Shown here: positions 1 through 64,000 of the stretch, piece by piece
Numbering within the stretch: the stretch's first letter is position 1
Layout: the number at the start of each line of letters is the position of its first letter
Assembly: GCA_902806415.1 (NCBI GenBank)
Contig: CADCWN010000015.1
Span: forward strand, 57,229-121,228
Source of the DNA: an uncultured Thermomicrobiales bacterium
Lineage (GTDB): Bacteria; Chloroflexota; Chloroflexia; Thermomicrobiales; CADCWN01
Length of the DNA: 64,000 bases
Direction of reading: 5' to 3'
Made by a program: the position numbers and the translations under genes
The notes under the pieces: generated by a model
Databases searched by the model: none
Told to the model about the DNA's origin: nothing
Seen by the model: the letters and a program-made list of their open reading frames with translations, nothing else

Positions 1-706
1 GTGAGCCGAACGCCCAGATCGGGGCGGAGGGGAGGAGTGTCACCTGAGCGGGGATACCGAGCGCATCAAGGGCGGCGAAGGCGTCGGCGTGGGTCGTCTC
101 GCGCGGGTAGGGGACGCCGTGAATCGCCCGCCAGAGGGCGACGAGCGGCGCATCCACCGCCGTGGCGCGCAGGATGATGACGCAGCGACGCAGGGTGTGC
201 GCATCGAGCTTGCGGATGAATGGGCCGATCTCGGCGAGCGGCATCAGCACGTTGGCACAGAGGACGAGATCGGCGGGCGACACCTCCGCCGCCTCCCAGT
301 CGTCCGCGACGAGGCGCAGACGCTCATCGCCGACCCCGGCTGCTGCGGCATTCTCGCGCAACAGTGCCCGCAACGGATCAGAGGGTTCGACCGCCGTCAC
401 CATGCGGGCGGCACGCGCCAGGGGGATCGCGAAGCGCCCCCAGCCCGCGCCGACATCGAGGACGGTCGTCTCGGCATCGACCCGATCAAGCAACCAGTCG
501 AGCGGCGGGAAGCGGTGGGCCGGATCGACGCGCATCTGCGCGCCCGGCGCGGCGGCGCGCGCGGTCCAGTAGTCGCCCTCGTCGCCGCGCCGCGCCCGGA
601 TCGCGCCGATGACCGTCTCGCGCCGCGCGTTCAGGAAGCGCCAGCGCGCCAGCGGATCAGCGGCGAGGGCGTCCACCTCGGGTATCGGCTTATCCCCATC
701 GCTCAT
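1..706 (-). CDS. class I SAM-dependent methyltransferase (C-terminus runs off the left window edge)
   Basis: Absent from the ORF track because there is no stop inside the window. My minus-strand translation from the ATG at 706..704 reads MSDGDKPIPEVDALAADPLARWRFLNARRE...TTVLDVGAGWGRFAIPLARAARMVTAVEPS... VLDVGAGxG is SAM-binding motif I. The + ORF 89..721 is its antisense shadow. The start overlaps the upstream stop as ATGA. Confidence 0.75.
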   Translation of the reverse strand, partial: MSDGDKPIPEVDALAADPLARWRFLNARRETVIGAIRARRGDEGDYWTARAAAPGAQMRVDPAHRFPPLDWLLDRVDAETTVLDVGAGWGRFAIPLARAARMVTAVEPSDPLRALLRENAAAAGVGDERLRLVADDWEAAEVSPADLVLCANVLMPLAEIGPFIRKLDAHTLRRCVIILRATAVDAPLVALWRAIHGVPYPRETTHADAFAALDALGIPAQVTLLPSAPIWAFGS

Positions 707-999
707 CGCGGCTCATCCTGACCTGGCTCTACAGAGGGGATAGCCCGGTACGGCAACCCGGCCCGCGCACCGGCGATGATGAGGTCCTCCAACGCCGTCC
801 GCTCGCGCTGCATCTCGCGCACCTCCTCCAGCCAGCGGTACTGCGCCTCGGGATTGAGCCGGTCCACGCCGAAGCCCCAATCGCGCTCCGACTCCGCGAG
901 CGAGCCGATCGCCCCCGCCAGATAGGCGGCCAGTGCGCGATACCGCCGGACGAGCGCGGCGTAGGTTTCGCCGGTGAATTCGCCCGCCCGCTCGTCCAT
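703..999 (-). CDS. hypothetical small helical protein
   Basis: 98-aa track ORF with a charged, helical-looking sequence (…AQYRWLEEVREMQRERTALEDLI…). I recognise no family. Its stop overlaps the methyltransferase start (ATGA), which suggests co-translation. Confidence 0.5.
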   Translation of the reverse strand: MDERAGEFTGETYAALVRRYRALAAYLAGAIGSLAESERDWGFGVDRLNPEAQYRWLEEVREMQRERTALEDLIIAGARAGLPYRAIPSVEPGQDEPR

Positions 1000-1033
1000 C
1001 GCCTCACCCCCGAGCGCCGGTCGGCACCGTTGA

Positions 1034-1375
1034 TCACTCCGCCGCCTCGATCGTCACCGTCAGGCCGAAGGTGCCGAGGCGTTCGGCATAATACTCGGCC
1101 TGCTCGCGCGCGCAGATGACCACCGTTGCGCGCCCGGTGACGTGCGCCTGGAGCATGATCAGGATCGCCTTGCGCTGACTGAGGCTCGGCACCGACTTGC
1201 AGAGCGCCCGCACCACCTCATCGGTCGAGTGGACATCGTCGTTGTAGAGGATGACCCGATATGGCGGAAACCGCCGCAGCAGATATTCGGTATCGAACTC
1301 GGTGCCAACACCAGGCGTTGCTGGTGCGCTTGAGGCGCGCGGAGCGGGTGAGATGGAGCGGCGCTCGGCGTTCAT
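1034..1375 (-). CDS. clpS: ATP-dependent Clp protease adaptor ClpS
   Basis: The C-terminal 113 aa of track ORF 1034..1606 (…FPPYRVILYNDDVHSTDEVVRALCKSV…ILIMLQAHVTGRATVVICAREQAEYYAERL…) is ClpS-like. I trimmed to the in-frame ATG at 1375. The upstream part is Arg-rich read-through. Confidence 0.85.
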   Translation of the reverse strand: MNAERRSISPAPRASSAPATPGVGTEFDTEYLLRRFPPYRVILYNDDVHSTDEVVRALCKSVPSLSQRKAILIMLQAHVTGRATVVICAREQAEYYAERLGTFGLTVTIEAAE

Positions 1376-1422
1376 CGGTCCCTCTGCATTACAGCTCGTC
1401 CCCATACCTCCCGCCCGCGTAC

Positions 1423-2361
1423 TCAGCCGACCAATCCGCCGACCTCGGCGATCTCGTCCGCGCTCAGTTGCCACTCGGCGGCGCTGGCATTCGTTTCGAC
1501 CTGCCCCGGCGAGGTGACCCCGGCGATGACGGTGGAGACCTCGGGCTGCGAGGCCAGCCAGGCGATCGCCAGGTCGCCGAGCGTCTTGCCGCGCGCCTCG
1601 GCCCACCCGGCCAGCCGCTCGACCGCCGCCTCATCCTTGCCGGCCAATTGCCGATCGAAGAACCCGGCCCCTTCCTGGTCGGTGCCGCGCGCCCCCTCGG
1701 GCCGCGCCCCGCCGCGATACTTGCCGGTGAGGATCCCGCCCGCCAGCGGGCTGTAGGGGACGATCCCGATCCCGAAGGCGCGGCAGGCGGGGACCAGCTC
1801 GGCCTCGATCCTGCGATCGAGCAGGCTGTAGCGCGGCTGGACCGAGACGAACGGCGCATAGCCGCGCTTGTCGCTGACCCACAGCGACTGCGTCAGTTGC
1901 CAGGCGGTGAAGTTCGAGCAGCCGAGATAGCGCACCTTGCCCGCGCGCACCAGATCGTCGAGGGCGCGCATCGTCTCCTCGATCGGCGTCTCGGGATCCC
2001 AGCTATGGACCTGGAGGAGGTCGAGATAGTCGGTCCCGAGGCGGCGCAGGCTGGCCTCGACCCCGGCGATGATATGCCCGCGCGACAGCCCCTGCTCGTT
2101 CGGCCCCTCGCCCATCTTCATCGCCACCTTGCTGGCGATCAGCCCCTTGTCGCGCCGGTCGGCCAGCGCCTTGCCGACATGGTCCTCCGACACACCGATC
2201 GAGTAGACGTCGGCGGTGTCGAAGAAGTTGATCCCCAGTTCGATCGCGCGGTGGATGATCCGCGCCGTGCCGGGCGCATCAACGTAGCGCCCGAAGGTGT
2301 TGCCGCCGAGCCCGATGACCGAAACCTTGAGGCCGGAAGTGCCGAGTCGCTTGTAGCGCAT
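1423..2361 (-). CDS. aldo/keto reductase
   Basis: MRYKRLGTSGLKVSVIGLGGNTFG…FFDTADVY…LDLLQVHSWD…VRYLGCSNF… is a typical AKR. I moved the start to ATG 2361, which is preceded by GAAGGAG. Confidence 0.9.
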   Translation of the reverse strand: MRYKRLGTSGLKVSVIGLGGNTFGRYVDAPGTARIIHRAIELGINFFDTADVYSIGVSEDHVGKALADRRDKGLIASKVAMKMGEGPNEQGLSRGHIIAGVEASLRRLGTDYLDLLQVHSWDPETPIEETMRALDDLVRAGKVRYLGCSNFTAWQLTQSLWVSDKRGYAPFVSVQPRYSLLDRRIEAELVPACRAFGIGIVPYSPLAGGILTGKYRGGARPEGARGTDQEGAGFFDRQLAGKDEAAVERLAGWAEARGKTLGDLAIAWLASQPEVSTVIAGVTSPGQVETNASAAEWQLSADEIAEVGGLVG

Positions 2362-2469
2362 GAGTGCTCCTTCTCGGATCGCCATCCGATCGCCGATCGA
2401 TGCTCACGCCCGCCACGATTGTACCGCAAGGGATGGCAAGGAATCGGTAGGTAGGCACAGCGGTTGGGC

Positions 2470-2564
2470 GTAGGGGCGTATTGCATACGCCCGACCCACG
2501 CCGGGGTTGCCTGCGGGCGTTTGTAGCTGGGCAAGGCCGTTGGGCGTATTGCATACGCCCCTAC
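2470..2564. repeat. 95-bp MITE-like element with GTAGGGGCGTATTGCATACGCCC / GGGCGTATTGCATACGCCCCTAC termini
   Basis: Both termini were read directly at 2470..2492 and 2542..2564. A second copy in opposite orientation lies at 56335..56427 and shares the internal GACCCACGCCGGGG. A half copy lies at 47927..47941. Confidence 0.8.
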
Positions 2565-2681
2565 ATCCGACCGCCTCCGCCACCCACTCATGTTCGCGCC
2601 CCCTCACCCATAGCTTGCCACTGCTATACTGCGCCCACTCACCCATCGACGACTGACGGCTGACGACTCCCCGGAGGACAG

Positions 2682-3755
2682 ATGCGCGACGAATCACGAG
2701 GTTTCTTGCACGGGCTGCTCGAAGCGGCGGGGCCGTCGAACTACGAGATCGAGGCGGCGCGGGTCTGGCGGGCCGAGGCTGAGCGGTTCTGCGCCGAGGT
2801 CGCGGCGGATGTGAACGGCAACTCGATCGCCCGGCTGCGCGGCGACGCGCCCGCCGGGGCGAAGAAGGTGCTGCTCTGCGGCCACATCGACGAGATCGGC
2901 CTGATCATCACCCACGTCAACGACGATGGCACCCTCGCCTTCCGGGGGATCGGCGGCTGGGATCCGCAAGTCCTCGTCGGCCAGCGAGTGCGCGTGCTGG
3001 CGCGCGGCGGCGGGGTGACCGGTGTGATCGGGCGCAAGGCGATCCACCTGCTGCGCGGCGACGACCGCGACCGCGCGGTGAAGCTGGACGACCTCTGGAT
3101 CGACATCGGGGCGAAGGAGAAGGCCGAGGCGGCGGCGCGCGTGCGCGTCGGCGATGCGGCGGTGATCGACGTTGCGCCGATCATGCTGACCGACGACCTG
3201 ATCGCCTCCCGCGCGCTCGACGACCGCTGCTGCGCCTTCATCGCGCTGGAAACGCTGCGCCTCCTCAGCGAGGGCGAGCCGCCCCGCTGCGATGTCTACG
3301 CCGCCGCGACGGTGCAGGAGGAGATCACCTTCCGGGGGGCGCACACCGTCGCCGCGACGGTCGCGCCGGACGTGGCGATCGCGCTCGACGTGACCCACGC
3401 CAGCGACCGACCGGGCGTGTCGCCGCAGGAGGTCGGGGCGCACGCCTGCGGCAGCGGCGCGGCGATCTCGCGCGGCAGCGTCTCGAATGATCTGCTGGTC
3501 GATCTGCTGATCGCGACGGCGGAGCGCGAGGGACTGCCCTACACCCTCGAAGCATCCGGCGGGCGCAGCGGCACCGACGCCGACGCCCTGGTCGTCAACG
3601 GGCGCGGCACCGCAGGCGGCGTCATCTCCGTCCCCTGCCGCTACATGCACTCGCCGGTCGAGGTCGTCAGCCTGACCGACCTGGAGACCTGCGCCAAACT
3701 CCTCGCCGCCGCGATCCGCGCGATCGGCCCGGAGACCGACTTTGTCCCGCGCTGA
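2682..3755 (+). CDS. M42 family metallopeptidase (glutamyl aminopeptidase / FrvX-like)
   Basis: 357-aa track ORF containing …VLLCGHIDEIGLIITHVNDDGTLAFRGIGGWDPQVLVGQRV…. A GGAGGA sits upstream of the ATG. Confidence 0.85.
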   Translation: MRDESRGFLHGLLEAAGPSNYEIEAARVWRAEAERFCAEVAADVNGNSIARLRGDAPAGAKKVLLCGHIDEIGLIITHVNDDGTLAFRGIGGWDPQVLVGQRVRVLARGGGVTGVIGRKAIHLLRGDDRDRAVKLDDLWIDIGAKEKAEAAARVRVGDAAVIDVAPIMLTDDLIASRALDDRCCAFIALETLRLLSEGEPPRCDVYAAATVQEEITFRGAHTVAATVAPDVAIALDVTHASDRPGVSPQEVGAHACGSGAAISRGSVSNDLLVDLLIATAEREGLPYTLEASGGRSGTDADALVVNGRGTAGGVISVPCRYMHSPVEVVSLTDLETCAKLLAAAIRAIGPETDFVPR

Positions 3756-3825
3756 GTCGGCGGCGAGTCGTTTGCTCCGCCCGCCGCATCGCGGCGGTTA
3801 ACGCGCAATGGCTATCCATGGGGGC

Positions 3826-3860
3826 GGGGCGACTCCGCACGAAGGTCGCGGAGTCGCCCC
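3826..3860. terminator. 13-bp perfect hairpin between convergent genes
   Basis: GGGGCGACTCCGC (3826..3838), a 9-nt loop, then GCGGAGTCGCCCC (3848..3860). No U-tract is present. It lies between the M42 peptidase (+) and GNAT (-) 3' ends. Confidence 0.45.
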
Positions 3861-3886
3861 ACCCCCACAACCTCCGCGAGTGCGGA

Positions 3887-4366
3887 TTATGACGGCTGAA
3901 GGAGGCTCTTGCGCATCCGAAAGTTTGTCATGCTCACGCCGCGTACGCTGGGACGTTGCTCCGCCTCGACGTGAAATCCCCACTTCTCGAAGAATGGGCG
4001 CGCGGTGATGCTGACGTGTGAGTAGAGGCCCGTCGCGCCGCGCGCGGTGGCGGTCGCGTGAATCTGCCGCATCAGTGCGGAGCCGACACCCCGCCGCGCC
4101 ACCGTCGCCGCAACATAGAAATGATCGATATAGCCATCGCCCTGCACGTCGGCATAGCCGACAATCCGCCCCCCCTCTTCCGCGACGAACGGTTTAATCT
4201 CGCGCATCCGCCGCGCCCAATCCTCGCGATCGACCGCCTCCGGTGCCCAGGCATCGATCTGCTCACGCGTGTAATCGGCCGACGCCGTACCGTGGATCGC
4301 CGAGGAAAAGACTTCCCGTAGGGCCGGTTCGTCGCCGCGGCGGAACTCCCGAATCCGCACGCTCAT
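3887..4366 (-). CDS. GNAT family N-acetyltransferase
   Basis: MSVRIREFRRGDEPALREVF…IVGYADVQGDGYIDHFYVAATVARRGVGSALM… I trimmed to ATG 4366, preceded by GAGGAGGA. Confidence 0.85.
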   Translation of the reverse strand: MSVRIREFRRGDEPALREVFSSAIHGTASADYTREQIDAWAPEAVDREDWARRMREIKPFVAEEGGRIVGYADVQGDGYIDHFYVAATVARRGVGSALMRQIHATATARGATGLYSHVSITARPFFEKWGFHVEAEQRPSVRGVSMTNFRMRKSLLQPS

Positions 4367-4403
4367 TCCGTCCTCCTCGCGAGCGGCGGCCAACAGTTCC
4401 TAC

Positions 4404-5243
4404 TCACCGACGCACGCGCGTTTCCATCCATTCGACGCCGAAGCGCACGAGATCGGCCGCCGGAAGGAGCGCCGACGGTGCCGCGCCGACAAGTCCGCTG
4501 CTGCCGCGACCGGTCGCGAGATAATCCCGCCCGATCGCCGCGAAGGGGTCGTCCTCGCCGAAGTCGGCGATCCCGTTCGTCGTGTCGTACTCCTCGATCT
4601 CCACCCACACCCGCTCTCCATCGCGCAGAATCGGCATCAGGTAGCGATCGATCCGCTTATCGGGGATATTCGCCAGATGTTCCGCGTGGTGCAGCAGCGT
4701 GATATTCGAGAGGATCGGTCCGAGCAGGAGCACCGCACCATCCGCCGCGCAGAGCCGCGCTGGCGGCGAGTCGGGGCCGTGGCCGTATTGCCAGGAATGG
4801 CGCGCGGTGAGCGCTTCGGCACCCGCGCCCACGGCGACGAACGATGCGAGGGGATGGTCGCTGCGCCGGGCGCCCGGCCAGGTACGCAGATACTCAGCGA
4901 GGACGCTCATCTCGTGATGATCGGCTGGAGAAGTGGCTGGGTCAAACGGCGGACACTCGGCCAGCCAGGCCGCCCGTTGCGCCTCTGACCACCCTGCCAT
5001 CTCGTAAGGATTCCCCTCCCAACTCGCCAGCATCAGCAGCGTCCCGCGCGGCGTCAGCAGATCGAGGAGCGCATCGAGGACGACACGCGGGCCGCCCACG
5101 ACCCAGCCGATCGCCCGCACCGAGGCGTGGAGCATCACCACGCCGCCCTCGCGCACACCCAGCGCGCGGAGGTCGGCGATCAGTTGACTGCGCGTTACGT
5201 GCTGCGCGGCGACGGGGTCTGCTGCGCCCATAGTTGTCCTCAC
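4404..5243 (-). CDS. aminoglycoside N(3)-acetyltransferase family (AAC(3)/Antibiotic_NAT-like)
   Basis: …LRALGVREGGVVMLHASVRAIGWVVGGPRVVLDALLDLLTPRGTLLMLASW…LLLGPILSNITLLHHAEH… resembles AAC(3)-type enzymes. The start is GTG 5243 or ATG 5231. Confidence 0.8.
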   Translation of the reverse strand: MRTTMGAADPVAAQHVTRSQLIADLRALGVREGGVVMLHASVRAIGWVVGGPRVVLDALLDLLTPRGTLLMLASWEGNPYEMAGWSEAQRAAWLAECPPFDPATSPADHHEMSVLAEYLRTWPGARRSDHPLASFVAVGAGAEALTARHSWQYGHGPDSPPARLCAADGAVLLLGPILSNITLLHHAEHLANIPDKRIDRYLMPILRDGERVWVEIEEYDTTNGIADFGEDDPFAAIGRDYLATGRGSSGLVGAAPSALLPAADLVRFGVEWMETRVRR

Positions 5244-5433
5244 AACGAGCCGACCGCCTCAATTCTAGCAGTTTCTTTCGAGCACACGATATGATAGGGG
5301 GGAAAAGTCGGTGCTGTCTCAATTCGTCACTCGTCATTCACTTGGAAAGCTGACCCGGCGCACCCGGCGGCGTATACTTCCCGGCAGCACGATCGATAGC
5401 CTCGTTCACAACGCAAGGCAAGGGCAAGGCACC

Positions 5434-6024
5434 ATGAACACTTCCCTGCGGATGACCTCCGCCGACCTGGCGAATTTCCCCGATGACGGCAAGCGACGCG
5501 AGATTATCGACGGGGAGTTGTACGTGTCGACGCAGCCGCACTGGTATCACCAAGTCCTCTGCGCCCGCTTCGGCCAATTTCTGGGCGAGTGGGGCGATGA
5601 GTCCGGTCGCGGTCAGGTCGCCGTCGCGCCGGGGCTGATCTTCGCGGAGGACGACGATGTCGCGCCGGACGTTGTCTGGGCCAGCCGGGAGCGGCTGGCG
5701 CGGATTCTCGAAGGCGGGAAGCTCTATGCCGCGCCCGAGTTGGTGATCGAGGTGCTGTCGCCGGGTCGGAAGAATATCGCGCGCGACCGCGAGACGAAGC
5801 TGAAACTGTATGCCCGCCGCGATGCCGACGAATACTGGATCGCCGACTGGCCTCGACACGCCGTCGAGATCTACCTCCGCGCGGGCGACACCCTCACGCT
5901 CGCCGAGACACTCGGCCCCGGCGACACACTGACGACGCCACTCCTGCCTGGCTTCGCCGTGGCCCTCGATCGGCTCTTCGCGGGGTTCCCCTTCGCCGAG
6001 GCCGTGGGGGAGGGCGAAGGATAA
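5434..6024 (+). CDS. Uma2 family (DUF820) endonuclease
   Basis: …DDGKRREIIDGELYVSTQPHWYHQ…APDVVWAS…APELVIEVLSPG…DRETKLKLYARRDADEYWIAD… I trimmed to ATG 5434. The upstream 41 codons of the track ORF translate a heptamer-repeat half site. Confidence 0.85.
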   Translation: MNTSLRMTSADLANFPDDGKRREIIDGELYVSTQPHWYHQVLCARFGQFLGEWGDESGRGQVAVAPGLIFAEDDDVAPDVVWASRERLARILEGGKLYAAPELVIEVLSPGRKNIARDRETKLKLYARRDADEYWIADWPRHAVEIYLRAGDTLTLAETLGPGDTLTTPLLPGFAVALDRLFAGFPFAEAVGEGEG

Positions 6025-6388
6025 GAGAAGCGGCCCTCACCCCCGCCGCCTCCGGATGAACCGGATTTATCCTGCTGCAAGTCAGGACAATATGCGGGCG
6101 GCACCCCCTCTCCTGATTCCAGGAGAGGAGGGAAGCCATTGCGGGTCTTTTGGCCGACGGATATGTCGCAGTCATCCCCACCAACACGTTCGACCACTTC
6201 CAGAAGCATTCGCCAGGCACCGTCCCTCCCTTGAAATGGGGGTATCCAATCTCATGCGCCGTCACCGCGCCGCCGAGTACAATACCCCCTTTGGCGGGCG
6301 ACCACGCCCACAGCAGCAGTTCGCCACATCGCCATCGCCAGGAGCGCCGCAGGGCGCGCTCGATAGCCACTCATGGGGGAAGAAGCTG

Positions 6389-7444
6389 ATGGCCCGGACC
6401 GCATCCCAGACCGTGCTCGTCACCGGCGGCGCGGGGTTCCTGGGGATTAACTTGCTGCGCTACCTGCACGCGCGCGGTTACGACCTCGTGTCGCTCGACA
6501 TGGCCGATTTCGATTACCCGGATATGCGCGACAAAGTGTTCGTCGTCAAGGGCGACATCCGCGACCGCGCGACCGTCGAGCGCGCGATGAAGGGGGTCGA
6601 TCTCGTCGTCCACGGGGCGGCGGCGCTGCCGCTCTATTCCGAGGAGGATATCTACACCACCGATGTGGTCGGCACCCGGCTGATCCTCGACGTCGCGCGG
6701 CAGCACGGCATCGCGCGCGCCGTCCACGTCTCCTCCACCGCCGTCTACGGGATTCCCGACCATCACCCGCTGGTCGAGGAGGACAAATTGGACGGCGTCG
6801 GCCCCTACGGCAAGGCGAAGATCGAGGCGGAGGAGGTCTGCCTCGAATTCCGCAAGAAGGGGCTGGTCGTGCCGATCATCCGCCCCAAGTCGTTCGTCGG
6901 CCCGGAGCGGCTGGGCGTCTTCGCCCTCTTCTACGATTGGGCGCTTAATGGGCGCAACTTCCCGATGATCGGCAACGGCAAGAACCGCTACCAGTTCCTC
7001 GACGTGGAAGACCTCTGCGCGGCGATTCACCTCTGTTTGACCCTCCCCGCCGAGCGGGCCAACGACACCTTCAACATCGGCGCGGAGGAATTCACCACGA
7101 TGGCCGAGGACTACCAGGCGGTCCTCGACAAGGCGGGCTTCGGCAAGCGGATCATCGGCTTCCCTGCCGAACCGGCGATCTGGGGCCTGCGCTTCCTCGA
7201 ACTGCTGCGCATCTCGCCGCTCTACAAATGGGTCTACGAGACGGCCTCGAAAGATTCGTTCGTCTCGATCGACAAGGCGAAGCGCCAGCTCGGCTTCAAG
7301 CCGCAGTATTCCAATAAGGATGCGCTGCTCCGCAACTTCGCCTGGTATATCGAGCACCGCGATCAGTTCGCCAGCCAGTCCGGGGTCTCCCACCGCGTCC
7401 CCTGGAAACAGGGCGCGCTCGGGCTGCTGAAGCGGGCCTTCTAG
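6389..7444 (+). CDS. NAD-dependent epimerase/dehydratase family protein
   Basis: MARTASQTVLVTGGAGFLGINLLRYL…YGKAKIEAE… shows a Rossmann GxxGxxG and a YxxxK. I trimmed to ATG 6389 (GGGGGA upstream). The first 111 codons of the track ORF are read-through. Confidence 0.9.
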   Translation: MARTASQTVLVTGGAGFLGINLLRYLHARGYDLVSLDMADFDYPDMRDKVFVVKGDIRDRATVERAMKGVDLVVHGAAALPLYSEEDIYTTDVVGTRLILDVARQHGIARAVHVSSTAVYGIPDHHPLVEEDKLDGVGPYGKAKIEAEEVCLEFRKKGLVVPIIRPKSFVGPERLGVFALFYDWALNGRNFPMIGNGKNRYQFLDVEDLCAAIHLCLTLPAERANDTFNIGAEEFTTMAEDYQAVLDKAGFGKRIIGFPAEPAIWGLRFLELLRISPLYKWVYETASKDSFVSIDKAKRQLGFKPQYSNKDALLRNFAWYIEHRDQFASQSGVSHRVPWKQGALGLLKRAF

Positions 7445-7471
7445 GCAACTATTACCCGACAAGATCACAAT

Positions 7472-7505
7472 ATCGGGGCGATCATAGTAGTATGATCGCC
7501 CCGAT
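7472..7505. terminator. 15-bp perfect hairpin, bidirectional terminator candidate
   Basis: ATCGGGGCGATCATA, GTAG loop, TATGATCGCCCCGAT. It lies between the convergent epimerase (+) and the 7546..8010 ORF (-). Confidence 0.6.
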
Positions 7506-7545
7506 CCATAGGAAGGTTATCAGCGACAAAGCAAATGATTTGCCG

Positions 7546-8010
7546 CTATGGCTCTACAAACCACTCAGGTTGGTGAATGAATTCCGGCACATCGATCTCA
7601 AAGTCGGTCGCAATGATGTAGTCGTCGCCATTGATCAGGAATAGCACCGGCATATCCGGCGTATCCTCGACCTGATCATTACCGAGGTACCGCGCACCGA
7701 TAGTGTCGAGAAAGCTGATTACCTTGCGATACAGCGGCGTGGGAAACCAGCCCAGCACGAAAGACTTACTCGCGGTCCACTCATAAAAAATGCGCGTATC
7801 TCCTGGCACGTTGAGGAAAAGGTACGGATTCTCGTGATAGCGCGTCTCGGCACGCACCAGATCGATGATCTCGCTGGTCTGTTGCTGCGTCAGCGGTGTG
7901 GTGCAAAGAATTTGGTGGCTTGGATGGTACGCCCATAGTAGTGGATGATCCTCAATAAACATCCAGTCGATTATTTCGCCAGCGTGCTGCGACAAACACG
8001 CCATGTACAC
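7546..8010 (-). CDS. hypothetical protein (AT-richer orphan)
   Basis: 154-aa track ORF with protein-like composition (…NPYLFLNVPGDTRIFYEWTASKSFVLGWFPTPLYRKVISFLD…). Hand counts of two 60-nt lines gave 29/60 and 31/60 G+C. I recognise no family. Confidence 0.55.
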   Translation of the reverse strand: MYMACLSQHAGEIIDWMFIEDHPLLWAYHPSHQILCTTPLTQQQTSEIIDLVRAETRYHENPYLFLNVPGDTRIFYEWTASKSFVLGWFPTPLYRKVISFLDTIGARYLGNDQVEDTPDMPVLFLINGDDYIIATDFEIDVPEFIHQPEWFVEP

Positions 8011-8076
8011 AGTATGAGCAAGTACTGTTACGTTCTTCTTTGCTTCTTCACCGGGCTGTAGCTTCCAGGGTTTGTT

Positions 8077-8238
8077 CTACTGTCTCGCTTCGAGATAGCG
8101 CGGGTGCTCCCACCACGGATAGAAGCGCACTGTATAGCGCGCTTCACGTTCAGGCAGGGAAACGTGCGCGCTGACGAATTCAGCATCAATTTGTGGGTAG
8201 AACCGATCCGCAACCTCGCAATAGTTCAATACTGGCAT
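8077..8238 (-). CDS. hypothetical 53-aa protein
   Basis: MPVLNYCEVADRFYPQIDAEFVSAHVSLPEREARYTVRFYPWWEHPRYLEARQ. Its ATG overlaps the upstream stop (TGATG). It could instead be a frameshifted tail of 8238..8699. Confidence 0.35.
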   Translation of the reverse strand: MPVLNYCEVADRFYPQIDAEFVSAHVSLPEREARYTVRFYPWWEHPRYLEARQ

Positions 8239-8699
8239 CAGATGGTATGCTCCGCCGGCTCGAAGTTGATCGGATGTCCGGCAAAGCGGCACTCGAGATG
8301 GATCTGCGCGTGCTGCGGACCGGCCCAGCGGCAGCGGGCGCAGTGGCTCACGCCGTAGAAATGGTCGAAGAGGGGCTGGCTCATCGTCGTCAGATGGCGG
8401 TCGAGCGCGAGGCGCTTGTACTCCTCGCGCACCGCAGCGTCGAGAGCGCGCGGCAAGCACTGCGGGTAGTGAAGCTGATAAGTCTCGCCGCTGGCACTGT
8501 CCTCCAGCGTCAGTATCTCGACCTCCAAACCACCTTCGATCGCAGCCGCCCGCCCGTTGAGGCGCAGCACCCCCCAATCGACCCCCGCCATCGCCGAGAG
8601 GTACTGGAGGAGCCGCGCCTTATCGATCGTGCGCGTCGCCAACCGCTCCAAGAGCGGGCGTACGCGCTGCACCACATCCTGCGTCGCTCGGTATGTCAT
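8238..8699 (-). CDS. hypothetical Cys/His-containing protein
   Basis: 153-aa track ORF with GGAGGGG upstream of the ATG. It contains …HYPQC…SHCARCRWAGPQHAQIHLECRFAGH…, a possible metal-binding cluster. I recognise no family. Confidence 0.55.
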   Translation of the reverse strand: MTYRATQDVVQRVRPLLERLATRTIDKARLLQYLSAMAGVDWGVLRLNGRAAAIEGGLEVEILTLEDSASGETYQLHYPQCLPRALDAAVREEYKRLALDRHLTTMSQPLFDHFYGVSHCARCRWAGPQHAQIHLECRFAGHPINFEPAEHTI

Positions 8700-8711
8700 G
8701 GCCCCTCCGGG

Positions 8712-8815
8712 GAGTGACGAGTGACGAGTGACGAGTGACGAATGGGAACGTGACGGAGGTCATACATCTTGAGAGTCCTCCCGCGAACCTTATTCGTCAC
8801 TCGTCATTCATCATT
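8712..8815. repeat. heptamer-array hairpin element (locus B)
   Basis: (GAGTGAC)x4 at 8712..8739. The inverse arm ATTCGTCACTCGTCATTCATCATT lies at 8792..8815. The thiM stop (8804..8806) lies inside the right arm. Confidence 0.85.
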
Positions 8816-9607
8816 AATCTTGACTTCTGCAACACCCCGCTGGCCGAGGGCGGCGACCTCATCGATCAAGCGAGCGCGGAAGGTGCCGGGGCCGGGGTCG
8901 CCAGCGGCGGCGCGCTCGGCGGCGAGGCCGTAGGTGCCGAGGGCCAGCGCGGCCTGGGTCACGGGATCACCACCGGCGGCCAGGAAGATGCCGATCGCGG
9001 CGGTCGCCATGCAGCCGGAGCCGGTGATCCGCCCGAGGAGCGGGTGACCGTTGTGGACGGCGAGCGTTTGTCCACCGCCGACAACGATATCGATCGCACC
9101 GGTGACCGCGACCGCGACCCCGAAGCGCGCCGCCGCAGCCCCGGCGACGGCGCGCGGATCTTCCCCGCCGACCGCATCGACGCCGCACATCTGGCCTGAG
9201 CCGACGAGCGCGCCGATCTCGCCGCGATTACCACGCAGCACCGTGATCGGCAGTTCGGAGAGGAGGCGCAGGGCGCTCTCGGTGCGGAACGCCGTCGCGC
9301 CCGCGCCGACCGGATCGAGGACGATCGGCACCCCGCGCGCGGCGGCGGCGCGCCCCGCCAGCAGCATCGCCTCGATCTCGGCCCGCGAGAGGGTGCCGAT
9401 GTTCAGCGCCAACGCCCCGGCCAGCGCCGCCATCTCGGCGGCCTCCTCGGGCGCGTAGGCCATCACCGGCGACGCGCCGAAGGCGAGTGTGACGTTGGCA
9501 ACATCGTTGGTGACGACGATATTGGTGATGTGGTGGATCAGCGGCACCCGCTCGGCCACGCGCGCCAGGGCCGCCGCCGCTTCAGTGCTGAAATCGATGC
9601 CACTCAT
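8804..9607 (-). CDS. thiM: hydroxyethylthiazole kinase
   Basis: …PLIHHITNIVVTNDVANVTLAFGASPVMA…IVLDPVGAGATAFR…TGSGCMATAAIG… is ThiM-like over its full length. Confidence 0.9.
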   Translation of the reverse strand: MSGIDFSTEAAAALARVAERVPLIHHITNIVVTNDVANVTLAFGASPVMAYAPEEAAEMAALAGALALNIGTLSRAEIEAMLLAGRAAAARGVPIVLDPVGAGATAFRTESALRLLSELPITVLRGNRGEIGALVGSGQMCGVDAVGGEDPRAVAGAAAARFGVAVAVTGAIDIVVGGGQTLAVHNGHPLLGRITGSGCMATAAIGIFLAAGGDPVTQAALALGTYGLAAERAAAGDPGPGTFRARLIDEVAALGQRGVAEVKINDE

Positions 9608-9754
9608 CGGCTGCTCCCATCATGACTGCGCGACAAGGTTTACTGAGCATTGATAACAGGTGACGGCGGGGCGGGCAACTGGAGGTCGTTCAAGGTAGGC
9701 GGTTTCAACCGCCTGTTACAGCGCCGCTTTCCCCTACTGCCCGCCTCGCCCGCC

Positions 9755-12448
9755 CTACGCCTCCACGCTCCCGCTCACACTCCGCGCCTCATCCTTCGCC
9801 CCGGACACTTTTTGCTTCAACTCATAGAGCTTCGTGATCGCCTCCAGCGGCGAGAGCGATTCGACATCGAGGGCGCGCAGTTCCTCCACCACCGGGTCGG
9901 GCGCGCCGAAGAGGGAGAGTTGGAACTGGGGCGGCGCGGCGACGGGGGCGGCGCGGCGACCACCGGTGCGGCGCGGGGCGCGCTCGCCGCCACCTTCGAG
10001 GTCGGCCAGGATCTCGCCCGCGCGACGGACGACCGCGCGCGGCATCCCGGCCAGACCGGCGACGTGGATCCCGTAGGAACGGTCGGCCCCGCCGGGGACG
10101 ACGCGCCGCAGGAAGACGACCCGATCGCCCTCTTCGAGCACATCCATCCGCTCGTTCTGCACGCGCGGCAGGATGTCGGCCAGCGCGGTCAACTCGTGAT
10201 AGTGCGTGGCGAAGAGGGTGCGGCAGCCGAGGCGCGGCGTGTTGTGGATGTACTCGCTGACGGCCCGCGCGATCGAGAGGCCGTCGTAGGTGCTGGTGCC
10301 GCGCCCGATCTCGTCGAGGACGATCAGGCTGCGGCGCGTGGCCGAGTTGAGGATCGCGGCCATCTCCAGCATCTCGACCATGAAGGTGCTCTGCCCCGCC
10401 GCCAGGTCATCCTGCGCGCCGATCCGGGTGAAGATCCGATCGACCAGGCCGATCTCGGCGCGGTCGGCGGGGACGAACGCGCCGATCTGCGCCAGCAGGA
10501 CGATCAACGCGACTTGCCGGAGATAGGTGCTCTTGCCGGCCATATTGGGGCCGGTGATGATCACGACCTGGCGCTCGGCGGTGTCGAGATTGGTGTCGTT
10601 CGGCACAAACCCCTCGCTGGCGACCGCCAGCGATGCCTCCACCGTCGGGTGCCGCCCGCCCTCGATGCAGACGATCGGCTCCGGGTCGTCGTTGAGCGTC
10701 GGGCGGACGTAACGGCGCTCGACCGCGACCGTCGCCAGCGCGGCGAAGACATCCAGGTGGGCCAGCGCCTCCGCCGCGCGCATGACATACGGCGCCGCGC
10801 CCGCGACCCGGCCCACCACCTCGCGATAGATCGTCCCCTCCAGCGCCGCGATCCGCTCCTCCGCGCCGCTGACCAGCGTCTCGTACTCTTTCAGCTCGGG
10901 CGTGATGTAGCGCTCCGCGCCGACGAGGGTCTGCTTGCGGATGTAATCGTCGGGGATGGCGTCGCGGTTGGTGTGGCTGATTTCCAGGTAGTAACCGAAG
11001 ACCTTGTTGTAGCCGACCTTCAGCGAGCGGATGCCGGTGCGTTCGCGCTCCGTCCGCTCCAGCCCGGCGATATATGCCTTCGCCTCGCGGGCTTTCTCGC
11101 GCAGGTCGTCGAGGTCGGGCGCGAACCCGGTGCGGATCGACGGCACCTCGGGGCCGAGCGCCGCCGGGGGATCGTCGGCGATCGCCGCGCCGATTGTCGC
11201 CACCAGGTCGTCGAGGCGCGCGGCGCGCAGCGGCGGCAGCCAGGGCGCGAGCGGCCCGCCTGCCCCATCCTCACTAGGAACATCGGCGATCGCCGCCAGC
11301 AGATCGGGCAGGCGGCCGAGCGAGCGCGCCAGGGTGGCGAGATCGCGCGGGGTCGCCGCGCCGGTGACCGCCCGATTGATCAGCCGCTCCAGATCGCCGA
11401 CCCCGCCGAGCAGGGGCGTGATCCGGGCGCGCAGGAGGGCGTCGCGCGCGCAGAGCGCCACCGCCTCCTGCCGTTCAATCAGCGGCGCGAGCTCGACCAG
11501 CGGCTGCCCGAGCCAGCGGCGCAGGAGCCGCCCGCCCATCGGCGTCCTGGTGCGGTCGATCGTCGCCAGCAGTGAGCCGCCGCGCCCGCCGCGACTCCCC
11601 TCGGTCAGTTCGAGGTTGCGCCTGGTTGCGGCGTCCAGGGGCATATAGGCGTCGGTGCTGTAACCGTGCAACTCGGTGATCTGGGCCAGGCCGTCGAGTT
11701 GCGTCGCGGCCAGGTATTGCAGCAGGGCACCCGCCGCACGGATCGCCAGCGGCTGCCCGCCGATCCCGAAGCCGTCGAGCGCGCCGACCGCGAAATGGTC
11801 GCGCAAGGCGTCCTCGGCGCGGTCGAGTCGCCACTCGCGCCCGTCGGTGCGGCTGGTGTAGGCACCGCTCGGCAGCCAGGGCGGCACGTTCCCATCCGGG
11901 TCGTCATCCTTCGTCAGCAGGATCTCCGCCGGGCCGAGCCGCAACAGTTCCTGCGCAATCGCCCCCTCGATCGCTTCGGTGTCGGCGCGGGTGAGTTGCG
12001 TGGCGGCGAACTCGCCGGTGGTGATGTCGGCGTAGGCGACACCGGCGCGCGCGCCCTCGACCAGCACGGCGGCGAGGTAATTGTTGGCGTGACCGGGGAG
12101 CATACTCGGCTCGACGACGGTGCCGGGGGTGACGACGCGCGTGACGCGGCGCTCGACGATCTCCCGCCCCTTCGTCGGCTGGCCGATCTGCTCGCAGACG
12201 GCGACCTTGTACCCGGCAGCGATCAGCTTGGCGATGTGGGCCTCGGCGGAGTGGTACGGCACCCCGGCCAGTGGCAGCTTCTGCCCCCGCCCCATCTCGC
12301 GCGCGGTGAGGGTGATGTCGAGGATGCGCGCGGCGATCTTGGCATCCTCCTCGAACATCTCGTAAAAGTCGCCGAGACGGAAGAAGAGGAGGACATCGGG
12401 GTACTGGCGCTTGATCGCCAGGTATTGCTGCCGGATCGGCGTCGTCAT
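9755..12448 (-). CDS. mutS: DNA mismatch repair protein MutS
   Basis: 897 aa. MTTPIRQQYLAIKRQYPDVLLFFRLGDFYEMFEEDA…, Walker A in IITGPNMAGKSTYLRQ, then …STFMVEMLE…DEIGRGTSTYDG…. Confidence 0.97.
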   Translation of the reverse strand: MTTPIRQQYLAIKRQYPDVLLFFRLGDFYEMFEEDAKIAARILDITLTAREMGRGQKLPLAGVPYHSAEAHIAKLIAAGYKVAVCEQIGQPTKGREIVERRVTRVVTPGTVVEPSMLPGHANNYLAAVLVEGARAGVAYADITTGEFAATQLTRADTEAIEGAIAQELLRLGPAEILLTKDDDPDGNVPPWLPSGAYTSRTDGREWRLDRAEDALRDHFAVGALDGFGIGGQPLAIRAAGALLQYLAATQLDGLAQITELHGYSTDAYMPLDAATRRNLELTEGSRGGRGGSLLATIDRTRTPMGGRLLRRWLGQPLVELAPLIERQEAVALCARDALLRARITPLLGGVGDLERLINRAVTGAATPRDLATLARSLGRLPDLLAAIADVPSEDGAGGPLAPWLPPLRAARLDDLVATIGAAIADDPPAALGPEVPSIRTGFAPDLDDLREKAREAKAYIAGLERTERERTGIRSLKVGYNKVFGYYLEISHTNRDAIPDDYIRKQTLVGAERYITPELKEYETLVSGAEERIAALEGTIYREVVGRVAGAAPYVMRAAEALAHLDVFAALATVAVERRYVRPTLNDDPEPIVCIEGGRHPTVEASLAVASEGFVPNDTNLDTAERQVVIITGPNMAGKSTYLRQVALIVLLAQIGAFVPADRAEIGLVDRIFTRIGAQDDLAAGQSTFMVEMLEMAAILNSATRRSLIVLDEIGRGTSTYDGLSIARAVSEYIHNTPRLGCRTLFATHYHELTALADILPRVQNERMDVLEEGDRVVFLRRVVPGGADRSYGIHVAGLAGMPRAVVRRAGEILADLEGGGERAPRRTGGRRAAPVAAPPQFQLSLFGAPDPVVEELRALDVESLSPLEAITKLYELKQKVSGAKDEARSVSGSVEA

Positions 12449-12577
12449 CGGCCCTCAGTCCAGGGTGAAGGGGTATACGTACACATCAATATGGCGGATT
12501 ATAGGGCTGCGGGGTGCGCGGTTCAAGCATGGCGAGCGCGGCTATAAGCGCCCCATCCCCCGGCGTGCCACCCGTTC

Positions 12578-13045
12578 TCAGCGCCGGAAGTCGCGCACAT
12601 GCCGCCCGAAGAGGCTCAACTCCTCCGATACTGTCGCCACCTCGGCGGCGCTGGGGCCGTGCCACTCGCCAGCGGGCAGGTGGCACAGGGCGGCGGTGTC
12701 GCGATTGTAGAAGTAGGCGTGTGCCGCGACCTCCCGGCCATCGTCGGTCGCGGCAGCGACGACCCGGCGCAGGTAGATCGAGCCGGTCGGATCGGATGGG
12801 GCATACCCTTCGAGATCATCCAGGATCGCCAGGACCCGCGCCAGCTCGGTCGGCTCGATCAACAGCAACTCGCCGCGCACCGGATCGTCGCCCTCGGCCA
12901 GCGCCGGGAACGGGCCGACATCGTAGAGCCGCCCACGGATCGTCGCCGGGGTGGCGGAGCGCACCGCGGCGGCGATCAAATGGTGATTCGTCTGCCTGCG
13001 CTTGAGCGTGCCATAGACGAAGCAAAATTGCGGCCCAACGACCAT
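12578..13045 (-). CDS. gamma-glutamylcyclotransferase (GGCT/AIG2-like) family protein
   Basis: MVVGPQFCFVYGTLKRRQTNHHL…IRGRLYDVGPFPALAEG…VRGELLLI… I trimmed to ATG 13045, preceded by GGGAGGAGG. Confidence 0.8.
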   Translation of the reverse strand: MVVGPQFCFVYGTLKRRQTNHHLIAAAVRSATPATIRGRLYDVGPFPALAEGDDPVRGELLLIEPTELARVLAILDDLEGYAPSDPTGSIYLRRVVAAATDDGREVAAHAYFYNRDTAALCHLPAGEWHGPSAAEVATVSEELSLFGRHVRDFRR

Positions 13046-13285
13046 TGCCTCCTCCCAAACCCGATGAAACCAACGGCGCAATGATAGACGAACGGCGACG
13101 GTGTCGCACTTGTGGGGCCGCGCGCCTGTCACCCTGTCGCGACCCGACTCCGAGGCCCGGCAGGATCGCGCGATAACTGGTCCCCCTATTCATCCTTCCC
13201 ACCGCCTCCCCCCGCGTGCTATCCTCCCCGCTCTGCAGCGAGAACAACGAGAACAACGCGGGCGGCGGAACGGGGCGGGTGGACG

Positions 13286-14563
13286 ATGGCCGGGCGACCA
13301 GCAGTGACCGGGGAATCGTCGGCAACCGCGACGCCCGAGCGACCGGGCGGTCCGGGTCTCGCCGAGGAAGGCGGCGGGGCGGGGCGAGGGCGGATGCTGC
13401 TGGCCCTCTGCTTCGCGACATTTCTGGTCACCGGCAACGGGGTCGCGGTCTCGCCGTTCCTGCTCGACATGGCGCGCGATCTCGGGGCCGATCTCGCGGC
13501 GGTCGCCAATCTGGTCGCCCTCTCCAGCGTCACCTGGGGGCTCTCCTCGCTCTGCGCGGGCGCGGCCTCCGACCGGATCGGTCGCAAGCCGCTCCTCGTC
13601 GGCGGCCTTTGCGTGCTGGTCCTCTCGCCGCTCGGCGTGGCGCTGGCGCAGGGGTATTCGGCGGTCGCGGCCTGGCGGATCCTCGGCGGGGTCGGCGGCG
13701 GCGCGTTCATGGGGACCGTCTTCGCGACGGTCGCCGATCGTTTCCCGGCGCGCGAGCGCGGGCGCTCGCTCGGCTGGCTGACGACCGGGCAATCGCTCTC
13801 GCTCGTCGCGGGCGTGCCGCTCCTCACCGGTATCGGCGGTATCTGGGGCTGGCGCGGGGCGTTCTGGGCCTACGGGATCGCGATGCTCCTCGCCGCCTGC
13901 CTCACGATTTTCGTCGTGCCAGCGACGGGGCGCGACCGCGCGATCGCGCCGCTGTCATTCGCGGCGACCCTGCGCCTGCTCCGGCCACGGACGGTCGCGC
14001 TCCTCCTCGCCGGGATCGGCGATCGGCTCTGCTACGCGGCGGTCTCCGTTTTCCTGCCGACCTATCTGGTGCAGACCTACGGGATCTCGCTCGGGACGCT
14101 GGCGATCGCGCTGGCGATCGTCGCCTCGGGCAACCTCGTCGGCAACCTGATCGGCGGGCGGCTGGGCGATCGGTTCCAGGCGCGCGGCGCGATCGTCGCG
14201 GCCTCGCTGGCGCTGACCGGGCTGACCGCGCTGCCGCTCCTCCTCTGGCAGCCCGCGGTCTGGCCGTCGGTCGGGCTCGGCTTCGCCTACATGCTCCTCA
14301 ATTCGTTCGGACGCCCGGTCCTGCTGACGGCGCTGAGCGAGGTGTCGGGCGAGGCGCGCGGCGCGGTCCTCGGCCTGAATATCACCGGGGCGAGCGTCGG
14401 CTGGCTGGCCGCGACCTCGATCGGCGGCCCGATCATCATCGGCGCGGGGTATGGCGGGCTCGGCCTCTTCGCGGCGAGTGTCGGCTTCATCGGCGCGGCG
14501 CTGGCCCTCGCGAGCCGAACTGGCGGTGCGGTGCGGGCGCTGCCGGTCTCCACGCCGGCCTGA
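13286..14563 (+). CDS. MFS transporter
   Basis: Multiple hydrophobic spans plus an MFS-type loop motif (…ASDRIGRKPLLVGG…). The start is uncertain (ATG 13286 or downstream MLLAL). The first 58 codons of the track ORF are read-through. Confidence 0.85.
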   Translation: MAGRPAVTGESSATATPERPGGPGLAEEGGGAGRGRMLLALCFATFLVTGNGVAVSPFLLDMARDLGADLAAVANLVALSSVTWGLSSLCAGAASDRIGRKPLLVGGLCVLVLSPLGVALAQGYSAVAAWRILGGVGGGAFMGTVFATVADRFPARERGRSLGWLTTGQSLSLVAGVPLLTGIGGIWGWRGAFWAYGIAMLLAACLTIFVVPATGRDRAIAPLSFAATLRLLRPRTVALLLAGIGDRLCYAAVSVFLPTYLVQTYGISLGTLAIALAIVASGNLVGNLIGGRLGDRFQARGAIVAASLALTGLTALPLLLWQPAVWPSVGLGFAYMLLNSFGRPVLLTALSEVSGEARGAVLGLNITGASVGWLAATSIGGPIIIGAGYGGLGLFAASVGFIGAALALASRTGGAVRALPVSTPA

Positions 14564-14701
14564 GCGGCGGCGACTGGCGGGGGATACGCTGTCCCCACAC
14601 GGATGGTAGGCTACCGACACAAACCCGTTGAAGCCTGGAGCAGCGCCTTTGGTAATACCGCCAGTGCATCTCACGCGGGCGGGGAATGCCGCAAACCCTG
14701 C

Positions 14702-15049
14702 TCACAATGGGATGAACGTCACGCGTCCAGTGAGTTCCTCCGCCGAACATGTCAGCGCGATCAACTCCAGATCATCGATACACTGCCCGATGGAAACGCG
14801 CAACTGATGTGCATAGATGATCCCACCGAAGGGGTGGTCAGCGCGTTGGCGTCGGCGGGCTTCTATGAGCAAATCTTTATCTTGAGAGAAGAGTACGCGC
14901 CCCAATGCAGTGGCGCGTTCCAGCAGCAAATCGTCTGGAAACTGATCGGCCCCGTCTTCATGGGCGGTCAACACGTCGAGGCCGCGCTGTCGCAGCCCGG
15001 TGGTTATGGCGCGTGGGATATGCTGATCCATGTACAGGGCAAGAGGCAT
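14702..15049 (-). CDS. DUF5615-type (PIN-like) putative toxin
   Basis: MPLALYMDQHIPRAITTGLRQRGLDVLTAHEDG…LFSQDKDLL… Its start overlaps the DUF433 stop (TGATG). Confidence 0.75.
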   Translation of the reverse strand: MPLALYMDQHIPRAITTGLRQRGLDVLTAHEDGADQFPDDLLLERATALGRVLFSQDKDLLIEARRRQRADHPFGGIIYAHQLRVSIGQCIDDLELIALTCSAEELTGRVTFIPL

Positions 15050-15363
15050 CAGCGCTGCGGATCCCTCTTCAGTTGAGCAACTGTCGGGGCGGGAGTCAGC
15101 TCGCGCTCTAACTGATCAACAAGGGCGAGACCGCGCGCGATCTCGTCGTCTAGCTCACCCTGATGATCCCAGTAATACGCGAGAGCCGAGTGGATTTGGC
15201 CGAGCGTGAGGTATGGATACTGGAACTGGAGCTCGGCAGGGCTCCAACCGTAAGCACGTTGCGCCACGACGAGTTCGAGTACTTTCATCGTCGTGCCAGC
15301 AATAAGCGGTGTATGCTGATCGTTGAGGACAACGTGCTGATAGCGTGTCGCGGCGAGCGCCAT
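15049..15363 (-). CDS. DUF433 domain putative antitoxin
   Basis: MALAATRYQHVVLNDQHTPLIAGTTMKVLELV…QFQYPYLTLGQIHSALAYYWDHQGELDDEI… I trimmed from the 224-aa track ORF to ATG 15363. Confidence 0.8.
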   Translation of the reverse strand: MALAATRYQHVVLNDQHTPLIAGTTMKVLELVVAQRAYGWSPAELQFQYPYLTLGQIHSALAYYWDHQGELDDEIARGLALVDQLERELTPAPTVAQLKRDPQR

Positions 15364-15658
15364 GAGGTTCCATCCTTCTCGCGACAGCGTGCCGGAAAGG
15401 GCGCGCAGCACGAGAGCAAATATACCATGCCCCTCGACGGGCTGGGGGGCCGACGAGAGAGCTTCCCGCCCACTGTCGTGCCAGGGAAGCGGCACCTGGC
15501 CACCCATCCCTCCCCAGCATGTTCGTTGCGCCAGTATCCGGTAGTTCCGGGTCGTGCGCCCCTTGCCCGACCCCGCCGGGAGTGCTACCCTAAGGGGTGT
15601 CGGCGCATGATGACGCGCCGATGCTGAGCGATAGCCCCATTGTGTGGAGGTGAGAGGA

Positions 15659-16270
<612 letters not shown>

Positions 16271-16273
16271 GCT

Positions 16274-16410
16274 GAACGCGGAAGTCGGAGCGCGGAGCGC
16301 GGAATAAGAAGCGAGGACCGGGCGGGGGGCACATGTTGTGCCGCCCCGCCGCATTATTCGGCAGGGCCATCACCCCTTGTTCCGCGTTCCGACTTCCGAC
16401 TTCCGCGTTC
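16274..16410. repeat. heptamer-array hairpin element (locus C) with nested GC hairpin
   Basis: The arms 16274..16307 and 16377..16410 are 29/34 complementary by my alignment. An inner hairpin GGCGGGGGGCACA/TGTGCCGCCCCGCC lies at 16321..16350. The element starts 4 nt after the sodA stop. Confidence 0.85.
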
Positions 16411-16489
16411 CACAGCCCCTCTGGCACCATCCTTGCGCTGCCTGCGGGGAAGACCTCGTCGTTCTAGCAAAGACCAGAAGGAGGATCTT

Positions 16490-17167
16490 ATGACCGGGGA
16501 AACCTATGTGCGCGACGTGATGGTGCCGATGACGCAGGCGATCCGTGTCACCCAGACGATCGTCGCCGCGCGCCAGCGGATGCAGGGCGACATGCGCGTC
16601 AAATCGCTCGTCGTCGTGGATGACAACGATCGCCCGCTCGGCGCGGTTCGCTACAACGACATCAGCGCCGCCGAGGCCGGCGGCACCGTCGCTGACGTGA
16701 TGGTCGGTAATATCCCGACGGTCAGCCCCGACCAGTCGCTCGCCGACGTCACCGGGCTGATGAGCGAGCACGACATCGACCGCCTCGCGGTGGTGGACAG
16801 CAGCGGCGCGATCGTCGGCGAACTGCCCCGCAACGTCCTCACCCTGTCCGAGACCCACGGCACGGTCGGCACCACCGGCGAGAGCCTCTCCGATGCGACC
16901 GCCGGGCGCGACACGCCGGCCTACCAGGTCGCGCAGAATATGACGGTCATCGGCGACGATGGCGGCAAGATCGGCACGGTGAAGGACGTCCTCTCCGACG
17001 CCCTCACCGGCGCGCTGACCCACATCGTCGTCCACACCGGCCTGATCTTCGGGCATGACAAATCCGTCCCGGCCGATCTGGTAGACAGCGTCGCCGGCGA
17101 CGAGGTGCGCCTGAAGGCCGCGAAGAGCGACATCGAGGCGCTGCCGGACATTGAGAAGGCCGAGTAA
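16490..17167 (+). CDS. CBS-pair plus PRC-barrel-like domain protein
   Basis: MTGETYVRDVMVPMTQAIRV…VADVMVGNIPTVSPDQSLADVTGLMSEHDIDRLAVVD… is a CBS pair. The C-terminal …VIGDDGGKIGTVKDVL…HIVVHTG…SVPADLV… is PRC-barrel-like. AAGGAGG precedes ATG 16490. Confidence 0.8.
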   Translation: MTGETYVRDVMVPMTQAIRVTQTIVAARQRMQGDMRVKSLVVVDDNDRPLGAVRYNDISAAEAGGTVADVMVGNIPTVSPDQSLADVTGLMSEHDIDRLAVVDSSGAIVGELPRNVLTLSETHGTVGTTGESLSDATAGRDTPAYQVAQNMTVIGDDGGKIGTVKDVLSDALTGALTHIVVHTGLIFGHDKSVPADLVDSVAGDEVRLKAAKSDIEALPDIEKAE

Positions 17168-17192
17168 TCCTCGCCCGCAAGAAGTAGTGGCT

Positions 17193-17232
17193 ACGACCGG
17201 CCCCGCATTGAGTATGCGGGGCCGGTCGTTTT
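17193..17232 (+). terminator. rho-independent terminator
   Basis: ACGACCGGCCCCGCAT, TGAGT loop, ATGCGGGGCCGGTCGT, followed by TTTT. It lies 26 nt after the CBS gene stop. Confidence 0.75.
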
Positions 17233-17269
17233 CATGCCATGCGCGTGCGCTATTGCCCGATGGTGTCGG

Positions 17270-17950
17270 CTACAGCCGCGAGGCGTATGCCTCGTTATAG
17301 AGGAGCTCGCGCGACCACGCGCCGGGCGGCTGCGCGTGCAACTGCCAATACGCCTCCGCGATCCGGTCGGCGTCGAAGAGGGTCCGCTCGCGCACCTCGC
17401 CGAGGATCGTCACCGTCGCCGCGTGGATCCCCTGCGGCTCCAACTCCGCCCCGAGGTTCAGCGCCAGGCTCCGCAAGGCCGCCTTGCCGATCCCCAGCGA
17501 CGCCATCGGCGCGTAGGTGTTGAGGGCGAAGCCGCCGCCGGTGAGCATGATCGTCCCCTCGCCGCGCTCGCGCATCGCCGGCAGCACCTCGCGCACACAG
17601 GCGAGCGCGGCGACCACGCTGACCGTGAGATCGCCGCGCAATTGCTCGGCGGTCAGCTGCGATGGCACCCCGTGCGTGACGGCGCTGGCGTTGTAGACCA
17701 GCACATCCGGCGCGCTGAGTTCCGCGCCGATCCGCGCGAATAGCTCGGGGATCGCCGTCAGATCAGCGAGATCGGCAGGGTAGGCGACTGCGGTGTCGCC
17801 TTCGGCCCGCAACTCCTCCGCATACTGGCGTAGCGCCTCGGCCCGACGCGCCACCAGCGCGATCCGGAAGCCCTCGCGCGCGAAGCGGCGGGCGACCGCC
17901 AGGCCGATCCCCGGCCCCGCGCCAACGATCACACAGGTCTGCCCCTCCAC
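17270..17950 (-). CDS. SDR family oxidoreductase
   Basis: MEGQTCVIVGAGPGIGLAVARRFAREGF…VLVYNAS…, a short-chain dehydrogenase Rossmann pattern. Confidence 0.85.
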   Translation of the reverse strand: MEGQTCVIVGAGPGIGLAVARRFAREGFRIALVARRAEALRQYAEELRAEGDTAVAYPADLADLTAIPELFARIGAELSAPDVLVYNASAVTHGVPSQLTAEQLRGDLTVSVVAALACVREVLPAMRERGEGTIMLTGGGFALNTYAPMASLGIGKAALRSLALNLGAELEPQGIHAATVTILGEVRERTLFDADRIAEAYWQLHAQPPGAWSRELLYNEAYASRL

Positions 17951-18044
17951 CCGTCGCGCCCCTTCCTAACACCCACCACATCATCACGCGCCCGACTCTC
18001 TCCGGCGGGTGCCCATTTTACCAGCAACGCGGCGGGCGTGGGCA

Positions 18045-18100
18045 CGATCCCCTACAATCTCGCCGTGGCGTGAGCGCGATCCCCCACAGTCTCGCCGTGG
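18045..18100 (+). promoter_or_regulatory. tandem 24-nt direct repeat (32-nt period) upstream of the sigma-factor gene
   Basis: CGATCCCCTACAATCTCGCCGTGG (18045..18068) and CGATCCCCCACAGTCTCGCCGTGG (18077..18100) are 22/24 identical. Copy 1 contains TACAAT. Confidence 0.4.
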
Positions 18101-18138
18101 TGATGGGGCGACGCGAGCAAAGGTGCATCGGAGGCGCG

Positions 18139-18993
18139 ATGAGCGGGGCACGTAGCGGGCGCGATCCCGCCGAGGGTGTCTTCGCGGGCTTCCTCGATCG
18201 CCACTGGGCGGAGGTGGTGCGCTTCTTCCGGCAAGGGCTCTACCGCGAGCGTGACCGGCGCAACGCCGAGGACTGCGCCCAGGAAGCGTTCATCAAGCTG
18301 GCGCGGCGGTATCGCGATGACACCGCCACCGTGCGCGCGGTCGTCGGCCAGGGTCGGGCAACGGGGCGACCGCTCGCCATCGCTGAACTGGCGCGGCACC
18401 TCGCGTGCGACCCCGCCGAGGCCGAGGTGCGGGCGCGGCGCGCCGTCGTGAGCGGCTGGCTCCGCGTCAGCGAGACGGAAGGAGGGACAGCCTTTGACGG
18501 CGCGATCACCTTCGGGTCGGCACCGCTCGTCCTCGATCTCGCGCCGCTGGCGGCGATGCGCTGGACAACCTACCGCAATGTCCTGGCCGATTATGGGCGA
18601 CGGCGGATCGCGGCGGACAACGCCCGCGCGGGCGACCTGGCGGATCTCGTGGCAACGGGCCAGGAGCCGCGCGATCCGCAGCCCGGCCCCGAGCGCGCGA
18701 CCGCAGCGACGGAGCTACACGCACAGATCGCCGCCTGCCTGGATACGCTGCCGCACGCCGAGCGCACGGTCCTGATCCTGCATTACTTCTATGGGCTGCG
18801 CTTCCCGGCGATCGTCACAGTGCCGGGCGTGCCGGAACTCCTCGAACCGCCGGGCATCGCCGAGGGGCGCTCCGCGACCCAACTGGTGCAACGGCTGAAA
18901 GATCTGGCCAAGGCCGGGCGGCGGCAGATGCGACGACACTGCCCGCATCTGGCCGACTTCCTCGTGGGCGGGGGCGACGATGACGAGCGGTGA
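18139..18993 (+). CDS. sigma-70 family (ECF-like) RNA polymerase sigma factor with insertions
   Basis: Region-2-like …AEDCAQEAFIKLARRY… and …RWTTYRNVLADYGRRR…, and region-4-like …LDTLPHAERTVLILHYFYGLRF…QLVQRLKDLAKAGRRQM… I trimmed to ATG 18139. Confidence 0.65.
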   Translation: MSGARSGRDPAEGVFAGFLDRHWAEVVRFFRQGLYRERDRRNAEDCAQEAFIKLARRYRDDTATVRAVVGQGRATGRPLAIAELARHLACDPAEAEVRARRAVVSGWLRVSETEGGTAFDGAITFGSAPLVLDLAPLAAMRWTTYRNVLADYGRRRIAADNARAGDLADLVATGQEPRDPQPGPERATAATELHAQIAACLDTLPHAERTVLILHYFYGLRFPAIVTVPGVPELLEPPGIAEGRSATQLVQRLKDLAKAGRRQMRRHCPHLADFLVGGGDDDER

Positions 18994-19825
18994 ACCGTTC
19001 CCCATGATCGACTACTGCGATCACGCGCTGGCCGTCGCCGCGACCGGGCAACTGCCGCCGTGGGAGGCGGTGCGTGCCTGCCCGATCTGCTTGCGGCGCT
19101 GGCGAATCGCCGAGGCACGACGGCACGGCTGGACGCCGCTCCCGCGCATTGCGGCGCTCGCCCTGCTCGACCAAATGGCCGAGGCGCTCGCCAGTGGGCG
19201 CGAGCGGGCCGACGACCAGACACGACGAGGCTTCTACGCCGCCCTGGCGATCGCGCCCGACGACGAGGCCGACTTCGCCGCAGCGATCGCCGCAGCGCGG
19301 CCAGGGACGACGGAGCAGTTAGCACCGCCCGACACCTTCGGCTGGCGCGCGATCTTCGCCGACCTCAGTCCCGTAGCGCCCATGCCAGAGCCGGATCGGA
19401 TCACCCGCGTCTGGCAGTGGCGTACGGCGGGCGCGACCCTCGCCGGTGAGGGTCGCGCCTTCATCCGGGGGGAGACCCTCCCCCCGTTCCTGCCCGCCCC
19501 GCCCGACACGACGCGCGCCGGGCGATGGCTCCGCGAAGGGGCAGGCACCGATGAGCGGCCGATCCAACGGCAGATCCTCGGGCCGCTCCTCCTCGCCGTG
19601 TTCGCGGGCGATACTGCGGACACGCTGCGGCTGACGCTACGCTTGCGCGAGCACGCCCTCGCCGAGCCGGTGCCGACGCGCATCCACCTCGGGCACGAGG
19701 TGACTGACGCCCCGCGCGGTCCTGTTTGGGCGGGTGTTCTTTCGGAGGAGCGGCGGGAGTTGACCCTCCTTCTCCAGCGCGCCGATCTCGACGCCTTCGC
19801 AATCGAGATCGACACGGCGTGGTGA
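18980..19825 (+). CDS. hypothetical protein, possible zinc-finger anti-sigma partner
   Basis: It overlaps the sigma gene 3' end by 14 nt. The N-terminus …DYCDHALAVAATGQLPPWEAVRACPICLRRW… resembles a zf-HC2 anti-sigma motif. The rest is unrecognised. Confidence 0.5.
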   Translation: MTSGEPFPMIDYCDHALAVAATGQLPPWEAVRACPICLRRWRIAEARRHGWTPLPRIAALALLDQMAEALASGRERADDQTRRGFYAALAIAPDDEADFAAAIAAARPGTTEQLAPPDTFGWRAIFADLSPVAPMPEPDRITRVWQWRTAGATLAGEGRAFIRGETLPPFLPAPPDTTRAGRWLREGAGTDERPIQRQILGPLLLAVFAGDTADTLRLTLRLREHALAEPVPTRIHLGHEVTDAPRGPVWAGVLSEERRELTLLLQRADLDAFAIEIDTAW

Positions 19826-19899
19826 GGGGCGGGCGCGTTCCCATCGCTGAGCGTCGCGCTGTGGCAGGATGGCGCTCAGGTTAGCTTGTCCGAAAGGAG

Positions 19900-21552
19900 T
19901 TATTGCGGCGCGGGGATCGGCGCGGGGCGTTGCTCAAACAGGGGCAATAGGCGCTCCCAACTCGTCTCGCCGGGGTGGCGTGCCAGGCAGAAGCGCCGCA
20001 GCGACTCGGCGAGTCGCAACCCACGCGCCGGGTCATGGTCGAGCGCCCAGATCAGCGCGGCGGCGAGATCGTCATCATCGTCGTCGAGTTGCCGCCCCCA
20101 CCAAGCGCGGCCCGGCCCACCCGTCGCCTGCCGAACAGCCTCCTCGGCCAGGATAGAGCACCAATCGAGGTGACGGTCGCGCGCCTCGTCCTCTTCGCCC
20201 GCCGCGCGACCCTTCGCGCGCGCGTAGTCGCGAATCGGGCGCGCAAGACGGTAACGCAGCCCTCCATCGCGACATTCGGGCTGAATGAGCGCGGCTTGCA
20301 CCAGGCGCCGCAGACCGGTGGACACGGCAGCGCCGTCGCCCGCCCGCGCGAAGACAGGGGCAGCCTCACCGGGCCAACTGCCCGCGAACGCGGCGAGACC
20401 CCGCAACAAGGCGCGATCCTCACTGGCGAGCAGCGCATAGCTCCACGCGATCGTATCCGTCAACGTATCCTCGCTCGGCATGGCTGCGAAGCTCGCGGCG
20501 AGAGCTTCGAGCGACAGGGTGCCGACGCGCGCGGCGACCAGTTCGATCGCCAGCGGCAGACCGCCGGTCACCCGGCAGATCGCCTCGATCCGCCCCGCAT
20601 TCGCGAGGTTGACGGTGAATGTGGGGAGGGCGAGCGCGGCCCGGTCGGCGAACAGCCGCACCGCCGCGCTCGCGCGGATCGCCGGGAAAGGCGCGCGCGC
20701 GGGCCGGCCGCCGACCGACGTGCCGGATGCGCCCGGCAAGTCCAGCGGCGCGACGCGCCAGACCATCTCCCCCTCGACCTGCAACGGTTCATGGCTGGTC
20801 GCCACGAAGCGCAACGCCGGGCAGCGCCGCAGCAAACTCGCCACGAGGGTGGCGCAGGGGTCGAGCAGCAGCTCGCACTCGTCGAGCAGCAGCAAGAGTT
20901 GGCGGCTGCGGAGGGCACCGGCCAGCGCATCAAGCGCCGTCAGGCCGGACCATGCAGGCAGGCCGACGGCGCGGGCCACCGCGCGTGGCAGATTTTCGGG
21001 GTTAATCAGGCCCGAGAGCACCACGAGCCGCGTCCCGTCGCGATAGTCCCCCGCGAGATCCTCAGCGAGGCGGAGGGCGAGGCGCGTCTTACCGGAACCG
21101 CCCGGCCCCACCAAGGTGATCAATCGCGGGCGCAACGGGGGGGAAGGCCCGCCGCCCGGCGGGGCGTCCTCAGGCTCGGGCGCACCGGCAACGCGCAGTT
21201 CGGCCAGGTCGCGCTCGCGCCCGACGAAGTCCGAATCGTAGCGAATCAGGGTGCGGTGCGGCGCTTCTATCCCCGGTACGCTGGGATGGACAGGGGTTAT
21301 CGTCGCTTCGAGGTGGGCGCGCTCGTCGGCGGTCAGTCCGAGCGCGTCGGCCAGCAGGCGAATCGTATCGCCGCGCGGGCGGGCGCGGCGGTCGCCTTCC
21401 AGGCCGACGATCGAGCGCAGGGCGACGCCGGAGCGCGCGGCCAGCCCCTTCTGCGTCAGGTCGGCCCTACGGCGATACCGCCTGAGGAGTTGCCCGAATG
21501 TCTCCGCGCCCGCCATGACGCCCTTCCCCCCTGTCGCTGCGCGCGCGACCAT
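19900..21552 (-). CDS. XRE-type HTH plus NB-ARC/AAA (STAND) ATPase regulator
   Basis: HTH …FGQLLRRYRRRADLTQKGLAARSGVALRSIVGLE…, Walker A LVGPGGSGKTRLAL and Walker B LLLLLDECE. The start may be ATG 21516. Confidence 0.8.
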   Translation of the reverse strand: MVARAATGGKGVMAGAETFGQLLRRYRRRADLTQKGLAARSGVALRSIVGLEGDRRARPRGDTIRLLADALGLTADERAHLEATITPVHPSVPGIEAPHRTLIRYDSDFVGRERDLAELRVAGAPEPEDAPPGGGPSPPLRPRLITLVGPGGSGKTRLALRLAEDLAGDYRDGTRLVVLSGLINPENLPRAVARAVGLPAWSGLTALDALAGALRSRQLLLLLDECELLLDPCATLVASLLRRCPALRFVATSHEPLQVEGEMVWRVAPLDLPGASGTSVGGRPARAPFPAIRASAAVRLFADRAALALPTFTVNLANAGRIEAICRVTGGLPLAIELVAARVGTLSLEALAASFAAMPSEDTLTDTIAWSYALLASEDRALLRGLAAFAGSWPGEAAPVFARAGDGAAVSTGLRRLVQAALIQPECRDGGLRYRLARPIRDYARAKGRAAGEEDEARDRHLDWCSILAEEAVRQATGGPGRAWWGRQLDDDDDDLAAALIWALDHDPARGLRLAESLRRFCLARHPGETSWERLLPLFEQRPAPIPAPQ

Positions 21553-21698
21553 CCCCTCCGCCGTACGCTCAACAGGGGGAGGCGCGCATGGAACAGCCGT
21601 GTGACTCGCGATCCGCGCGCGGCGGATCGCTCGAACGTTGTAGGAGTGGCGCGATCACAGGGCGAGGGCAGCGGTGATGATGCGCCGACAGCGCGGGG

Positions 21699-22637
21699 TC
21701 ACCCGGCCAGCATTTCCACCAGCAGCGCCTTCTGGACATGCAGGCGGTTCTCGGTCTGGTCGAAGACGATCGACTGCGGGCCATCCACCACCTCGGCGGT
21801 GACCTCCTGACCGCGCAGGACCGGCAGGCAGTGCATGAAGACCGCGTCGGGGTGCGTGGCATCCATCAGGCCGTCGGTGACCCGATACGGCTCCAAATCA
21901 TCGACCGGCATCGTGTCGGGGTCGCCCATGTTGCGCCAGACATCGGTGTAGACGACATCCGCGCCGCGCACGCCCAGGTACGTATCGTGGATCACCTCGA
22001 CCGTGGCATCGTTGGCGGCGGCATGGCGCTCCGCCCGTGCCAGGATATCGGCGTTCGGCATCCGCGTCGGCGGACAGACAACGCGCACATTCAGCCCGAG
22101 CAGTGCCCCCGACAGCATCAGCGAATGGCACATATTGTTCGCACCGCCCACAAAGGCGAGGGTGCGCCCCTGCCAGCCGCCCAACTTTTCGCGGACGGTC
22201 AGCATATCACAAAGCGCCTGGCACGGGTGCAGGAGATCCGAGAGGCCATTGATCGTCGGCAGGCCGCCGACCAGCAGCCCCTCCAGCGTCTCGTGATGCA
22301 TCACGCGCGCCATGACCGCATCCACGTAGCGGGCCAGGACTCGGCTGGTATCCTCGATCGTCTCGCCCCGCCCGAGTTGCAGATCGCGCGTCGAGAGGAA
22401 GAGTGCATGGCCGCCGAGTTGCGCCACCCCGGCCTCGAACGAAACGCGGGTGCGGAGGGAGACCTTCTCGAAGATCAGTGCCACGGTCTTGCCGCGCAGG
22501 ATCTCGTCGTGCAGGAGTCCGCGCCGCCGATCGTCCTTCAGCGCCGTCGCCCGATCGAGGACACGGAGCAACTCTGCGGTGCTGAAATCATCATCGGCGA
22601 TGAAGCTGCGGCCCTTCAGCGATACTACTGCGGTCAT
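21699..22637 (-). CDS. argF: ornithine carbamoyltransferase-like protein
   Basis: …ALIFEKVSLRTRVSFE…HPCQALCDM…DVWRNMG…FMHCLPVLRGQEVT… The overall pattern is OTC. Two motifs are atypical (SLRTR, NMG), so the gene symbol is tentative. Confidence 0.85.
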   Translation of the reverse strand: MTAVVSLKGRSFIADDDFSTAELLRVLDRATALKDDRRRGLLHDEILRGKTVALIFEKVSLRTRVSFEAGVAQLGGHALFLSTRDLQLGRGETIEDTSRVLARYVDAVMARVMHHETLEGLLVGGLPTINGLSDLLHPCQALCDMLTVREKLGGWQGRTLAFVGGANNMCHSLMLSGALLGLNVRVVCPPTRMPNADILARAERHAAANDATVEVIHDTYLGVRGADVVYTDVWRNMGDPDTMPVDDLEPYRVTDGLMDATHPDAVFMHCLPVLRGQEVTAEVVDGPQSIVFDQTENRLHVQKALLVEMLAG

Positions 22638-22658
22638 CCCTCTCTCCGGTTTATTGTT

Positions 22659-22823
22659 GGCAGTCGGCAGTCGGCTGGTAGTCGTCGGTCGTCGGTCGTC
22701 AGTCCTCAGAAGAGCGTCCGTAGTCCGTAGAAGGGTAGCTGACCTGCGGCCCTACTCGACCACTGGCCCACTGGCTCACTCGCACCACCCTCTGACGACT
22801 GACGACTGCCGACCGACGACTCG
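22659..22823. repeat. composite heptamer-array element (locus D)
   Basis: RGTCGTC-type array, AGTCCTC-AGAAGAG, AGTCCGT-AGAAGGG, TGGCCCA/CTGGCTC units, then a complementary CTGACGA array. It fills the whole gap between the carbamoyltransferase start and the upp stop. Confidence 0.9.
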
Positions 22824-23495
22824 CTACTCGCCCGTGTGGAAGACACGATCCCCCGCGTCGCCGAGGCCGGGGCAAATATATCCCTGCTCGTTCAATTCGC
22901 GGTCGAGCGCCGCGACATAGATCTCTACGTCGGGATGTGCCTCGGTCAGCTGCGCCACGCCATAGGGCGCGGCGACGATGCCGATATAGGTGATCCGCTC
23001 CGCGCCGACCTCTTTCACCAGATCCACCGCGCTCACCGCCGAGCCACCGGTCGCCAGCATCGGGTCGACGACGATGCAATGCGCGGCCTGCCCGCTCCGC
23101 ATCGCACGGTTGTAATACGGGACCGGGCGTAGCGTCTCCTCGTCGCGGTAGAGGCCGAGGTGCCAGACGCGCGCCTCCGGCAGCAGGCGCAGCAGCGGCT
23201 CGACCATCGCCAACCCGGCGCGCATGATCGGCACGATCGCGATCGGTTGCGCCACTTTCACCCCGATCATCGGCTCCAGCGGCGTCACGATCGGTCGCTC
23301 GGCCAGTGCCAACCCGGCCAGCGCCTCATAACCGACGAGGGTCGTCAACTCGCCGAGCAACTCGCGGAAGCGCGACGGTGCCGTCTCGGTGGCACGCAGC
23401 AGAGTCAGTTGCACCGCGATCAGCGGGTGCGTCGCCACATGCAGGCGCGGCTGGCGCAACGCCTCCGCGCGCGTCGGCTGCTCCCGACCGGCCAT
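22824..23495 (-). CDS. upp: uracil phosphoribosyltransferase
   Basis: …HPLIAVQLTLLR…IVPIMRAGLAM…VDPMLATGGSAV…YICPGLGDAGDR… I trimmed from the 534-aa track ORF to ATG 23495. Confidence 0.92.
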   Translation of the reverse strand: MAGREQPTRAEALRQPRLHVATHPLIAVQLTLLRATETAPSRFRELLGELTTLVGYEALAGLALAERPIVTPLEPMIGVKVAQPIAIVPIMRAGLAMVEPLLRLLPEARVWHLGLYRDEETLRPVPYYNRAMRSGQAAHCIVVDPMLATGGSAVSAVDLVKEVGAERITYIGIVAAPYGVAQLTEAHPDVEIYVAALDRELNEQGYICPGLGDAGDRVFHTGE

Positions 23496-23808
23496 CGGTC
23501 GCGGTCGCGCGCCCTCAACCACCGCTACCCCTCCATATACGCGCCATTTTGGATACGCGTCACTGAGGCCCAAATACCCGCGCATCGGTCGCCGCTGGCG
23601 GTGCTCAGGCTCCCGACCGGTGCCGGAAGACCGGTAGTATACAACACCGCTATTCCGGCGATGTGGTGCCGTTTTCGGGGCGGCACGCGATGTGCGCCGC
23701 CCCTCCCGCTGGGGAACGTACTCGCGCTGGGCGCGCGTCCTCCCCATAGGTCTGGGCCACTGGAGCTCTATACCGTTCGCTGGAACTGTGCAATCGGGGG
23801 AGAAGCCA

Positions 23809-25260
23809 ATGCCGAAGCGTGTCCCATCCTGTTGCTTACGACGCTGGCCGTGGCTCCTCACCCTCACCCTGACGAGTTTCCTCGCCGCGTGCGGCGGCGG
23901 GCCTGATACCCCGACCGTCCCGCCGACCCCGCCAAGTACCGCGACGGCAGTCGGTGGCACCCGGGCTGCTGCGCCGAGTCCGACGACCGCCGCGACACCG
24001 CTCGGCGAGACCGGGACCGCCACGCGCGCCGGGACTGCCACACGCGGCGGGGCGACCACCACTCCCCCCACGCCAGCGAGCAGCAGTGCCCCGCAGAATC
24101 CGACGGCCACGCGTAGCGCGACAGCCACGCGCACTGTGAGTACCCCCGCTCCCGCCTCGGCGGGGCCGCCGCAGCAACAGACCCTCAGCGTCCCGACAGG
24201 GCAGGGCCAGACGCAGCCGACCCAGCAGCGAACGATTACCCTACCGGCGGGCTTCCAGATCAGCGTCTTCGCGGCGGGGCTGGGCAAGGCGCGGATGATG
24301 GCCTGGAGCCCCGAGGGAGCGCTCGTGGTCAGCGAGCAAGGACCGAGCGGGCGCGTCACAATCCTCACCGATCGCGACGGCAACGGTGCCGCCGACGAGC
24401 GTGTCCCCTTCACCCAAGGGCTGCGCAACCCGCACGGACTCGCCTTCCGCGACGGCTACCTCTATGTCGCCGCGGAGAATCAGGTGGTGCGTTACCGTTG
24501 GCAAGGGGGCGCGGCGGCGCAAGGGGAGGCGGAGACCATCATCCCCGATCTACCGACCGGCGGGCACGCCACGCGCACGATCGGCTTCGGGCCGGATGGC
24601 AAGCTCTATCTCGCGGTCGGGTCGAGTTGCAACGTCTGCAACGAGCAGGACGCGCGCCGCGCCGCGCTCTACCAGTACAACGCCGACGGGAGCGGCGGTC
24701 GGCTCCACGCGCGCGGCCTGCGGAACGCCGTCGGCTTCGTCTGGCAGCCAGGCACCGGCGCGCTCTGGGCGACAAACAACGGGCGCGACGGCCTCGGCGA
24801 CGAGTTGCCACCGGAGACGATCAACCTCGTGCGCGACGGGGCCGATTTCGGCTGGCCTTACTGCCACAATGGCCGGATTCGCGATCCGCAGTTCGGGCAG
24901 CAGGGATCGTGCGACAGCGTGACCAAACCGGCGCTCGAAGTGCAGGCCCATTCCGCGCCGCTCGGCCTCGCCTTCTACACCGGCCAGGCATTTCCCGCCG
25001 ACTACACCGGCGATCTCTTCGTCGCCTACCACGGCTCCTGGAACCGCAGCATCCCGACCGGCTACAAGATCGTGCGCGCCCGCTTCCAGGGGGGGCAACC
25101 GACCGGCCAGGTCGAGGATTTCGCCACCGGCTGGCTCCCCGATGGCGGCCGCTCCTCGTGGGGTCGCCCGGTCGATGTCAGCGTCGGGCCGGAGGGCAGC
25201 TTGTACGTCACCGATGACGCGCTCGGCGTGGTCTATCGGATTAGCTACGCGGGGCGCTGA
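23809..25260 (+). CDS. PQQ-dependent sugar dehydrogenase-like lipoprotein
   Basis: Signal/lipobox …LLTLTLTSFLAACGG, a Pro/Thr/Ala-rich linker, then …GLRNPHGLAFRDGYLYVA…GLRNAVGFVWQPGTGALWATNNGRD…DFGWPYC… I trimmed to ATG 23809. Confidence 0.85.
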   Translation: MPKRVPSCCLRRWPWLLTLTLTSFLAACGGGPDTPTVPPTPPSTATAVGGTRAAAPSPTTAATPLGETGTATRAGTATRGGATTTPPTPASSSAPQNPTATRSATATRTVSTPAPASAGPPQQQTLSVPTGQGQTQPTQQRTITLPAGFQISVFAAGLGKARMMAWSPEGALVVSEQGPSGRVTILTDRDGNGAADERVPFTQGLRNPHGLAFRDGYLYVAAENQVVRYRWQGGAAAQGEAETIIPDLPTGGHATRTIGFGPDGKLYLAVGSSCNVCNEQDARRAALYQYNADGSGGRLHARGLRNAVGFVWQPGTGALWATNNGRDGLGDELPPETINLVRDGADFGWPYCHNGRIRDPQFGQQGSCDSVTKPALEVQAHSAPLGLAFYTGQAFPADYTGDLFVAYHGSWNRSIPTGYKIVRARFQGGQPTGQVEDFATGWLPDGGRSSWGRPVDVSVGPEGSLYVTDDALGVVYRISYAGR

Positions 25261-25297
25261 ATGCGGTCCATTTCACCAGCGCTGGTGAGGCTCTTCC

Positions 25298-25318
25298 GGG
25301 GAGGGTCGCCGCCGGGGC
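25298..25318. repeat. inverted partial copy of the CGCCGCCCCGGCGGCGACCCTCCC hairpin repeat
   Basis: GGGAGGGTCGCCGCCGGGGCG is the reverse complement of 21 nt of the repeat seen at 46792.. and 53650.. Confidence 0.7.
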
Positions 25319-25437
25319 GACGGGGCGGGGTGAACTCCAACGCCAACGCAGCACTGGCATAGCGCCTGCGTACTCGCCGCAGGGTCGGCGCAGGGAAGAA
25401 CGAGGATTGATCGATAAAGAACTGGGAGGCGGGGCAG

Positions 25438-26475
25438 ATGGCACAGGCGGCGACGACACCGGAGACGACCGGCAGCGATCTCCTCGCGGGGCGTCGCCTC
25501 GGCTTCGCCTGTGTGGTCCTGGGGCGGGCCGGGATGAAGGCGCACGATGCGCGGCGCTGGCAGAACGAGCCGCACCTGCGCGTCAGCATCGGCTATCTGC
25601 ACGACATCTTCGACTATCTTGATGAGGTCGATATCCGCATGTACCGCCTCTCCTCCGGCGTCGCGCCCTACATCACGCACCCGGAGATGCCCCAGTTCTG
25701 GAACCAGATCGAGGAATGCCGGGACGAGTTGGCCGAATTGGGCGCGAAGGCGCGGCGCTACGACCTGCGCCTCAGTTCCCACCCCGGCCAGTACAGCCTC
25801 CTCAACGCGGTCGATGAGAAGATTTATGCCGATTCCCTGCGCGACTTCGACTACCACGTCACGCTACTCGACGCGCTGGGGATGCCGATCGACCACAAGA
25901 TCGTCACCCACGTCGGCGGGGTCTACGGCGACAAAGACGCCGCGCGCGACCGCTTCGCGACCCGCTACGAGACGTTGCCCGACAAGATCAAAGCCCGCCT
26001 GGTGTTGGAGAATGACGAGACACACTACGACCTGACCGATGTGCTGGCGATCCACCGCCAGACCGGGGTGCCGATTTGCTGGGACTGGCTCCACCACGAC
26101 GTCAACAACCCCGACCGGATCCCCGCCGACGAGGCGACCCGCCTCGTGTCCGCCACCTGGCCACCGGGGCAGCAGCCGAAGATCCACTACAGCTCGCAAC
26201 GTCGCGAGCCGCGCCTGGTCGCTCGCAAGAACCGGAAAACCGGCGAGCGCGTCATGGTCGAGGCCGCCGCCGCGACCGGTCAGCACGCCGACGATATCGA
26301 CGCCGCCGAGTTCGCCGCCTATCTCGCCTCGGTGCGCGACATCCCGTTCGACATCATGCTCGAGGCCAAGAACAAGGATCTGGCCCTGCTCAAGCTCCGC
26401 GCCGACCTCGCCGCCATGTCACCCCCCTTCGCCGCCTCGCCACCCCTGCCGTTTGAACACGCGGCCAACCCGTAG
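25438..26475 (+). CDS. uvdE: UV damage endonuclease
   Basis: …LGFACVVLG…YRLSSGVAPYITHPE…LSSHPGQYSLLNA…IVTHVGGVYGDK…LVLENDE… is UvdE/UvsE-like. Confidence 0.9.
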   Translation: MAQAATTPETTGSDLLAGRRLGFACVVLGRAGMKAHDARRWQNEPHLRVSIGYLHDIFDYLDEVDIRMYRLSSGVAPYITHPEMPQFWNQIEECRDELAELGAKARRYDLRLSSHPGQYSLLNAVDEKIYADSLRDFDYHVTLLDALGMPIDHKIVTHVGGVYGDKDAARDRFATRYETLPDKIKARLVLENDETHYDLTDVLAIHRQTGVPICWDWLHHDVNNPDRIPADEATRLVSATWPPGQQPKIHYSSQRREPRLVARKNRKTGERVMVEAAAATGQHADDIDAAEFAAYLASVRDIPFDIMLEAKNKDLALLKLRADLAAMSPPFAASPPLPFEHAANP

Positions 26476-26598
26476 CCCCACCCGGCGTGGCCCTTGGCAT
26501 GGACCTATCGCCCCCGAACGACCATCGGGCCTTGCATCCACGCCCGCAACACCCCCATACTCGCTCACGAAACGCCGAGCACATGCGGGAGAAGTCCG

Positions 26599-27441
26599 AT
26601 GTTCCCCACTATCGCGTATGCTGAACCCGAGCCATACGACTGGTGGGGATTCGGCCGGCAGGTCTCGCGACCGCTCTCGATCGTGGAGCTGCTCGACGCG
26701 GGGAGCTTCGACGCCCGCACCGCCGCGACCCTCTGGCTGCTGATCGAGGCGCGCGCCTCGATCATCGTCGCCGCCGGTCCCTCGGCGGCGGGCAAGACGA
26801 CGACCCTCAGCGCTCTCGCCGACTTCCTGCCGCCCGCCGTCGAACGCCGCTACCTGCGCGGCGGGAATGAGACGTTCGGCTGGCGCGCCACCGCCGATCC
26901 CGCCCGCACCTATCTCCTCTGCAACGAGATCAGCCCCCATCTGCCAGTCTACCTCTGGGGGATCCAGGTGGGGCAACTCTTCACCGCCGCCGAGGCCGGG
27001 TTCGGCTTCGGCGCGACGATGCACGCCGACACCGCCGAGGAGGTACTGGCGATCCTCACGGGTCGCCCGCTGGTGATCGCGCAGCGCGCCCTCGCCCGGT
27101 TGGATCTCGTCCTCACCCTCGCCGTGGACTATCGCGACCGTCGCCCACGCCGGCGGCTCGATGCCCTGACCTTCCTCCAGCGCGATGGCGCGGATGGCGG
27201 GCTAGTCCCGCTGATCCTCGCCCACTGGGATCTGGCGAGCGACACTGTCGTCCACCACGCCGATCCGTTCCCGTCGCCATTTGCCAGCCGAGTCGGCCTC
27301 ACACCAGACTTCTTCGCCCCCGAGCGAGACCGCCGCGCCGCCTTCCTCGCCGCGCTCCGCGAGCGCGGGATCGGCACCCGGGCCGATGTGCGTCGCGCCC
27401 TCGCCGCCTACCCTGACCTCCCCACCACGGCGGGAGCCTGA
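26599..27441 (+). CDS. orphan type II/IV secretion-family (VirB11/GspE/CpaF-like) ATPase core
   Basis: …SIVELLDAGSFDARTAATLWLLIEARASIIVAAGPSAAGKTTTLSALADFLP… (Walker A), then …YLLCNEIS… and …GFGATMHADTAEEVLAIL… I trimmed to ATG 26599 (GGGAGAAG upstream). Confidence 0.6.
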   Translation: MFPTIAYAEPEPYDWWGFGRQVSRPLSIVELLDAGSFDARTAATLWLLIEARASIIVAAGPSAAGKTTTLSALADFLPPAVERRYLRGGNETFGWRATADPARTYLLCNEISPHLPVYLWGIQVGQLFTAAEAGFGFGATMHADTAEEVLAILTGRPLVIAQRALARLDLVLTLAVDYRDRRPRRRLDALTFLQRDGADGGLVPLILAHWDLASDTVVHHADPFPSPFASRVGLTPDFFAPERDRRAAFLAALRERGIGTRADVRRALAAYPDLPTTAGA

Positions 27442-27446
27442 CCGAT

Positions 27447-28196
27447 GTGCGTCGGCAGATTATTGGCAGCGGCCTCAGCGACAACACTGTGGTCTGGGAA
27501 TGCCCAAGCTGCAACAGGGAATCGCGGCGGTTTGCGTCGTTACCCCGATACGCGGCACCGATGACCGCTCCCCCCACTCTCACCACCGGGGGAACGGCGG
27601 AAGTGCGCCGCTACATCGCGCTCCTGTCAACGCTCGGTTTCCGCCTCCGCCCGGACGAGCGCTGGTTGCCCGATGAACTGGCGATGGTGGCGGAGGCGCT
27701 GGCCGATCTCCTGCGCGTCGCCCGCTGGTCCCCTGAGGTCTGCGCCAACGCGCTCGGTGGCCCGATCACCCTGCTGCGCGACCACTCCGGGCCGATCACG
27801 ACCGACGCGGCGGGGACGCGCTATCCGATCCTCGGCCTCTACGACGCCAACCGGCGGCTCCTGACGGTCAACGATTGGAGCTTCGATGCGCGCGTCGGCG
27901 GTGTGACGAACGGGCGGCGCGTTCTCCTCCACGAGCTCGCACATGCCTGGGATCGCCGCGCCGCCTATCGTCTCTCACTGGGGATCACCCTCCTCCCCGG
28001 CCCACGCGCCTCGGGGTATGCGCGGGTTAGCCGCTTCGAGGACTGGGCTGAGGCGGTGATGGGCGCGGTTTATGGGGCCGAGCCCGGCCACGAGAGCTTC
28101 GATCGTACCGCCGCCGGATACCCATCGCCCCGCCTGCGCTACACGCGCTGGGCGTTCGCGCGCTATCGACGGCGCGGTGATAAACGGTCGCGTTAA
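27447..28196 (+). CDS. hypothetical HExxH (zinc-metalloprotease-motif) protein
   Basis: …GRRVLLHELAHAWD… plus a downstream …FEDWAEAV… It starts 5 nt after the ATPase stop (GTG 27447). ATG 27561 is an alternative start. Confidence 0.55.
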   Translation: MRRQIIGSGLSDNTVVWECPSCNRESRRFASLPRYAAPMTAPPTLTTGGTAEVRRYIALLSTLGFRLRPDERWLPDELAMVAEALADLLRVARWSPEVCANALGGPITLLRDHSGPITTDAAGTRYPILGLYDANRRLLTVNDWSFDARVGGVTNGRRVLLHELAHAWDRRAAYRLSLGITLLPGPRASGYARVSRFEDWAEAVMGAVYGAEPGHESFDRTAAGYPSPRLRYTRWAFARYRRRGDKRSR

Positions 28197-28287
28197 CCCG
28201 TATCCCCTCGGCGCGCGTAGTACCCTATGTGCATACATTGAGCACGATGAGCGACCACACCTACGGGAGCGGGAGAGAGAAAAGGCG

Positions 28288-29244
28288 ATGCAGATCCGGT
28301 TACGTCGAGCACGACCCTTCACCCTGGCCCTGACCCTGGCGGTCCTCCTCGGCGGGGGGCTGTTCCTGCGCCCCGAGGCGAGCACCACGGCAGAGGCCAA
28401 GAGCGCCGCCGCGACGGTCACTGTTGATATCCGCAGCTTCGCCTACTCGCCCAACCCGCTCGTTGTCCCGGTCGGCACCACCGTCCGCTGGACGAACTAC
28501 GACGCGGTCGGGCATGACGTCACCGGCGATGGCGAGTTCGCGCCAGTCAAGTCGCCGCTGCTGGGGCGCAACCAGTCCTGGGAATACACCTTCACCAAGC
28601 CGGGCAGCTACCGCTACCACTGCTCCCCGCACCCGTTCATGCAGGCCGAGGTCCAGGTGATCGCCGAGGGCGGCACGCCCGCCGACAGCCTCGCCTTCCC
28701 GGAGACCGGCAAGACGGTGCAGGGGGCGTTCCTGACCTACTGGCGCGACAACGGCCTCGACTTCGGCGAAGCGGGGATCTCCTACCGCGAGAGCCTGGCC
28801 CTCTTCGGCCTGCCGATCTCCGATGAGATCCAGGAGCGGATCGGCGAGGAAATTTACACCGTCCAATATTTCGAGCGCGCCCGCTTCGAGCTGCACCCCG
28901 AGAACACCGACCCACGGTACAAGGTGCTGCTCGGCCAGTTCGGGCGCACCCTGCACCCCGCCGACCCGCGCGTCGAGCAGCAGCCCGGCGCGACCTATTT
29001 CCCGGAGACCGGGCACAACGTCGAGGGGCGGTTCCTCGAATACTGGACGAAGAACGGCGGTCTCCCGATCTTCGGCCTCCCGCTCAGCGAGCCGTTCCGG
29101 GAGCAGTTGGGCGACGGGACCACCTACACCGTGCAGTATTTCGAGCGCGCCCGCTTCGAGGAACACCCCGAGAGCGCGGCCCCATACGATGTCCAGCTCG
29201 GCCAATTCGGTCGCCAGATCTACACCCAGCAGGGCGGGCGCTAG
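28288..29244 (+). CDS. secreted cupredoxin-domain protein with two C-terminal repeats
   Basis: Signal-like MQIRLRRARPFTLALTLAVLLGGG. Cupredoxin …VGTTVRWTNYDAVGHDV…YRYHCSPHPFMQAEV… Two copies of FPETG…FGLP…YTVQYFERARFE.HPE. I trimmed to ATG 28288. Confidence 0.8.
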   Translation: MQIRLRRARPFTLALTLAVLLGGGLFLRPEASTTAEAKSAAATVTVDIRSFAYSPNPLVVPVGTTVRWTNYDAVGHDVTGDGEFAPVKSPLLGRNQSWEYTFTKPGSYRYHCSPHPFMQAEVQVIAEGGTPADSLAFPETGKTVQGAFLTYWRDNGLDFGEAGISYRESLALFGLPISDEIQERIGEEIYTVQYFERARFELHPENTDPRYKVLLGQFGRTLHPADPRVEQQPGATYFPETGHNVEGRFLEYWTKNGGLPIFGLPLSEPFREQLGDGTTYTVQYFERARFEEHPESAAPYDVQLGQFGRQIYTQQGGR

Positions 29245-29274
29245 CGTGCATCACCCTCACTCAGCGACGATTAT

Positions 29275-29302
29275 GCGGGCGGAGCCACTTGGCCCCGCCC
29301 GC
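29275..29302 (+). terminator. hairpin after the cupredoxin gene
   Basis: GCGGGCGG, a 12-nt loop, CCGCCCGC, followed by TCGTATT. The U-tract is weak. Confidence 0.35.
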
Positions 29303-29450
29303 TCGTATTGTGCGTACCCGAAAAGACACGATCGCACACCGCGGCAAGCGTAGTATGATGACGCGGTGTGCGCTCCTGAGGCCACTGTACATCTCGGCAT
29401 GTGCGTGGACGGCGAGCAGTATAGGCGAACAGAACGGAGGAGTGGGCAGG

Positions 29451-30461
29451 ATGGGAACGGAGAGCAGGACCGGGATGCGCGTCGCGCCCGACCGCAATCT
29501 GGCGCTCGAACTGGTGCGCGTGACCGAGACGGCCGCCCTGGCCGCCTCGCAGTGGGTCGGGCGGGGCGACAAGATCGCGGCCGATGGCGCGGCGGTTTCG
29601 GCGATGCGCCATGTCCTCGGCAGCATCGAGATGGATGGCGTCGTCGTGATCGGCGAGGGCGAGAAGGACGAGGCGCCGATGCTCTACATCGGTGAGGAGG
29701 TCGGCAACGGCAGCCCGCCACAGGTTGATATTGCGGTCGATCCGATCGACGGCACGACCCTGACCTCGCGCGGGATGTCGAACGCGATCGCTGTCGTCGC
29801 CCTCGCCGAGCGCGGCGCGCTCTATAGTGCCCCGCCCGGGATCTACTACATGGAGAAGATCGCGGTCGGCCCGGAGGCGGCGGATGCGATCGACATCCGC
29901 AAGAGCGTCACCGAGAACCTGAACGCGGTCGCCGAGGCGAAGGGGATGCAGGTGCGCGATCTGACGGCGATCATCCTCGACCGCCCGCGCCACGACGCGA
30001 TCGTCAAGGAAGTGCGCGAGACCGGCGCGCGGATCAGATTCATCACCGATGGCGATGTCGCCGGGGCGATGCAGGCGGCGCGCGGCCACGGCGGCGACAT
30101 CCTGCTCGGGATGGGCGGCGCGCCGGAGGCGGTACTCGCCGCCTGCGCCCTCCGCTGCATTGGCGGCGCGATGCAGTGCCGCCTCTGGCCGCGCAACGAC
30201 GAGGAGCGCGCCCAGTTGGTCGCCCAGGGGGTCGATTTCGAGCAAGTCCTCCAGATCGAGGATCTGGCGCGCGGCGACGATCTTTTCTTCTCCGCGACCG
30301 GCATCACCGATGGCGAGTTGCTGGAAGGGGTGAAGTTCACCGGCAAATACGCCGACACGCAGTCGCTGGTGATGCGCTCGCGCTCCGGCACGATCCGTCG
30401 GATCGACTCGCGACATCGCCTCGACTGGGTTCGCCAATTCGTCCAGATCATGGTCGATTGA
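29451..30461 (+). CDS. glpX: class II fructose-1,6-bisphosphatase
   Basis: …LALELVRVTEAAALA-type N-terminus, …DIAVDPIDGTTLT…, …ITDGDVAGA…LLGMGGAPEAVLAA… is GlpX-like. ATG 29451 is preceded by GGAGGAG. Confidence 0.92.
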   Translation: MGTESRTGMRVAPDRNLALELVRVTETAALAASQWVGRGDKIAADGAAVSAMRHVLGSIEMDGVVVIGEGEKDEAPMLYIGEEVGNGSPPQVDIAVDPIDGTTLTSRGMSNAIAVVALAERGALYSAPPGIYYMEKIAVGPEAADAIDIRKSVTENLNAVAEAKGMQVRDLTAIILDRPRHDAIVKEVRETGARIRFITDGDVAGAMQAARGHGGDILLGMGGAPEAVLAACALRCIGGAMQCRLWPRNDEERAQLVAQGVDFEQVLQIEDLARGDDLFFSATGITDGELLEGVKFTGKYADTQSLVMRSRSGTIRRIDSRHRLDWVRQFVQIMVD

Positions 30462-30492
30462 TTGGGCGCGGCGAGGCACGGGGCGGCGGGCG

Positions 30493-31661
30493 CTAGACGC
30501 CCGCCCCGCACCTCGCCCCCGCCAGGGCACAACGCCCCTTCCCATCCTGCTTCGCCGCGTACATCGTCGCGTCGGCGGAGGCGAGCAACGCCTCGGGGTC
30601 CGCGCAGTCGGGCGAGCTGAGGGCGATCCCGACGCTGGCCGTCACGGTCGCTGTCCCCGCCGCCAGCGTGAACGGCGCCGAGACCGCCGCAATCAGCCGC
30701 TCGGCAACCAGAATCGCCTCGCGCTGATCGACGGGGGCCAGGAGGATGACGACGAACTCATCCCCGCCGAGCCGCGCCACGGTATCGCCGCCGCGCACAT
30801 GCCCCCGCAGGCGGGCGGCGATAGCGATCAGCATAGCCCGGCCTCGGTGATGGCGCGCGCGCGCGTCATCGAAGCCGCCTCGCTCGCGGGATGCCACCAG
30901 ATCGGCTCGCCGGTCGCCCAGACACGCCCTGGTAATCCGATGCCGCGCGCGAAGGTCACCGCCTCGGTGAGGGCGGTCAGCGCCTCGTCCCGATCCTGCA
31001 ACAGCGACCAGCGCGCGGCGCAGCGTAGGCTCTCCCCCCCTTCGACCGGCAGCCAGAGTTCGCCAACCGCCAGATCGAGATGCGAACAGATCGCCTCGAG
31101 GAACAGGGGGGCGGCCTCGTCGGACGAGGCCGCCTCGGCCAGGACACTGGAGACCGCGTGTTCGGCGGCGCGCTGCCGCTCGGCCCGCTTGCGCTCGGTG
31201 ATGTCGATGCCAACGCCGACGACGTAGGCAGGATGACCGAGATCATCCAGGAGCGCGGTGATCGTCCAGTCAATGTGGGCACGCTCGCCACCGGCGGTGA
31301 GCCAGATGTGCTCGAACGAGACCGGCGGGAGGCCGGCGCGGAGGAGTTCCCAGGTCGCGACGAACGGCGACGCCTCCGGCGCGGTCAGGATCGCATCGAG
31401 CGTCCGGCCCGCGACCATGGCGAACGATTGCCCGGTCAGCACCTCGCACGCCTGGTTGAAGCGCAAGATCTGCCCGGACCGATCGAGGACGACGACCAGG
31501 CTCCCGGCGGTCTCGAGGACCGCCGCGGTGAAATCCCGCTCACGCCGTAGCTCGGTCGCGATCGCCGACTCCATTGGCGGGGCAACGGTCATACCGAGGG
31601 GTGCTGATGCGCCGGGGATCTCTTCAGGCTTGAGGGCGCGAGTGGGGGATGCAAAATCCAT
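30493..31661 (-). pseudogene. disrupted PAS-GAF-GGDEF signalling gene
   Basis: ORF 30828..31661 carries a PAS domain and the first part of a GAF domain (…GIGLPGRVWATGEPIWW…RARAITEAGLC*). ORF 30493..30897, in another frame, carries only the distal half of a GGDEF domain (MLIAIAARLRGHVRGGDTVARLGGDEF…). The two overlap by 70 nt. Confidence 0.6.
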
Positions 31662-31803
31662 CGGGCTTCTCTATGCGACAGATCGATAGGGGCCGCAATG
31701 CCATCAGCATAGCGATAACCCCGCAGCAGGAGAATGGGAAATAAGTCGTGGGTGGCCGCAGGACGTCCGATACAACCGCCGACGGACACACGACCCTGAT
31801 CGT

Positions 31804-31833
31804 TTGACAGGGGTGGGAATGCGGTGGTATTCT
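31804..31833 (+). promoter_or_regulatory. sigma-70-like promoter candidate
   Basis: TTGACA (31804..31809), an 18-nt spacer, TATTCT (31828..31833). It lies about 200 nt upstream of the LysM/M23 gene. Confidence 0.35.
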
Positions 31834-32035
31834 CGCGAACGTACACTCCTATTTCTGCGTACGTTCGTAGTCGGTGCGGAATGCGCGGTCGCGGGTATCG
31901 GGTGTTGGCGGCGAAGAAGGGACACGGCGCTTGGATCGGTCAGGCAGGAGAGAAGGTCGTCGCGCGACCGCGCTTCAGGAGCCGGAACTCGCGACACCAG
32001 CGCCGTCCGATGCGCCTCCCGGCGAGATCGTGCGA

Positions 32036-33499
32036 ATGCGCGCCGATGATCGGGGCGGGAGGCGCATCGGGCGGCGGGAACGGGGCGGCGCACTGCCACC
32101 GCGCGCGCCGCTCTTCCTGGCGCGCTGCCTGCCGCATCTGCTCGTCCTGCTGATCGTCGGCGCGGTCGTAGTCGGCAGAGGCTTCTGGGATCCGGCGTTG
32201 CGCGGAGAGGGACAATTCGAGGCCGAGACGACGATCGATCTCAGCGTGCCGCTCAACCCCGCCGGGACCACCGGCGCGCCCGCCAGTCCGCCGGAGCGGG
32301 AGGCGGGCAGCGGCTCCTTCACCCGCCCGCCCCTCCCGATCACCGCCGTGCGCTTGCGCATCACCACCTACGAGACGCGGGCGAACGAGACCCCCGCGCA
32401 AGTTGCCGGGCGCTTCGGCTTGAGGGCGAGCACACTCCTCTGGGCCAACGGGCTGCAAGATCCCGCGAGGCCGCTGCTCGCCGGGACCAAGCTGCGCGTG
32501 CCGCCGACCGATGGGATGCTTCACCAGGTACAGGGCAACGACACCCTGGCGGCGATCGCGGCCAAGTACAAGGTCGAGACGACGGCGATCACCGGGTATC
32601 GCGCGAACAACGTCGGGGGGGCGGACGATCTCGTGCCGAACAGCTATGTGCTGGTCGTTGGCGGCCAAATCCCCACGCGCGAGCGGATCGAGGAGTACGT
32701 CGTCCGCAACGGCGATACCCTCTGGTCGATCGCGGAACGGTTCGGGCTGCAACCGAGCACGATCGTCTGGGCCAACAGCCTGACAAATGCCGACGTGCTC
32801 GTGATCGGGCAGCCGCTGATCGTCCCGCCGATCAACGGCGTCATCCACCGGATTGGCGCGGGGGAAAGCCTCGACGCGGTCGCCGAGCGGTACGGGGTGA
32901 AGCCGGCGGAAATCGCCGCCTTCGCGCCCAATGGTCTCGGCGGGGGGAGCCCTCTGGTGCCGGGCCAGGATATCATCGTTCCCGGTGGTACCCCGCCCGC
33001 GCCACCTCCGCCGCTGCTCGCGGAGGCACCGCCCGCGCCCGCTCCCCCGCCAGCGGCCGATCCCGCGCCCGCCGCCCCTGTTGCGCCCGCCGCGCCAACC
33101 GGCGGAGCGGGGGCCGTGGGCTCGTTCATCTGGCCGGCGACCGGCGCGCTGACCACCTACTTCGGGGACAACCCGGCCTACTACGGGCCTGGCGGCCATA
33201 ATGGGCTGGATATCGCCAACGGCCTGGGTACACCGCTACTCGCCGCCGATGGCGGGGTGGTGATCTACGCCGCCTGGCGGGGTGGACTCGGCAACGCGGT
33301 CGGGATCGACCACGAGAACGGTTTCGTGACCTGGTATGGACACGCCTCCTCACTCGCGGTCGGCACCGGGCAACGGGTCTCGCGCGGGCAGGTCGTCGCC
33401 GCCATGGGCTCCACTGGCAACTCCACCGGCTCCCACATCCACTTCATCGTCGTCCGCAATGGCGTCTATGTTGACCCGCTCGGCTACTTGCCGCGCTGA
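32036..33499 (+). CDS. LysM-repeat M23 family peptidoglycan endopeptidase
   Basis: N-terminal TM segment LLVLLIVGAVVVG. Several LysM-like repeats (…GDTLWSIAERFGLQPSTIVWANSL…). M23 core …HNGLDIA…GNAVGIDHENGFVTWYGH…GSTGNSTGSHIHF… The start is uncertain (ATG 32036). Confidence 0.88.
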   Translation: MRADDRGGRRIGRRERGGALPPRAPLFLARCLPHLLVLLIVGAVVVGRGFWDPALRGEGQFEAETTIDLSVPLNPAGTTGAPASPPEREAGSGSFTRPPLPITAVRLRITTYETRANETPAQVAGRFGLRASTLLWANGLQDPARPLLAGTKLRVPPTDGMLHQVQGNDTLAAIAAKYKVETTAITGYRANNVGGADDLVPNSYVLVVGGQIPTRERIEEYVVRNGDTLWSIAERFGLQPSTIVWANSLTNADVLVIGQPLIVPPINGVIHRIGAGESLDAVAERYGVKPAEIAAFAPNGLGGGSPLVPGQDIIVPGGTPPAPPPPLLAEAPPAPAPPPAADPAPAAPVAPAAPTGGAGAVGSFIWPATGALTTYFGDNPAYYGPGGHNGLDIANGLGTPLLAADGGVVIYAAWRGGLGNAVGIDHENGFVTWYGHASSLAVGTGQRVSRGQVVAAMGSTGNSTGSHIHFIVVRNGVYVDPLGYLPR

Positions 33500-33731
33500 C
33501 GATCGAGAGCCGCATCACGAGAAAACGTCCTCGGCATTCCGCCGCTTATGCGCGAGGACGTGGTGCATATACCCCCATCTCCGCACCCCCAGTGAACACC
33601 GCGTTTCCCAGTACACCAACCGACTCCCCCACAGCCGAACGGGCGTACCAAGTCAGTACCGTTAGGGGATGGGTAAATGACACCACCAGCCATAGCCTGA
33701 TACCATAGAGCAACGCCCCGACGGCCAGCCG

Positions 33732-36371
33732 ATGGCCTGGGTGGGCGCGATGCAAGATCGGTCAGCGCGGGCTACCCCGCCATCGCGACGCGAAAGGCAG
33801 AGGTTGGCGGTGGAATGGGGAGGACTCCTGCGCAAAGTGCGCGCGCAGGATGCCGCAGAGATCGGCGCGAATGCACCACTGAAGGACGCCACGTCGGCGT
33901 ACCAGACGCCCGCCGCCGATCCCGCGCCGCCGGTGACAAATCTGCCGACGGGCGCGCCACCGAGCCAGCGACGCACCTGGGCGAGCGGCGCGTTCCTCGC
34001 CGCCGCCGCGCGCCTCGTCGCGCGGGGTGAGGAAACGACCTATACCCTGCGCCGGGTTGTCGAATGGGCCACGGCGGCTACCGGTGCCCGGCGCGCGATC
34101 CTCTGGGCGATCGAGGGCGATACCGAGCAACCGTTGACGATATTGGCCTGGGCCGCGACCGATGGGTGGCGGCCCGACGAAGCATCCGCACCGCGCCTCA
34201 GCGCGTCGCCGTCCCTGCTGCGCGCGATCCGCAGCCCCACGACCGTGCTGATCGACCTGAACCGCCCGATGGAGCAAGCCGTCAGTTGGGGCGACATCAT
34301 CGGCGTCGAACCGATCGCGATCTGCGCCGCGATCAGCGGCGGTGAGCCGCGCGGTATCCTCGCCGTGGCGGGGATACCACCGGGGAGCGAGGCGACGACG
34401 TTCGGGGAAGATGCGCGCGCGGCACTCGCCGCTTGCGCCGCGCTCGCGGCGATCGTCTTCGAGCGTCGCAAGGAGGATGGGGTGAGCGCGGGCACCACGC
34501 CCGCGCCCGCCGAGCCGACAACCACCGTGGCGGCGACCGGGACACCGCCGGCCGGGGAGACGGTCCCCACCGCCGCCGATCCGTTCCTGCGCCTGCCGAA
34601 TCGTGCGGCGATGCTGGCGCGACTGCGCGAGGAGATCGGGCGCGCGCGCCGATTCGGCCACCCGTTCGCCCTGCTCATCCTTGATGCCGACCGGGTCGAA
34701 GAGTGGGTCGGGCATGTGGGCGCGGGCGCGATTCCCACCCTGCTCACCCATCTGGTCGAGGTTGTCAGGGACTCGGTACGCGATGTTGACCTGATCGGGC
34801 GCGGCGATGACGACGAGTTCATCCTCATCCTGCCGATGAGCGAGGTAGACGATGCCCTGCGCGTCGGGGAGCGGATCCGCGCGACCCTGGAACAGCGCCA
34901 GCCGGGGGGGCTCCTCCACGCCCCGGGCTTGCGCCTGACCATCAGCGGCGGCGTGGTCGGCTACCCGGACGACGGCACGGGTGCCGAGGAACTGCTGCAC
35001 GCCGCCGAGCGCACCGTCCTCTACGCGAAGCGGATGGGGCGCGATCAGATCCGCCTGTGCGGCCTGGGCGAGATGGAATCGCCCTCGTCGCGGCCTGCGC
35101 CACCGACCCCGGATCGTGCGGTCGCCGTGCCGGAAGGGCCGCAAATCACCCGGGTCTTCCAGGGTCTGCTCGACGCGCTGGCGACCGCTGGCGACGCGCA
35201 CGATCAGGCACGACCGGGACATGGCCGAGCGGTCGGGCGCTACGCGCGGGCGCTGGCCGAAGCGTGCGGGCTCGACGCGGCACAGGCAGGCACGATCGAA
35301 CTAGCCGGGATGTTGCACGACGCGGGGAAGATCGGCCTCCCCCGGGCGATCCTCGGTAAGCGCGGCACCCTGACGGCAGAGGAGCGGGCGATCCTGCGCG
35401 AGCAACCGGCCGTCGGCAAACTGATGCTGATGCAGATTCCCTCGCTGGAAGGGGTGATCCCGCTGGTCGAGTACGCGCACGAGCGTTACGACGGCAACGG
35501 CTACCCGGCGGGGTTGCGGGGCAATCAGATCCCCTTCGGCTCGCGGATCATCGCGCTCGCCGAGGGTTACGAGGCGATGACCAGCGACCGTCCCTACCGC
35601 CGCGCGCTCAGCCACAGCATGGCGATCACCGAACTCTGGCGCGAGGCGGGCGGTCGCTACGACCCTCGCCTGGTCGATACATTCGTGCGACTCGTCAGGC
35701 CAACCGGCGAAGGGGAGAACGCCGCCGCTTGGGATCCGGCGTTGCTAGAGCAGATCCCGGTCGAACACGTCCCAACGCCGGAGGGCAGCGACGAATCAGC
35801 GTGGCGCGCGCGCAAGGACACAGCGGTCGCCGCGTCGAGCGGGCCGGTGCATGGGCCGATGGTCGGAGTGGGGGTCGAAGCTCACGACGCCCAGGGTCAA
35901 GTATCCACCACGGAGCAGGTGCCCGACAGCGCCCGGACACACCAGCCGACTGAAGTGGGGCAGATCGATCCGGCGAGCGGCATCGCCGCCGCAGATGAGG
36001 AATTTACTCGACTCGCGCCGTCCCCGTCCAGACCAGAGGGCGACACCAACACCCCAAACGCGGCGGCGCAAGCGGAGATCAGCGTGCCCGATAACGCGCC
36101 CCCCGTCCCCGCCCACACCGCCCGAGGAGCGGGTACCGGGCCGCCGCCCTCGCGAGAACTGGCGCAGGGATCGCTCGCCGCCGACCAGGCGTCACCGGCC
36201 AAGCGCCACCAGGGGCGGGACAATAACGACCCCGCCCGGCCGAGTGTGGACGACACGCTCCTGCTGATGAGCCAGACGACCTTGTCGCGGCTGGCCGAAC
36301 TCGATCGCCTCCACAAGCGCCGCACCGGTCCCCTCCGTCGCCGCGAGGAATCGGAGAGGGACGAGGAGTAG
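33732..36371 (+). CDS. GAF - degenerate GGDEF - HD-GYP domain protein with long low-complexity tail
   Basis: …LPNRAAMLARLREEI…FALLILDAD…VRDVDLIGRGDDDEFILILP… is a degenerate GGDEF. …GMLHDAGKIGLP…HERYDGNGYPAGL… is an HD-GYP domain. Confidence 0.85.
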   Translation: MAWVGAMQDRSARATPPSRRERQRLAVEWGGLLRKVRAQDAAEIGANAPLKDATSAYQTPAADPAPPVTNLPTGAPPSQRRTWASGAFLAAAARLVARGEETTYTLRRVVEWATAATGARRAILWAIEGDTEQPLTILAWAATDGWRPDEASAPRLSASPSLLRAIRSPTTVLIDLNRPMEQAVSWGDIIGVEPIAICAAISGGEPRGILAVAGIPPGSEATTFGEDARAALAACAALAAIVFERRKEDGVSAGTTPAPAEPTTTVAATGTPPAGETVPTAADPFLRLPNRAAMLARLREEIGRARRFGHPFALLILDADRVEEWVGHVGAGAIPTLLTHLVEVVRDSVRDVDLIGRGDDDEFILILPMSEVDDALRVGERIRATLEQRQPGGLLHAPGLRLTISGGVVGYPDDGTGAEELLHAAERTVLYAKRMGRDQIRLCGLGEMESPSSRPAPPTPDRAVAVPEGPQITRVFQGLLDALATAGDAHDQARPGHGRAVGRYARALAEACGLDAAQAGTIELAGMLHDAGKIGLPRAILGKRGTLTAEERAILREQPAVGKLMLMQIPSLEGVIPLVEYAHERYDGNGYPAGLRGNQIPFGSRIIALAEGYEAMTSDRPYRRALSHSMAITELWREAGGRYDPRLVDTFVRLVRPTGEGENAAAWDPALLEQIPVEHVPTPEGSDESAWRARKDTAVAASSGPVHGPMVGVGVEAHDAQGQVSTTEQVPDSARTHQPTEVGQIDPASGIAAADEEFTRLAPSPSRPEGDTNTPNAAAQAEISVPDNAPPVPAHTARGAGTGPPPSRELAQGSLAADQASPAKRHQGRDNNDPARPSVDDTLLLMSQTTLSRLAELDRLHKRRTGPLRRREESERDEE

Positions 36372-36453
36372 CGCCAAACGCGCAAGTCATGCCGACAGTT
36401 ACAGGGCAAGGGGGGCGGGCGAAGTTCACCCGCGCTGCCGCATTGCCATCCCA

Positions 36454-37449
36454 TCAGCTCGATACCAGCAGCGCACGCACATGCCGGGAGAGCGCATCCG
36501 CAGCGTCGTACCGCGCGCGCCACCACGAATGATCCTCTTCCGCATCGCCAGCGACGCTCGCCGCGAAGTTCGCTGCCCCGTAGATCAGCGCCCGGAAGCG
36601 GATCGCGTCGGCGAGCCTATCCAGTTCCGCCACCACCGGTCGCCGGTACTGGCAGTAGCCGTCGAGCACCGCCCTGACGCGCGCCGGATCGGGCGGGAGC
36701 GGCGGCGTCCACGACGGGGCAATCTCGCAGGACGAGAGTAGGAAGCCCAGATCGAGGATCGCCGGTCCGAGCCCCGCGCCCTCCCAATCGATCAGGACGA
36801 CCTCGCCGGTCGGAGTCGTGACGGCGTTGCCAGGGTGGCAATCGTTGTGGATGATGACGACGGGCAGCCCCTCGCAACGATCGAGTCGGTGCAGCGCCGA
36901 CACGAACCAATCGTGGCACGCCCGCTGTCGCCCGGACACTCGCGCGGCCACATGGTCGAGTTGTCCCGAGACCCAGCGAATCTCATTGGGCGGGGTCATT
37001 GACGCCCGTTGGATCGGCGGGATTGCCCCGGCGGCGGCGACCGGGTCGAGCGCATGCAATTGCCCGAGCCGTACCCCGAGCGCACGCAGGCTGGCCGGAT
37101 CGTAGACTACTGGCCGCCCTTCCACGAACGTCGTCACGAGCAGCCCCCACCCGGCGGCGCGGACGATCAGCGCCCCCGCAGTGCTTGTGATGACCCGCGC
37201 GGCGGGGAACTGCTGCCCGGCCAGGAATGTAAGCAGCGCCGCCTGGGCCGACGCGTTATTCTGGGCCGCGCCTCGCTGATAGGCGCGCAGCACCAGTGGC
37301 GCATCCTCCACTCGCTCGACCCGGTAGACGCACTTCTCGGCGGTGCGAACAAGCGGGTGCAGGGCGCGCACCCGGAGCGGGTAGTGCGCCTCGAGTAGTC
37401 CGGTGAAGAGGTCGGACTCAGCCGCCTGTGCCGTCAAGTCCACGACCAT
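36454..37449 (-). CDS. phosphotransferase enzyme family (APH/homoserine-kinase-II-like) protein
   Basis: …VVIIHNDCHPGNAVTTPTGEVVLIDWEGAGLGPAILDLG… contains the Brenner/APH catalytic-loop pattern HxDxxxxN…D. Confidence 0.8.
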   Translation of the reverse strand: MVVDLTAQAAESDLFTGLLEAHYPLRVRALHPLVRTAEKCVYRVERVEDAPLVLRAYQRGAAQNNASAQAALLTFLAGQQFPAARVITSTAGALIVRAAGWGLLVTTFVEGRPVVYDPASLRALGVRLGQLHALDPVAAAGAIPPIQRASMTPPNEIRWVSGQLDHVAARVSGRQRACHDWFVSALHRLDRCEGLPVVIIHNDCHPGNAVTTPTGEVVLIDWEGAGLGPAILDLGFLLSSCEIAPSWTPPLPPDPARVRAVLDGYCQYRRPVVAELDRLADAIRFRALIYGAANFAASVAGDAEEDHSWWRARYDAADALSRHVRALLVSS

Positions 37450-37492
37450 CCCTCACACGAATAAGCCTGACACCCCGCTCCCCGGTATCCGC

Positions 37493-38671
37493 TCATCCTC
37501 CTGAGAGTGGCTGTTGCTCCGCGACCAGGCGTTCCAGCCAGGGTACCGCCGCGCTCGGCACGGGGAGCGTCAGCATCTCCGCTTGCAACGACACGGCGTT
37601 CTGGCGGTAGCGCGGGTTCCGCAAGGTCGCCCGGACCGCCGCCCTGATCGCCCTCGGCGTGCGGTCGTCGGGCGCGACGGCGACGCCCAGACCGAGCGCG
37701 GCGCAACGCCGCGCATTCTCCGGCTGGTCGGCGGCGATCGGCACGACGACCAGTGGCAGGCCGTGCCGGATCGCGGAGCGCACGGTGCCGGAACCGCCGT
37801 GCGTGACGAGGAGATCGCAATGGGGGAACACCAAACTCTGCGGCAGATAGCGCGCGATCCGCACGTTCGGCGGCTGCGGCCCGAAGTCGGCGGGATCCTG
37901 GTTGTGGTTCACGGTCACGATCAGGTTGATCGGCTCATCCCGCAACCCGGCGAGGATCGCCGCGAGGACGCCGGGAGTGCGGTTATAGGCGGTGCCGAGG
38001 GTGGCGTAGACCCTCGGCAGATCAGGGGGCGTGTCGAACCACTCGGGCAAGCCGTCCCCGGCGCGATGGTCGTGGTCGAAATCGACGTGCTGGACAAAGT
38101 GGGCGGTGGGGGGTAAGGGCGCGGCGGGGTCCGGGTAGCGCGGGGGGAAAGGGAGGAGCGTGAGATGGCGGTGCGGCATGGCGAGATCCGGGTCGGGCGG
38201 CAGACCGAGTGCGCCGCGCAGACGATCGAGCGTGGCGATCACTGCCGGGTCAGCGATAGCGCCGCGCCAGGCGGAGATTTGCACCGCCGCGTGGGGTAGG
38301 CCCAACGATTCTGCCGCGAGCGCGCCGGCATACTCGGTATGCTCGCGCACGATCAGATCGGGTCGCCAGGCGCGGGCGACCGCCAGCACTTCCGGCAGGC
38401 GTCGCTCGGCGTCGGGGAGGAAAACGTCGCGCAAGACCGCGTCGGCCTGTGCGGGCGCGGGCGGGGGCACCCCTCGTGGCGCAGGCGACGGGTTGAGCCA
38501 ATCATCGGTGCCAGCCGGGAAAGACTGAAACCCGTATGCGTCGAGTTCCCCACATAGGAACGGCGTCGCGGCGAAGGCGACCTCGTGCCCGGCCACTTGG
38601 AGCGCACGGGCGAGCGGTGCCAACGGTCGCCAATGCCCGGTGCCGACCTGGGTCGCGAACAGGACGCGCAT
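37493..38671 (-). CDS. GT1 family (MGT/UDP-glycosyltransferase-like) glycosyltransferase
   Basis: MRVLFATQVGTGHWRPLAPLARALQVAGHEV…LLVTHGGSGTVRSAIRHGLPLVVVPIAADQPENA… I trimmed to ATG 38671. Confidence 0.85.
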   Translation of the reverse strand: MRVLFATQVGTGHWRPLAPLARALQVAGHEVAFAATPFLCGELDAYGFQSFPAGTDDWLNPSPAPRGVPPPAPAQADAVLRDVFLPDAERRLPEVLAVARAWRPDLIVREHTEYAGALAAESLGLPHAAVQISAWRGAIADPAVIATLDRLRGALGLPPDPDLAMPHRHLTLLPFPPRYPDPAAPLPPTAHFVQHVDFDHDHRAGDGLPEWFDTPPDLPRVYATLGTAYNRTPGVLAAILAGLRDEPINLIVTVNHNQDPADFGPQPPNVRIARYLPQSLVFPHCDLLVTHGGSGTVRSAIRHGLPLVVVPIAADQPENARRCAALGLGVAVAPDDRTPRAIRAAVRATLRNPRYRQNAVSLQAEMLTLPVPSAAVPWLERLVAEQQPLSGG

Positions 38672-38793
38672 GGTGGCAACATCCTCACTGTTGACACAAA
38701 GCAGCCAGTCCCGGTCACAAAGAATATCCCGGAGTCGGCCGACCACCCTGAGGCAGACGCCGGTGCTGCACCGTGGCGTCGGGGACGCCGAGA

Positions 38794-39897
38794 CTAGATT
38801 AAGTCGAAATTCGGGCGGACGTCGAGGGTGAAATCGGCCAGGCGACCGACGGGGAGGCGATAGGCCGCCGCCGCGCCGATCATCGCGGCGTTGTCGGTGC
38901 AGAGGGCGAGCGGCGGATAGCGCAGCGGCAGATCGAGCCGCCGGCCCAGGCGCTCGCGCAGCAGGCCGTTCGCCGCGACGCCGCCCGCCAGCAGCACCAT
39001 CGTCGCGCCGGACTCGCGCGCCGCGCGGGCGGTCTTCTCCACCAGCGGCTCGATGATCGCCTCCTGATACGCCGCCGCCAGGTCGGCGACCGGCAAGGTT
39101 GGCCCGAACTTCGGGGGCGTGTAGGTCGGGAACGGCGCGGCGGGGGTCGGCTGCTGCCCCTTGCTCTTGCCCTTGCGACCGCCCGTCGGACCGGTCAGGT
39201 GGTGCTTCTCGGTGGCGCGCAGCAGCGCCGTCTTCACGCCGCTGTAGCTGAAGTCGAGCGAATCGCCGAGCCAGGCGCGCGGCAGGCGATAGCGGTCGGC
39301 CTGCCCGGCAGCGGCGGCGCGCTGGATCGCTGGGCCGCCCGGATAGCCAAGGCCGAGAATCCGCGCGCCCTTGTCGAACGCCTCGCCCGCTGCGTCGTCG
39401 GTCGTCCGCCCGAGGAGGCGATAGTGGCCGTGGCCGAGCATCAGCAGCAGTTCGGTATGCCCGCCGGAGACGATCAGGCAGACGAGCGGGAAGGAAGGCG
39501 GCGGCGTAGCCTGATCTTCACCCGCCTGGAGGAGCCAGTTGGCGTAGATATGCCCCTCCAGGTGGTTAACCGGGATCAGCGGCAGCCCGCGCGACCAGGC
39601 GACCGCCTTGGCCCAATTCACCCCCACCAACAGCGCGCCCGCCAGCCCCGGCCCCTCGGTCACGGCGATCGCGTCGATCCCGTCGAGGGTCAGCCCGGCA
39701 TCGGCCAGCGCCCGCTCCACGACCGGGTTGATCGCCGTGATATGCCCGCGCGCCGCCAACTCCGGCACCACCCCGCCATAAGCGCGGTGCAGCTCGATCT
39801 GCGACGCCACGACGTTCGCCAGCACCCGCCGCCCGTCGCGAACGATCGCCGCCGCCGTCTCGTCGCACGATGTCTCGATGGCCAGGATGGTCGGCAT
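38794..39897 (-). CDS. tsaD: tRNA N6-adenosine threonylcarbamoyltransferase TsaD
   Basis: MPTILAIETSCDETAAAIV…VNHLEGHIYAN…LIVSGGHTELL…. Confidence 0.95.
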   Translation of the reverse strand: MPTILAIETSCDETAAAIVRDGRRVLANVVASQIELHRAYGGVVPELAARGHITAINPVVERALADAGLTLDGIDAIAVTEGPGLAGALLVGVNWAKAVAWSRGLPLIPVNHLEGHIYANWLLQAGEDQATPPPSFPLVCLIVSGGHTELLLMLGHGHYRLLGRTTDDAAGEAFDKGARILGLGYPGGPAIQRAAAAGQADRYRLPRAWLGDSLDFSYSGVKTALLRATEKHHLTGPTGGRKGKSKGQQPTPAAPFPTYTPPKFGPTLPVADLAAAYQEAIIEPLVEKTARAARESGATMVLLAGGVAANGLLRERLGRRLDLPLRYPPLALCTDNAAMIGAAAAYRLPVGRLADFTLDVRPNFDLI

Positions 39898-39908
39898 ATC
39901 AGTACTCC

Positions 39909-39996
39909 AGTCCGTAGTCCGTAGAAGGTTCGTAGGTATGCTAATGCTTTACTTTTCTGCAGTCCCTCTACGGACTACGGACTACGGACTACGGAC
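39909..39996. repeat. heptamer-array hairpin element (locus E)
   Basis: AGTCCGT AGTCCGT AGAAGGT, an AT-rich loop, then CCTCTAC (GGACTAC)x3 GGAC. The rimI stop TAG (39982..39984) lies inside the right arm. Confidence 0.9.
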
Positions 39997-40593
39997 CGCC
40001 CCATTCGGCGAATCATGCCACCGCGCCAGCCTCAGGCCGAGGGTGGCGCGCAACCCGGCCAGGCTTTCGAGGGTCGGGCTTTCGTTGAGGGCTGGCGACC
40101 ACATGATGTGAGCGTCCTCGCCATTGTCGCTGTAATAACGCTTGCGGAGGCCCTGCCGCGTGAAACCGTACTTCTCGTAGAGCGCCAGCGCGCTGGCGTT
40201 GGAGACGCGCACCTCCAGCGTCACCCAGCGCGAGCGGCGGCGGATCGCCTCATCGATCATCGTCACGAAGAGGAGTTCGCCGAGCGACCGCCCGCGCTGC
40301 TCGGGCAGGACACCGATCGTGGTGATGTGCGCCTCGTCGAGCATATTCCACATCCCGCCGAAGCCGAGAATCGGCGGTTTCGCGGGGTCCGCGCGGCGCA
40401 CGAACGGCAACAGGTGCAGCCCGCCGCGCGGGCGCTCGTCCGGCACGCCCGTATGCGGCGGTCGCCAGCGCACGACGATGTAGTAGTTGTGCTCGGTGTC
40501 GCGCAGTTCGCGCCGATAGGCGCTGCTCGGCCAGGGGTTGGTGAAGCAGCGGCGCTCCACCTGGCTGACTTCCTGGACATCGTCTTGGGTCAT
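39982..40593 (-). CDS. rimI: ribosomal-protein-alanine N-acetyltransferase RimI-like GNAT
   Basis: MTQDDVQEVSQVERRCFTNPW…ITTIGVLPEQRGRSLGELLF…LEVRVSNASALALYEKYGF… The track ORF (to 40725) adds about 44 aa that translate repeat locus F. The start is set to ATG 40593, with GTG 40605 as an alternative. Confidence 0.8.
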   Translation of the reverse strand: MTQDDVQEVSQVERRCFTNPWPSSAYRRELRDTEHNYYIVVRWRPPHTGVPDERPRGGLHLLPFVRRADPAKPPILGFGGMWNMLDEAHITTIGVLPEQRGRSLGELLFVTMIDEAIRRRSRWVTLEVRVSNASALALYEKYGFTRQGLRKRYYSDNGEDAHIMWSPALNESPTLESLAGLRATLGLRLARWHDSPNGAVRSP

Positions 40594-40624
40594 CGGCTCG
40601 ATCACGAACGGCACGGCACGCCTC

Positions 40625-40700
40625 GGTAGATAGTCGGTAGTCGGTAGTCCGTAGAAGGGCGGCGACTCTGCTTCCCTATCCGCCCACTCGCCAGTGGCTA
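40625..40700. repeat. heptamer-array element (locus F)
   Basis: GGTAGAT AGTCGGT AGTCGGT AGTCCGT AGAAGGG CGGCGAC…CCCACTCGCCAGTGGC. It lies between the tsaB stop and the probable rimI start. Confidence 0.85.
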
Positions 40701-40728
40701 GTCGAGGGTCGCGCTTGGGGGGCATAAC

Positions 40729-41496
40729 TCAGTTATCGGGCGGCAGTCGCCAGTCGGCGACCGGCAGGGTCGGGAGCGTGGCCTCGGCGAGGGCGCGGGC
40801 GGGGTCGCCAGCGGGCGGGGCGTGCAGGTAGACCGGCTCCAGCGTATCCGCGTCATCCCACTCGTCGCGACGGAAGCGTGCCCAGGCCAACTCGGCCAGG
40901 CACCCGGCGCGGCGCGCGTTCAAGGTCGGGGAGGTCAGCAGCGCCTCGGGGGCCAGCTCGCGCCAGGCGTCGAGGCGGTCCTGTGGCAACTCGCCGCAGA
41001 CCAGGGTGGGGGCGGCGACTAGCGCCGCCAAGCCTTCCAGCGTCGTATTCTCGTACTCGGTCAGGCGACGCAAGCTTCCCTCCGGCCAGTCGTAGAGGGC
41101 GCTGACGAAACGCCCCCGCCCGGCGGCGATGACGGCGCGCACCGGGTGACCGTAGCCGCCGTGCGGGTAGGCCACCGCGTCGAGCGTCGGGATACCGAGG
41201 AGGGGCAGGCCGAGCGCGAAGCAGAGCCCTTTCGCGGTGCTCAACCCGACGCGCAAGCCATTAAACGCGCCGGGGCCGGTCGCCACCGCGACCGCGCCGA
41301 GATCGACCGGGCGCAGGGCGGCGAGTTCGAGCAGCCGCGCGGTCTCCCCCAGGATCGCCGTCGTCTGCGCGCGGCCCGCCGACCAGGAGGTTTCGCCCAG
41401 GAGTCCGCCCGCGCCGTAGAGCGCGATCCCCGCTGTCAGGGTCGAGGTGTCGAGCGCCAGCAGCGGCCCGCGCCGCGCCGCGTCAGGAGCCGACAC
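40729..41496 (-). CDS. tsaB: tRNA threonylcarbamoyladenosine biosynthesis protein TsaB
   Basis: …LLALDTSTLTAGIALYG…AVAVATGPGAFNGLRVGLSTAKGL…. Confidence 0.9.
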   Translation of the reverse strand: MSAPDAARRGPLLALDTSTLTAGIALYGAGGLLGETSWSAGRAQTTAILGETARLLELAALRPVDLGAVAVATGPGAFNGLRVGLSTAKGLCFALGLPLLGIPTLDAVAYPHGGYGHPVRAVIAAGRGRFVSALYDWPEGSLRRLTEYENTTLEGLAALVAAPTLVCGELPQDRLDAWRELAPEALLTSPTLNARRAGCLAELAWARFRRDEWDDADTLEPVYLHAPPAGDPARALAEATLPTLPVADWRLPPDN

Positions 41497-42022
41497 CGAA
41501 CGCCTCCGCCCTGATCGCCGCCAGGAGTTCGCCGGGGCGCGCGCCGCGCGGCAGGAACGCCAGGCGGCGCTTCGTCTCGCTCACGGGTGCCAGCATGATC
41601 AGCAAATGCTCGCGCGCGACCCGCTCGCCGAGACGGTCGGGCCACTCGATCGCGCAAATCCCCGCCGGATCGTCCAGCATATCCTCCAACCCGACCGACG
41701 CGACCTCCGCCTCCGTCTCCAAACGGTAGAGGTCGATATGGTACAGCCGCAGCGACGCCCCCTCGGCGTCGTGACCGTCATGCTCGTTGACGAGCGCGAA
41801 GCTCGGGCTGGTCACCCGATCGGCCACGCCAAGACCGGCGGCGAGTCCTTGCGTCAGCGCCGTCTTGCCCGCGCCGAACGTGCCGGAGAGGAGGAAGAGA
41901 TCGCCCGCCCGCGCGTGCTGGCCGAGTCGCCAGCCGAGACGTCGGGTCTGCTCGGGGCTGTGGCTGATGAAATCGAGCGTCGCGCCCCGCGTCAGCCCCG
42001 CATTCGCCCCATTCCCCGCCAT
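41483..42022 (-). CDS. tsaE: tRNA threonylcarbamoyladenosine biosynthesis ATPase TsaE
   Basis: …FLLSGTFGAGKTALTQGLA…SPSFALVNEH…LYHIDLYRL… It overlaps the tsaB start by 14 nt. Confidence 0.9.
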   Translation of the reverse strand: MAGNGANAGLTRGATLDFISHSPEQTRRLGWRLGQHARAGDLFLLSGTFGAGKTALTQGLAAGLGVADRVTSPSFALVNEHDGHDAEGASLRLYHIDLYRLETEAEVASVGLEDMLDDPAGICAIEWPDRLGERVAREHLLIMLAPVSETKRRLAFLPRGARPGELLAAIRAEAFGVGS

Positions 42023-42247
42023 TGTCTCTTACCATCCCCCGCCAGCCGCCATCCGGCGGCCCCGTTGCAGCGCGCGCACCATGCGTGCGTACTGACCAAT
42101 AGTAGCAGGGTGGGGGAAGGGTCGTCATATCGCGCGCCCGGTCGGCACCCCAAGGAGGGGCGCTGACGCGAGGCGCGGCAATTGACGCAACGCCCGCCCG
42201 CCCCATACCATGCCGCCGTATGTGGATACAGTCAGGAAGGGAGCAGC

Positions 42248-44323
42248 ATGGCAGCGAACCGAGCAATCACCGCCGACGATCTGTACGCGCTCCAATTCGT
42301 TGGCGACCCGCGCGTCTCGCCCGACGGGGCGCGCGTCGCCTTTGTCGTCACGGTGGCCGACCGGGAGCGCAACGACTATCGCTCGCGGATTTGGATCGTC
42401 CCGATCGATGGCAGCGCACCGCCGCGCCCGCTCACCGCCGGGCCGGGCAAGGACACCAGCCCGCGCTGGTCGCCCGACGGCCGGCGCATCGCCTTCCTGT
42501 CCGATCGCGAGCCGGCGACCTTGCCGGATGGCGTCGAGCGCGGCGAGAAGGCGAAGCCGCAAATCTGGACCCTCGATCTGGCCGGCGGCGAGGCGCGGCA
42601 AGTCACCGCCCTACGGCAGGGCACGAGCGATCCCGCCTGGTCGCCCGATGGCGCGCGGCTCGCCTGCACCTCGCAGGTCGGCGGGCCGGACGACGAGCCG
42701 ATCGACACCGGCAAATCGGCGACCGAGCGGGCGCGGGAGCGCGCCGACCGGGTCCGCGAGATCACCACCCTGAAGTACAAGTTCGACGGCCTCGGCTACC
42801 TCGACGGCAAGCGGCGGCACCTCTTCGTCGCCGATGTACCAGCCCCCGGCGCGTCGCCCGCCGCCGCGCACCAGCTCACCGACGGCGACCAGAACGACAG
42901 CCAGCCGGCGTGGTCGCCGGACGGGACGCGGCTCGCGTTCGTCTCCTATCGCGAGCCGGACGAGGATGTAACCTTCCGATCCGACATCTGGACGCTGACC
43001 CTCGCCGACGGCGTGTGCCGCAAGCTGACCGGCGGGGGCGGCGCATCGACCGCCCCTGCCTGGTCGCCCGATGGCGGGCAGATCGCCTATCTGGGCCATC
43101 AGGAGGGCGAGGGCGCGGCGGCGATGACCCGCCTCTGGACCGTCGGGACGGGCGGCGACGGGCCGCCGGTCTGCCGCAGCGCCGACTTCGATCGCGACCT
43201 CGGCAATAGCACCCTCACCGACCAGACCTTGCCGGGCGGCCAGGAAGGGCCGGTCTGGTCGCTCGATGGCCGCGCGATCCTCGCCCTGGTCGGCGACGGC
43301 GGGGCGACGGGGCTGCGGCGCTTCGGGCTCGACGGTAGCGAGCCGGAGGTCGTGGTCTGCGGCGAGCGGGTTGTGACTGCCTTCGCGACTGCGGGCGGGG
43401 GCGCGCGGCTGGTCTTCGCCGCGACCGACCCCGCCACACCCGCCGAACTCTTCCTACTGGATGGGGAAGGCGACGAGCGGGCGCTGACGGCCTGCAATGC
43501 CGCCCTGCTGCGCGAGCGCGCGGTCGCCCTGCCCGAGTCGTTCCGCTTCAGCGGCGCGCGGGGCGACGCGATCGATGGCTGGCTCGTGCGCCCGCTCGGC
43601 GCGGCGGCGGGCGCGGCGGTGCCGCTGGTCGTGGCGATCCACGGCGGGCCGCACGCGCAGTACGGCTTCGCCTTCTTCCACGAGTTCCAGATCCTGGCCG
43701 GGAAGGGCTACGCGGTCTTCTACTGTAACCCGCACGGCGGCACCGGGCGCGGCGACGCCTTCGCCAAGGCGATCCTCCGCGACTGGGGCGCGCTCGCGAT
43801 GGCTGACGTGATGGCCGGGCTCGACGCGGCCCTCGCGCGCGGCGGCTGCGACCCGGCGCGGCTCGGCGTCACCGGCGGCTCGTATGGTGGGTTCCTGACC
43901 AACTGGATCACCAGCCACACGACGCGCTTCGCCGCCGCCGTGACGCAACGGTCCTATTGCAACGCCCTCGGCTACTTCGGCGTGGATGACATCGGCGCGA
44001 TCAGCGATGTGGCCGAGTTGGGCGGCCATCCCTGGGAAGTCCCCGAGCGTTATCTCGCCCTCTCCCCGATTCTGCACGTCGGCAACGTCACCACGCCGAC
44101 CCTGATCGAGCACCAGGCCGAGGACTATCGCTGCCCACTCAGCCAGGCCGAGCAGTGGTACGCCGCCCTGAAGAAGCGCGGCGTCCCGACCAAGCTCCTG
44201 ATTTATCCCAATGAGAGTCACGGGATGTCGCGCAACGGCAAGCCGCGCCACCGGATCGAGCGCCTGATGCACAACAGCGCCTGGTTCGATCAGTGGCTCG
44301 GGGGGAGTAATCGTGAGTCGTGA
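42248..44323 (+). CDS. S9 family serine peptidase with N-terminal beta-propeller
   Basis: Repeated …SPRWSPDG.R.AF… propeller motifs. The catalytic region is …GVTGGSYGGFLTNW… I trimmed to ATG 42248. The stop lies inside repeat locus G. Confidence 0.9.
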   Translation: MAANRAITADDLYALQFVGDPRVSPDGARVAFVVTVADRERNDYRSRIWIVPIDGSAPPRPLTAGPGKDTSPRWSPDGRRIAFLSDREPATLPDGVERGEKAKPQIWTLDLAGGEARQVTALRQGTSDPAWSPDGARLACTSQVGGPDDEPIDTGKSATERARERADRVREITTLKYKFDGLGYLDGKRRHLFVADVPAPGASPAAAHQLTDGDQNDSQPAWSPDGTRLAFVSYREPDEDVTFRSDIWTLTLADGVCRKLTGGGGASTAPAWSPDGGQIAYLGHQEGEGAAAMTRLWTVGTGGDGPPVCRSADFDRDLGNSTLTDQTLPGGQEGPVWSLDGRAILALVGDGGATGLRRFGLDGSEPEVVVCGERVVTAFATAGGGARLVFAATDPATPAELFLLDGEGDERALTACNAALLRERAVALPESFRFSGARGDAIDGWLVRPLGAAAGAAVPLVVAIHGGPHAQYGFAFFHEFQILAGKGYAVFYCNPHGGTGRGDAFAKAILRDWGALAMADVMAGLDAALARGGCDPARLGVTGGSYGGFLTNWITSHTTRFAAAVTQRSYCNALGYFGVDDIGAISDVAELGGHPWEVPERYLALSPILHVGNVTTPTLIEHQAEDYRCPLSQAEQWYAALKKRGVPTKLLIYPNESHGMSRNGKPRHRIERLMHNSAWFDQWLGGSNRES

Positions 44324-44427
44324 GTCGTGAGTCGTGAGGGAGGCGTTGCTGGAAAAAGGGCGCCCGGCTTCAGCAAATCTTCTCGCGATTCGTGACCCAC
44401 GACTCACGACTCACGACTCACGACTCG
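44312..44427. repeat. heptamer-array hairpin element (locus G)
   Basis: (CGTGAGT)x3.9 at 44312..44338 and the complementary (CACGACT)x4 at 44398..44425, separated by a 59-nt loop. Confidence 0.9.
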
Positions 44428-44679
44428 TCCGGCCACAACAGCAGCGACAACGCCGCCACGACCAGCACGATGAGGGTCACAATCGCCAGCGTCAGCACTC
44501 TGCCCTCCCCGACTGAGCATCCCCAGAGCTTGTGCGCCAGTGGGTGTCGACGCTGGCGTATGAGCCCCAAATGTTCATCACCAAGCGGCAGCGCCGCGCG
44601 GGGTGAAGTATAGTCAGCATTGGCTCACGCTATCGGGGGTGCCATTCGTCCGTCGCACTATCGGCATCGAGGGATCACT

Positions 44680-45432
44680 ATGTCCACTTTCGTCCTCGTC
44701 CATGGCGCGTGGCTCGGCGGCTGGGTCTGGTCGCGCGTCGCGCCCGATTTGCGCGCGCGCGGCCACACCGTCCACACCCCAACCCTCACCGGCCTCGGTG
44801 AGCGCGATCACCTCCTCGGCCCCGACGTCGACCTGGAGATGCACGCGACCGACGTGCTGAGCCTCCTCGACTACGAGGGGATCGACCGCGCGATCCTCGT
44901 CGGGCACGGCTACGGCGGCGCGGTCGTCCAGCGGGTGGCCGCGCTCGCGCCGGAGCGGGTCGGGCGGCTGGTCTTCCTCGATCCGCTGCTCGCCCGCGAG
45001 GGCGCGAGCCTGATCGAAACGCTCGGCGCGGACGCCGTTGGCCTCCGCGCGCGCGCCTACGACGATGATGGCGTGTCGGTCTATCCGCCCGACATCGGGC
45101 TGCTGCTGGACGGCCTCGCGGGGCGCGACGCCGACTGGGTCGAGGACCGTTTGGCCCCGATGCCGGTCGCGCCCTACGAGCAGACGGTGGATCTGGCCGC
45201 GTTCTTCGCGCTCGACCGCCCGACCCTCGCCGTCCGCCCCTCGCGCGGCGATCGTCTGGCCGCGAGCGGGCTGGCGCTCGCCGCCGCGCGGGGGTATCAG
45301 ACCCATGAGATCGCGGGCGGACACCTGGTGATGATCACCAAGCCGGAGCCGACCGCCGAGCTGCTCGACAATTTCGCCCGCCAACCAGCGGGCCTCTTCG
45401 CCCGCGACGGCGAGGCCGATCGGCCCGATTGA
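44680..45432 (+). CDS. alpha/beta hydrolase fold protein (nucleophile Ser replaced)
   Basis: MSTFVLVHGAWLGGWVWSRVAPDL…AILVGHGYGGAVV…GGHLVMITKP… I trimmed to ATG 44680. Confidence 0.8.
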   Translation: MSTFVLVHGAWLGGWVWSRVAPDLRARGHTVHTPTLTGLGERDHLLGPDVDLEMHATDVLSLLDYEGIDRAILVGHGYGGAVVQRVAALAPERVGRLVFLDPLLAREGASLIETLGADAVGLRARAYDDDGVSVYPPDIGLLLDGLAGRDADWVEDRLAPMPVAPYEQTVDLAAFFALDRPTLAVRPSRGDRLAASGLALAAARGYQTHEIAGGHLVMITKPEPTAELLDNFARQPAGLFARDGEADRPD

Positions 45433-45578
45433 CGATTCCGGTCGCTCCTGGTACTATTACCCGCTGAGGGCCTGTGCGGCTTCGCTTGATGCGTCATGCC
45501 GTACCGGCCATCTTGTTCGCGCACAGTTGAAGTGTGCATGACTAAAACACTGAGTCGTTCGAGGGGAAGGATAGGGCG

Positions 45579-45893
45579 GTGTACGCTGTCGTCGAGACTG
45601 GAAGCAAGCAATATCGTGTGAGCGTCGGTCAGACGATCGATGTCGAACTCCTGCCCGTCGAGGCCGGCAGCGATGTCGAGCTCGACCGCGTCCTGATGGT
45701 CGGCGGCGAAGGGGCGGAACTGCGGATCGGCGCGCCGCTGCTGGATGGGGCGAAGGTCGTCGCGACCGTCGCCGAGCATCATCGCGGCGACAAGATCGTC
45801 ATCTTCAAGATGAAGGCGAAGAAGCGCTATCGCCGCAAGACCGGCCACCGCCAGGAGCTGACCCGGCTGACGATCAAGGATATTATCGTGTAG
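45579..45893 (+). CDS. rplU: 50S ribosomal protein L21
   Basis: (GTG)YAVVETGSKQYRVSVGQTIDVE…KIVIFKMKAKKRYRRKTGHRQELTRLTI…. Confidence 0.95.
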   Translation: MYAVVETGSKQYRVSVGQTIDVELLPVEAGSDVELDRVLMVGGEGAELRIGAPLLDGAKVVATVAEHHRGDKIVIFKMKAKKRYRRKTGHRQELTRLTIKDIIV

Positions 45894-45983
45894 TGGCGCG
45901 GGATGGGCGACGGAATAGCGCGGCAGTTGTCGGCGTTATATTTGGTAATCGCCCGTCATACGAAATCCCCTTGGAGGTAGATC

Positions 45984-46271
45984 ATGGCTCACAAGAAGGG
46001 TGTCGGTAGCTCTCGTAACGGGCGCGATAGCAAGCCGAAGATGCGCGGTGTCAAGCGCTTCGGTGGCGAATATGTCCAGCCTGGGTCGATCATCGTCCGC
46101 CAGTGCGGCACGAAGTTCCACCCCGGCACGAACGTCGGCATCGGTCGCGACTACACCATCTACTCGCTGATCGACGGGCAGGTTAAGTTCGAGGCATTCG
46201 CGCGCAATCGCAAGCGGATCAGCGTTTACCCCGCCGTGACCACCACCGATGTTGTGGAGGCTGCGGACTAA
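45984..46271 (+). CDS. rpmA: 50S ribosomal protein L27
   Basis: [29 protein letters not shown]…[19 protein letters not shown]… GGAGG lies upstream. Confidence 0.97.
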
Positions 46272-46329
46272 TTTCCCGCGATTCGCCCCCCGAGAGGGCG
46301 GTCGCCCCAGCAGCAAAAGGACAAGATCC

Positions 46330-46776
46330 GTGAAGCAAGGAATTCACCCCAACTATCAGCTGGCGACGGTCAACTGCGCCTGCGGTAACAGTTGGACCAC
46401 CCGGTCCACCCGCCCGGTCGTGAACGTCGATGTCTGCTCCGCCTGCCACCCGTTCTATACCGGTGAGCAGCGGATCGTCGACACCGCTGGCCAGGTCGAG
46501 CGCTTCATGCGCCGCGTGGAGAACGCGCAGGCCGCCCCGCGCCGCAAGAAGGTCGAACGCCGCGAGGAGAAGCTGGAGCAGCGCCGCCGCCTCGAAGAGA
46601 TGCGCTCCAACGAGGAAGAAGTCGAGATGGCGATCACCGACGCCCCGCCGCGCCGTGGCGAGGATACCGCCGCGCGGATGGCCGCCGCGATGGCCGGTGC
46701 CGATGAGCCGGAGGCCACGATCGACGAGGCCGCCGCCGAGCCGACCCCGACCACGACCGGTTCGGACAACGCTTAG
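46330..46776 (+). CDS. rpmE: 50S ribosomal protein L31 with long acidic C-terminal extension
   Basis: (GTG)[26 protein letters not shown]…[27 protein letters not shown]…, followed by about 75 extra residues. I trimmed from the track ORF 46249.. Confidence 0.9.
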
Positions 46777-46791
46777 GCTCGGACCTCTCCT

Positions 46792-46832
46792 CGCCGCCCC
46801 GGCGGCGACCCTCCCCTACAGGGGAGGGTGAG
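46792..46832 (+). repeat. CGCCGCCCCGGCGGCGACCCTCCC-loop-GGGAGGGTGAG double-hairpin repeat
   Basis: A 24-nt run is identical to 53650..53673. Both copies continue into an ACCCTCCC/GGGAGGGT hairpin. Confidence 0.85.
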
Positions 46833-46904
46833 ATGGGCGATGCCGATGCTACGGGTGCTGGCGCAACGATAGACTAATCCGCTCATTCCACGATGTGAAC
46901 TGAG

Positions 46905-46942
46905 AACGGCGCGAGGGTTTTGACCCTCGCGCCGTTTCTTTT
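46905..46942 (+). terminator. rho-independent terminator after rpmE
   Basis: AACGGCGCGAGGG, loop, CCCTCGCGCCGTT, followed by TCTTTT. Confidence 0.75.
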
Positions 46943-46964
46943 GTCTACCGAGGGGCGAGAGTCG

Positions 46965-47753
46965 TCAGGAGACCTTGATGGGGCGCGCCCCAACAGCGCC
47001 AGTCGCGCGCAGCGACGCGAGCAGTTGCGCGAGTGTTGGCTCGTAGGCGATCTCCGCCCCCCCCGCGACGAAGAAGGAGAGGGCGCAGACCGTCGTCCCG
47101 AACTGGCGCAGGAAGAGCGTGCCGGTGCCGGGCTGGGCCAATCGCCCCGTGAAATCGATTCGCAAGCTGTCGGCCCCCTTCGTCGCCTGTGCTTGCCGGT
47201 AATCGGCGATCGTCGCGGAGGCGGTACCGACGTATGGCAGCGCGACATCATCGAGCGTGTCGTCGGGCTCGGCAGTGAGCCCGGCCAGCGTCACGGTGAC
47301 GCGCCCGTTGGCATCGGTATACGCCCCGCCCCCAGTCGCGACGAAGTCGACCGGCAAGGTCAGCGTACACAAGCCTCGCGGCTCGGTCGCAGTTGTCGCG
47401 GGCGCGCCCGTCGGCGGGACGAGCAGCGTGGCGGTCGGGGCGAGTGAGGACGGCACCGTCGGCGCGGGTGGCACGGTGGTAGGAATCGTTGTCGGCGCGA
47501 TGGTGGCGGTCGCGGTTGGCACCACTGTCGCCATCGGCGCTGGTGGGGTGACCGTCGGCGGCGCGACCGTCGCAGTGGTCGGGGGAGTGATCGGCGAGGC
47601 TGTTGCGGCCTGTGTCGGCGACGTTACCACCCGCGCGATCGGCAGCACCGTCGCGGTGGGCGCAGTCTCGCCGAGCGGCGCGCAGGCTGCCAGCGCGCAG
47701 GCAACGAGGCCAGCGCAGCACGACGCAGAAACGATCTTCAGATGCCTGAGCAA
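46965..47753 (-). CDS. putative lipoprotein with Pro/Thr-rich linker
   Basis: MLRHLKIVSASCCAGLVACALAAC…, a long PT/A linker, then a globular C-terminal domain I do not recognise. Confidence 0.7.
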   Translation of the reverse strand: MLRHLKIVSASCCAGLVACALAACAPLGETAPTATVLPIARVVTSPTQAATASPITPPTTATVAPPTVTPPAPMATVVPTATATIAPTTIPTTVPPAPTVPSSLAPTATLLVPPTGAPATTATEPRGLCTLTLPVDFVATGGGAYTDANGRVTVTLAGLTAEPDDTLDDVALPYVGTASATIADYRQAQATKGADSLRIDFTGRLAQPGTGTLFLRQFGTTVCALSFFVAGGAEIAYEPTLAQLLASLRATGAVGARPIKVS

Positions 47754-48524
47754 CTAGACCCTCCTCGGCGGATAGCTCACCCGAGCAGAACCGGCGCACA
47801 CGCGCGACAGGGGCGCACCATATTGACGCCGAGTACGCTGGAAAGCTGTCCTCGCACAAGTGGGGAGCGGCACTGTAGGCTCATGCACGAAGGACGCTCA
47901 AACCTTTCTTGACAAGGCAAGGTGATGTATTGCATACGCCCTGTTCGAGACCGCGAAGTGCTCGTGGGTTGAGGAGCGCGGTGGTGCGTCGGCCCGGAGT
48001 GCTGCTCGCGCCATGCCCTGGTTAGGCGGCATACGCGCATCCTTTCCCGCCAAGCGATGCTCACCGATGGCACAGTAACACACACCAACCGCCCGGTCTC
48101 CCCTGCTTGCCGCTCCTATATTCGAACGTTAGGAGAACCCCTGGCGTGGGTTGGGCGCACGCGCTAGCCCCTATCCAGCAGGTCGAGCGGGAGCAGCAGG
48201 TCAAGCTGCAGGAGACCGAGATCCTGCGCCGCGAGACCGAGCGGCAGTGGATCAAGACCCTCGCCGCCGCCGAGAGCAGCCGCCACTCCCTGGAAGCGGG
48301 CGGGCGGGCGGCGGCAGACGCGCTGATGAACGATGTCACCAGGATGGTGGCGCAGGCCCTGGGCGCCCCCCGCCTTGCTGTCGCGTTGTCGCGCAGCCTG
48401 GGCGGGTGCGCGGTCCCCGGAGTCACAGCGCCGGGTCAGCACGCGGGCGACACCCGCGTGCGAGAGACCCCACCCACCGGCCTCCCCCGTCCACTGGCCC
48501 TCTCGCCCACTCGCCCACAACCCC

Positions 48525-49316
48525 TTACCCCCGCAACAGCGTCAATCCCGCGTCGATCACCACCTCCGTGCCGGTGACGTAGCGGCTGGCGTCGGAGACG
48601 AGGTAGAGGACGAGGTCGGCGACCTCCGTCGGGTCGGCGACGCGCGCGCCGAGCGGCGGGAATTTCTCCGGCATCTTGACATCGTAGGTGATCGCTTCGA
48701 GGTTGCGTCGGTAGGTGCGCTCGCCGATATTCGTGCGGATCGAGCCGGGGATGATCGTGTTGACGCGGATATTCCAGCGCGCGAGCTCGGTCGCGGCCAT
48801 CCGCGCGAACGTCGCCTGCCCCGCCTTCGAGGTCGAGTAGGCGGAGTAGCCTGGTGCCGAGAAGAGGCGCGTGCCGTTGACCGAGGCGGTGACGACGATC
48901 GCGCCGCCGCCCGCCGCGCGCAGGTGCGGGATGCTGTGCTTCGTCGTCAGGAAGGTGCCGGTCAGATTGGTGTCGATCGTCGCGCGCCACTCATCGAGGG
49001 TCATCTCCTCGATCGGGGTCTGCATCCCGTTGATCCCGGCGTTGGCGAAGACGATCTGGAGACCGCCCAGCTCCTCGACCGTGCGCACCACCGCCGCACT
49101 GACCGCCAACTCATCGGTCACGTCGGCGGCGATCGCGATCGCCCGCCCGCCCTCGGCGGTGATCGCCTCCGCCACCGTCTGTGCCGGACCCGGTCGTAGA
49201 TCGAGGATCGCGATCGCCGCGCCTGCCTGGGCGAGCGTGCGACAGGTCGCCGCGCCGATGCCGGAGCCGCCGCCGGTGACCAGGGCTACCTTGCCGGTGA
49301 GATCGGTGTTCATCAT
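48525..49316 (-). CDS. SDR family oxidoreductase (FabG-like)
   Basis: MMNTDLTGKVALVTGGGSGIGAAT…IVFANAGI…YSTSKAGQ… shows TGxxxGxG, NAG and YxxxK. Confidence 0.9.
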   Translation of the reverse strand: MMNTDLTGKVALVTGGGSGIGAATCRTLAQAGAAIAILDLRPGPAQTVAEAITAEGGRAIAIAADVTDELAVSAAVVRTVEELGGLQIVFANAGINGMQTPIEEMTLDEWRATIDTNLTGTFLTTKHSIPHLRAAGGGAIVVTASVNGTRLFSAPGYSAYSTSKAGQATFARMAATELARWNIRVNTIIPGSIRTNIGERTYRRNLEAITYDVKMPEKFPPLGARVADPTEVADLVLYLVSDASRYVTGTEVVIDAGLTLLRG

Positions 49317-49332
49317 TCCTCGGCTTCAATTT

Positions 49333-49406
49333 GAATGACGAGTGATGGGTGAAGTACGAAGTACGGGCTGGCACTGGCCCACTGGCCCATTCGTCATTCG
49401 TCGTTA
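49333..49406. repeat. heptamer-array element (locus H)
   Basis: GAATGAC GAGTGAT GGGTGAA GTACGAA GTACGGG CTGGCAC TGGCCCA CTGGCCC ATTCGTC ATTCGTC. GAATGACGA (49333..49341) pairs with TCGTCATTC (49391..49399). Confidence 0.85.
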
Positions 49407-49568
49407 ATTCCGCTTCGCGCCACCATGTTCGTGTACCTCGGCGGGTAGGATACCGTACTGGTTGTATCCGGTCACGGCGTCGGCGTGGGAGTCTTGCGCG
49501 CCGAGGCATAGTTCGAGGTCAAGTGTGCCGGATGGTGCGCCGCCATCGACCGCCCAGCCATAGGAAAT

Positions 49569-49592
49569 GGCCGACCCCATGCGGGGTCGGCC
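49569..49592 (-). terminator. 10-bp GC hairpin downstream of the YceI-like gene
   Basis: GGCCGACCCC, a 4-nt loop, GGGGTCGGCC. On the minus strand it is followed by ATTTCC. Confidence 0.5.
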
Positions 49593-49627
49593 AGCGGATC
49601 GCTCGCGGTGCGTCGTGCTCGCGGGCC

Positions 49628-50482
49628 TTACTGGCCCCCTTTCGCCTCGATCGTCATCGTCAACTCGACGCCGTTCTCCGACCGGACGATCCCCGCGATG
49701 TTCGGCGGGTCGAAGCCGAAGTCGGTCATGTTGAACGTCGTCACGGCGGTGCCGGTGAAGGTGTCGCCGACAATCTTGCCCTTGGTATCGAAAGTCACTT
49801 CTTTGGTGACGGTGCGGATCGTCAGGTCGCCGACGATCTTGAAGGTTAGTTCCTGCCCATCGGCGTAGGGGGTCGTCGGCAGCCCCTCCAGCCGCTTCGG
49901 CACGAAGGTCGCGGTCGGGTACTTGGCCGACTCGAGCCAGCGGTTGCGGATCTGGTTGTCGCGCTGGCCGCTGTCCGAGGCCAGTTTGCTGATGTCCGTC
50001 GTGATCGTGCCGATCGTGCTCCGCGCCGGGTTCTGCTTGTCGATCGTGATATTGCCCGTGATCGCGCTGGTCGATCCCTCGGCGGTGGCGAAGCGATTCC
50101 CCTGGTTGATGAAGGTCTCATCCACCTTGTATGTCGCCTTCGAGTTCGCGGCGACGATCGCGTAGGTCGTCCCGCTCGTCACGGTTGCGGAGGCCCGTCC
50201 CGCCGTCGCGGTCGAGGTTCCGCCCGTTGTGCCGGTGGCCGACCGTGTCGTCGTGGCCGGCGCGGCGCTCGCGGGCGCGGCGGCGGCCGTGCCGCGCGTC
50301 GCCACCGTCGCGGCGCTCGATGGGGCCGCCGATGCCGCAGCCGATGGCGCTGCCGAGGCGGCGCTGACCGCCGTTGGCGCGATCGAAGCTGGCGCGCCTG
50401 TCGTCCCCGTGGTCGGTGTCGCCCCGCCGCCGCACGCCGCCAGGGTCAGCGCGAGCAGCGCGCCGCCCGCGAGCGATTTCAT
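49628..50482 (-). CDS. YceI-like domain lipoprotein
   Basis: MKSLAGGALLALTLAACGG…, an Ala/Thr-rich linker, then …SKATYKVDETF…VTFDTKGKIVGDTFTG…TMTIEA… I trimmed to ATG 50482. Confidence 0.85.
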   Translation of the reverse strand: MKSLAGGALLALTLAACGGGATPTTGTTGAPASIAPTAVSAASAAPSAAASAAPSSAATVATRGTAAAAPASAAPATTTRSATGTTGGTSTATAGRASATVTSGTTYAIVAANSKATYKVDETFINQGNRFATAEGSTSAITGNITIDKQNPARSTIGTITTDISKLASDSGQRDNQIRNRWLESAKYPTATFVPKRLEGLPTTPYADGQELTFKIVGDLTIRTVTKEVTFDTKGKIVGDTFTGTAVTTFNMTDFGFDPPNIAGIVRSENGVELTMTIEAKGGQ

Positions 50483-50782
50483 CTCTGTACCGAAAGGTCT
50501 GCCGACCGCCATTGTCAATGCTCCTTGGTCGCGTTTGCCAGCCGTTGCTTCACCACACCAAACCTTCGTCCGTCCAATGGGGGATACGCATCGGCCCGCG
50601 TGTTTGGATTTGTCTGTGCTGGCTGGCGCGGGGCTGAAAATACGCAAATGTTCCCCCGATCTGTCCCATCAGGAGTGGTGCAGATCGTCTTTCTGCGGTG
50701 GAGAACGGATACTTGCCAAGCGCCCGTTGCAACCCGGCACACCCCCGCGACGGAGCGTGGGTCAAGATTCTCGCCCCAGGCT

Positions 50783-51637
50783 TTACCGTCCCGACTGCGC
50801 GCCGGTCAGAAGCGCGCCGAGCGTCCCGCCGAGGATTCGCTCCTGGTCTTCCGTCGGGATGAAGGTGCAGTGGGTGCGGAACGCTTCGAGCGATTGCTGG
50901 TAGGTCATGGAAGATCGCACCACCGGATAGTCGGAACCCCAGCAGAGGCGATCCGGCCCGAAATGCTCGTAGAGCGCCCGGAGGATCGGCGCGGTGTCGG
51001 CATACGGGTACTCCCACGCCACTCGCGAGCAGTACGCGAACCCGGACACCTTGATGCAGATATTCGGCAGCGCCGCCGAGGCCAGCACCTCCCGCAGCTT
51101 CTCGTCCAGCGCCCCGTCGGCGACGCGCAGCCCGGCGAGGTGGTGACAGAGGATCGGCATGGTGGGGTAGCGCTCGGCGACGCGCCGCAACGCGGGCTGA
51201 TGCTCCGGTCGCCCGGCGATGCTGGCGATCAGCCCGCGCTCCGCCGCGACGCCGAAGAACGCCCGCCCTTCCGGGCCGTCGAGCCAGGCACCGTCATCAT
51301 CGCCGCGCAGGTAATGGGTGAAGCCCCGGATCGGCCAGCGGTCGGCCACGTCGCGCAGGCGATCGACCGCGCCCGGCTGGTGATAGGTGTCGGTCCAGGC
51401 GCAATCGACATCGGGGAACTGGTGCAGGCGCCCTGGGAAGCGCCCCACCTGCTCAGCGATGTAGTCGTTATTGTCCGGGTTATGATCGATCCGCGCGCAG
51501 ATCACCACCGCTTGGTCGACACCGTGCAAATCCATCTCGTTGAGCAACTGCTCGACCCGCCCGCGACTCTCGCCGTCCGGTACTGGCGGTTGGTACGGCC
51601 AGCGCGGCCAGGCGTGGCAATGGCTGTCGATGATCAT
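50783..51637 (-). CDS. amidohydrolase-2 (TIM-barrel metal-dependent hydrolase) family protein
   Basis: MIIDSHCHAWP…GVDQAVVI…CWGSDYPVV…. Confidence 0.85.
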   Translation of the reverse strand: MIIDSHCHAWPRWPYQPPVPDGESRGRVEQLLNEMDLHGVDQAVVICARIDHNPDNNDYIAEQVGRFPGRLHQFPDVDCAWTDTYHQPGAVDRLRDVADRWPIRGFTHYLRGDDDGAWLDGPEGRAFFGVAAERGLIASIAGRPEHQPALRRVAERYPTMPILCHHLAGLRVADGALDEKLREVLASAALPNICIKVSGFAYCSRVAWEYPYADTAPILRALYEHFGPDRLCWGSDYPVVRSSMTYQQSLEAFRTHCTFIPTEDQERILGGTLGALLTGAQSGR

Positions 51638-51902
51638 CCCTCGCCCCCCTCTCTTGCGATCACGGTCGTTCGAGCGCGGTCAGGAACTCGGCGCTGGCGG
51701 CGACGATCTGCGCCTGGGCCTCGGCGTGGTCCCCAGGCCGTCGGCGTCTACTTGCTGGCAGGTAGACGCCTTCATCACCGTCACGCGGGGCGCGACACTC
51801 GTGGCGGACACCCGGCGTATCCGCTGACCCTCGCGGTGGTCGCGCTCGGCGCGGTCATCGCGAGGGTCATGGCGCTGGTGCGCGCCCGGCATCCTTGAGC
51901 GA

Positions 51903-52448
51903 TTAGGGAAAGAGGTGTGCCACGTCGGCGGTGATGTCGGGGAAAAGTGGGCAGACGAGGGTGTCGCCAGCGCGCAGGGGCGGTGCCTCGTCGTACCCTC
52001 TCGCGCCGAGGGTGAGCGGTTGCACCGTCTTGGCGATCGGGTCGGCGACCCAGTAGAAGCGGACACCCTCGCGCGCGTAGAGGGTTTTCTTCCAGCCCAG
52101 GTCGTGGTCGCGCGTCCTCGGCGACAGGATTTCGATGACGAGATCGGGTCCCCCAGCAATGTACTGCGGCTCGATGATCTCCAGGCGATCATTGCTGATA
52201 AACAGCAGATCGGGCTGGACAACCTGGTAGCGTCCGAAATGCACGTCAGTCGGGGCGGCGAACATCCGGCCCCATCCCGCGTCTTCCGCGCGAAAGAGCA
52301 GGTTGCCGAACCGCGCCGACACTCGTTGGTGATAAGTTGCCGGTGCCGGGCTCACGATCAATTCTCCGTCCGCAAGCTCATAACGCTTGCCGTCATCCGG
52401 CAACTGCGCCAAATCGTCGTAGGTGAAGAGCGGCGTCTTGACAATCAT
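51903..52448 (-). CDS. Uma2 family (DUF820) endonuclease
   Basis: …LPDDGKRYELADGELIVSPAPATYHQ…VQPDLLFIS…GPDLVIEILSPRT…DLGWKKTLYAREGVRFYWVAD…. Confidence 0.85.
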   Translation of the reverse strand: MIVKTPLFTYDDLAQLPDDGKRYELADGELIVSPAPATYHQRVSARFGNLLFRAEDAGWGRMFAAPTDVHFGRYQVVQPDLLFISNDRLEIIEPQYIAGGPDLVIEILSPRTRDHDLGWKKTLYAREGVRFYWVADPIAKTVQPLTLGARGYDEAPPLRAGDTLVCPLFPDITADVAHLFP

Positions 52449-52794
52449 CGTGGTGAGCCTTTCTCGCTGCGATGGCGCGAGGATGGGTGATCTCTAAACC
52501 CTGCGCGACAGTGCCATTATCGCCCGTGGTGGTTCCCCGCGCCAGCGCGTCGCCCCTCGTTGCATCCTTTCGCGCCGTCAACGAGTCGGCCCTGGCGTAG
52601 ATTGCGACTCACCCCGTCGATAGTTAGTCGTTGTTCAGCGACGCTAACGGCAACTACATTAGGGCGACGACGATGGGAGCGGGCGCACGATCGCGCTGCG
52701 TCATGGTGATGGCCTGCACCTCAGCCGTGAGGGGGCAACCTGGCCCGCCGCCACCTATACGCAAATCCGCCACGACTGACAGCTACCTTAACGC

Positions 52795-53559
52795 CTACTC
52801 GACCGTATCGGGGGCGGGTGGTTCGCCGAGATCATAGGTCGCGCCGCCCTTAGCCACACGCCGGAGCGGTGGCGCGGCGATGAGCTCTTCTCTCGCCGCT
52901 GCCGCCTCGATCGCCGCGAGGTCGGGGATAACCATTCGCCCCTCGTCCGCCACCCCGACCGTGCGCGTGCGACCCTGCCGCCAGAGCTGCGCGGTGAGCG
53001 CGCAGACGACCGCGTCGAGTTGATGTTCACTGGCCTCCGGGTGGTCAAGGCCGGGGATGAGCGGCTGGAGCGCGTTATGAATCCGCCGTCGCCCGAGTTG
53101 GGTGCGCTTTCCAGTGGTGGGCAACCCGAGCAGGCGCAGGGTGGCGAAGGGGTAGACCTCTAGCGGCGCATAGCCGACCGCACGCAAGGTGGCGGCGAGG
53201 CGGAAGCCGCGCCGCGCCAGCACCTTGATCAGCGCCGTCGCCAGGATCGGCACTTTCATCCGCAACAGTTCGCGCTCCAGCTCGCGGCTGCGCGTCCCCG
53301 GATCGTGGCGACAGGGGCACTCATCATCGAGGCAGCAGCGCCCGCGCGGCAAGGTCAGCGGCGCGTTGATCGCCACGATCGCCGCTGCGCCCGCGTGGGC
53401 GACCACCGCCATGATCTCGTCGTCCCCGCTAACCGCCGCGAGAAAGTCGAGCGCACCGTCGCGCAAGATGGCGACGCCGGTCTCGCGATGCGGCACCCCG
53501 GCGAGGTCGATCCCGACACAGACGATCGATTGTGGCGGTGGCAGGAGCAGGTATGGCAT
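52795..53559 (-). CDS. DUF429 (predicted RNase H-like nuclease) family protein
   Basis: MPYLLLPPPQSIVCVGIDLAGVPHRETGVAIL…AAIVAINAPLTLP…HQLDAVVCALTA… I trimmed to ATG 53559. The upstream part of the track ORF translates a repeat. Confidence 0.75.
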   Translation of the reverse strand: MPYLLLPPPQSIVCVGIDLAGVPHRETGVAILRDGALDFLAAVSGDDEIMAVVAHAGAAAIVAINAPLTLPRGRCCLDDECPCRHDPGTRSRELERELLRMKVPILATALIKVLARRGFRLAATLRAVGYAPLEVYPFATLRLLGLPTTGKRTQLGRRRIHNALQPLIPGLDHPEASEHQLDAVVCALTAQLWRQGRTRTVGVADEGRMVIPDLAAIEAAAAREELIAAPPLRRVAKGGATYDLGEPPAPDTVE

Positions 53560-53649
53560 GGGGAGAGTATAACGCGGCGCGCGGCCAGGGAACAAATGTT
53601 CTTTGTTTGGGACAGCCCAATATGGGAACGGTGGGGACGGCCCCCTCCC

Positions 53650-53690
53650 CGCCGCCCCGGCGGCGACCCTCCCGTGAAAGGGAGGGTGAG
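53650..53690 (+). repeat. second full copy of the CGCCGCCCCGGCGGCGACCCTCCC double-hairpin repeat
   Basis: Identical 24-mer, then loop GTGAAA, then GGGAGGGTGAG. Confidence 0.85.
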
Positions 53691-53716
53691 TATGTTGACG
53701 CCGCACCGCTCACTGT

Positions 53717-53996
53717 CTACCGCAGATACGGCCCGAGATCGATCGCGCGATCCTCTTCAGCGGCGAGATACACTCCATACGATACCGCGACGACATCGCG
53801 CGCGAGGAGTGCGCCGCTGAGCGGTTCGCGGTCGTCGGCGACAGTTTTCGCAGAGGTCTTGTAGCTCCGCCGTCGGCGAGTAGAGCCCCGCGATCGACAC
53901 CTCGACCCCGTGGACGAGCGCATAGTTCTCCAGGTGCAGCCGCGCGGCAAACCCCGCGCCGACTATGCCGATGCGGACGTGGCGGCGTGCGGGCAT
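53717..53996 (-). pseudogene. N-terminal fragment of a Gfo/Idh/MocA oxidoreductase (frameshifted, truncated)
   Basis: MPARRHVRIGIVGAGFAARLHLENYALVHGVEVSIAGLYSPTAE (53757..53996 frame) continues in another frame as …KTVADDREPLSGALLARDVVAVSYGVYLAAEE…*. No catalytic or C-terminal domain follows. Confidence 0.6.
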
Positions 53997-54013
53997 GGGG
54001 CCGCCTTCGGGGG

Positions 54014-54160
54014 AGTCGTCGGTCGTCAGTCGTCAGTCGCCAGAAGAAAATGTGCAGGCCGCAGCCCGTAGAAGGGCGGCTTCATGCTCACACTCGGCAC
54101 TCGGCACTCGGCACTTCTCTCTGACGATTGACGATTGACGACCGACGACTGACGACTGCC
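54014..54160. repeat. composite heptamer-array element (locus I)
   Basis: AGTCGTC GGTCGTC AGTCGTC AGTCGCC AGAAGAA … AGCCCGT AGAAGGG … (CACTCGG)x3 … GATTGAC GATTGAC GACCGAC GACTGAC GACTGCC. The module order matches locus D. Confidence 0.9.
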
Positions 54161-54164
54161 AACT

Positions 54165-55232
54165 CTACCCCGGCAACCAACTCCCATACTTCGGATGCTC
54201 CGGACCGATCGGCAGGGTGACCGGCTGGCCGGTCTCTGCTGAGTGGTACATCGCGGTGATCAGTTCGAGCGAGGCGCGGGCGTCGGCGAGGGTGACGGGC
54301 AGTTCGCCGCCCTCGGCGAGCGCGGTGGCAAAACGGTGAAACTGCCCGGCGAAGCTCTCCGGCAGCGGGGTGAAGTTCGCCAGTGCCTCCTCGATCCGGG
54401 TGGCGAGTTCGGGCGAGTCGCCGGTGATCTCCCAGGGATCGCCCGAATTGGTGTAGGGACGGGTGTTGCTCTCGGCGGAGAGGTTCTGGAAGGTGAAGCG
54501 ATGGCGACTGATCTCCGCCGCCGAGCCGAGGGTCACGCCGAGGGAGGCCAGCGCGCCACTCGCCAACTCCAACGAGACCGTCGCGCAATCCTCGACCTCG
54601 ATCCGATTCACGCGCGTCGCCGTGCGCGCGAAGACACTCCGCACCGGGCCGAGGACGTAGGAGAGGATGTCGTGGCCGTGGATGGCGTGGCCGAGCAGCG
54701 CGCCGCCGAGTTCGGTCGCCCACTTGCCGCGCCAGGGGACATCATAGTATGCAGCCCGCCGCCGCCAGGCCGTCTCGACCGTCGCCTGATAGGGCGTCCC
54801 GGTCAGCCCCGCCGCTTGCAGGAATTTGAGACGCTGGAGCCCATGCCCGAAGCGGTACTGGAAGATCGGCATGATCCGCCTGCCTGACGCCGCCTCGGCC
54901 CGTGCGAGCTCGTCCACGTGGCGCAACGAACCGACGAGCGGTTTCTCGCAGATCGCGTGCTTCCCCGCCGCCAGGACTTCGTTGATCTGGGCGAAGTGCA
55001 GATGGGGCGGCGTGCAGATGTCGATCACGTCGAGATCGTCCAGCCGGCAGAGCGCGCCGAAGTCGTTGACGACGCGCGGCACGCCGTGCTCCGCGGCGAG
55101 CGCCCGCGCCTTCGGCTCGTCCAGGTCGCAGATCGTGGTCAGGTCGAACTGCGCCGGCAGGGTCTTGTAGGCGCGGACGTGCGACGCGCCGATCCCGCAG
55201 CCGACGACCGCGACGCGCAGGGGGGCGGCCAT
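54165..55232 (-). CDS. Gfo/Idh/MocA family oxidoreductase
   Basis: MAAPLRVAVVGCGIGASHVRAY…AICEKPL… I trimmed to ATG 55232 (AAGGAGG upstream). Confidence 0.9.
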   Translation of the reverse strand: MAAPLRVAVVGCGIGASHVRAYKTLPAQFDLTTICDLDEPKARALAAEHGVPRVVNDFGALCRLDDLDVIDICTPPHLHFAQINEVLAAGKHAICEKPLVGSLRHVDELARAEAASGRRIMPIFQYRFGHGLQRLKFLQAAGLTGTPYQATVETAWRRRAAYYDVPWRGKWATELGGALLGHAIHGHDILSYVLGPVRSVFARTATRVNRIEVEDCATVSLELASGALASLGVTLGSAAEISRHRFTFQNLSAESNTRPYTNSGDPWEITGDSPELATRIEEALANFTPLPESFAGQFHRFATALAEGGELPVTLADARASLELITAMYHSAETGQPVTLPIGPEHPKYGSWLPG

Positions 55233-55233
55233 C

Positions 55234-56277
55234 TCAGACCTCCTTGGTGTCACTGGTGATCCGTCGCGCCGCCGCTTGCGCCCGCAGGGCCAGCTCCGAC
55301 GCCAGGAACGAGTGCTCCTGGGTCATCGCCGTCTCGGTGCGCGCCAGGATGTCGGCGACGAAGAGGTGACCGAACGGCAGATCGACTTGCGAGCAGTCGA
55401 TGTAGCGCGTCTCCTTCCCATCGACCAGGAAAAGGTGATTCGGGCCGGGTCGCCCGGCGATATCGACATTCTTGCGAACCTCGATGAAACCGTCGGTGCC
55501 GAGGACCGTCAGGCGGGTGTCACCCCAACTGTCGAGACCATCCGGCGTGAACCAATCGACGCGGATATAGCCGGTGCCGCCATCGCCGCGCAGCAGCACG
55601 TCGCCGAAATCCTCGAACGCGGGCCACTGCGGGTGTGCCAGATTGCCGACCTGGGCCGCCACAACGTCCGCCTGCCGCGAGCCAGTGAAGAAGAGGAATT
55701 GGTCCATCTGGTGCGCGGCGATGTCATTGATGATCCCGCCGAAGCGCGCGGCGTCGAAGAACCAGTCAGGGCGGCTCGTTAGGCGCAGGCGGTGCGGGCC
55801 GAGTCCGATCGTCTGCAACGGTCGCCCGATCGCCCCGCCCGCGATCAGTTCGCCCGCGCGCACCGTCGCCGCGTTCTCGAAGCGCTCGCCGTAGAAGACG
55901 GCGTGGAATTTGCCGGTCTCCGCCTGGGTTCGTCGCGCCTCCGCCAGTTGATCGAGGGAGATGAAGCCTGGCTTGTCGCTGAGATAATCTTTGCCGTGCC
56001 GCATCGCGGCGACGCCGATCGGCCCACGCTCATCCGGGATGGCGGCACTGGCGATCAGGTGCAGGGTCGGATCTTCCAGGATCTCCTCGCGCGTCGTCGC
56101 TTGCTTAACGCCGGGGAATCGCTCGCCGAACGGCGCGGCCAACTCCGGCTCCGGTGCGTGGAACGCAGCCAATTCTGCCCCGGCCCCCAGGAGCATCCGC
56201 ACCATCCCGTAGATATGATCGTGGTTGAGGCCGATCACGCCGAAGCGCACCGGCCCGTTCTCTGGAGTCGAGGACAA
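55234..56277 (-). CDS. Gfo/Idh/MocA family oxidoreductase
   Basis: (TTG)SSTPENGPVRFGVIGLNHDHIYGMV…YLSDKPG… I trimmed to TTG 56277, preceded by GGAGGTG. The upstream 83 codons of the track ORF translate the TIR repeat (…YAMRPY…). Confidence 0.85.
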   Translation of the reverse strand: MSSTPENGPVRFGVIGLNHDHIYGMVRMLLGAGAELAAFHAPEPELAAPFGERFPGVKQATTREEILEDPTLHLIASAAIPDERGPIGVAAMRHGKDYLSDKPGFISLDQLAEARRTQAETGKFHAVFYGERFENAATVRAGELIAGGAIGRPLQTIGLGPHRLRLTSRPDWFFDAARFGGIINDIAAHQMDQFLFFTGSRQADVVAAQVGNLAHPQWPAFEDFGDVLLRGDGGTGYIRVDWFTPDGLDSWGDTRLTVLGTDGFIEVRKNVDIAGRPGPNHLFLVDGKETRYIDCSQVDLPFGHLFVADILARTETAMTQEHSFLASELALRAQAAARRITSDTKEV

Positions 56278-56334
56278 CGGTTCACCTCCGTTACGGAATA
56301 GCAACCCGTCCGATTGAACCTGCGGCGCTTGTCG

Positions 56335-56427
56335 GTAGGGGCGCATTGCATACGCCCGCACGTCGTCTTCCTGCCCACGGTTGTAGACATCCCCGGCGTG
56401 GGTCGGGCGTATGCAATGCGCCCCTAC
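56335..56427. repeat. 93-bp MITE-like element with perfect 23-nt terminal inverted repeats
   Basis: GTAGGGGCGCATTGCATACGCCC (56335..56357) is the exact reverse complement of GGGCGTATGCAATGCGCCCCTAC (56405..56427). It belongs to the same family as 2470..2564, in inverted orientation. Confidence 0.85.
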
Positions 56428-56515
56428 AACCGGCGGTGGTCGGTGCTCGCCACGCGCGATTGTGTCCCCAACGTCCAGGGACACCGCACCCCTCGCTGAG
56501 TAGTCGGGCTGCTTA

Positions 56516-57241
56516 TCAACCCGCAATCCCCAGCAATCGCGCCAGGTTGCCGCCGAGGATCATCTCCTCGACCTCCTGGCCGAACTTGGCGCGGCGCAGC
56601 GACTCGACCATCAAATCGGGATAAACGTTCGGGTAATTGGAGCCGAAGATGATCCGCTCCGCGCCGACCGCCGCGATCGCCGCCGCGACGAACGACGGCT
56701 CGACCGCCGCGATCGTCGTGCCGAGATAGAGGTTTGGATTATCCTGCGCGGCGAGGATGGCGGTGTACCCCTCGGTGCGATAACCCATGTGGTCCATGAT
56801 GAAGGTCACGTCCGGGTAGCGGTGGGCGAGCGCGCCGATTTCCAGCGGGTGACTATTGTTGCCGACCGAGTGGATGTTGACGATCAGCCCCGCCTCGCGC
56901 GCCACGTCCACCAGCGCCCGCGATGCCGACCCGGTCGGCGGGGTGTTGTAAATGGCGGGCATCAGCTTCAGCATCCGGCAGCCCCCGGCGACCGCCTCGC
57001 GCACCTGCGCGACCGCGTCGTCGTGCTGCGGATTGACCTGGCAGCAGGGGATCCAGCGCGCGTCGCCCCCCAGCGTTTCCAGCAGCGCCTTGTTATCGGG
57101 GCGCGGCGTGGGGCTCGGCATGATCACAGCCAGCTCGATCCCCGCCCGATCTTCCCATACGGCCAACTCTGTCAGCGCCGCACGCCTCGCCTCGGCATCG
57201 ACCTCGGTCTGCAGATAGGCTTCAAAGTCCATCGTCGGCAT
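56516..57241 (-). CDS. amidohydrolase-2 family protein
   Basis: …RMLKLMPAIY…IVNIHSVG…FIMDHMGY…IIFGSNYPNV… I trimmed to ATG 57241, preceded by GGAAGGAGGG. Confidence 0.85.
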   Translation of the reverse strand: MPTMDFEAYLQTEVDAEARRAALTELAVWEDRAGIELAVIMPSPTPRPDNKALLETLGGDARWIPCCQVNPQHDDAVAQVREAVAGGCRMLKLMPAIYNTPPTGSASRALVDVAREAGLIVNIHSVGNNSHPLEIGALAHRYPDVTFIMDHMGYRTEGYTAILAAQDNPNLYLGTTIAAVEPSFVAAAIAAVGAERIIFGSNYPNVYPDLMVESLRRAKFGQEVEEMILGGNLARLLGIAG

Positions 57242-57524
57242 CCTGGCCCTCCTTCCGATTCCCATCTTCAGCGGCTGCTCGCGCCCGCATTCTATCACCG
57301 GGCAACGATCGAACAACCTTGCCCCAATCGCGCGCTGCTCTGCTAACCTTCGCGTATCGCTTTTGGAGTTGGTGACGCTGTATACCCAGGAAAGCGAGGC
57401 ACCCGACATTGCCGCCGAGCGGGGAGCATTCGGCGATGCACTAGCGACCGCTTTCGACGGCCTCGGACCGCGAACGTGACGCCCGAGCGGAAAGTGCGGC
57501 TCCTGGCGGTAAGGGGAATAGGTG

Positions 57525-57959
57525 ATGATCCCTCCTGTCTTGCGCGAAAGATTGGACTCGATCGCCCGCCGCTGGATCGAGCTTGGCTGGCAGCAGGGCG
57601 ACGCCGATGCCGTGCTGACGCTCTATGCACCCGGCTTTATTGATCTGGGGAACCCGAGCGGGCGACCGGGGACAGCAGAGGAAAATGTCGCGGGGATCCG
57701 CGAACTCTATACGGCGTTCCCCGATTTCGACACCACGATCGAAGACCTGATTATCGATGAGGCGGTGGGGTCGATCGCGATCCGTTGGTCGGCGATCGGC
57801 ACGCATCGCGGGCCGTTCCTCGGTGCCGCGCCGACCGGGCAACGGATCACCTTCGCCGGGATCGAGACGCTGCGCGTGCGCGATGGGCTGATCGTCGAGC
57901 GCGCGGGGGAATGGGACGCGCATAGCCTGCTACGGCAGCTTGGTCTGATTCCACGTTAG
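57525..57959 (+). CDS. SnoaL-like (ester cyclase/NTF2-fold) protein
   Basis: …WIELGWQQGDADAVLTLYAPGFIDLG…IRELYTAFPDFDTTIEDLI…GTHRGPFLG…GQRITFAGIETLRV… The start is GTG 57522 or ATG 57525. Confidence 0.8.
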   Translation: MIPPVLRERLDSIARRWIELGWQQGDADAVLTLYAPGFIDLGNPSGRPGTAEENVAGIRELYTAFPDFDTTIEDLIIDEAVGSIAIRWSAIGTHRGPFLGAAPTGQRITFAGIETLRVRDGLIVERAGEWDAHSLLRQLGLIPR

Positions 57960-58004
57960 TGCCGGGCGAAGGTGGCTCGCATCCGTCGCGGCACAACGCG
58001 CGCC

Positions 58005-59279
58005 TCATTGTGCCGCAAGCTCTCCTTCTCCTTTGTCTGCCTCATCCAGTATGTACAACCCGCGATCGAAGGCCAGTGCCAACGCTACCGCCGAGAAGAT
58101 CACGGCACTGGCGATCAGGACCGGCTGGACGCCAAGCGGCTGGAGGAGCGCCCCGGCGGCCAGCACGCCCAGCGGGCTGCCCGCGTAGCAGAGCGCCGTT
58201 GTCGCGCCGAAGACCCGCCCGCGCAATGCCTGGGGGGTGCGCTCCTGCAAGATGGTGTTGATCAGCGGGCCATTCGGGCCGCTAATCAAGCCCGCGAGGA
58301 AGAATGCCGCCACCATCAGCGGGAGCGGAGGGAGCGGGGTCAGCGCGACGAAGCCGCCGCAGATCGCGAAGACGCCGCCGACGAACGTCACCCGCCGCGG
58401 CAGCCGGTGAGCACCGGCGGCGTAGACCAGCGCCCCGAGGACGCCCCCGCCGCCGAACGCTCCGATGATCAGCCCCAGCGCAGTGGCACTGTCGTAGGTC
58501 GTCTTGATGTAGAACGGCAGGACGACCCCGAAGAGTGGGGAGAAGAGAAAGCTGATCACCGCCGCCGAGAGGAAGATCGCGCGGAGCGGCGGATCGCGCA
58601 GGACGAAGCGCAGCCCCGCCGCGAGATCGGCCAGATACCCGGCGCTGGCGACTTCTTCGGCGGCGACGCGCAGCGTCGGCACGGCGAATGCCACGAAGCT
58701 CGCGGAGACGAGGAAGCTCGCGGCGTTGAACCAGAGGGCGACGCCGGGACCGAAGGCCGCGATCAGGATCCCGGCCCCGATCGGCCCGGCGAAGACCGCC
58801 CCACTCTCGATCACCTCGTGCGCGGTGTTGGCGCGCTCCGGGCGAAATCGTCCCAGGGCAATCAGATCGGGGACGAGGGCCGCCCGCGCCGTCACGCCGG
58901 GTGCGTCGAGGACCGCCCCGAGGAAGATCAGCGCCAACAAGAGGCCGAAATTGAGCAGGCCGAGCCCGTGCAGCAGCGGGATGAGCGCGACCGTGACCAT
59001 ACTCGCCAGGTCGGCGATCACGCTGGCGCGCTTGTGCCCGAGCCGATCCACGATCGCACCGCCGAAGAACGCCGAGATGATGAGCGGCAGGAGGCCGGCG
59101 AATGCGGCGAGGCCGGTTTTCGCCGCGCTGCCGGTCGTCGCCAGGACGAACCAGGGGAGTGCCAACTGGGCGAGGGCGTTGCCGTGCATCGAGATCGCGT
59201 TCGCGCCGAGGATCGCGTAGAACGGCGCGCGGCGCGCGGGTGTCGCGGTGATCACTGTGGGGTGAATCGATCCTTCCAT
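58005..59279 (-). CDS. MFS transporter
   Basis: 424 aa and highly hydrophobic, with an MFS loop motif …GGAIVDRLGHKRA…. Confidence 0.88.
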   Translation of the reverse strand: MEGSIHPTVITATPARRAPFYAILGANAISMHGNALAQLALPWFVLATTGSAAKTGLAAFAGLLPLIISAFFGGAIVDRLGHKRASVIADLASMVTVALIPLLHGLGLLNFGLLLALIFLGAVLDAPGVTARAALVPDLIALGRFRPERANTAHEVIESGAVFAGPIGAGILIAAFGPGVALWFNAASFLVSASFVAFAVPTLRVAAEEVASAGYLADLAAGLRFVLRDPPLRAIFLSAAVISFLFSPLFGVVLPFYIKTTYDSATALGLIIGAFGGGGVLGALVYAAGAHRLPRRVTFVGGVFAICGGFVALTPLPPLPLMVAAFFLAGLISGPNGPLINTILQERTPQALRGRVFGATTALCYAGSPLGVLAAGALLQPLGVQPVLIASAVIFSAVALALAFDRGLYILDEADKGEGELAAQ

Positions 59280-59596
59280 ACATGCTCCTCCTTTCGCGGC
59301 TTCCGCGCCCGAATGGAGGGTACGGCGAAGGAAGCCGCTCTCCCTACCGCCAAGGAAAAGGCTTCCTCCGCCGTCCGCAGTATGTCCGTGTCCGGTGAAC
59401 CCCGCGCCGATCGGTCTCGCCAGCCGGGACGCCTTGCGCCCTGGTCGCTCCGAGCATCCCCAATCGTCGGGGATGGAGTGCAGACACGCGGGTTACGTTG
59501 TTGGCGCTGATTGTATCGGGTGGGGGATGGTTTGGCTAGTGGATTCAAGGCGGGCGGTTGATCGCGGTTGATTGGTTGATCCGGTGAGGCGGTGGA

Positions 59597-59764
59597 CCGG
59601 GAACTCAAGTCCCCGGCTAAGGGCTGCGGCCACGAAGTCCAGTGAACTGGACTAAGTTTGCTCGCGGCGTGGTGGTTCTAACGATAGTCTTGGCCTTTCG
59701 TCAATCTAGTTCACTTCAGTGGACTTCGTGGCCGCAGGCCACTTAGCGCCGGATTTATCCGGCG
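59597..59764. repeat. pair of inverted ~55-nt two-hairpin repeat units
   Basis: TGCGGCCACGAAGTCCA (59625..59641) is perfectly complementary to TGGACTTCGTGGCCGCA (59720..59736). Both arms also carry a CTAAG linker and small terminal hairpins. Confidence 0.8.
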
Positions 59765-59911
59765 ACACCGACTCGCCAGCAGTTAGATACTGATCATAAA
59801 GTTAACCGCCTGACCATGCCCCTATCCCCCGATTGCCCCGATCGCCCCTCCCATGCGAAACTTCGCCCGGCAATCGGGCAGCCATGTCGAGGCTGCATGA
59901 CGAGGAAAGGG

Positions 59912-62900
59912 ATGGGTATGGTGGCTCAGGAAACAGTAGCGTCGGGACAGGGTGTGAACCCGGCATTGCTCAACTCATTGCAATGGCGGCTTGTCGGGCC
60001 GTTCCGTGGTGGGCGCTGCGTCGCGGTCGTCGGACACCCGACCGAGACGCAGACCTTCTACATGGGCACGACCGGCGGCGGCGTCTGGAAGACGACGGAC
60101 GGTGCCCTCAGTTGGCAGAATATCTCCGACGGCTTCTTTAAGCGCGCCTCGGTCGGCTCGATCACCCTCTCGCCGTCCGACCCGAACGTGCTCTACGTCG
60201 GGATGGGCGAGAGCACCATCCGCGGCAACGTCTCACACGGCGACGGGGTCTACAAGTCGGTCGATGGCGGCGAGACCTGGACCCATTGCGGTCTCGCTGA
60301 GACCCGCAACATCGGCAAGGTGCGCGTCCATCCGACGAATCCCGATCTGGTCTACGTCGCGGCGCTCGGCCACGCGCACGGGCCGAATGCGGAGCGCGGC
60401 GTCTACCGCTCACAGGATGGCGGCAAGAGTTGGGAACAGGTGCTGAAGCGCGACGAGAACGCGGGCGGGGTCGATCTGGTGATCGATCCGCACAACCCGC
60501 GCGTCATCTACACCTCCCTCTGGGAGGCGCGGCGCGGCGCGCACTACATGGTCAGCGGCGGCGCGGGCAGCGGCCTCTTCAAGTCGACCGATGGCGGCGA
60601 TAGCTGGACCGAATTGACGCGCAACGAGGGGATGCCCGAGGGGGTCATCGGCAAGATCGGGATCGCCGTCTCGCCCGCCCAGCGCGGGCGGGTCTGGGCG
60701 CAGGTCGAGGCCGAGGAGGGCGGGCTCTTCCGCTCGGACGATGGTGGCAAGACCTGGGAGCGGCTCTGCGACGACCGCAACCTGCGGCAGCGTGCCTGGT
60801 ACTACACCCACATCTTCGCCGACCCGCGCGACGCCGAGACGGTCTGGGCGCTGAATGTCGAGTGCTGGAAATCGACCGACGGCGGCAAGACGTTCGAGCG
60901 GGTCGGGGTGCCGCACGGCGACAACCACGACCTCTGGATCGACCCGCAGAACACCCAGCGGATCATCGAGGGGAACGATGGCGGCGCGATCGTCTCGTTC
61001 AACGGCGGGTTGCACTGGACGACCGTTTACAACCAGCCGACCGCCGAGATGTACCACACGATCGCCGACAACCAGCAGCCGTACCGCCTCTACGCCGCAC
61101 AGCAGGACAACACGACGATCACCGTGCCGAGCAAGTCGAATATCGGGGCGATCACCCACGGCGAGACCTACGCGATCGGCGGCGGCGAGAGCGGCTACAT
61201 CGCCATCCATCCCGACGACCCGAATATCGTCTTCGCCGGTTCGTATCTCGGGATGATCACCCGCTACGATCACCGCACCGGGCAGGCCCGCAATATCAAC
61301 GTCTGGCCGGAGTACACGCTCGGCGCGGGCGCGGACGAGGCGAAGTACCGCTTCCAGTGGACCGCGCCGATCGTCCTCTCGCCGCACGACCCGAACACCC
61401 TCTACATCACCGGCAACCACGTCTTCCGCTCGCGCGACGAGGGGACGACCTGGGAGAGTATCAGCCCCGACCTGTCGCGCGCCGACCCCAAGACCCTCGT
61501 CTCGTCCGGCGGGCCGATCACCCAGGACAACACCGGCGCGGAGTACTACGCCACGATCTTCGCGTTCGTGGAGTCGCGCGTGCAGCGCGACCTCTTCTGG
61601 GCCGGATCGGACGACGGCCTGATCCACGTTTCGAAAGACGGCGGCAAGACCTGGGACAACGTAACGCCGCCCGCCGACATCTTGCCGGAGTGGGCACTGA
61701 TCAGCATTATCGAGGCGTCGCCGCACGACCCGGCGGCCGCCTACGTGGCGGCGACGCGCTACAAGCACGACGATTTCGCGCCCTATCTCCTCAAGACCAG
61801 CGACTACGGCCAGACCTGGACCGCCATCGCCGACGGCTTGCCCGCTGATCTCTTCACGCGCGTGATCCGCGAGGACCCGGCCTGGCGCGGCCTCCTCTAC
61901 GCCGGGACGGAGAACGCCGTCTGGTTCTCGCTCGACGACGGGGCACACTGGCAGCCGCTCCAGGCGAACCTGCCGGTCGTGCCGATCCACGATCTGGAGG
62001 TGAAGGGGACCGACCTGATCGCCGGGACGCACGGGCGCTCGATCTGGATCCTCGACGACATCAGCCCGATCCACGAGATCGCGCGGCGGCGCGCGGCGGG
62101 CGAGGCCGAGCGCGCGGCCCTCTACGATCCGCAGGCGGCGATCCTCTACCCGCCCCGCCCGGCGATCCGCTACGGCCAGGGGTTCGATTTCGGCAGCACC
62201 GCGAAGGTCGGCACCAGCTACCTGATGACCGGTTCGACGATGCTCCCCTACCAGCAGCGCAAGGACGAACTGGGCAACGACGACCCGCGCCGACTCGACT
62301 CCGGCAATAACCCGCCCTACGGCGTCCTCGTCCACTACACCCTGCCGGAGGGCCACGACGGGAAGGTGACGCTGACCTTCCTCGACGGCGACGGCAAGGA
62401 GATCAAGTCGTTCCGCCCGAAGGGGAGCGCGGAAGAGGAGAAGAAGGCGAAGGAGGCGGGCGACGACGACGCGCGGCTGCCGGTCGCGATTGGGGCCAAT
62501 CGATTCCTCTGGAATCTGCGCTACGAGTCGCCGAAGAAGCTCGTCGGCGATGTGTCCACGGCGATGTCCGGCGGCGTGCAAGGGCCGCAGGCCGCGCCGG
62601 GCGACTACCGCGTACGCCTGACCGTCGGTGAGACGACGCAGGAGCAGCCGTTCACGATCGTCCCCGACCCGCGCAGCAGCGCCACGCCGGACGACTTCGC
62701 GGCGCAGTTCGCCCTGCAGCAGGAGATCGGGGCCAAGCTCTCCGACGCGCACAACGCGATCCTGCAACTGCGGCAGATTCGCCAGGAGGTCGAGCGCTGG
62801 GAGGAGCGGGCGAAGGACAAACCCGAACTGGCGCGGATCCCGGAGACGGCGCAGGGGCTGAAGGAGAAGTTGCAGAAGATCGAGGATGAGCTGATCCAGC

Positions 62901-63151
62901 ACCGCGCCAAGGGGATGCAGGACACCCTCAATTACCCGATCAAGCTCAACGCCAAGCTGGTCTTCCTGGCCGGAGTCGTCGGCAGCGGCGACGGCCCGCC
63001 GACCCAGGGCGCGCGCGAGGTCTTCGCCGACCTCGCCAAGCGCGTCGATGCCCAGCGCGACGCGCTCAACGATGTCCTTTACGAGGACGTCGTCTCGTTC
63101 AATGCCCTCGTCGCCAGCTTCCAACTCCCGGCGATCACGCCACCGGAGTAA
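59912..63151 (+). CDS. BNR/Asp-box repeat (sortilin/VPS10-type) glycosyl-hydrolase-like protein
   Basis: About ten Asp-box motifs (SVDGGETWT, SQDGGKSWE, STDGGDSWT, SDDGGKTWE, SKDGGKTWD, TSDYGQTWT…). The start is ATG 59912 or 59918. Confidence 0.85.
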   Translation: MGMVAQETVASGQGVNPALLNSLQWRLVGPFRGGRCVAVVGHPTETQTFYMGTTGGGVWKTTDGALSWQNISDGFFKRASVGSITLSPSDPNVLYVGMGESTIRGNVSHGDGVYKSVDGGETWTHCGLAETRNIGKVRVHPTNPDLVYVAALGHAHGPNAERGVYRSQDGGKSWEQVLKRDENAGGVDLVIDPHNPRVIYTSLWEARRGAHYMVSGGAGSGLFKSTDGGDSWTELTRNEGMPEGVIGKIGIAVSPAQRGRVWAQVEAEEGGLFRSDDGGKTWERLCDDRNLRQRAWYYTHIFADPRDAETVWALNVECWKSTDGGKTFERVGVPHGDNHDLWIDPQNTQRIIEGNDGGAIVSFNGGLHWTTVYNQPTAEMYHTIADNQQPYRLYAAQQDNTTITVPSKSNIGAITHGETYAIGGGESGYIAIHPDDPNIVFAGSYLGMITRYDHRTGQARNINVWPEYTLGAGADEAKYRFQWTAPIVLSPHDPNTLYITGNHVFRSRDEGTTWESISPDLSRADPKTLVSSGGPITQDNTGAEYYATIFAFVESRVQRDLFWAGSDDGLIHVSKDGGKTWDNVTPPADILPEWALISIIEASPHDPAAAYVAATRYKHDDFAPYLLKTSDYGQTWTAIADGLPADLFTRVIREDPAWRGLLYAGTENAVWFSLDDGAHWQPLQANLPVVPIHDLEVKGTDLIAGTHGRSIWILDDISPIHEIARRRAAGEAERAALYDPQAAILYPPRPAIRYGQGFDFGSTAKVGTSYLMTGSTMLPYQQRKDELGNDDPRRLDSGNNPPYGVLVHYTLPEGHDGKVTLTFLDGDGKEIKSFRPKGSAEEEKKAKEAGDDDARLPVAIGANRFLWNLRYESPKKLVGDVSTAMSGGVQGPQAAPGDYRVRLTVGETTQEQPFTIVPDPRSSATPDDFAAQFALQQEIGAKLSDAHNAILQLRQIRQEVERWEERAKDKPELARIPETAQGLKEKLQKIEDELIQHRAKGMQDTLNYPIKLNAKLVFLAGVVGSGDGPPTQGAREVFADLAKRVDAQRDALNDVLYEDVVSFNALVASFQLPAITPPE

Positions 63152-63234
63152 GTGATGTAAGGGAAACAGTACTGCGTTCTAAGGTACTGAGGAAGGACTC
63201 GAACTTCTGAAGTCGGCGTCATTCATTTAGAGCT

Positions 63235-63273
63235 GGGGGGGCGCAAGGGAATTCCCTTGCGCCCCCCTCTTTT
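63235..63273 (+). terminator. rho-independent terminator
   Basis: GGGGGGGCGCAAGGG, AATT loop, CCCTTGCGCCCCCC, followed by TCTTTT. Confidence 0.8.
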
Positions 63274-63528
63274 ACCTCCTTAAGGAAGAATAAAAGGGCA
63301 GCGTCTCCGACATAATGCTTGTGTGGTCAGTTGCAAATCAGTCATTGCGGCTGATGATAGTGTAACCGGTGCCAAAATCAATGTGTCGTAAAAGTTTTCT
63401 TTAGGGTGTTGGTAGAGAATATGAGGTCAAGTTGGAGAAATCTACTACTTCGTGCTTCCAGGCGAACATCTGTTCATCTGCTAGAATTGTAGGCGTGTGT
63501 TCGTACAGTTAGCCTGGGGGGTGTCTCG

Positions 63529-64000
63529 GTGATAGTGGACGAATCGAGCGAGCGTCTTGTTTATGCTTTCCCCGACGCTAATCTCTTCATGCATTTCACT
63601 ATGTTCACTGCGGTCAATTGGCCGGAACTGCTTGAGGCCGATCAGGTGTGCTTAGTCCTTGCTCCTAGCGTCATGCGTGAGCTAGAAAAGTTCAAAGACG
63701 ATAGCTCACAACAGGCACGCCGCGATCGAGTCCGCGATGTTCTTTCTAGACTCAAACCCCTGCTGCGGGGTAGCACCACGGAAAAGCCAGCAGTCGTCAG
63801 CCATGGTGTCTCAATGTTCGACATCACGCGCGAACCCTCGATTGCATGGCAAGATTTTGGCCTCGATCCGCAGATAGGAGATGATCGGCTTCTTGCCAGT
63901 ATCCTCACGTTTGCGCCAACACCTCCCGGTCACGTAGTGCTGCTGACCAACGATTTCCTGGCAGAGCGGAAAGCGACAAGCCATGGAATCTTGTCATGGG
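63529..64000 (+). CDS. PIN-like domain protein (runs off the right window edge)
   Basis: Absent from the track because there is no stop in the window. My translation from GTG 63529 reads (M)IVDESSERLVYAFPDANLFMHFTMF…LVLAPSVMRELEKF…GDDRLLASILTF…VVLLTNDFLAERKA… The spaced D/E/D/D pattern fits a PIN fold. The region is AT-richer (29/60 G+C on a counted line just upstream). Confidence 0.6.
   Translation, partial: MIVDESSERLVYAFPDANLFMHFTMFTAVNWPELLEADQVCLVLAPSVMRELEKFKDDSSQQARRDRVRDVLSRLKPLLRGSTTEKPAVVSHGVSMFDITREPSIAWQDFGLDPQIGDDRLLASILTFAPTPPGHVVLLTNDFLAERKATSHGILSW

Follow-up and report, generated by a model that had tools for sequence, protein, structure and literature searches.

The gap between two genes at positions 54014 to 54160 of the window, the whole stretch of 64,000 nucleotides analyzed here, is filled by a real, self-complementary element of about 150 bases built from 7-base tandem repeats, which we refer to as locus I. 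The DNA comes from an uncultured Thermomicrobiales bacterium (Chloroflexota), whose ArgF matches an NCBI MAG protein of that name at 100% identity, and forms part of contig ENA ERZ1300058 NODE_7 (134 kb). The best-supported assignment places it within the heptamer-repeat (STRR-like) class, to which the STRR, the TAACTGA repeats (PMC4679880) and the heptamer repeats of Xanthomonas and Nostoc (PMC4692102) belong. With a probability of roughly 55%, we read locus I as one copy of a family of slippage-driven, self-complementary heptamer elements that are tolerated in intercistronic spacers and co-transcribed there as stem-loops. The family is dispersed, fast-evolving and related to the cyanobacterial and Xanthomonas heptamer repeats, and locus I is not a unique regulatory device.

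Dividing positions 54014-54160 into heptamers reproduced exactly the transcription given in the initial annotation. The 21 units had been presented there as equivalent, which was an overstatement, with about 13 of them truly periodic. TRF identified three arrays of 3.6 to 5.4 copies each, all with the three or more head-to-tail 7-nt copies that characterize the intergenic heptamer class and listed without a strand. The left array (AGTCGTC/GGTCGTC, 4.3 copies, period 7, score 46) occupies 54014-54043 and supplies inverted-repeat arm I1, the inner array (CACTCGG, or CCGAGTG in gene sense, 3.6 copies, 100% matches, score 50) occupies 54091-54115, and the right array (CTGACGA/TTGACGA/CCGACGA, 5.4 copies, score 55) occupies 54121-54160, or 54121-54158 as called by TRF, and holds arms I1-I3. 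Read on the gene-sense (minus) strand, the left array is the 3' arm, GACGACT, and the right array is the 5' arm, AGTCGTC. Between the left and inner arrays lies a central segment (54044-54090, likewise listed without a strand) consisting of AGAAGAA, then AGGCCGC and AGCCCGT, which are decayed units of the AGTCCGT type, and then AGAAGGGCGGC. This segment includes the 10-mer CCTTCTACGG (minus strand, 54066-54075) and a 15-mer held in common with another heptamer locus of the window, locus F (54066-54080).

The weakest claim made for the element was that its periodicity persists through this spacer. Period-7 self-matching in 54042-54090 was marginal (P ~0.04), and period 3 scored higher; starts with AG or GG were found in four of the five spacer units (P ~0.002-0.008). 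The spacer is partially periodic because AGGCCGC and AGCCCGT, followed by AGAAGG, are a decayed form of an AGTCCGT...AGAAGG module that is intact at loci D, E and F.

The terminal array had been described as complementary to the first, and the two arms, at 54014-54044 and 54120-54150, are indeed 31 nt long, 90% complementary and 75 nt apart. Together, the TRF arrays and the inverted-repeat arms bear out the picture of a composite, modular element with pairing terminal arrays. The 176-nt region folded with an energy of -91.2 kcal/mol on the minus strand and -88.7 kcal/mol on the plus strand, compared with shuffle means of -65 and -61 (z = -6.6 and -6.5), and none of 200 shuffles was as stable. 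Whichever strand is folded, the region forms a single long interrupted hairpin. The whole stem-loop in the mRNA-sense fold lies at 54011-54165 on the minus strand (-87.4 kcal/mol for 53997-54164), with an outer stem of about 31 bp and pairing that extends inward via AGAGAGAAG/CTTCT. A search of the whole window with Rfam 15 gave no matches at the gathering threshold, rRNA included, and near locus I only a spurious lncRNA hit was seen (E = 0.74). The motifs AGTCGT and CCGTAG resemble AAGTCGTAACAAGGTAACCGTAGG, which we take to belong to the 3' region of 16S rRNA.

Locus I had been placed in an oxidoreductase operon, and both of its flanking genes are on the minus strand, as at locus D; the downstream gene, however, is a remnant. 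The upstream gene encodes a 362-aa Gfo/Idh/MocA oxidoreductase (54165-55253, minus strand; Pfam PF01408, PF22725 and PF02894), and its TAG stop codon at 54165-54167 is 4 nt past position 54160, the distance originally reported. Downstream, tblastn with the orthologues of two relatives (L003 and L002) identified what is left of a third Gfo/Idh/MocA gene (53717-53996, minus strand), in which residues 1-43 and 358-399 are all that survives of the 398-aa orthologue, in different frames. The downstream gene is a deletion relic and already dead. The same relic is found in an independent short assembly (L084), next to an identical locus I element. Gene order in the relatives is kept as Amidohydro_2, GFO_C3, GFO, the element, GFO and DUF429. 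From sequence and translation, the relic is preceded by a Shine-Dalgarno-like GAAGG (54004-54008) and its reading frame opens with an ATG (53994-53996), the two together spanning 53994-54008 on the minus strand; the GAAGG begins 5 nt after the last repeat of the 3' arm, and a 7-nt gap separates it from the ATG. A sense ORF at 54026-54187 begins within the upstream gene and is closed by the first TGA that the 3' arm provides, which leaves 30 nt to the next ATG, and a small ORF overlapping the flanking stop and start, of the kind seen in MIRU, was not found at locus I.

Nine heptamer loci, labeled A to I, were found within the 64 kb, nearly all of them filling intergenic spacers. A strict period scan of the window gave 11 period-7 runs vs none for each of periods 4-6 and 8-12, the excess expected of the intergenic heptamer class, and the loci lie between called genes. 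The same period-7 bias was seen in relatives L002-L005, and in L001 there was a single run at period 7 and a single one at period 8. Seven of the loci are long hairpins that take up nearly the whole spacer: B (8700-8803, thiM to a gene for 153 aa), C (16271-16432, sodA to a CBS-domain gene), D (22638-22823, minus strand, from the upp stop to the argF start), E (39898-39981, minus strand, rimI to tsaD, an (AGTCCGT)n hairpin with the CCTTCTACGG module), G (44300-44440, after an S9 peptidase gene), H (49317-49420) and I (53997-54164, GFO to the GFO relic). The other two have a single array only, namely A (2648, in the leader of an M42 peptidase gene) and F (40614-40728, minus strand, tsaB to rimI), which is a single 3' array of (ACTACCG)n with no 5' arm. 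Elements E and F are located inside the tsaB-rimI-tsaD operon. Stems start 0-8 nt past stop codons, and the 3' arms end shortly before Shine-Dalgarno sequences. TAG stop codons with a preceding G often stand before the hairpins. The density of the loci is patchy, and the adjoining 7.3 kb of the same contig contains no arrays.

Locus I was said to mirror locus D, and the two aligned end to end with the same module order (score 102). When I was shuffled in 7-nt blocks, the mean score was 11.8 and the maximum 35, and none of 300 shuffles reached 102. On the sense strand, both elements read (AGTCGTC)n, AGAGRG, CCGAGTG/CCAGTGG arrays, CCCTTCTACGG, TCTTCTG and (GACGACY)n, and their consensus fold contains 40 pairs, three of them compensatory. 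D is a true, full-length paralogue of I. Loci E and F, unlike D, have only the core module CCTTCTACGG in common with I. This module is present in four copies in the window vs 0.04 expected, all gene-sense (4/4) and all inside D, E, F or I, and was absent from the elements of related genomes. The sharing with F was confirmed and proved longer than claimed, extending to a 15-mer, CCGTAGAAGGGCGGC, that is found only at 40649 and 54066 (0.02 expected). The further proposal that D, F and I might be aligned into one structural model did not hold up: a D/I profile matched no sequence of the window over its full length other than D and I, its remaining matches being to arms alone, and since it finds no further full-length copy and F has no 5' arm, a single model is not realistic.

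The corresponding junctions were compared in relatives whose proteins at the I-site are 80-87% identical. At this site the units differ in the window, L002, L003, L085, L090 and L001: TAGTCGG/CTGACTA is found in L002, the 8-mer CCAGTGGG with AGTCGTC and CACTCGG in L003 (where CACTCGG is opposite in orientation to that of locus I), the 8-mer GAGAGTGA in L085, GGCAGTC and CCACTGGC in L090, and the 8-mer GCCGCGGA in L001. L086 and L004 have an extra small gene and no array. At the D-site, L219-L221, whose ArgF is 90% identical, have a simpler AGTCGGC...ACTGCCG hairpin with outer arms homologous to those of D, and L211-L218 (89% identical) have a 127-nt spacer without periodicity. Between the orthologous genes of the B-site there is a heptamer hairpin in the window vs an 8-mer hairpin in L001. 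From stop to start, the GFO_C3/GFO junction measures 1-4 nt in the window, L001 and L002, and in L086-L089 and L004 it holds a 95-nt 8-mer hairpin, (GGTTCGAA)n...(CCTTCGAA)n, a gain in a tight junction. The same junctions in related species hold non-homologous periodic hairpins or none. A unit vocabulary that includes GACTCAC, TTCGTCA, CTGACTA and GAAGTAC recurs across different genomes.

Two comparisons of close relatives bear on how the arms change. L221 and L219 have identical ArgF and flanking sequences and differ only in the 3' array, where there is one extra unit and two units are homogenized, which is the signature of slippage or conversion. Unit-number polymorphism was seen at this related D-site element, and locus I was identical in one other assembly (L084). 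Between L086 and L004, one compensatory arm change was seen: a C>G substitution in the 5' arm is offset by a G>C substitution in the 3' arm. The arms thus stay complementary via compensating changes.

Among the 80 loci that were gathered via the oxidoreductase, period-7 runs were found only in the close relatives of the window and in a few other lineages. An exact search of JGI metagenomes with (GACGACT) x2.9 identified at least 120 contigs; among the matches listed, G+C ranged from 0.35 to 0.75, and many contigs had full AGTCGTC...GACGACT hairpins with unrelated loops. One contig that carries such a hairpin (L129) was typed as Bacteroidota.

The hairpins follow a polarity rule in which the AGT array, usually the G- or purine-richer one, forms the 5' arm and the ACT array forms the 3' arm. 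This polarity was seen in 46 vs 3 of 60 distinct periodic hairpins (46/49 scorable) and, with a second detector, in 62 vs 4 (62/66), compared with 45 vs 29 among 844 non-periodic inverted repeats in the same DNA, these counts being phylogenetically non-independent, with a ratio of roughly 12 to 1 or 2 per unit family. The rule holds in Chloroflexota and in one Bacteroidota contig, and a CAGTTAT...TAACTGA hairpin in L195 has its polarity as the rule predicts. Since the AGT-5'/ACT-3' arrangement is its own reverse complement, it is valid on both strands and gene direction is not its source. Single GACGACT arrays also obey the rule, with their 3' side abutting a gene on either gene strand. In gene sense, the median distance from GACGACT arrays to the next start is 20 nt, and AGTCGTC arrays often start 0-5 nt past a stop. 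Stem energy is the same for either polarity.

Several possible causes of the polarity were considered and rejected. GACGACT arrays have TGA in all three frames and AGTCGTC arrays have none, but stop codons fail as a cause because GAGTGAC, TAGTCGG and TCCGTAG are reversed, with stops in the 5' arm. Rho loading fails for AGUCGUC, where the YC dinucleotides are in the 5' arm. The GTAG/CGTC tags of REP elements occur here as motifs inside units, and GTAG before an element (3/7) vs before other genes (6/39) did not differ significantly. It is conceivable, though we consider it rather improbable, that the polarity rule reflects an unrecognized directional process or a cross-phylum element superfamily and not slippage accidents. 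One route would be a transposase or nuclease that recognizes AGT-core heptamer ends. Another would be templated repeat addition to the 3' ends of broken chromosomes, followed by end joining, which would produce head-to-head arrays in the manner of a telomere fusion.

In our preferred reading, replication slippage would expand and contract the heptamer arrays, and fold-back (template-switch) correction or selection would keep the two arms alike. Its ability to fold back on itself may be what allows the element to persist in narrow intercistronic junctions. From the geometry, it would be transcribed together with the minus-strand genes on either side as a stem-loop of about 60 pairs, and the foot of this stem would set the upstream stop (4 nt away) beside the downstream ribosome-binding site (5 nt away), a closeness that would preserve translational coupling. 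A terminating ribosome covers about 12-15 nt past the stop, so that the foot of the stem would open and the next ribosome-binding site would be exposed. The stem could plausibly, and probably would, serve as a generic barrier to 3' exonucleases, as REP elements have been shown to do in E. coli. We consider it unlikely that the element has a regulatory role specific to this locus, since relatives have no element or unrelated ones and the downstream gene is dead. Sense and antisense folding energies and G.U counts in 11 oriented elements showed no asymmetry (45 sense vs 42 antisense G.U pairs), and nothing consequently points to RNA-level rather than DNA-level selection; a function in RNA only was rejected on this ground. 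An anti-RBS role was also considered, as the inner GCCGCCCTTC and the GAAGGCGGC RBS region of locus I are almost complements of each other, and was dropped because the downstream gene is a relic and other loci have no such match.

Slippage alone does not account for the arms being inverted copies, nor for the paralogous copies at D and I or the strict polarity. The main rival to the slippage reading, which we hold to be unlikely overall, makes locus I a MITE- or REPIN-type mobile element that is non-autonomous, with the arrays as terminal inverted repeats for a transposase or nuclease encoded elsewhere and the single arrays as half-elements left by deletion. It accounts better than slippage for the D/I paralogy, the gains, the unit vocabulary and the polarity: the paralogues D and I sit at unrelated loci, presence or absence varies at orthologous junctions and includes a gain in a 1-4-nt junction, GACTCAC, TTCGTCA, CTGACTA and GAAGTAC are common to different genomes, and many metagenomic contigs, one of which (L129) is from Bacteroidota, contain AGTCGTC...GACGACT hairpins whose loops are unrelated. 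A strand-symmetric polarity and single arrays that abut genes with their 3' side are likewise what would be expected of defined ends. Inverted termini are present at I, but relatives carry other sequence in place of clean empty sites, and no target-site duplication was found at I, at D or at the L086 gain. The 46 called genes of the 64-kb window encode no transposase, Y1 or RAYT domains, the copies are few and about 70% alike instead of numerous and near-identical, the units vary from locus to locus, and the differences between strains are whole-unit changes typical of slippage. We are more doubtful still that the hairpin is a transcription terminator, attenuator or RNA-processing site that separates the expression of the flanking genes. 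Long hairpin terminators that lack a U-tract have been proposed for some high-GC bacteria, and at locus I a very stable hairpin begins 4 nt past a stop codon, with a weak internal stem followed by CACATTTTCT on the sense strand; locus G, after the S9 peptidase stop, would be in a convergent arrangement via a putative small minus-strand reading frame. The main stem, however, has no U-tract after it, the sense strand reading on as CCCCCGAAGG, and the number of terminator-like structures is at chance level (1 vs 0.6 in shuffles). The same architecture is also found within conserved operons such as tsaB-rimI-tsaD and in 5' leaders, immediately before start codons (locus A), and relatives do without the element at the same junction.

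Binding of a protein to the arrays would explain why all units have an AGT (or ACT) core, why their orientation is strict and why single ACT-type arrays precede start codons at a median distance of 20 nt. One protomer of a DNA- or RNA-binding protein would read each AGT/ACT-core heptamer, the candidates being a nucleoid or regulatory protein or a cold-shock-domain protein on RNA; according to a passage in PMC4679880 that cites the work, cold-shock proteins have been reported on heptamer repeats, one protein per unit. We consider this explanation quite improbable, as the four non-core bases vary freely between loci, the arrays are not conserved at orthologous sites and in most loci they would be sequestered in a duplex, and the analysis yielded no candidate protein. 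Least credible of all is that the arrays are neutral junk, a chance expansion of simple sequence with no structure-related constraint. Fast turnover, absence from close relatives and persistence next to a relic gene would all agree with it, but the inverted pairing of independent arrays is far past chance (z = -6.6), a compensatory change was seen (L086 vs L004), the polarity counts, non-independent as they are, stand at 46:3 vs 45:29 in non-periodic inverted repeats, and the CCTTCTACGG module is sense-oriented in all four of its copies.

Among known systems, the heptamers of Xanthomonas, (GGGAATC)n, and Nostoc, (GGGGAYT)n, are intergenic and have G-tract units for which G-quadruplexes have been proposed, and in X. 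campestris and X. axonopodis the same intergenic sites hold heptamer repeats that differ in length and sequence, some of them as inverted pairs (PMC4692102). As there, the elements described here are intergenic, consist of tandem 7-nt units that are far commoner than other periods, mostly occupy the same junctions in related species with other lengths or sequences and include inverted pairs capable of forming stem-loops. Unlike those, the units here have an AGT core and no G-tract and are of many types within one genome, the arrays pair as inverted copies as a rule, and the elements, nested or composite in build, have paralogous copies. In Beggiatoaceae, cyanobacteria and Bacteroidetes, TAACTGA repeats are almost only direct, with one inverted set among 170 in the BOGUAY genome (PMC4679880). 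Our elements resemble the STRR and TAACTGA repeats in being arrays of two to six or more heptamers that are nearly all intergenic, patchy across phyla and often in a single orientation immediately upstream of start codons, and the ACTGA core of TAACTGA resembles the CGACTGA/CTACTGA found here; in those systems, unlike ours, one unit dominates each genome. The STRR consensus units are CCCCAGT, TTGGTCA and CAACAGT, and none of these matched the period-7 consensus units of the window.

A REP unit is an imperfect palindrome or stem-loop of 20-40 bp with an unpaired GTAG or CGTC tag, is present in many near-identical copies and is linked to RAYT (PMC3733652, PMC3116915). The heptamer elements are similar to REP, BIME and REPIN sequences in that they are extragenic palindromic repeats, follow coding regions in spacers whose flanking genes run in the same direction or converge, are probably transcribed as RNA hairpins, form families common to several species and are often inverted dimers that fold into larger structures. 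They differ from REP in that the unit is a non-palindromic 7-mer, the hairpin is about 150 nt and the copies are few and divergent, and the REP architecture was not found at locus I, where pairing is between arrays 75 nt apart. The modular MITE-like elements of Gram-positive and other bacteria (BOX, Correia, ERIC) and mycobacterial MIRU vary in internal repeat number, are intercistronic in operons, are co-transcribed and affect mRNA stability or coupling, features that the present elements share or would share. They are unlike the present elements in being modules of 40-100 bp with genome-wide homologous copies and no 7-nt periodicity. Like intrinsic terminators, the elements form a GC-rich stem-loop just past a stop codon; unlike them, they have no U-tract, a stem that is several times longer and locations that include the inside of operons and 5' leaders.

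Reports of heptamer repeats in bacteria go back to about 1990, and the excess of these repeats is documented at the scale of whole genomes. That heptamer repeats are intergenic and sometimes inverted, and that they vary between species at fixed junctions, is already known (PMC4692102). A search of the accessible literature for heptamer repeats in Chloroflexi/Chloroflexota found no description, and there appears to be no earlier account of the paired and nested architecture as a rule, of the turnover at fixed junctions or of the polarity rule. The lineage of the window provides unusually clean material in the form of paired, nested hairpins that sit precisely between a stop codon and the next ribosome-binding site, and further offers turnover at fixed junctions and whole-unit variation between strains. 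These elements also call for caution in gene calling, since the arrays run into gene ends and supply stop codons. The polarity rule is a constraint that every model of heptamer hairpins must meet. If it reflects an enzyme or a mobile-element superfamily, the long-standing puzzle of where heptamer repeats come from and what they do would become directly testable, and if it does not, the elements would still be a useful marker of strain variation.

A strand-symmetric polarity was found in approximately 60 periodic hairpins, with units of 7 or 8 nt, taken from the window and the comparison loci (L001-L221) from relatives and metagenomic contigs. The 5' arm is the AGT-bearing array, which is also the G- or purine-richer of the two, and the 3' arm is the complementary ACT-bearing array. 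The counts were 46 versus 3, and 62 versus 4 with a second detector, compared with 45 versus 29 in a comparison set of non-periodic inverted repeats. Hairpins conforming to this polarity include those at window 44306-44428, L002 5651-5766 and L129 1641-1808, with one clear exception at L173 1839-1903.

The L129 example is a full AGTCGTC...GACGACT hairpin on a contig with a GC content of 0.49, and the T9SS protein adjoining it has 76% identity to a protein from a Bacteroidetes MAG. Since L129 is a Bacteroidota contig, both the unit and its polarity are also present in a second phylum. The same AGT-5'/ACT-3' polarity is seen in a CAGTTAT/CAGTTGT...TAACTGA hairpin (L195 1-225), whose contig also carries GACGACT arrays; the unit making up this hairpin is also that of the TAACTGA heptamers of Beggiatoaceae and cyanobacteria.

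A 95-nt 8-mer hairpin, (GGTTCGAA)n...(CCTTCGAA)n, lies at L086 1214-1316 and L004 9900-9990 between two genes that are separated by just 1-4 nt in the window (55234-55253), L001 and L002. This hairpin is an element gained in a tight junction; a single compensatory pair and a single unit distinguish the L086 copy from the L004 copy. Variation was also seen at the upp-argF junction, where L219 (2867-3000), L220 and L221 (38-178) encode identical ArgF and differ only in the 3' array of the hairpin, which has 4 versus 5 units and in which ACTACCG has been homogenised to ACTGCCG; no array was found at this site in L211-L218.

Arrays of period 7 or 8 and the CCTTCTACGG motif were absent from 7.3 kb of the same contig upstream of the window (L222 1-7319), and the heptamer elements are therefore unevenly distributed. 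Three Uma2-family genes (PF05685, putative restriction endonuclease) occur in approximately 71 kb of this contig, at window 5269-6021 (plus strand), window 51906-52448 (minus strand) and L222 1236-1808. Cyanobacteria and Chloroflexi, both of them groups rich in heptamer repeats, have expanded numbers of Uma2 genes. No tandem repeat in the window scored higher in TRF than a 32-nt repeat of 2.1 copies at 18035-18100 (score 104).

At locus I, the heptamer-repeat hairpin at 54014-54160, the Gfo/Idh/MocA gene on its 3' side (53717-53996, minus strand) is a deletion relic; set against a 398-aa orthologue, it retains no more than residues 1-43 and 358-399, in differing frames. An independent contig (L084) has the same sequence over the relic. 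A 53-codon sense-strand ORF (54026-54187, minus strand) starts within the gene upstream of locus I, crosses the stop-free AGTCGTC arm and terminates in the GACGACT arm, at its first TGA; the GACGACT arm carries a TGA in each of the three frames. This ORF is probably fortuitous.

Heptamer elements F and E occupy the two intercistronic spacers of the conserved tsaB-rimI-tsaD operon (38797-41580, minus strand), with tsaE (41486-42028) just upstream. In three window genes the arrays extend into the 3' end and provide the stop codon: TGA within a GAATGAC unit for thiM (8804-8817), TAG within a TCCGTAG unit for rimI (39982-39995), and TGA from a GAGTCGT array for the S9 peptidase gene (44311-44323). 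Slippage in these arrays would alter the C-termini of the three proteins, while translation would still end.
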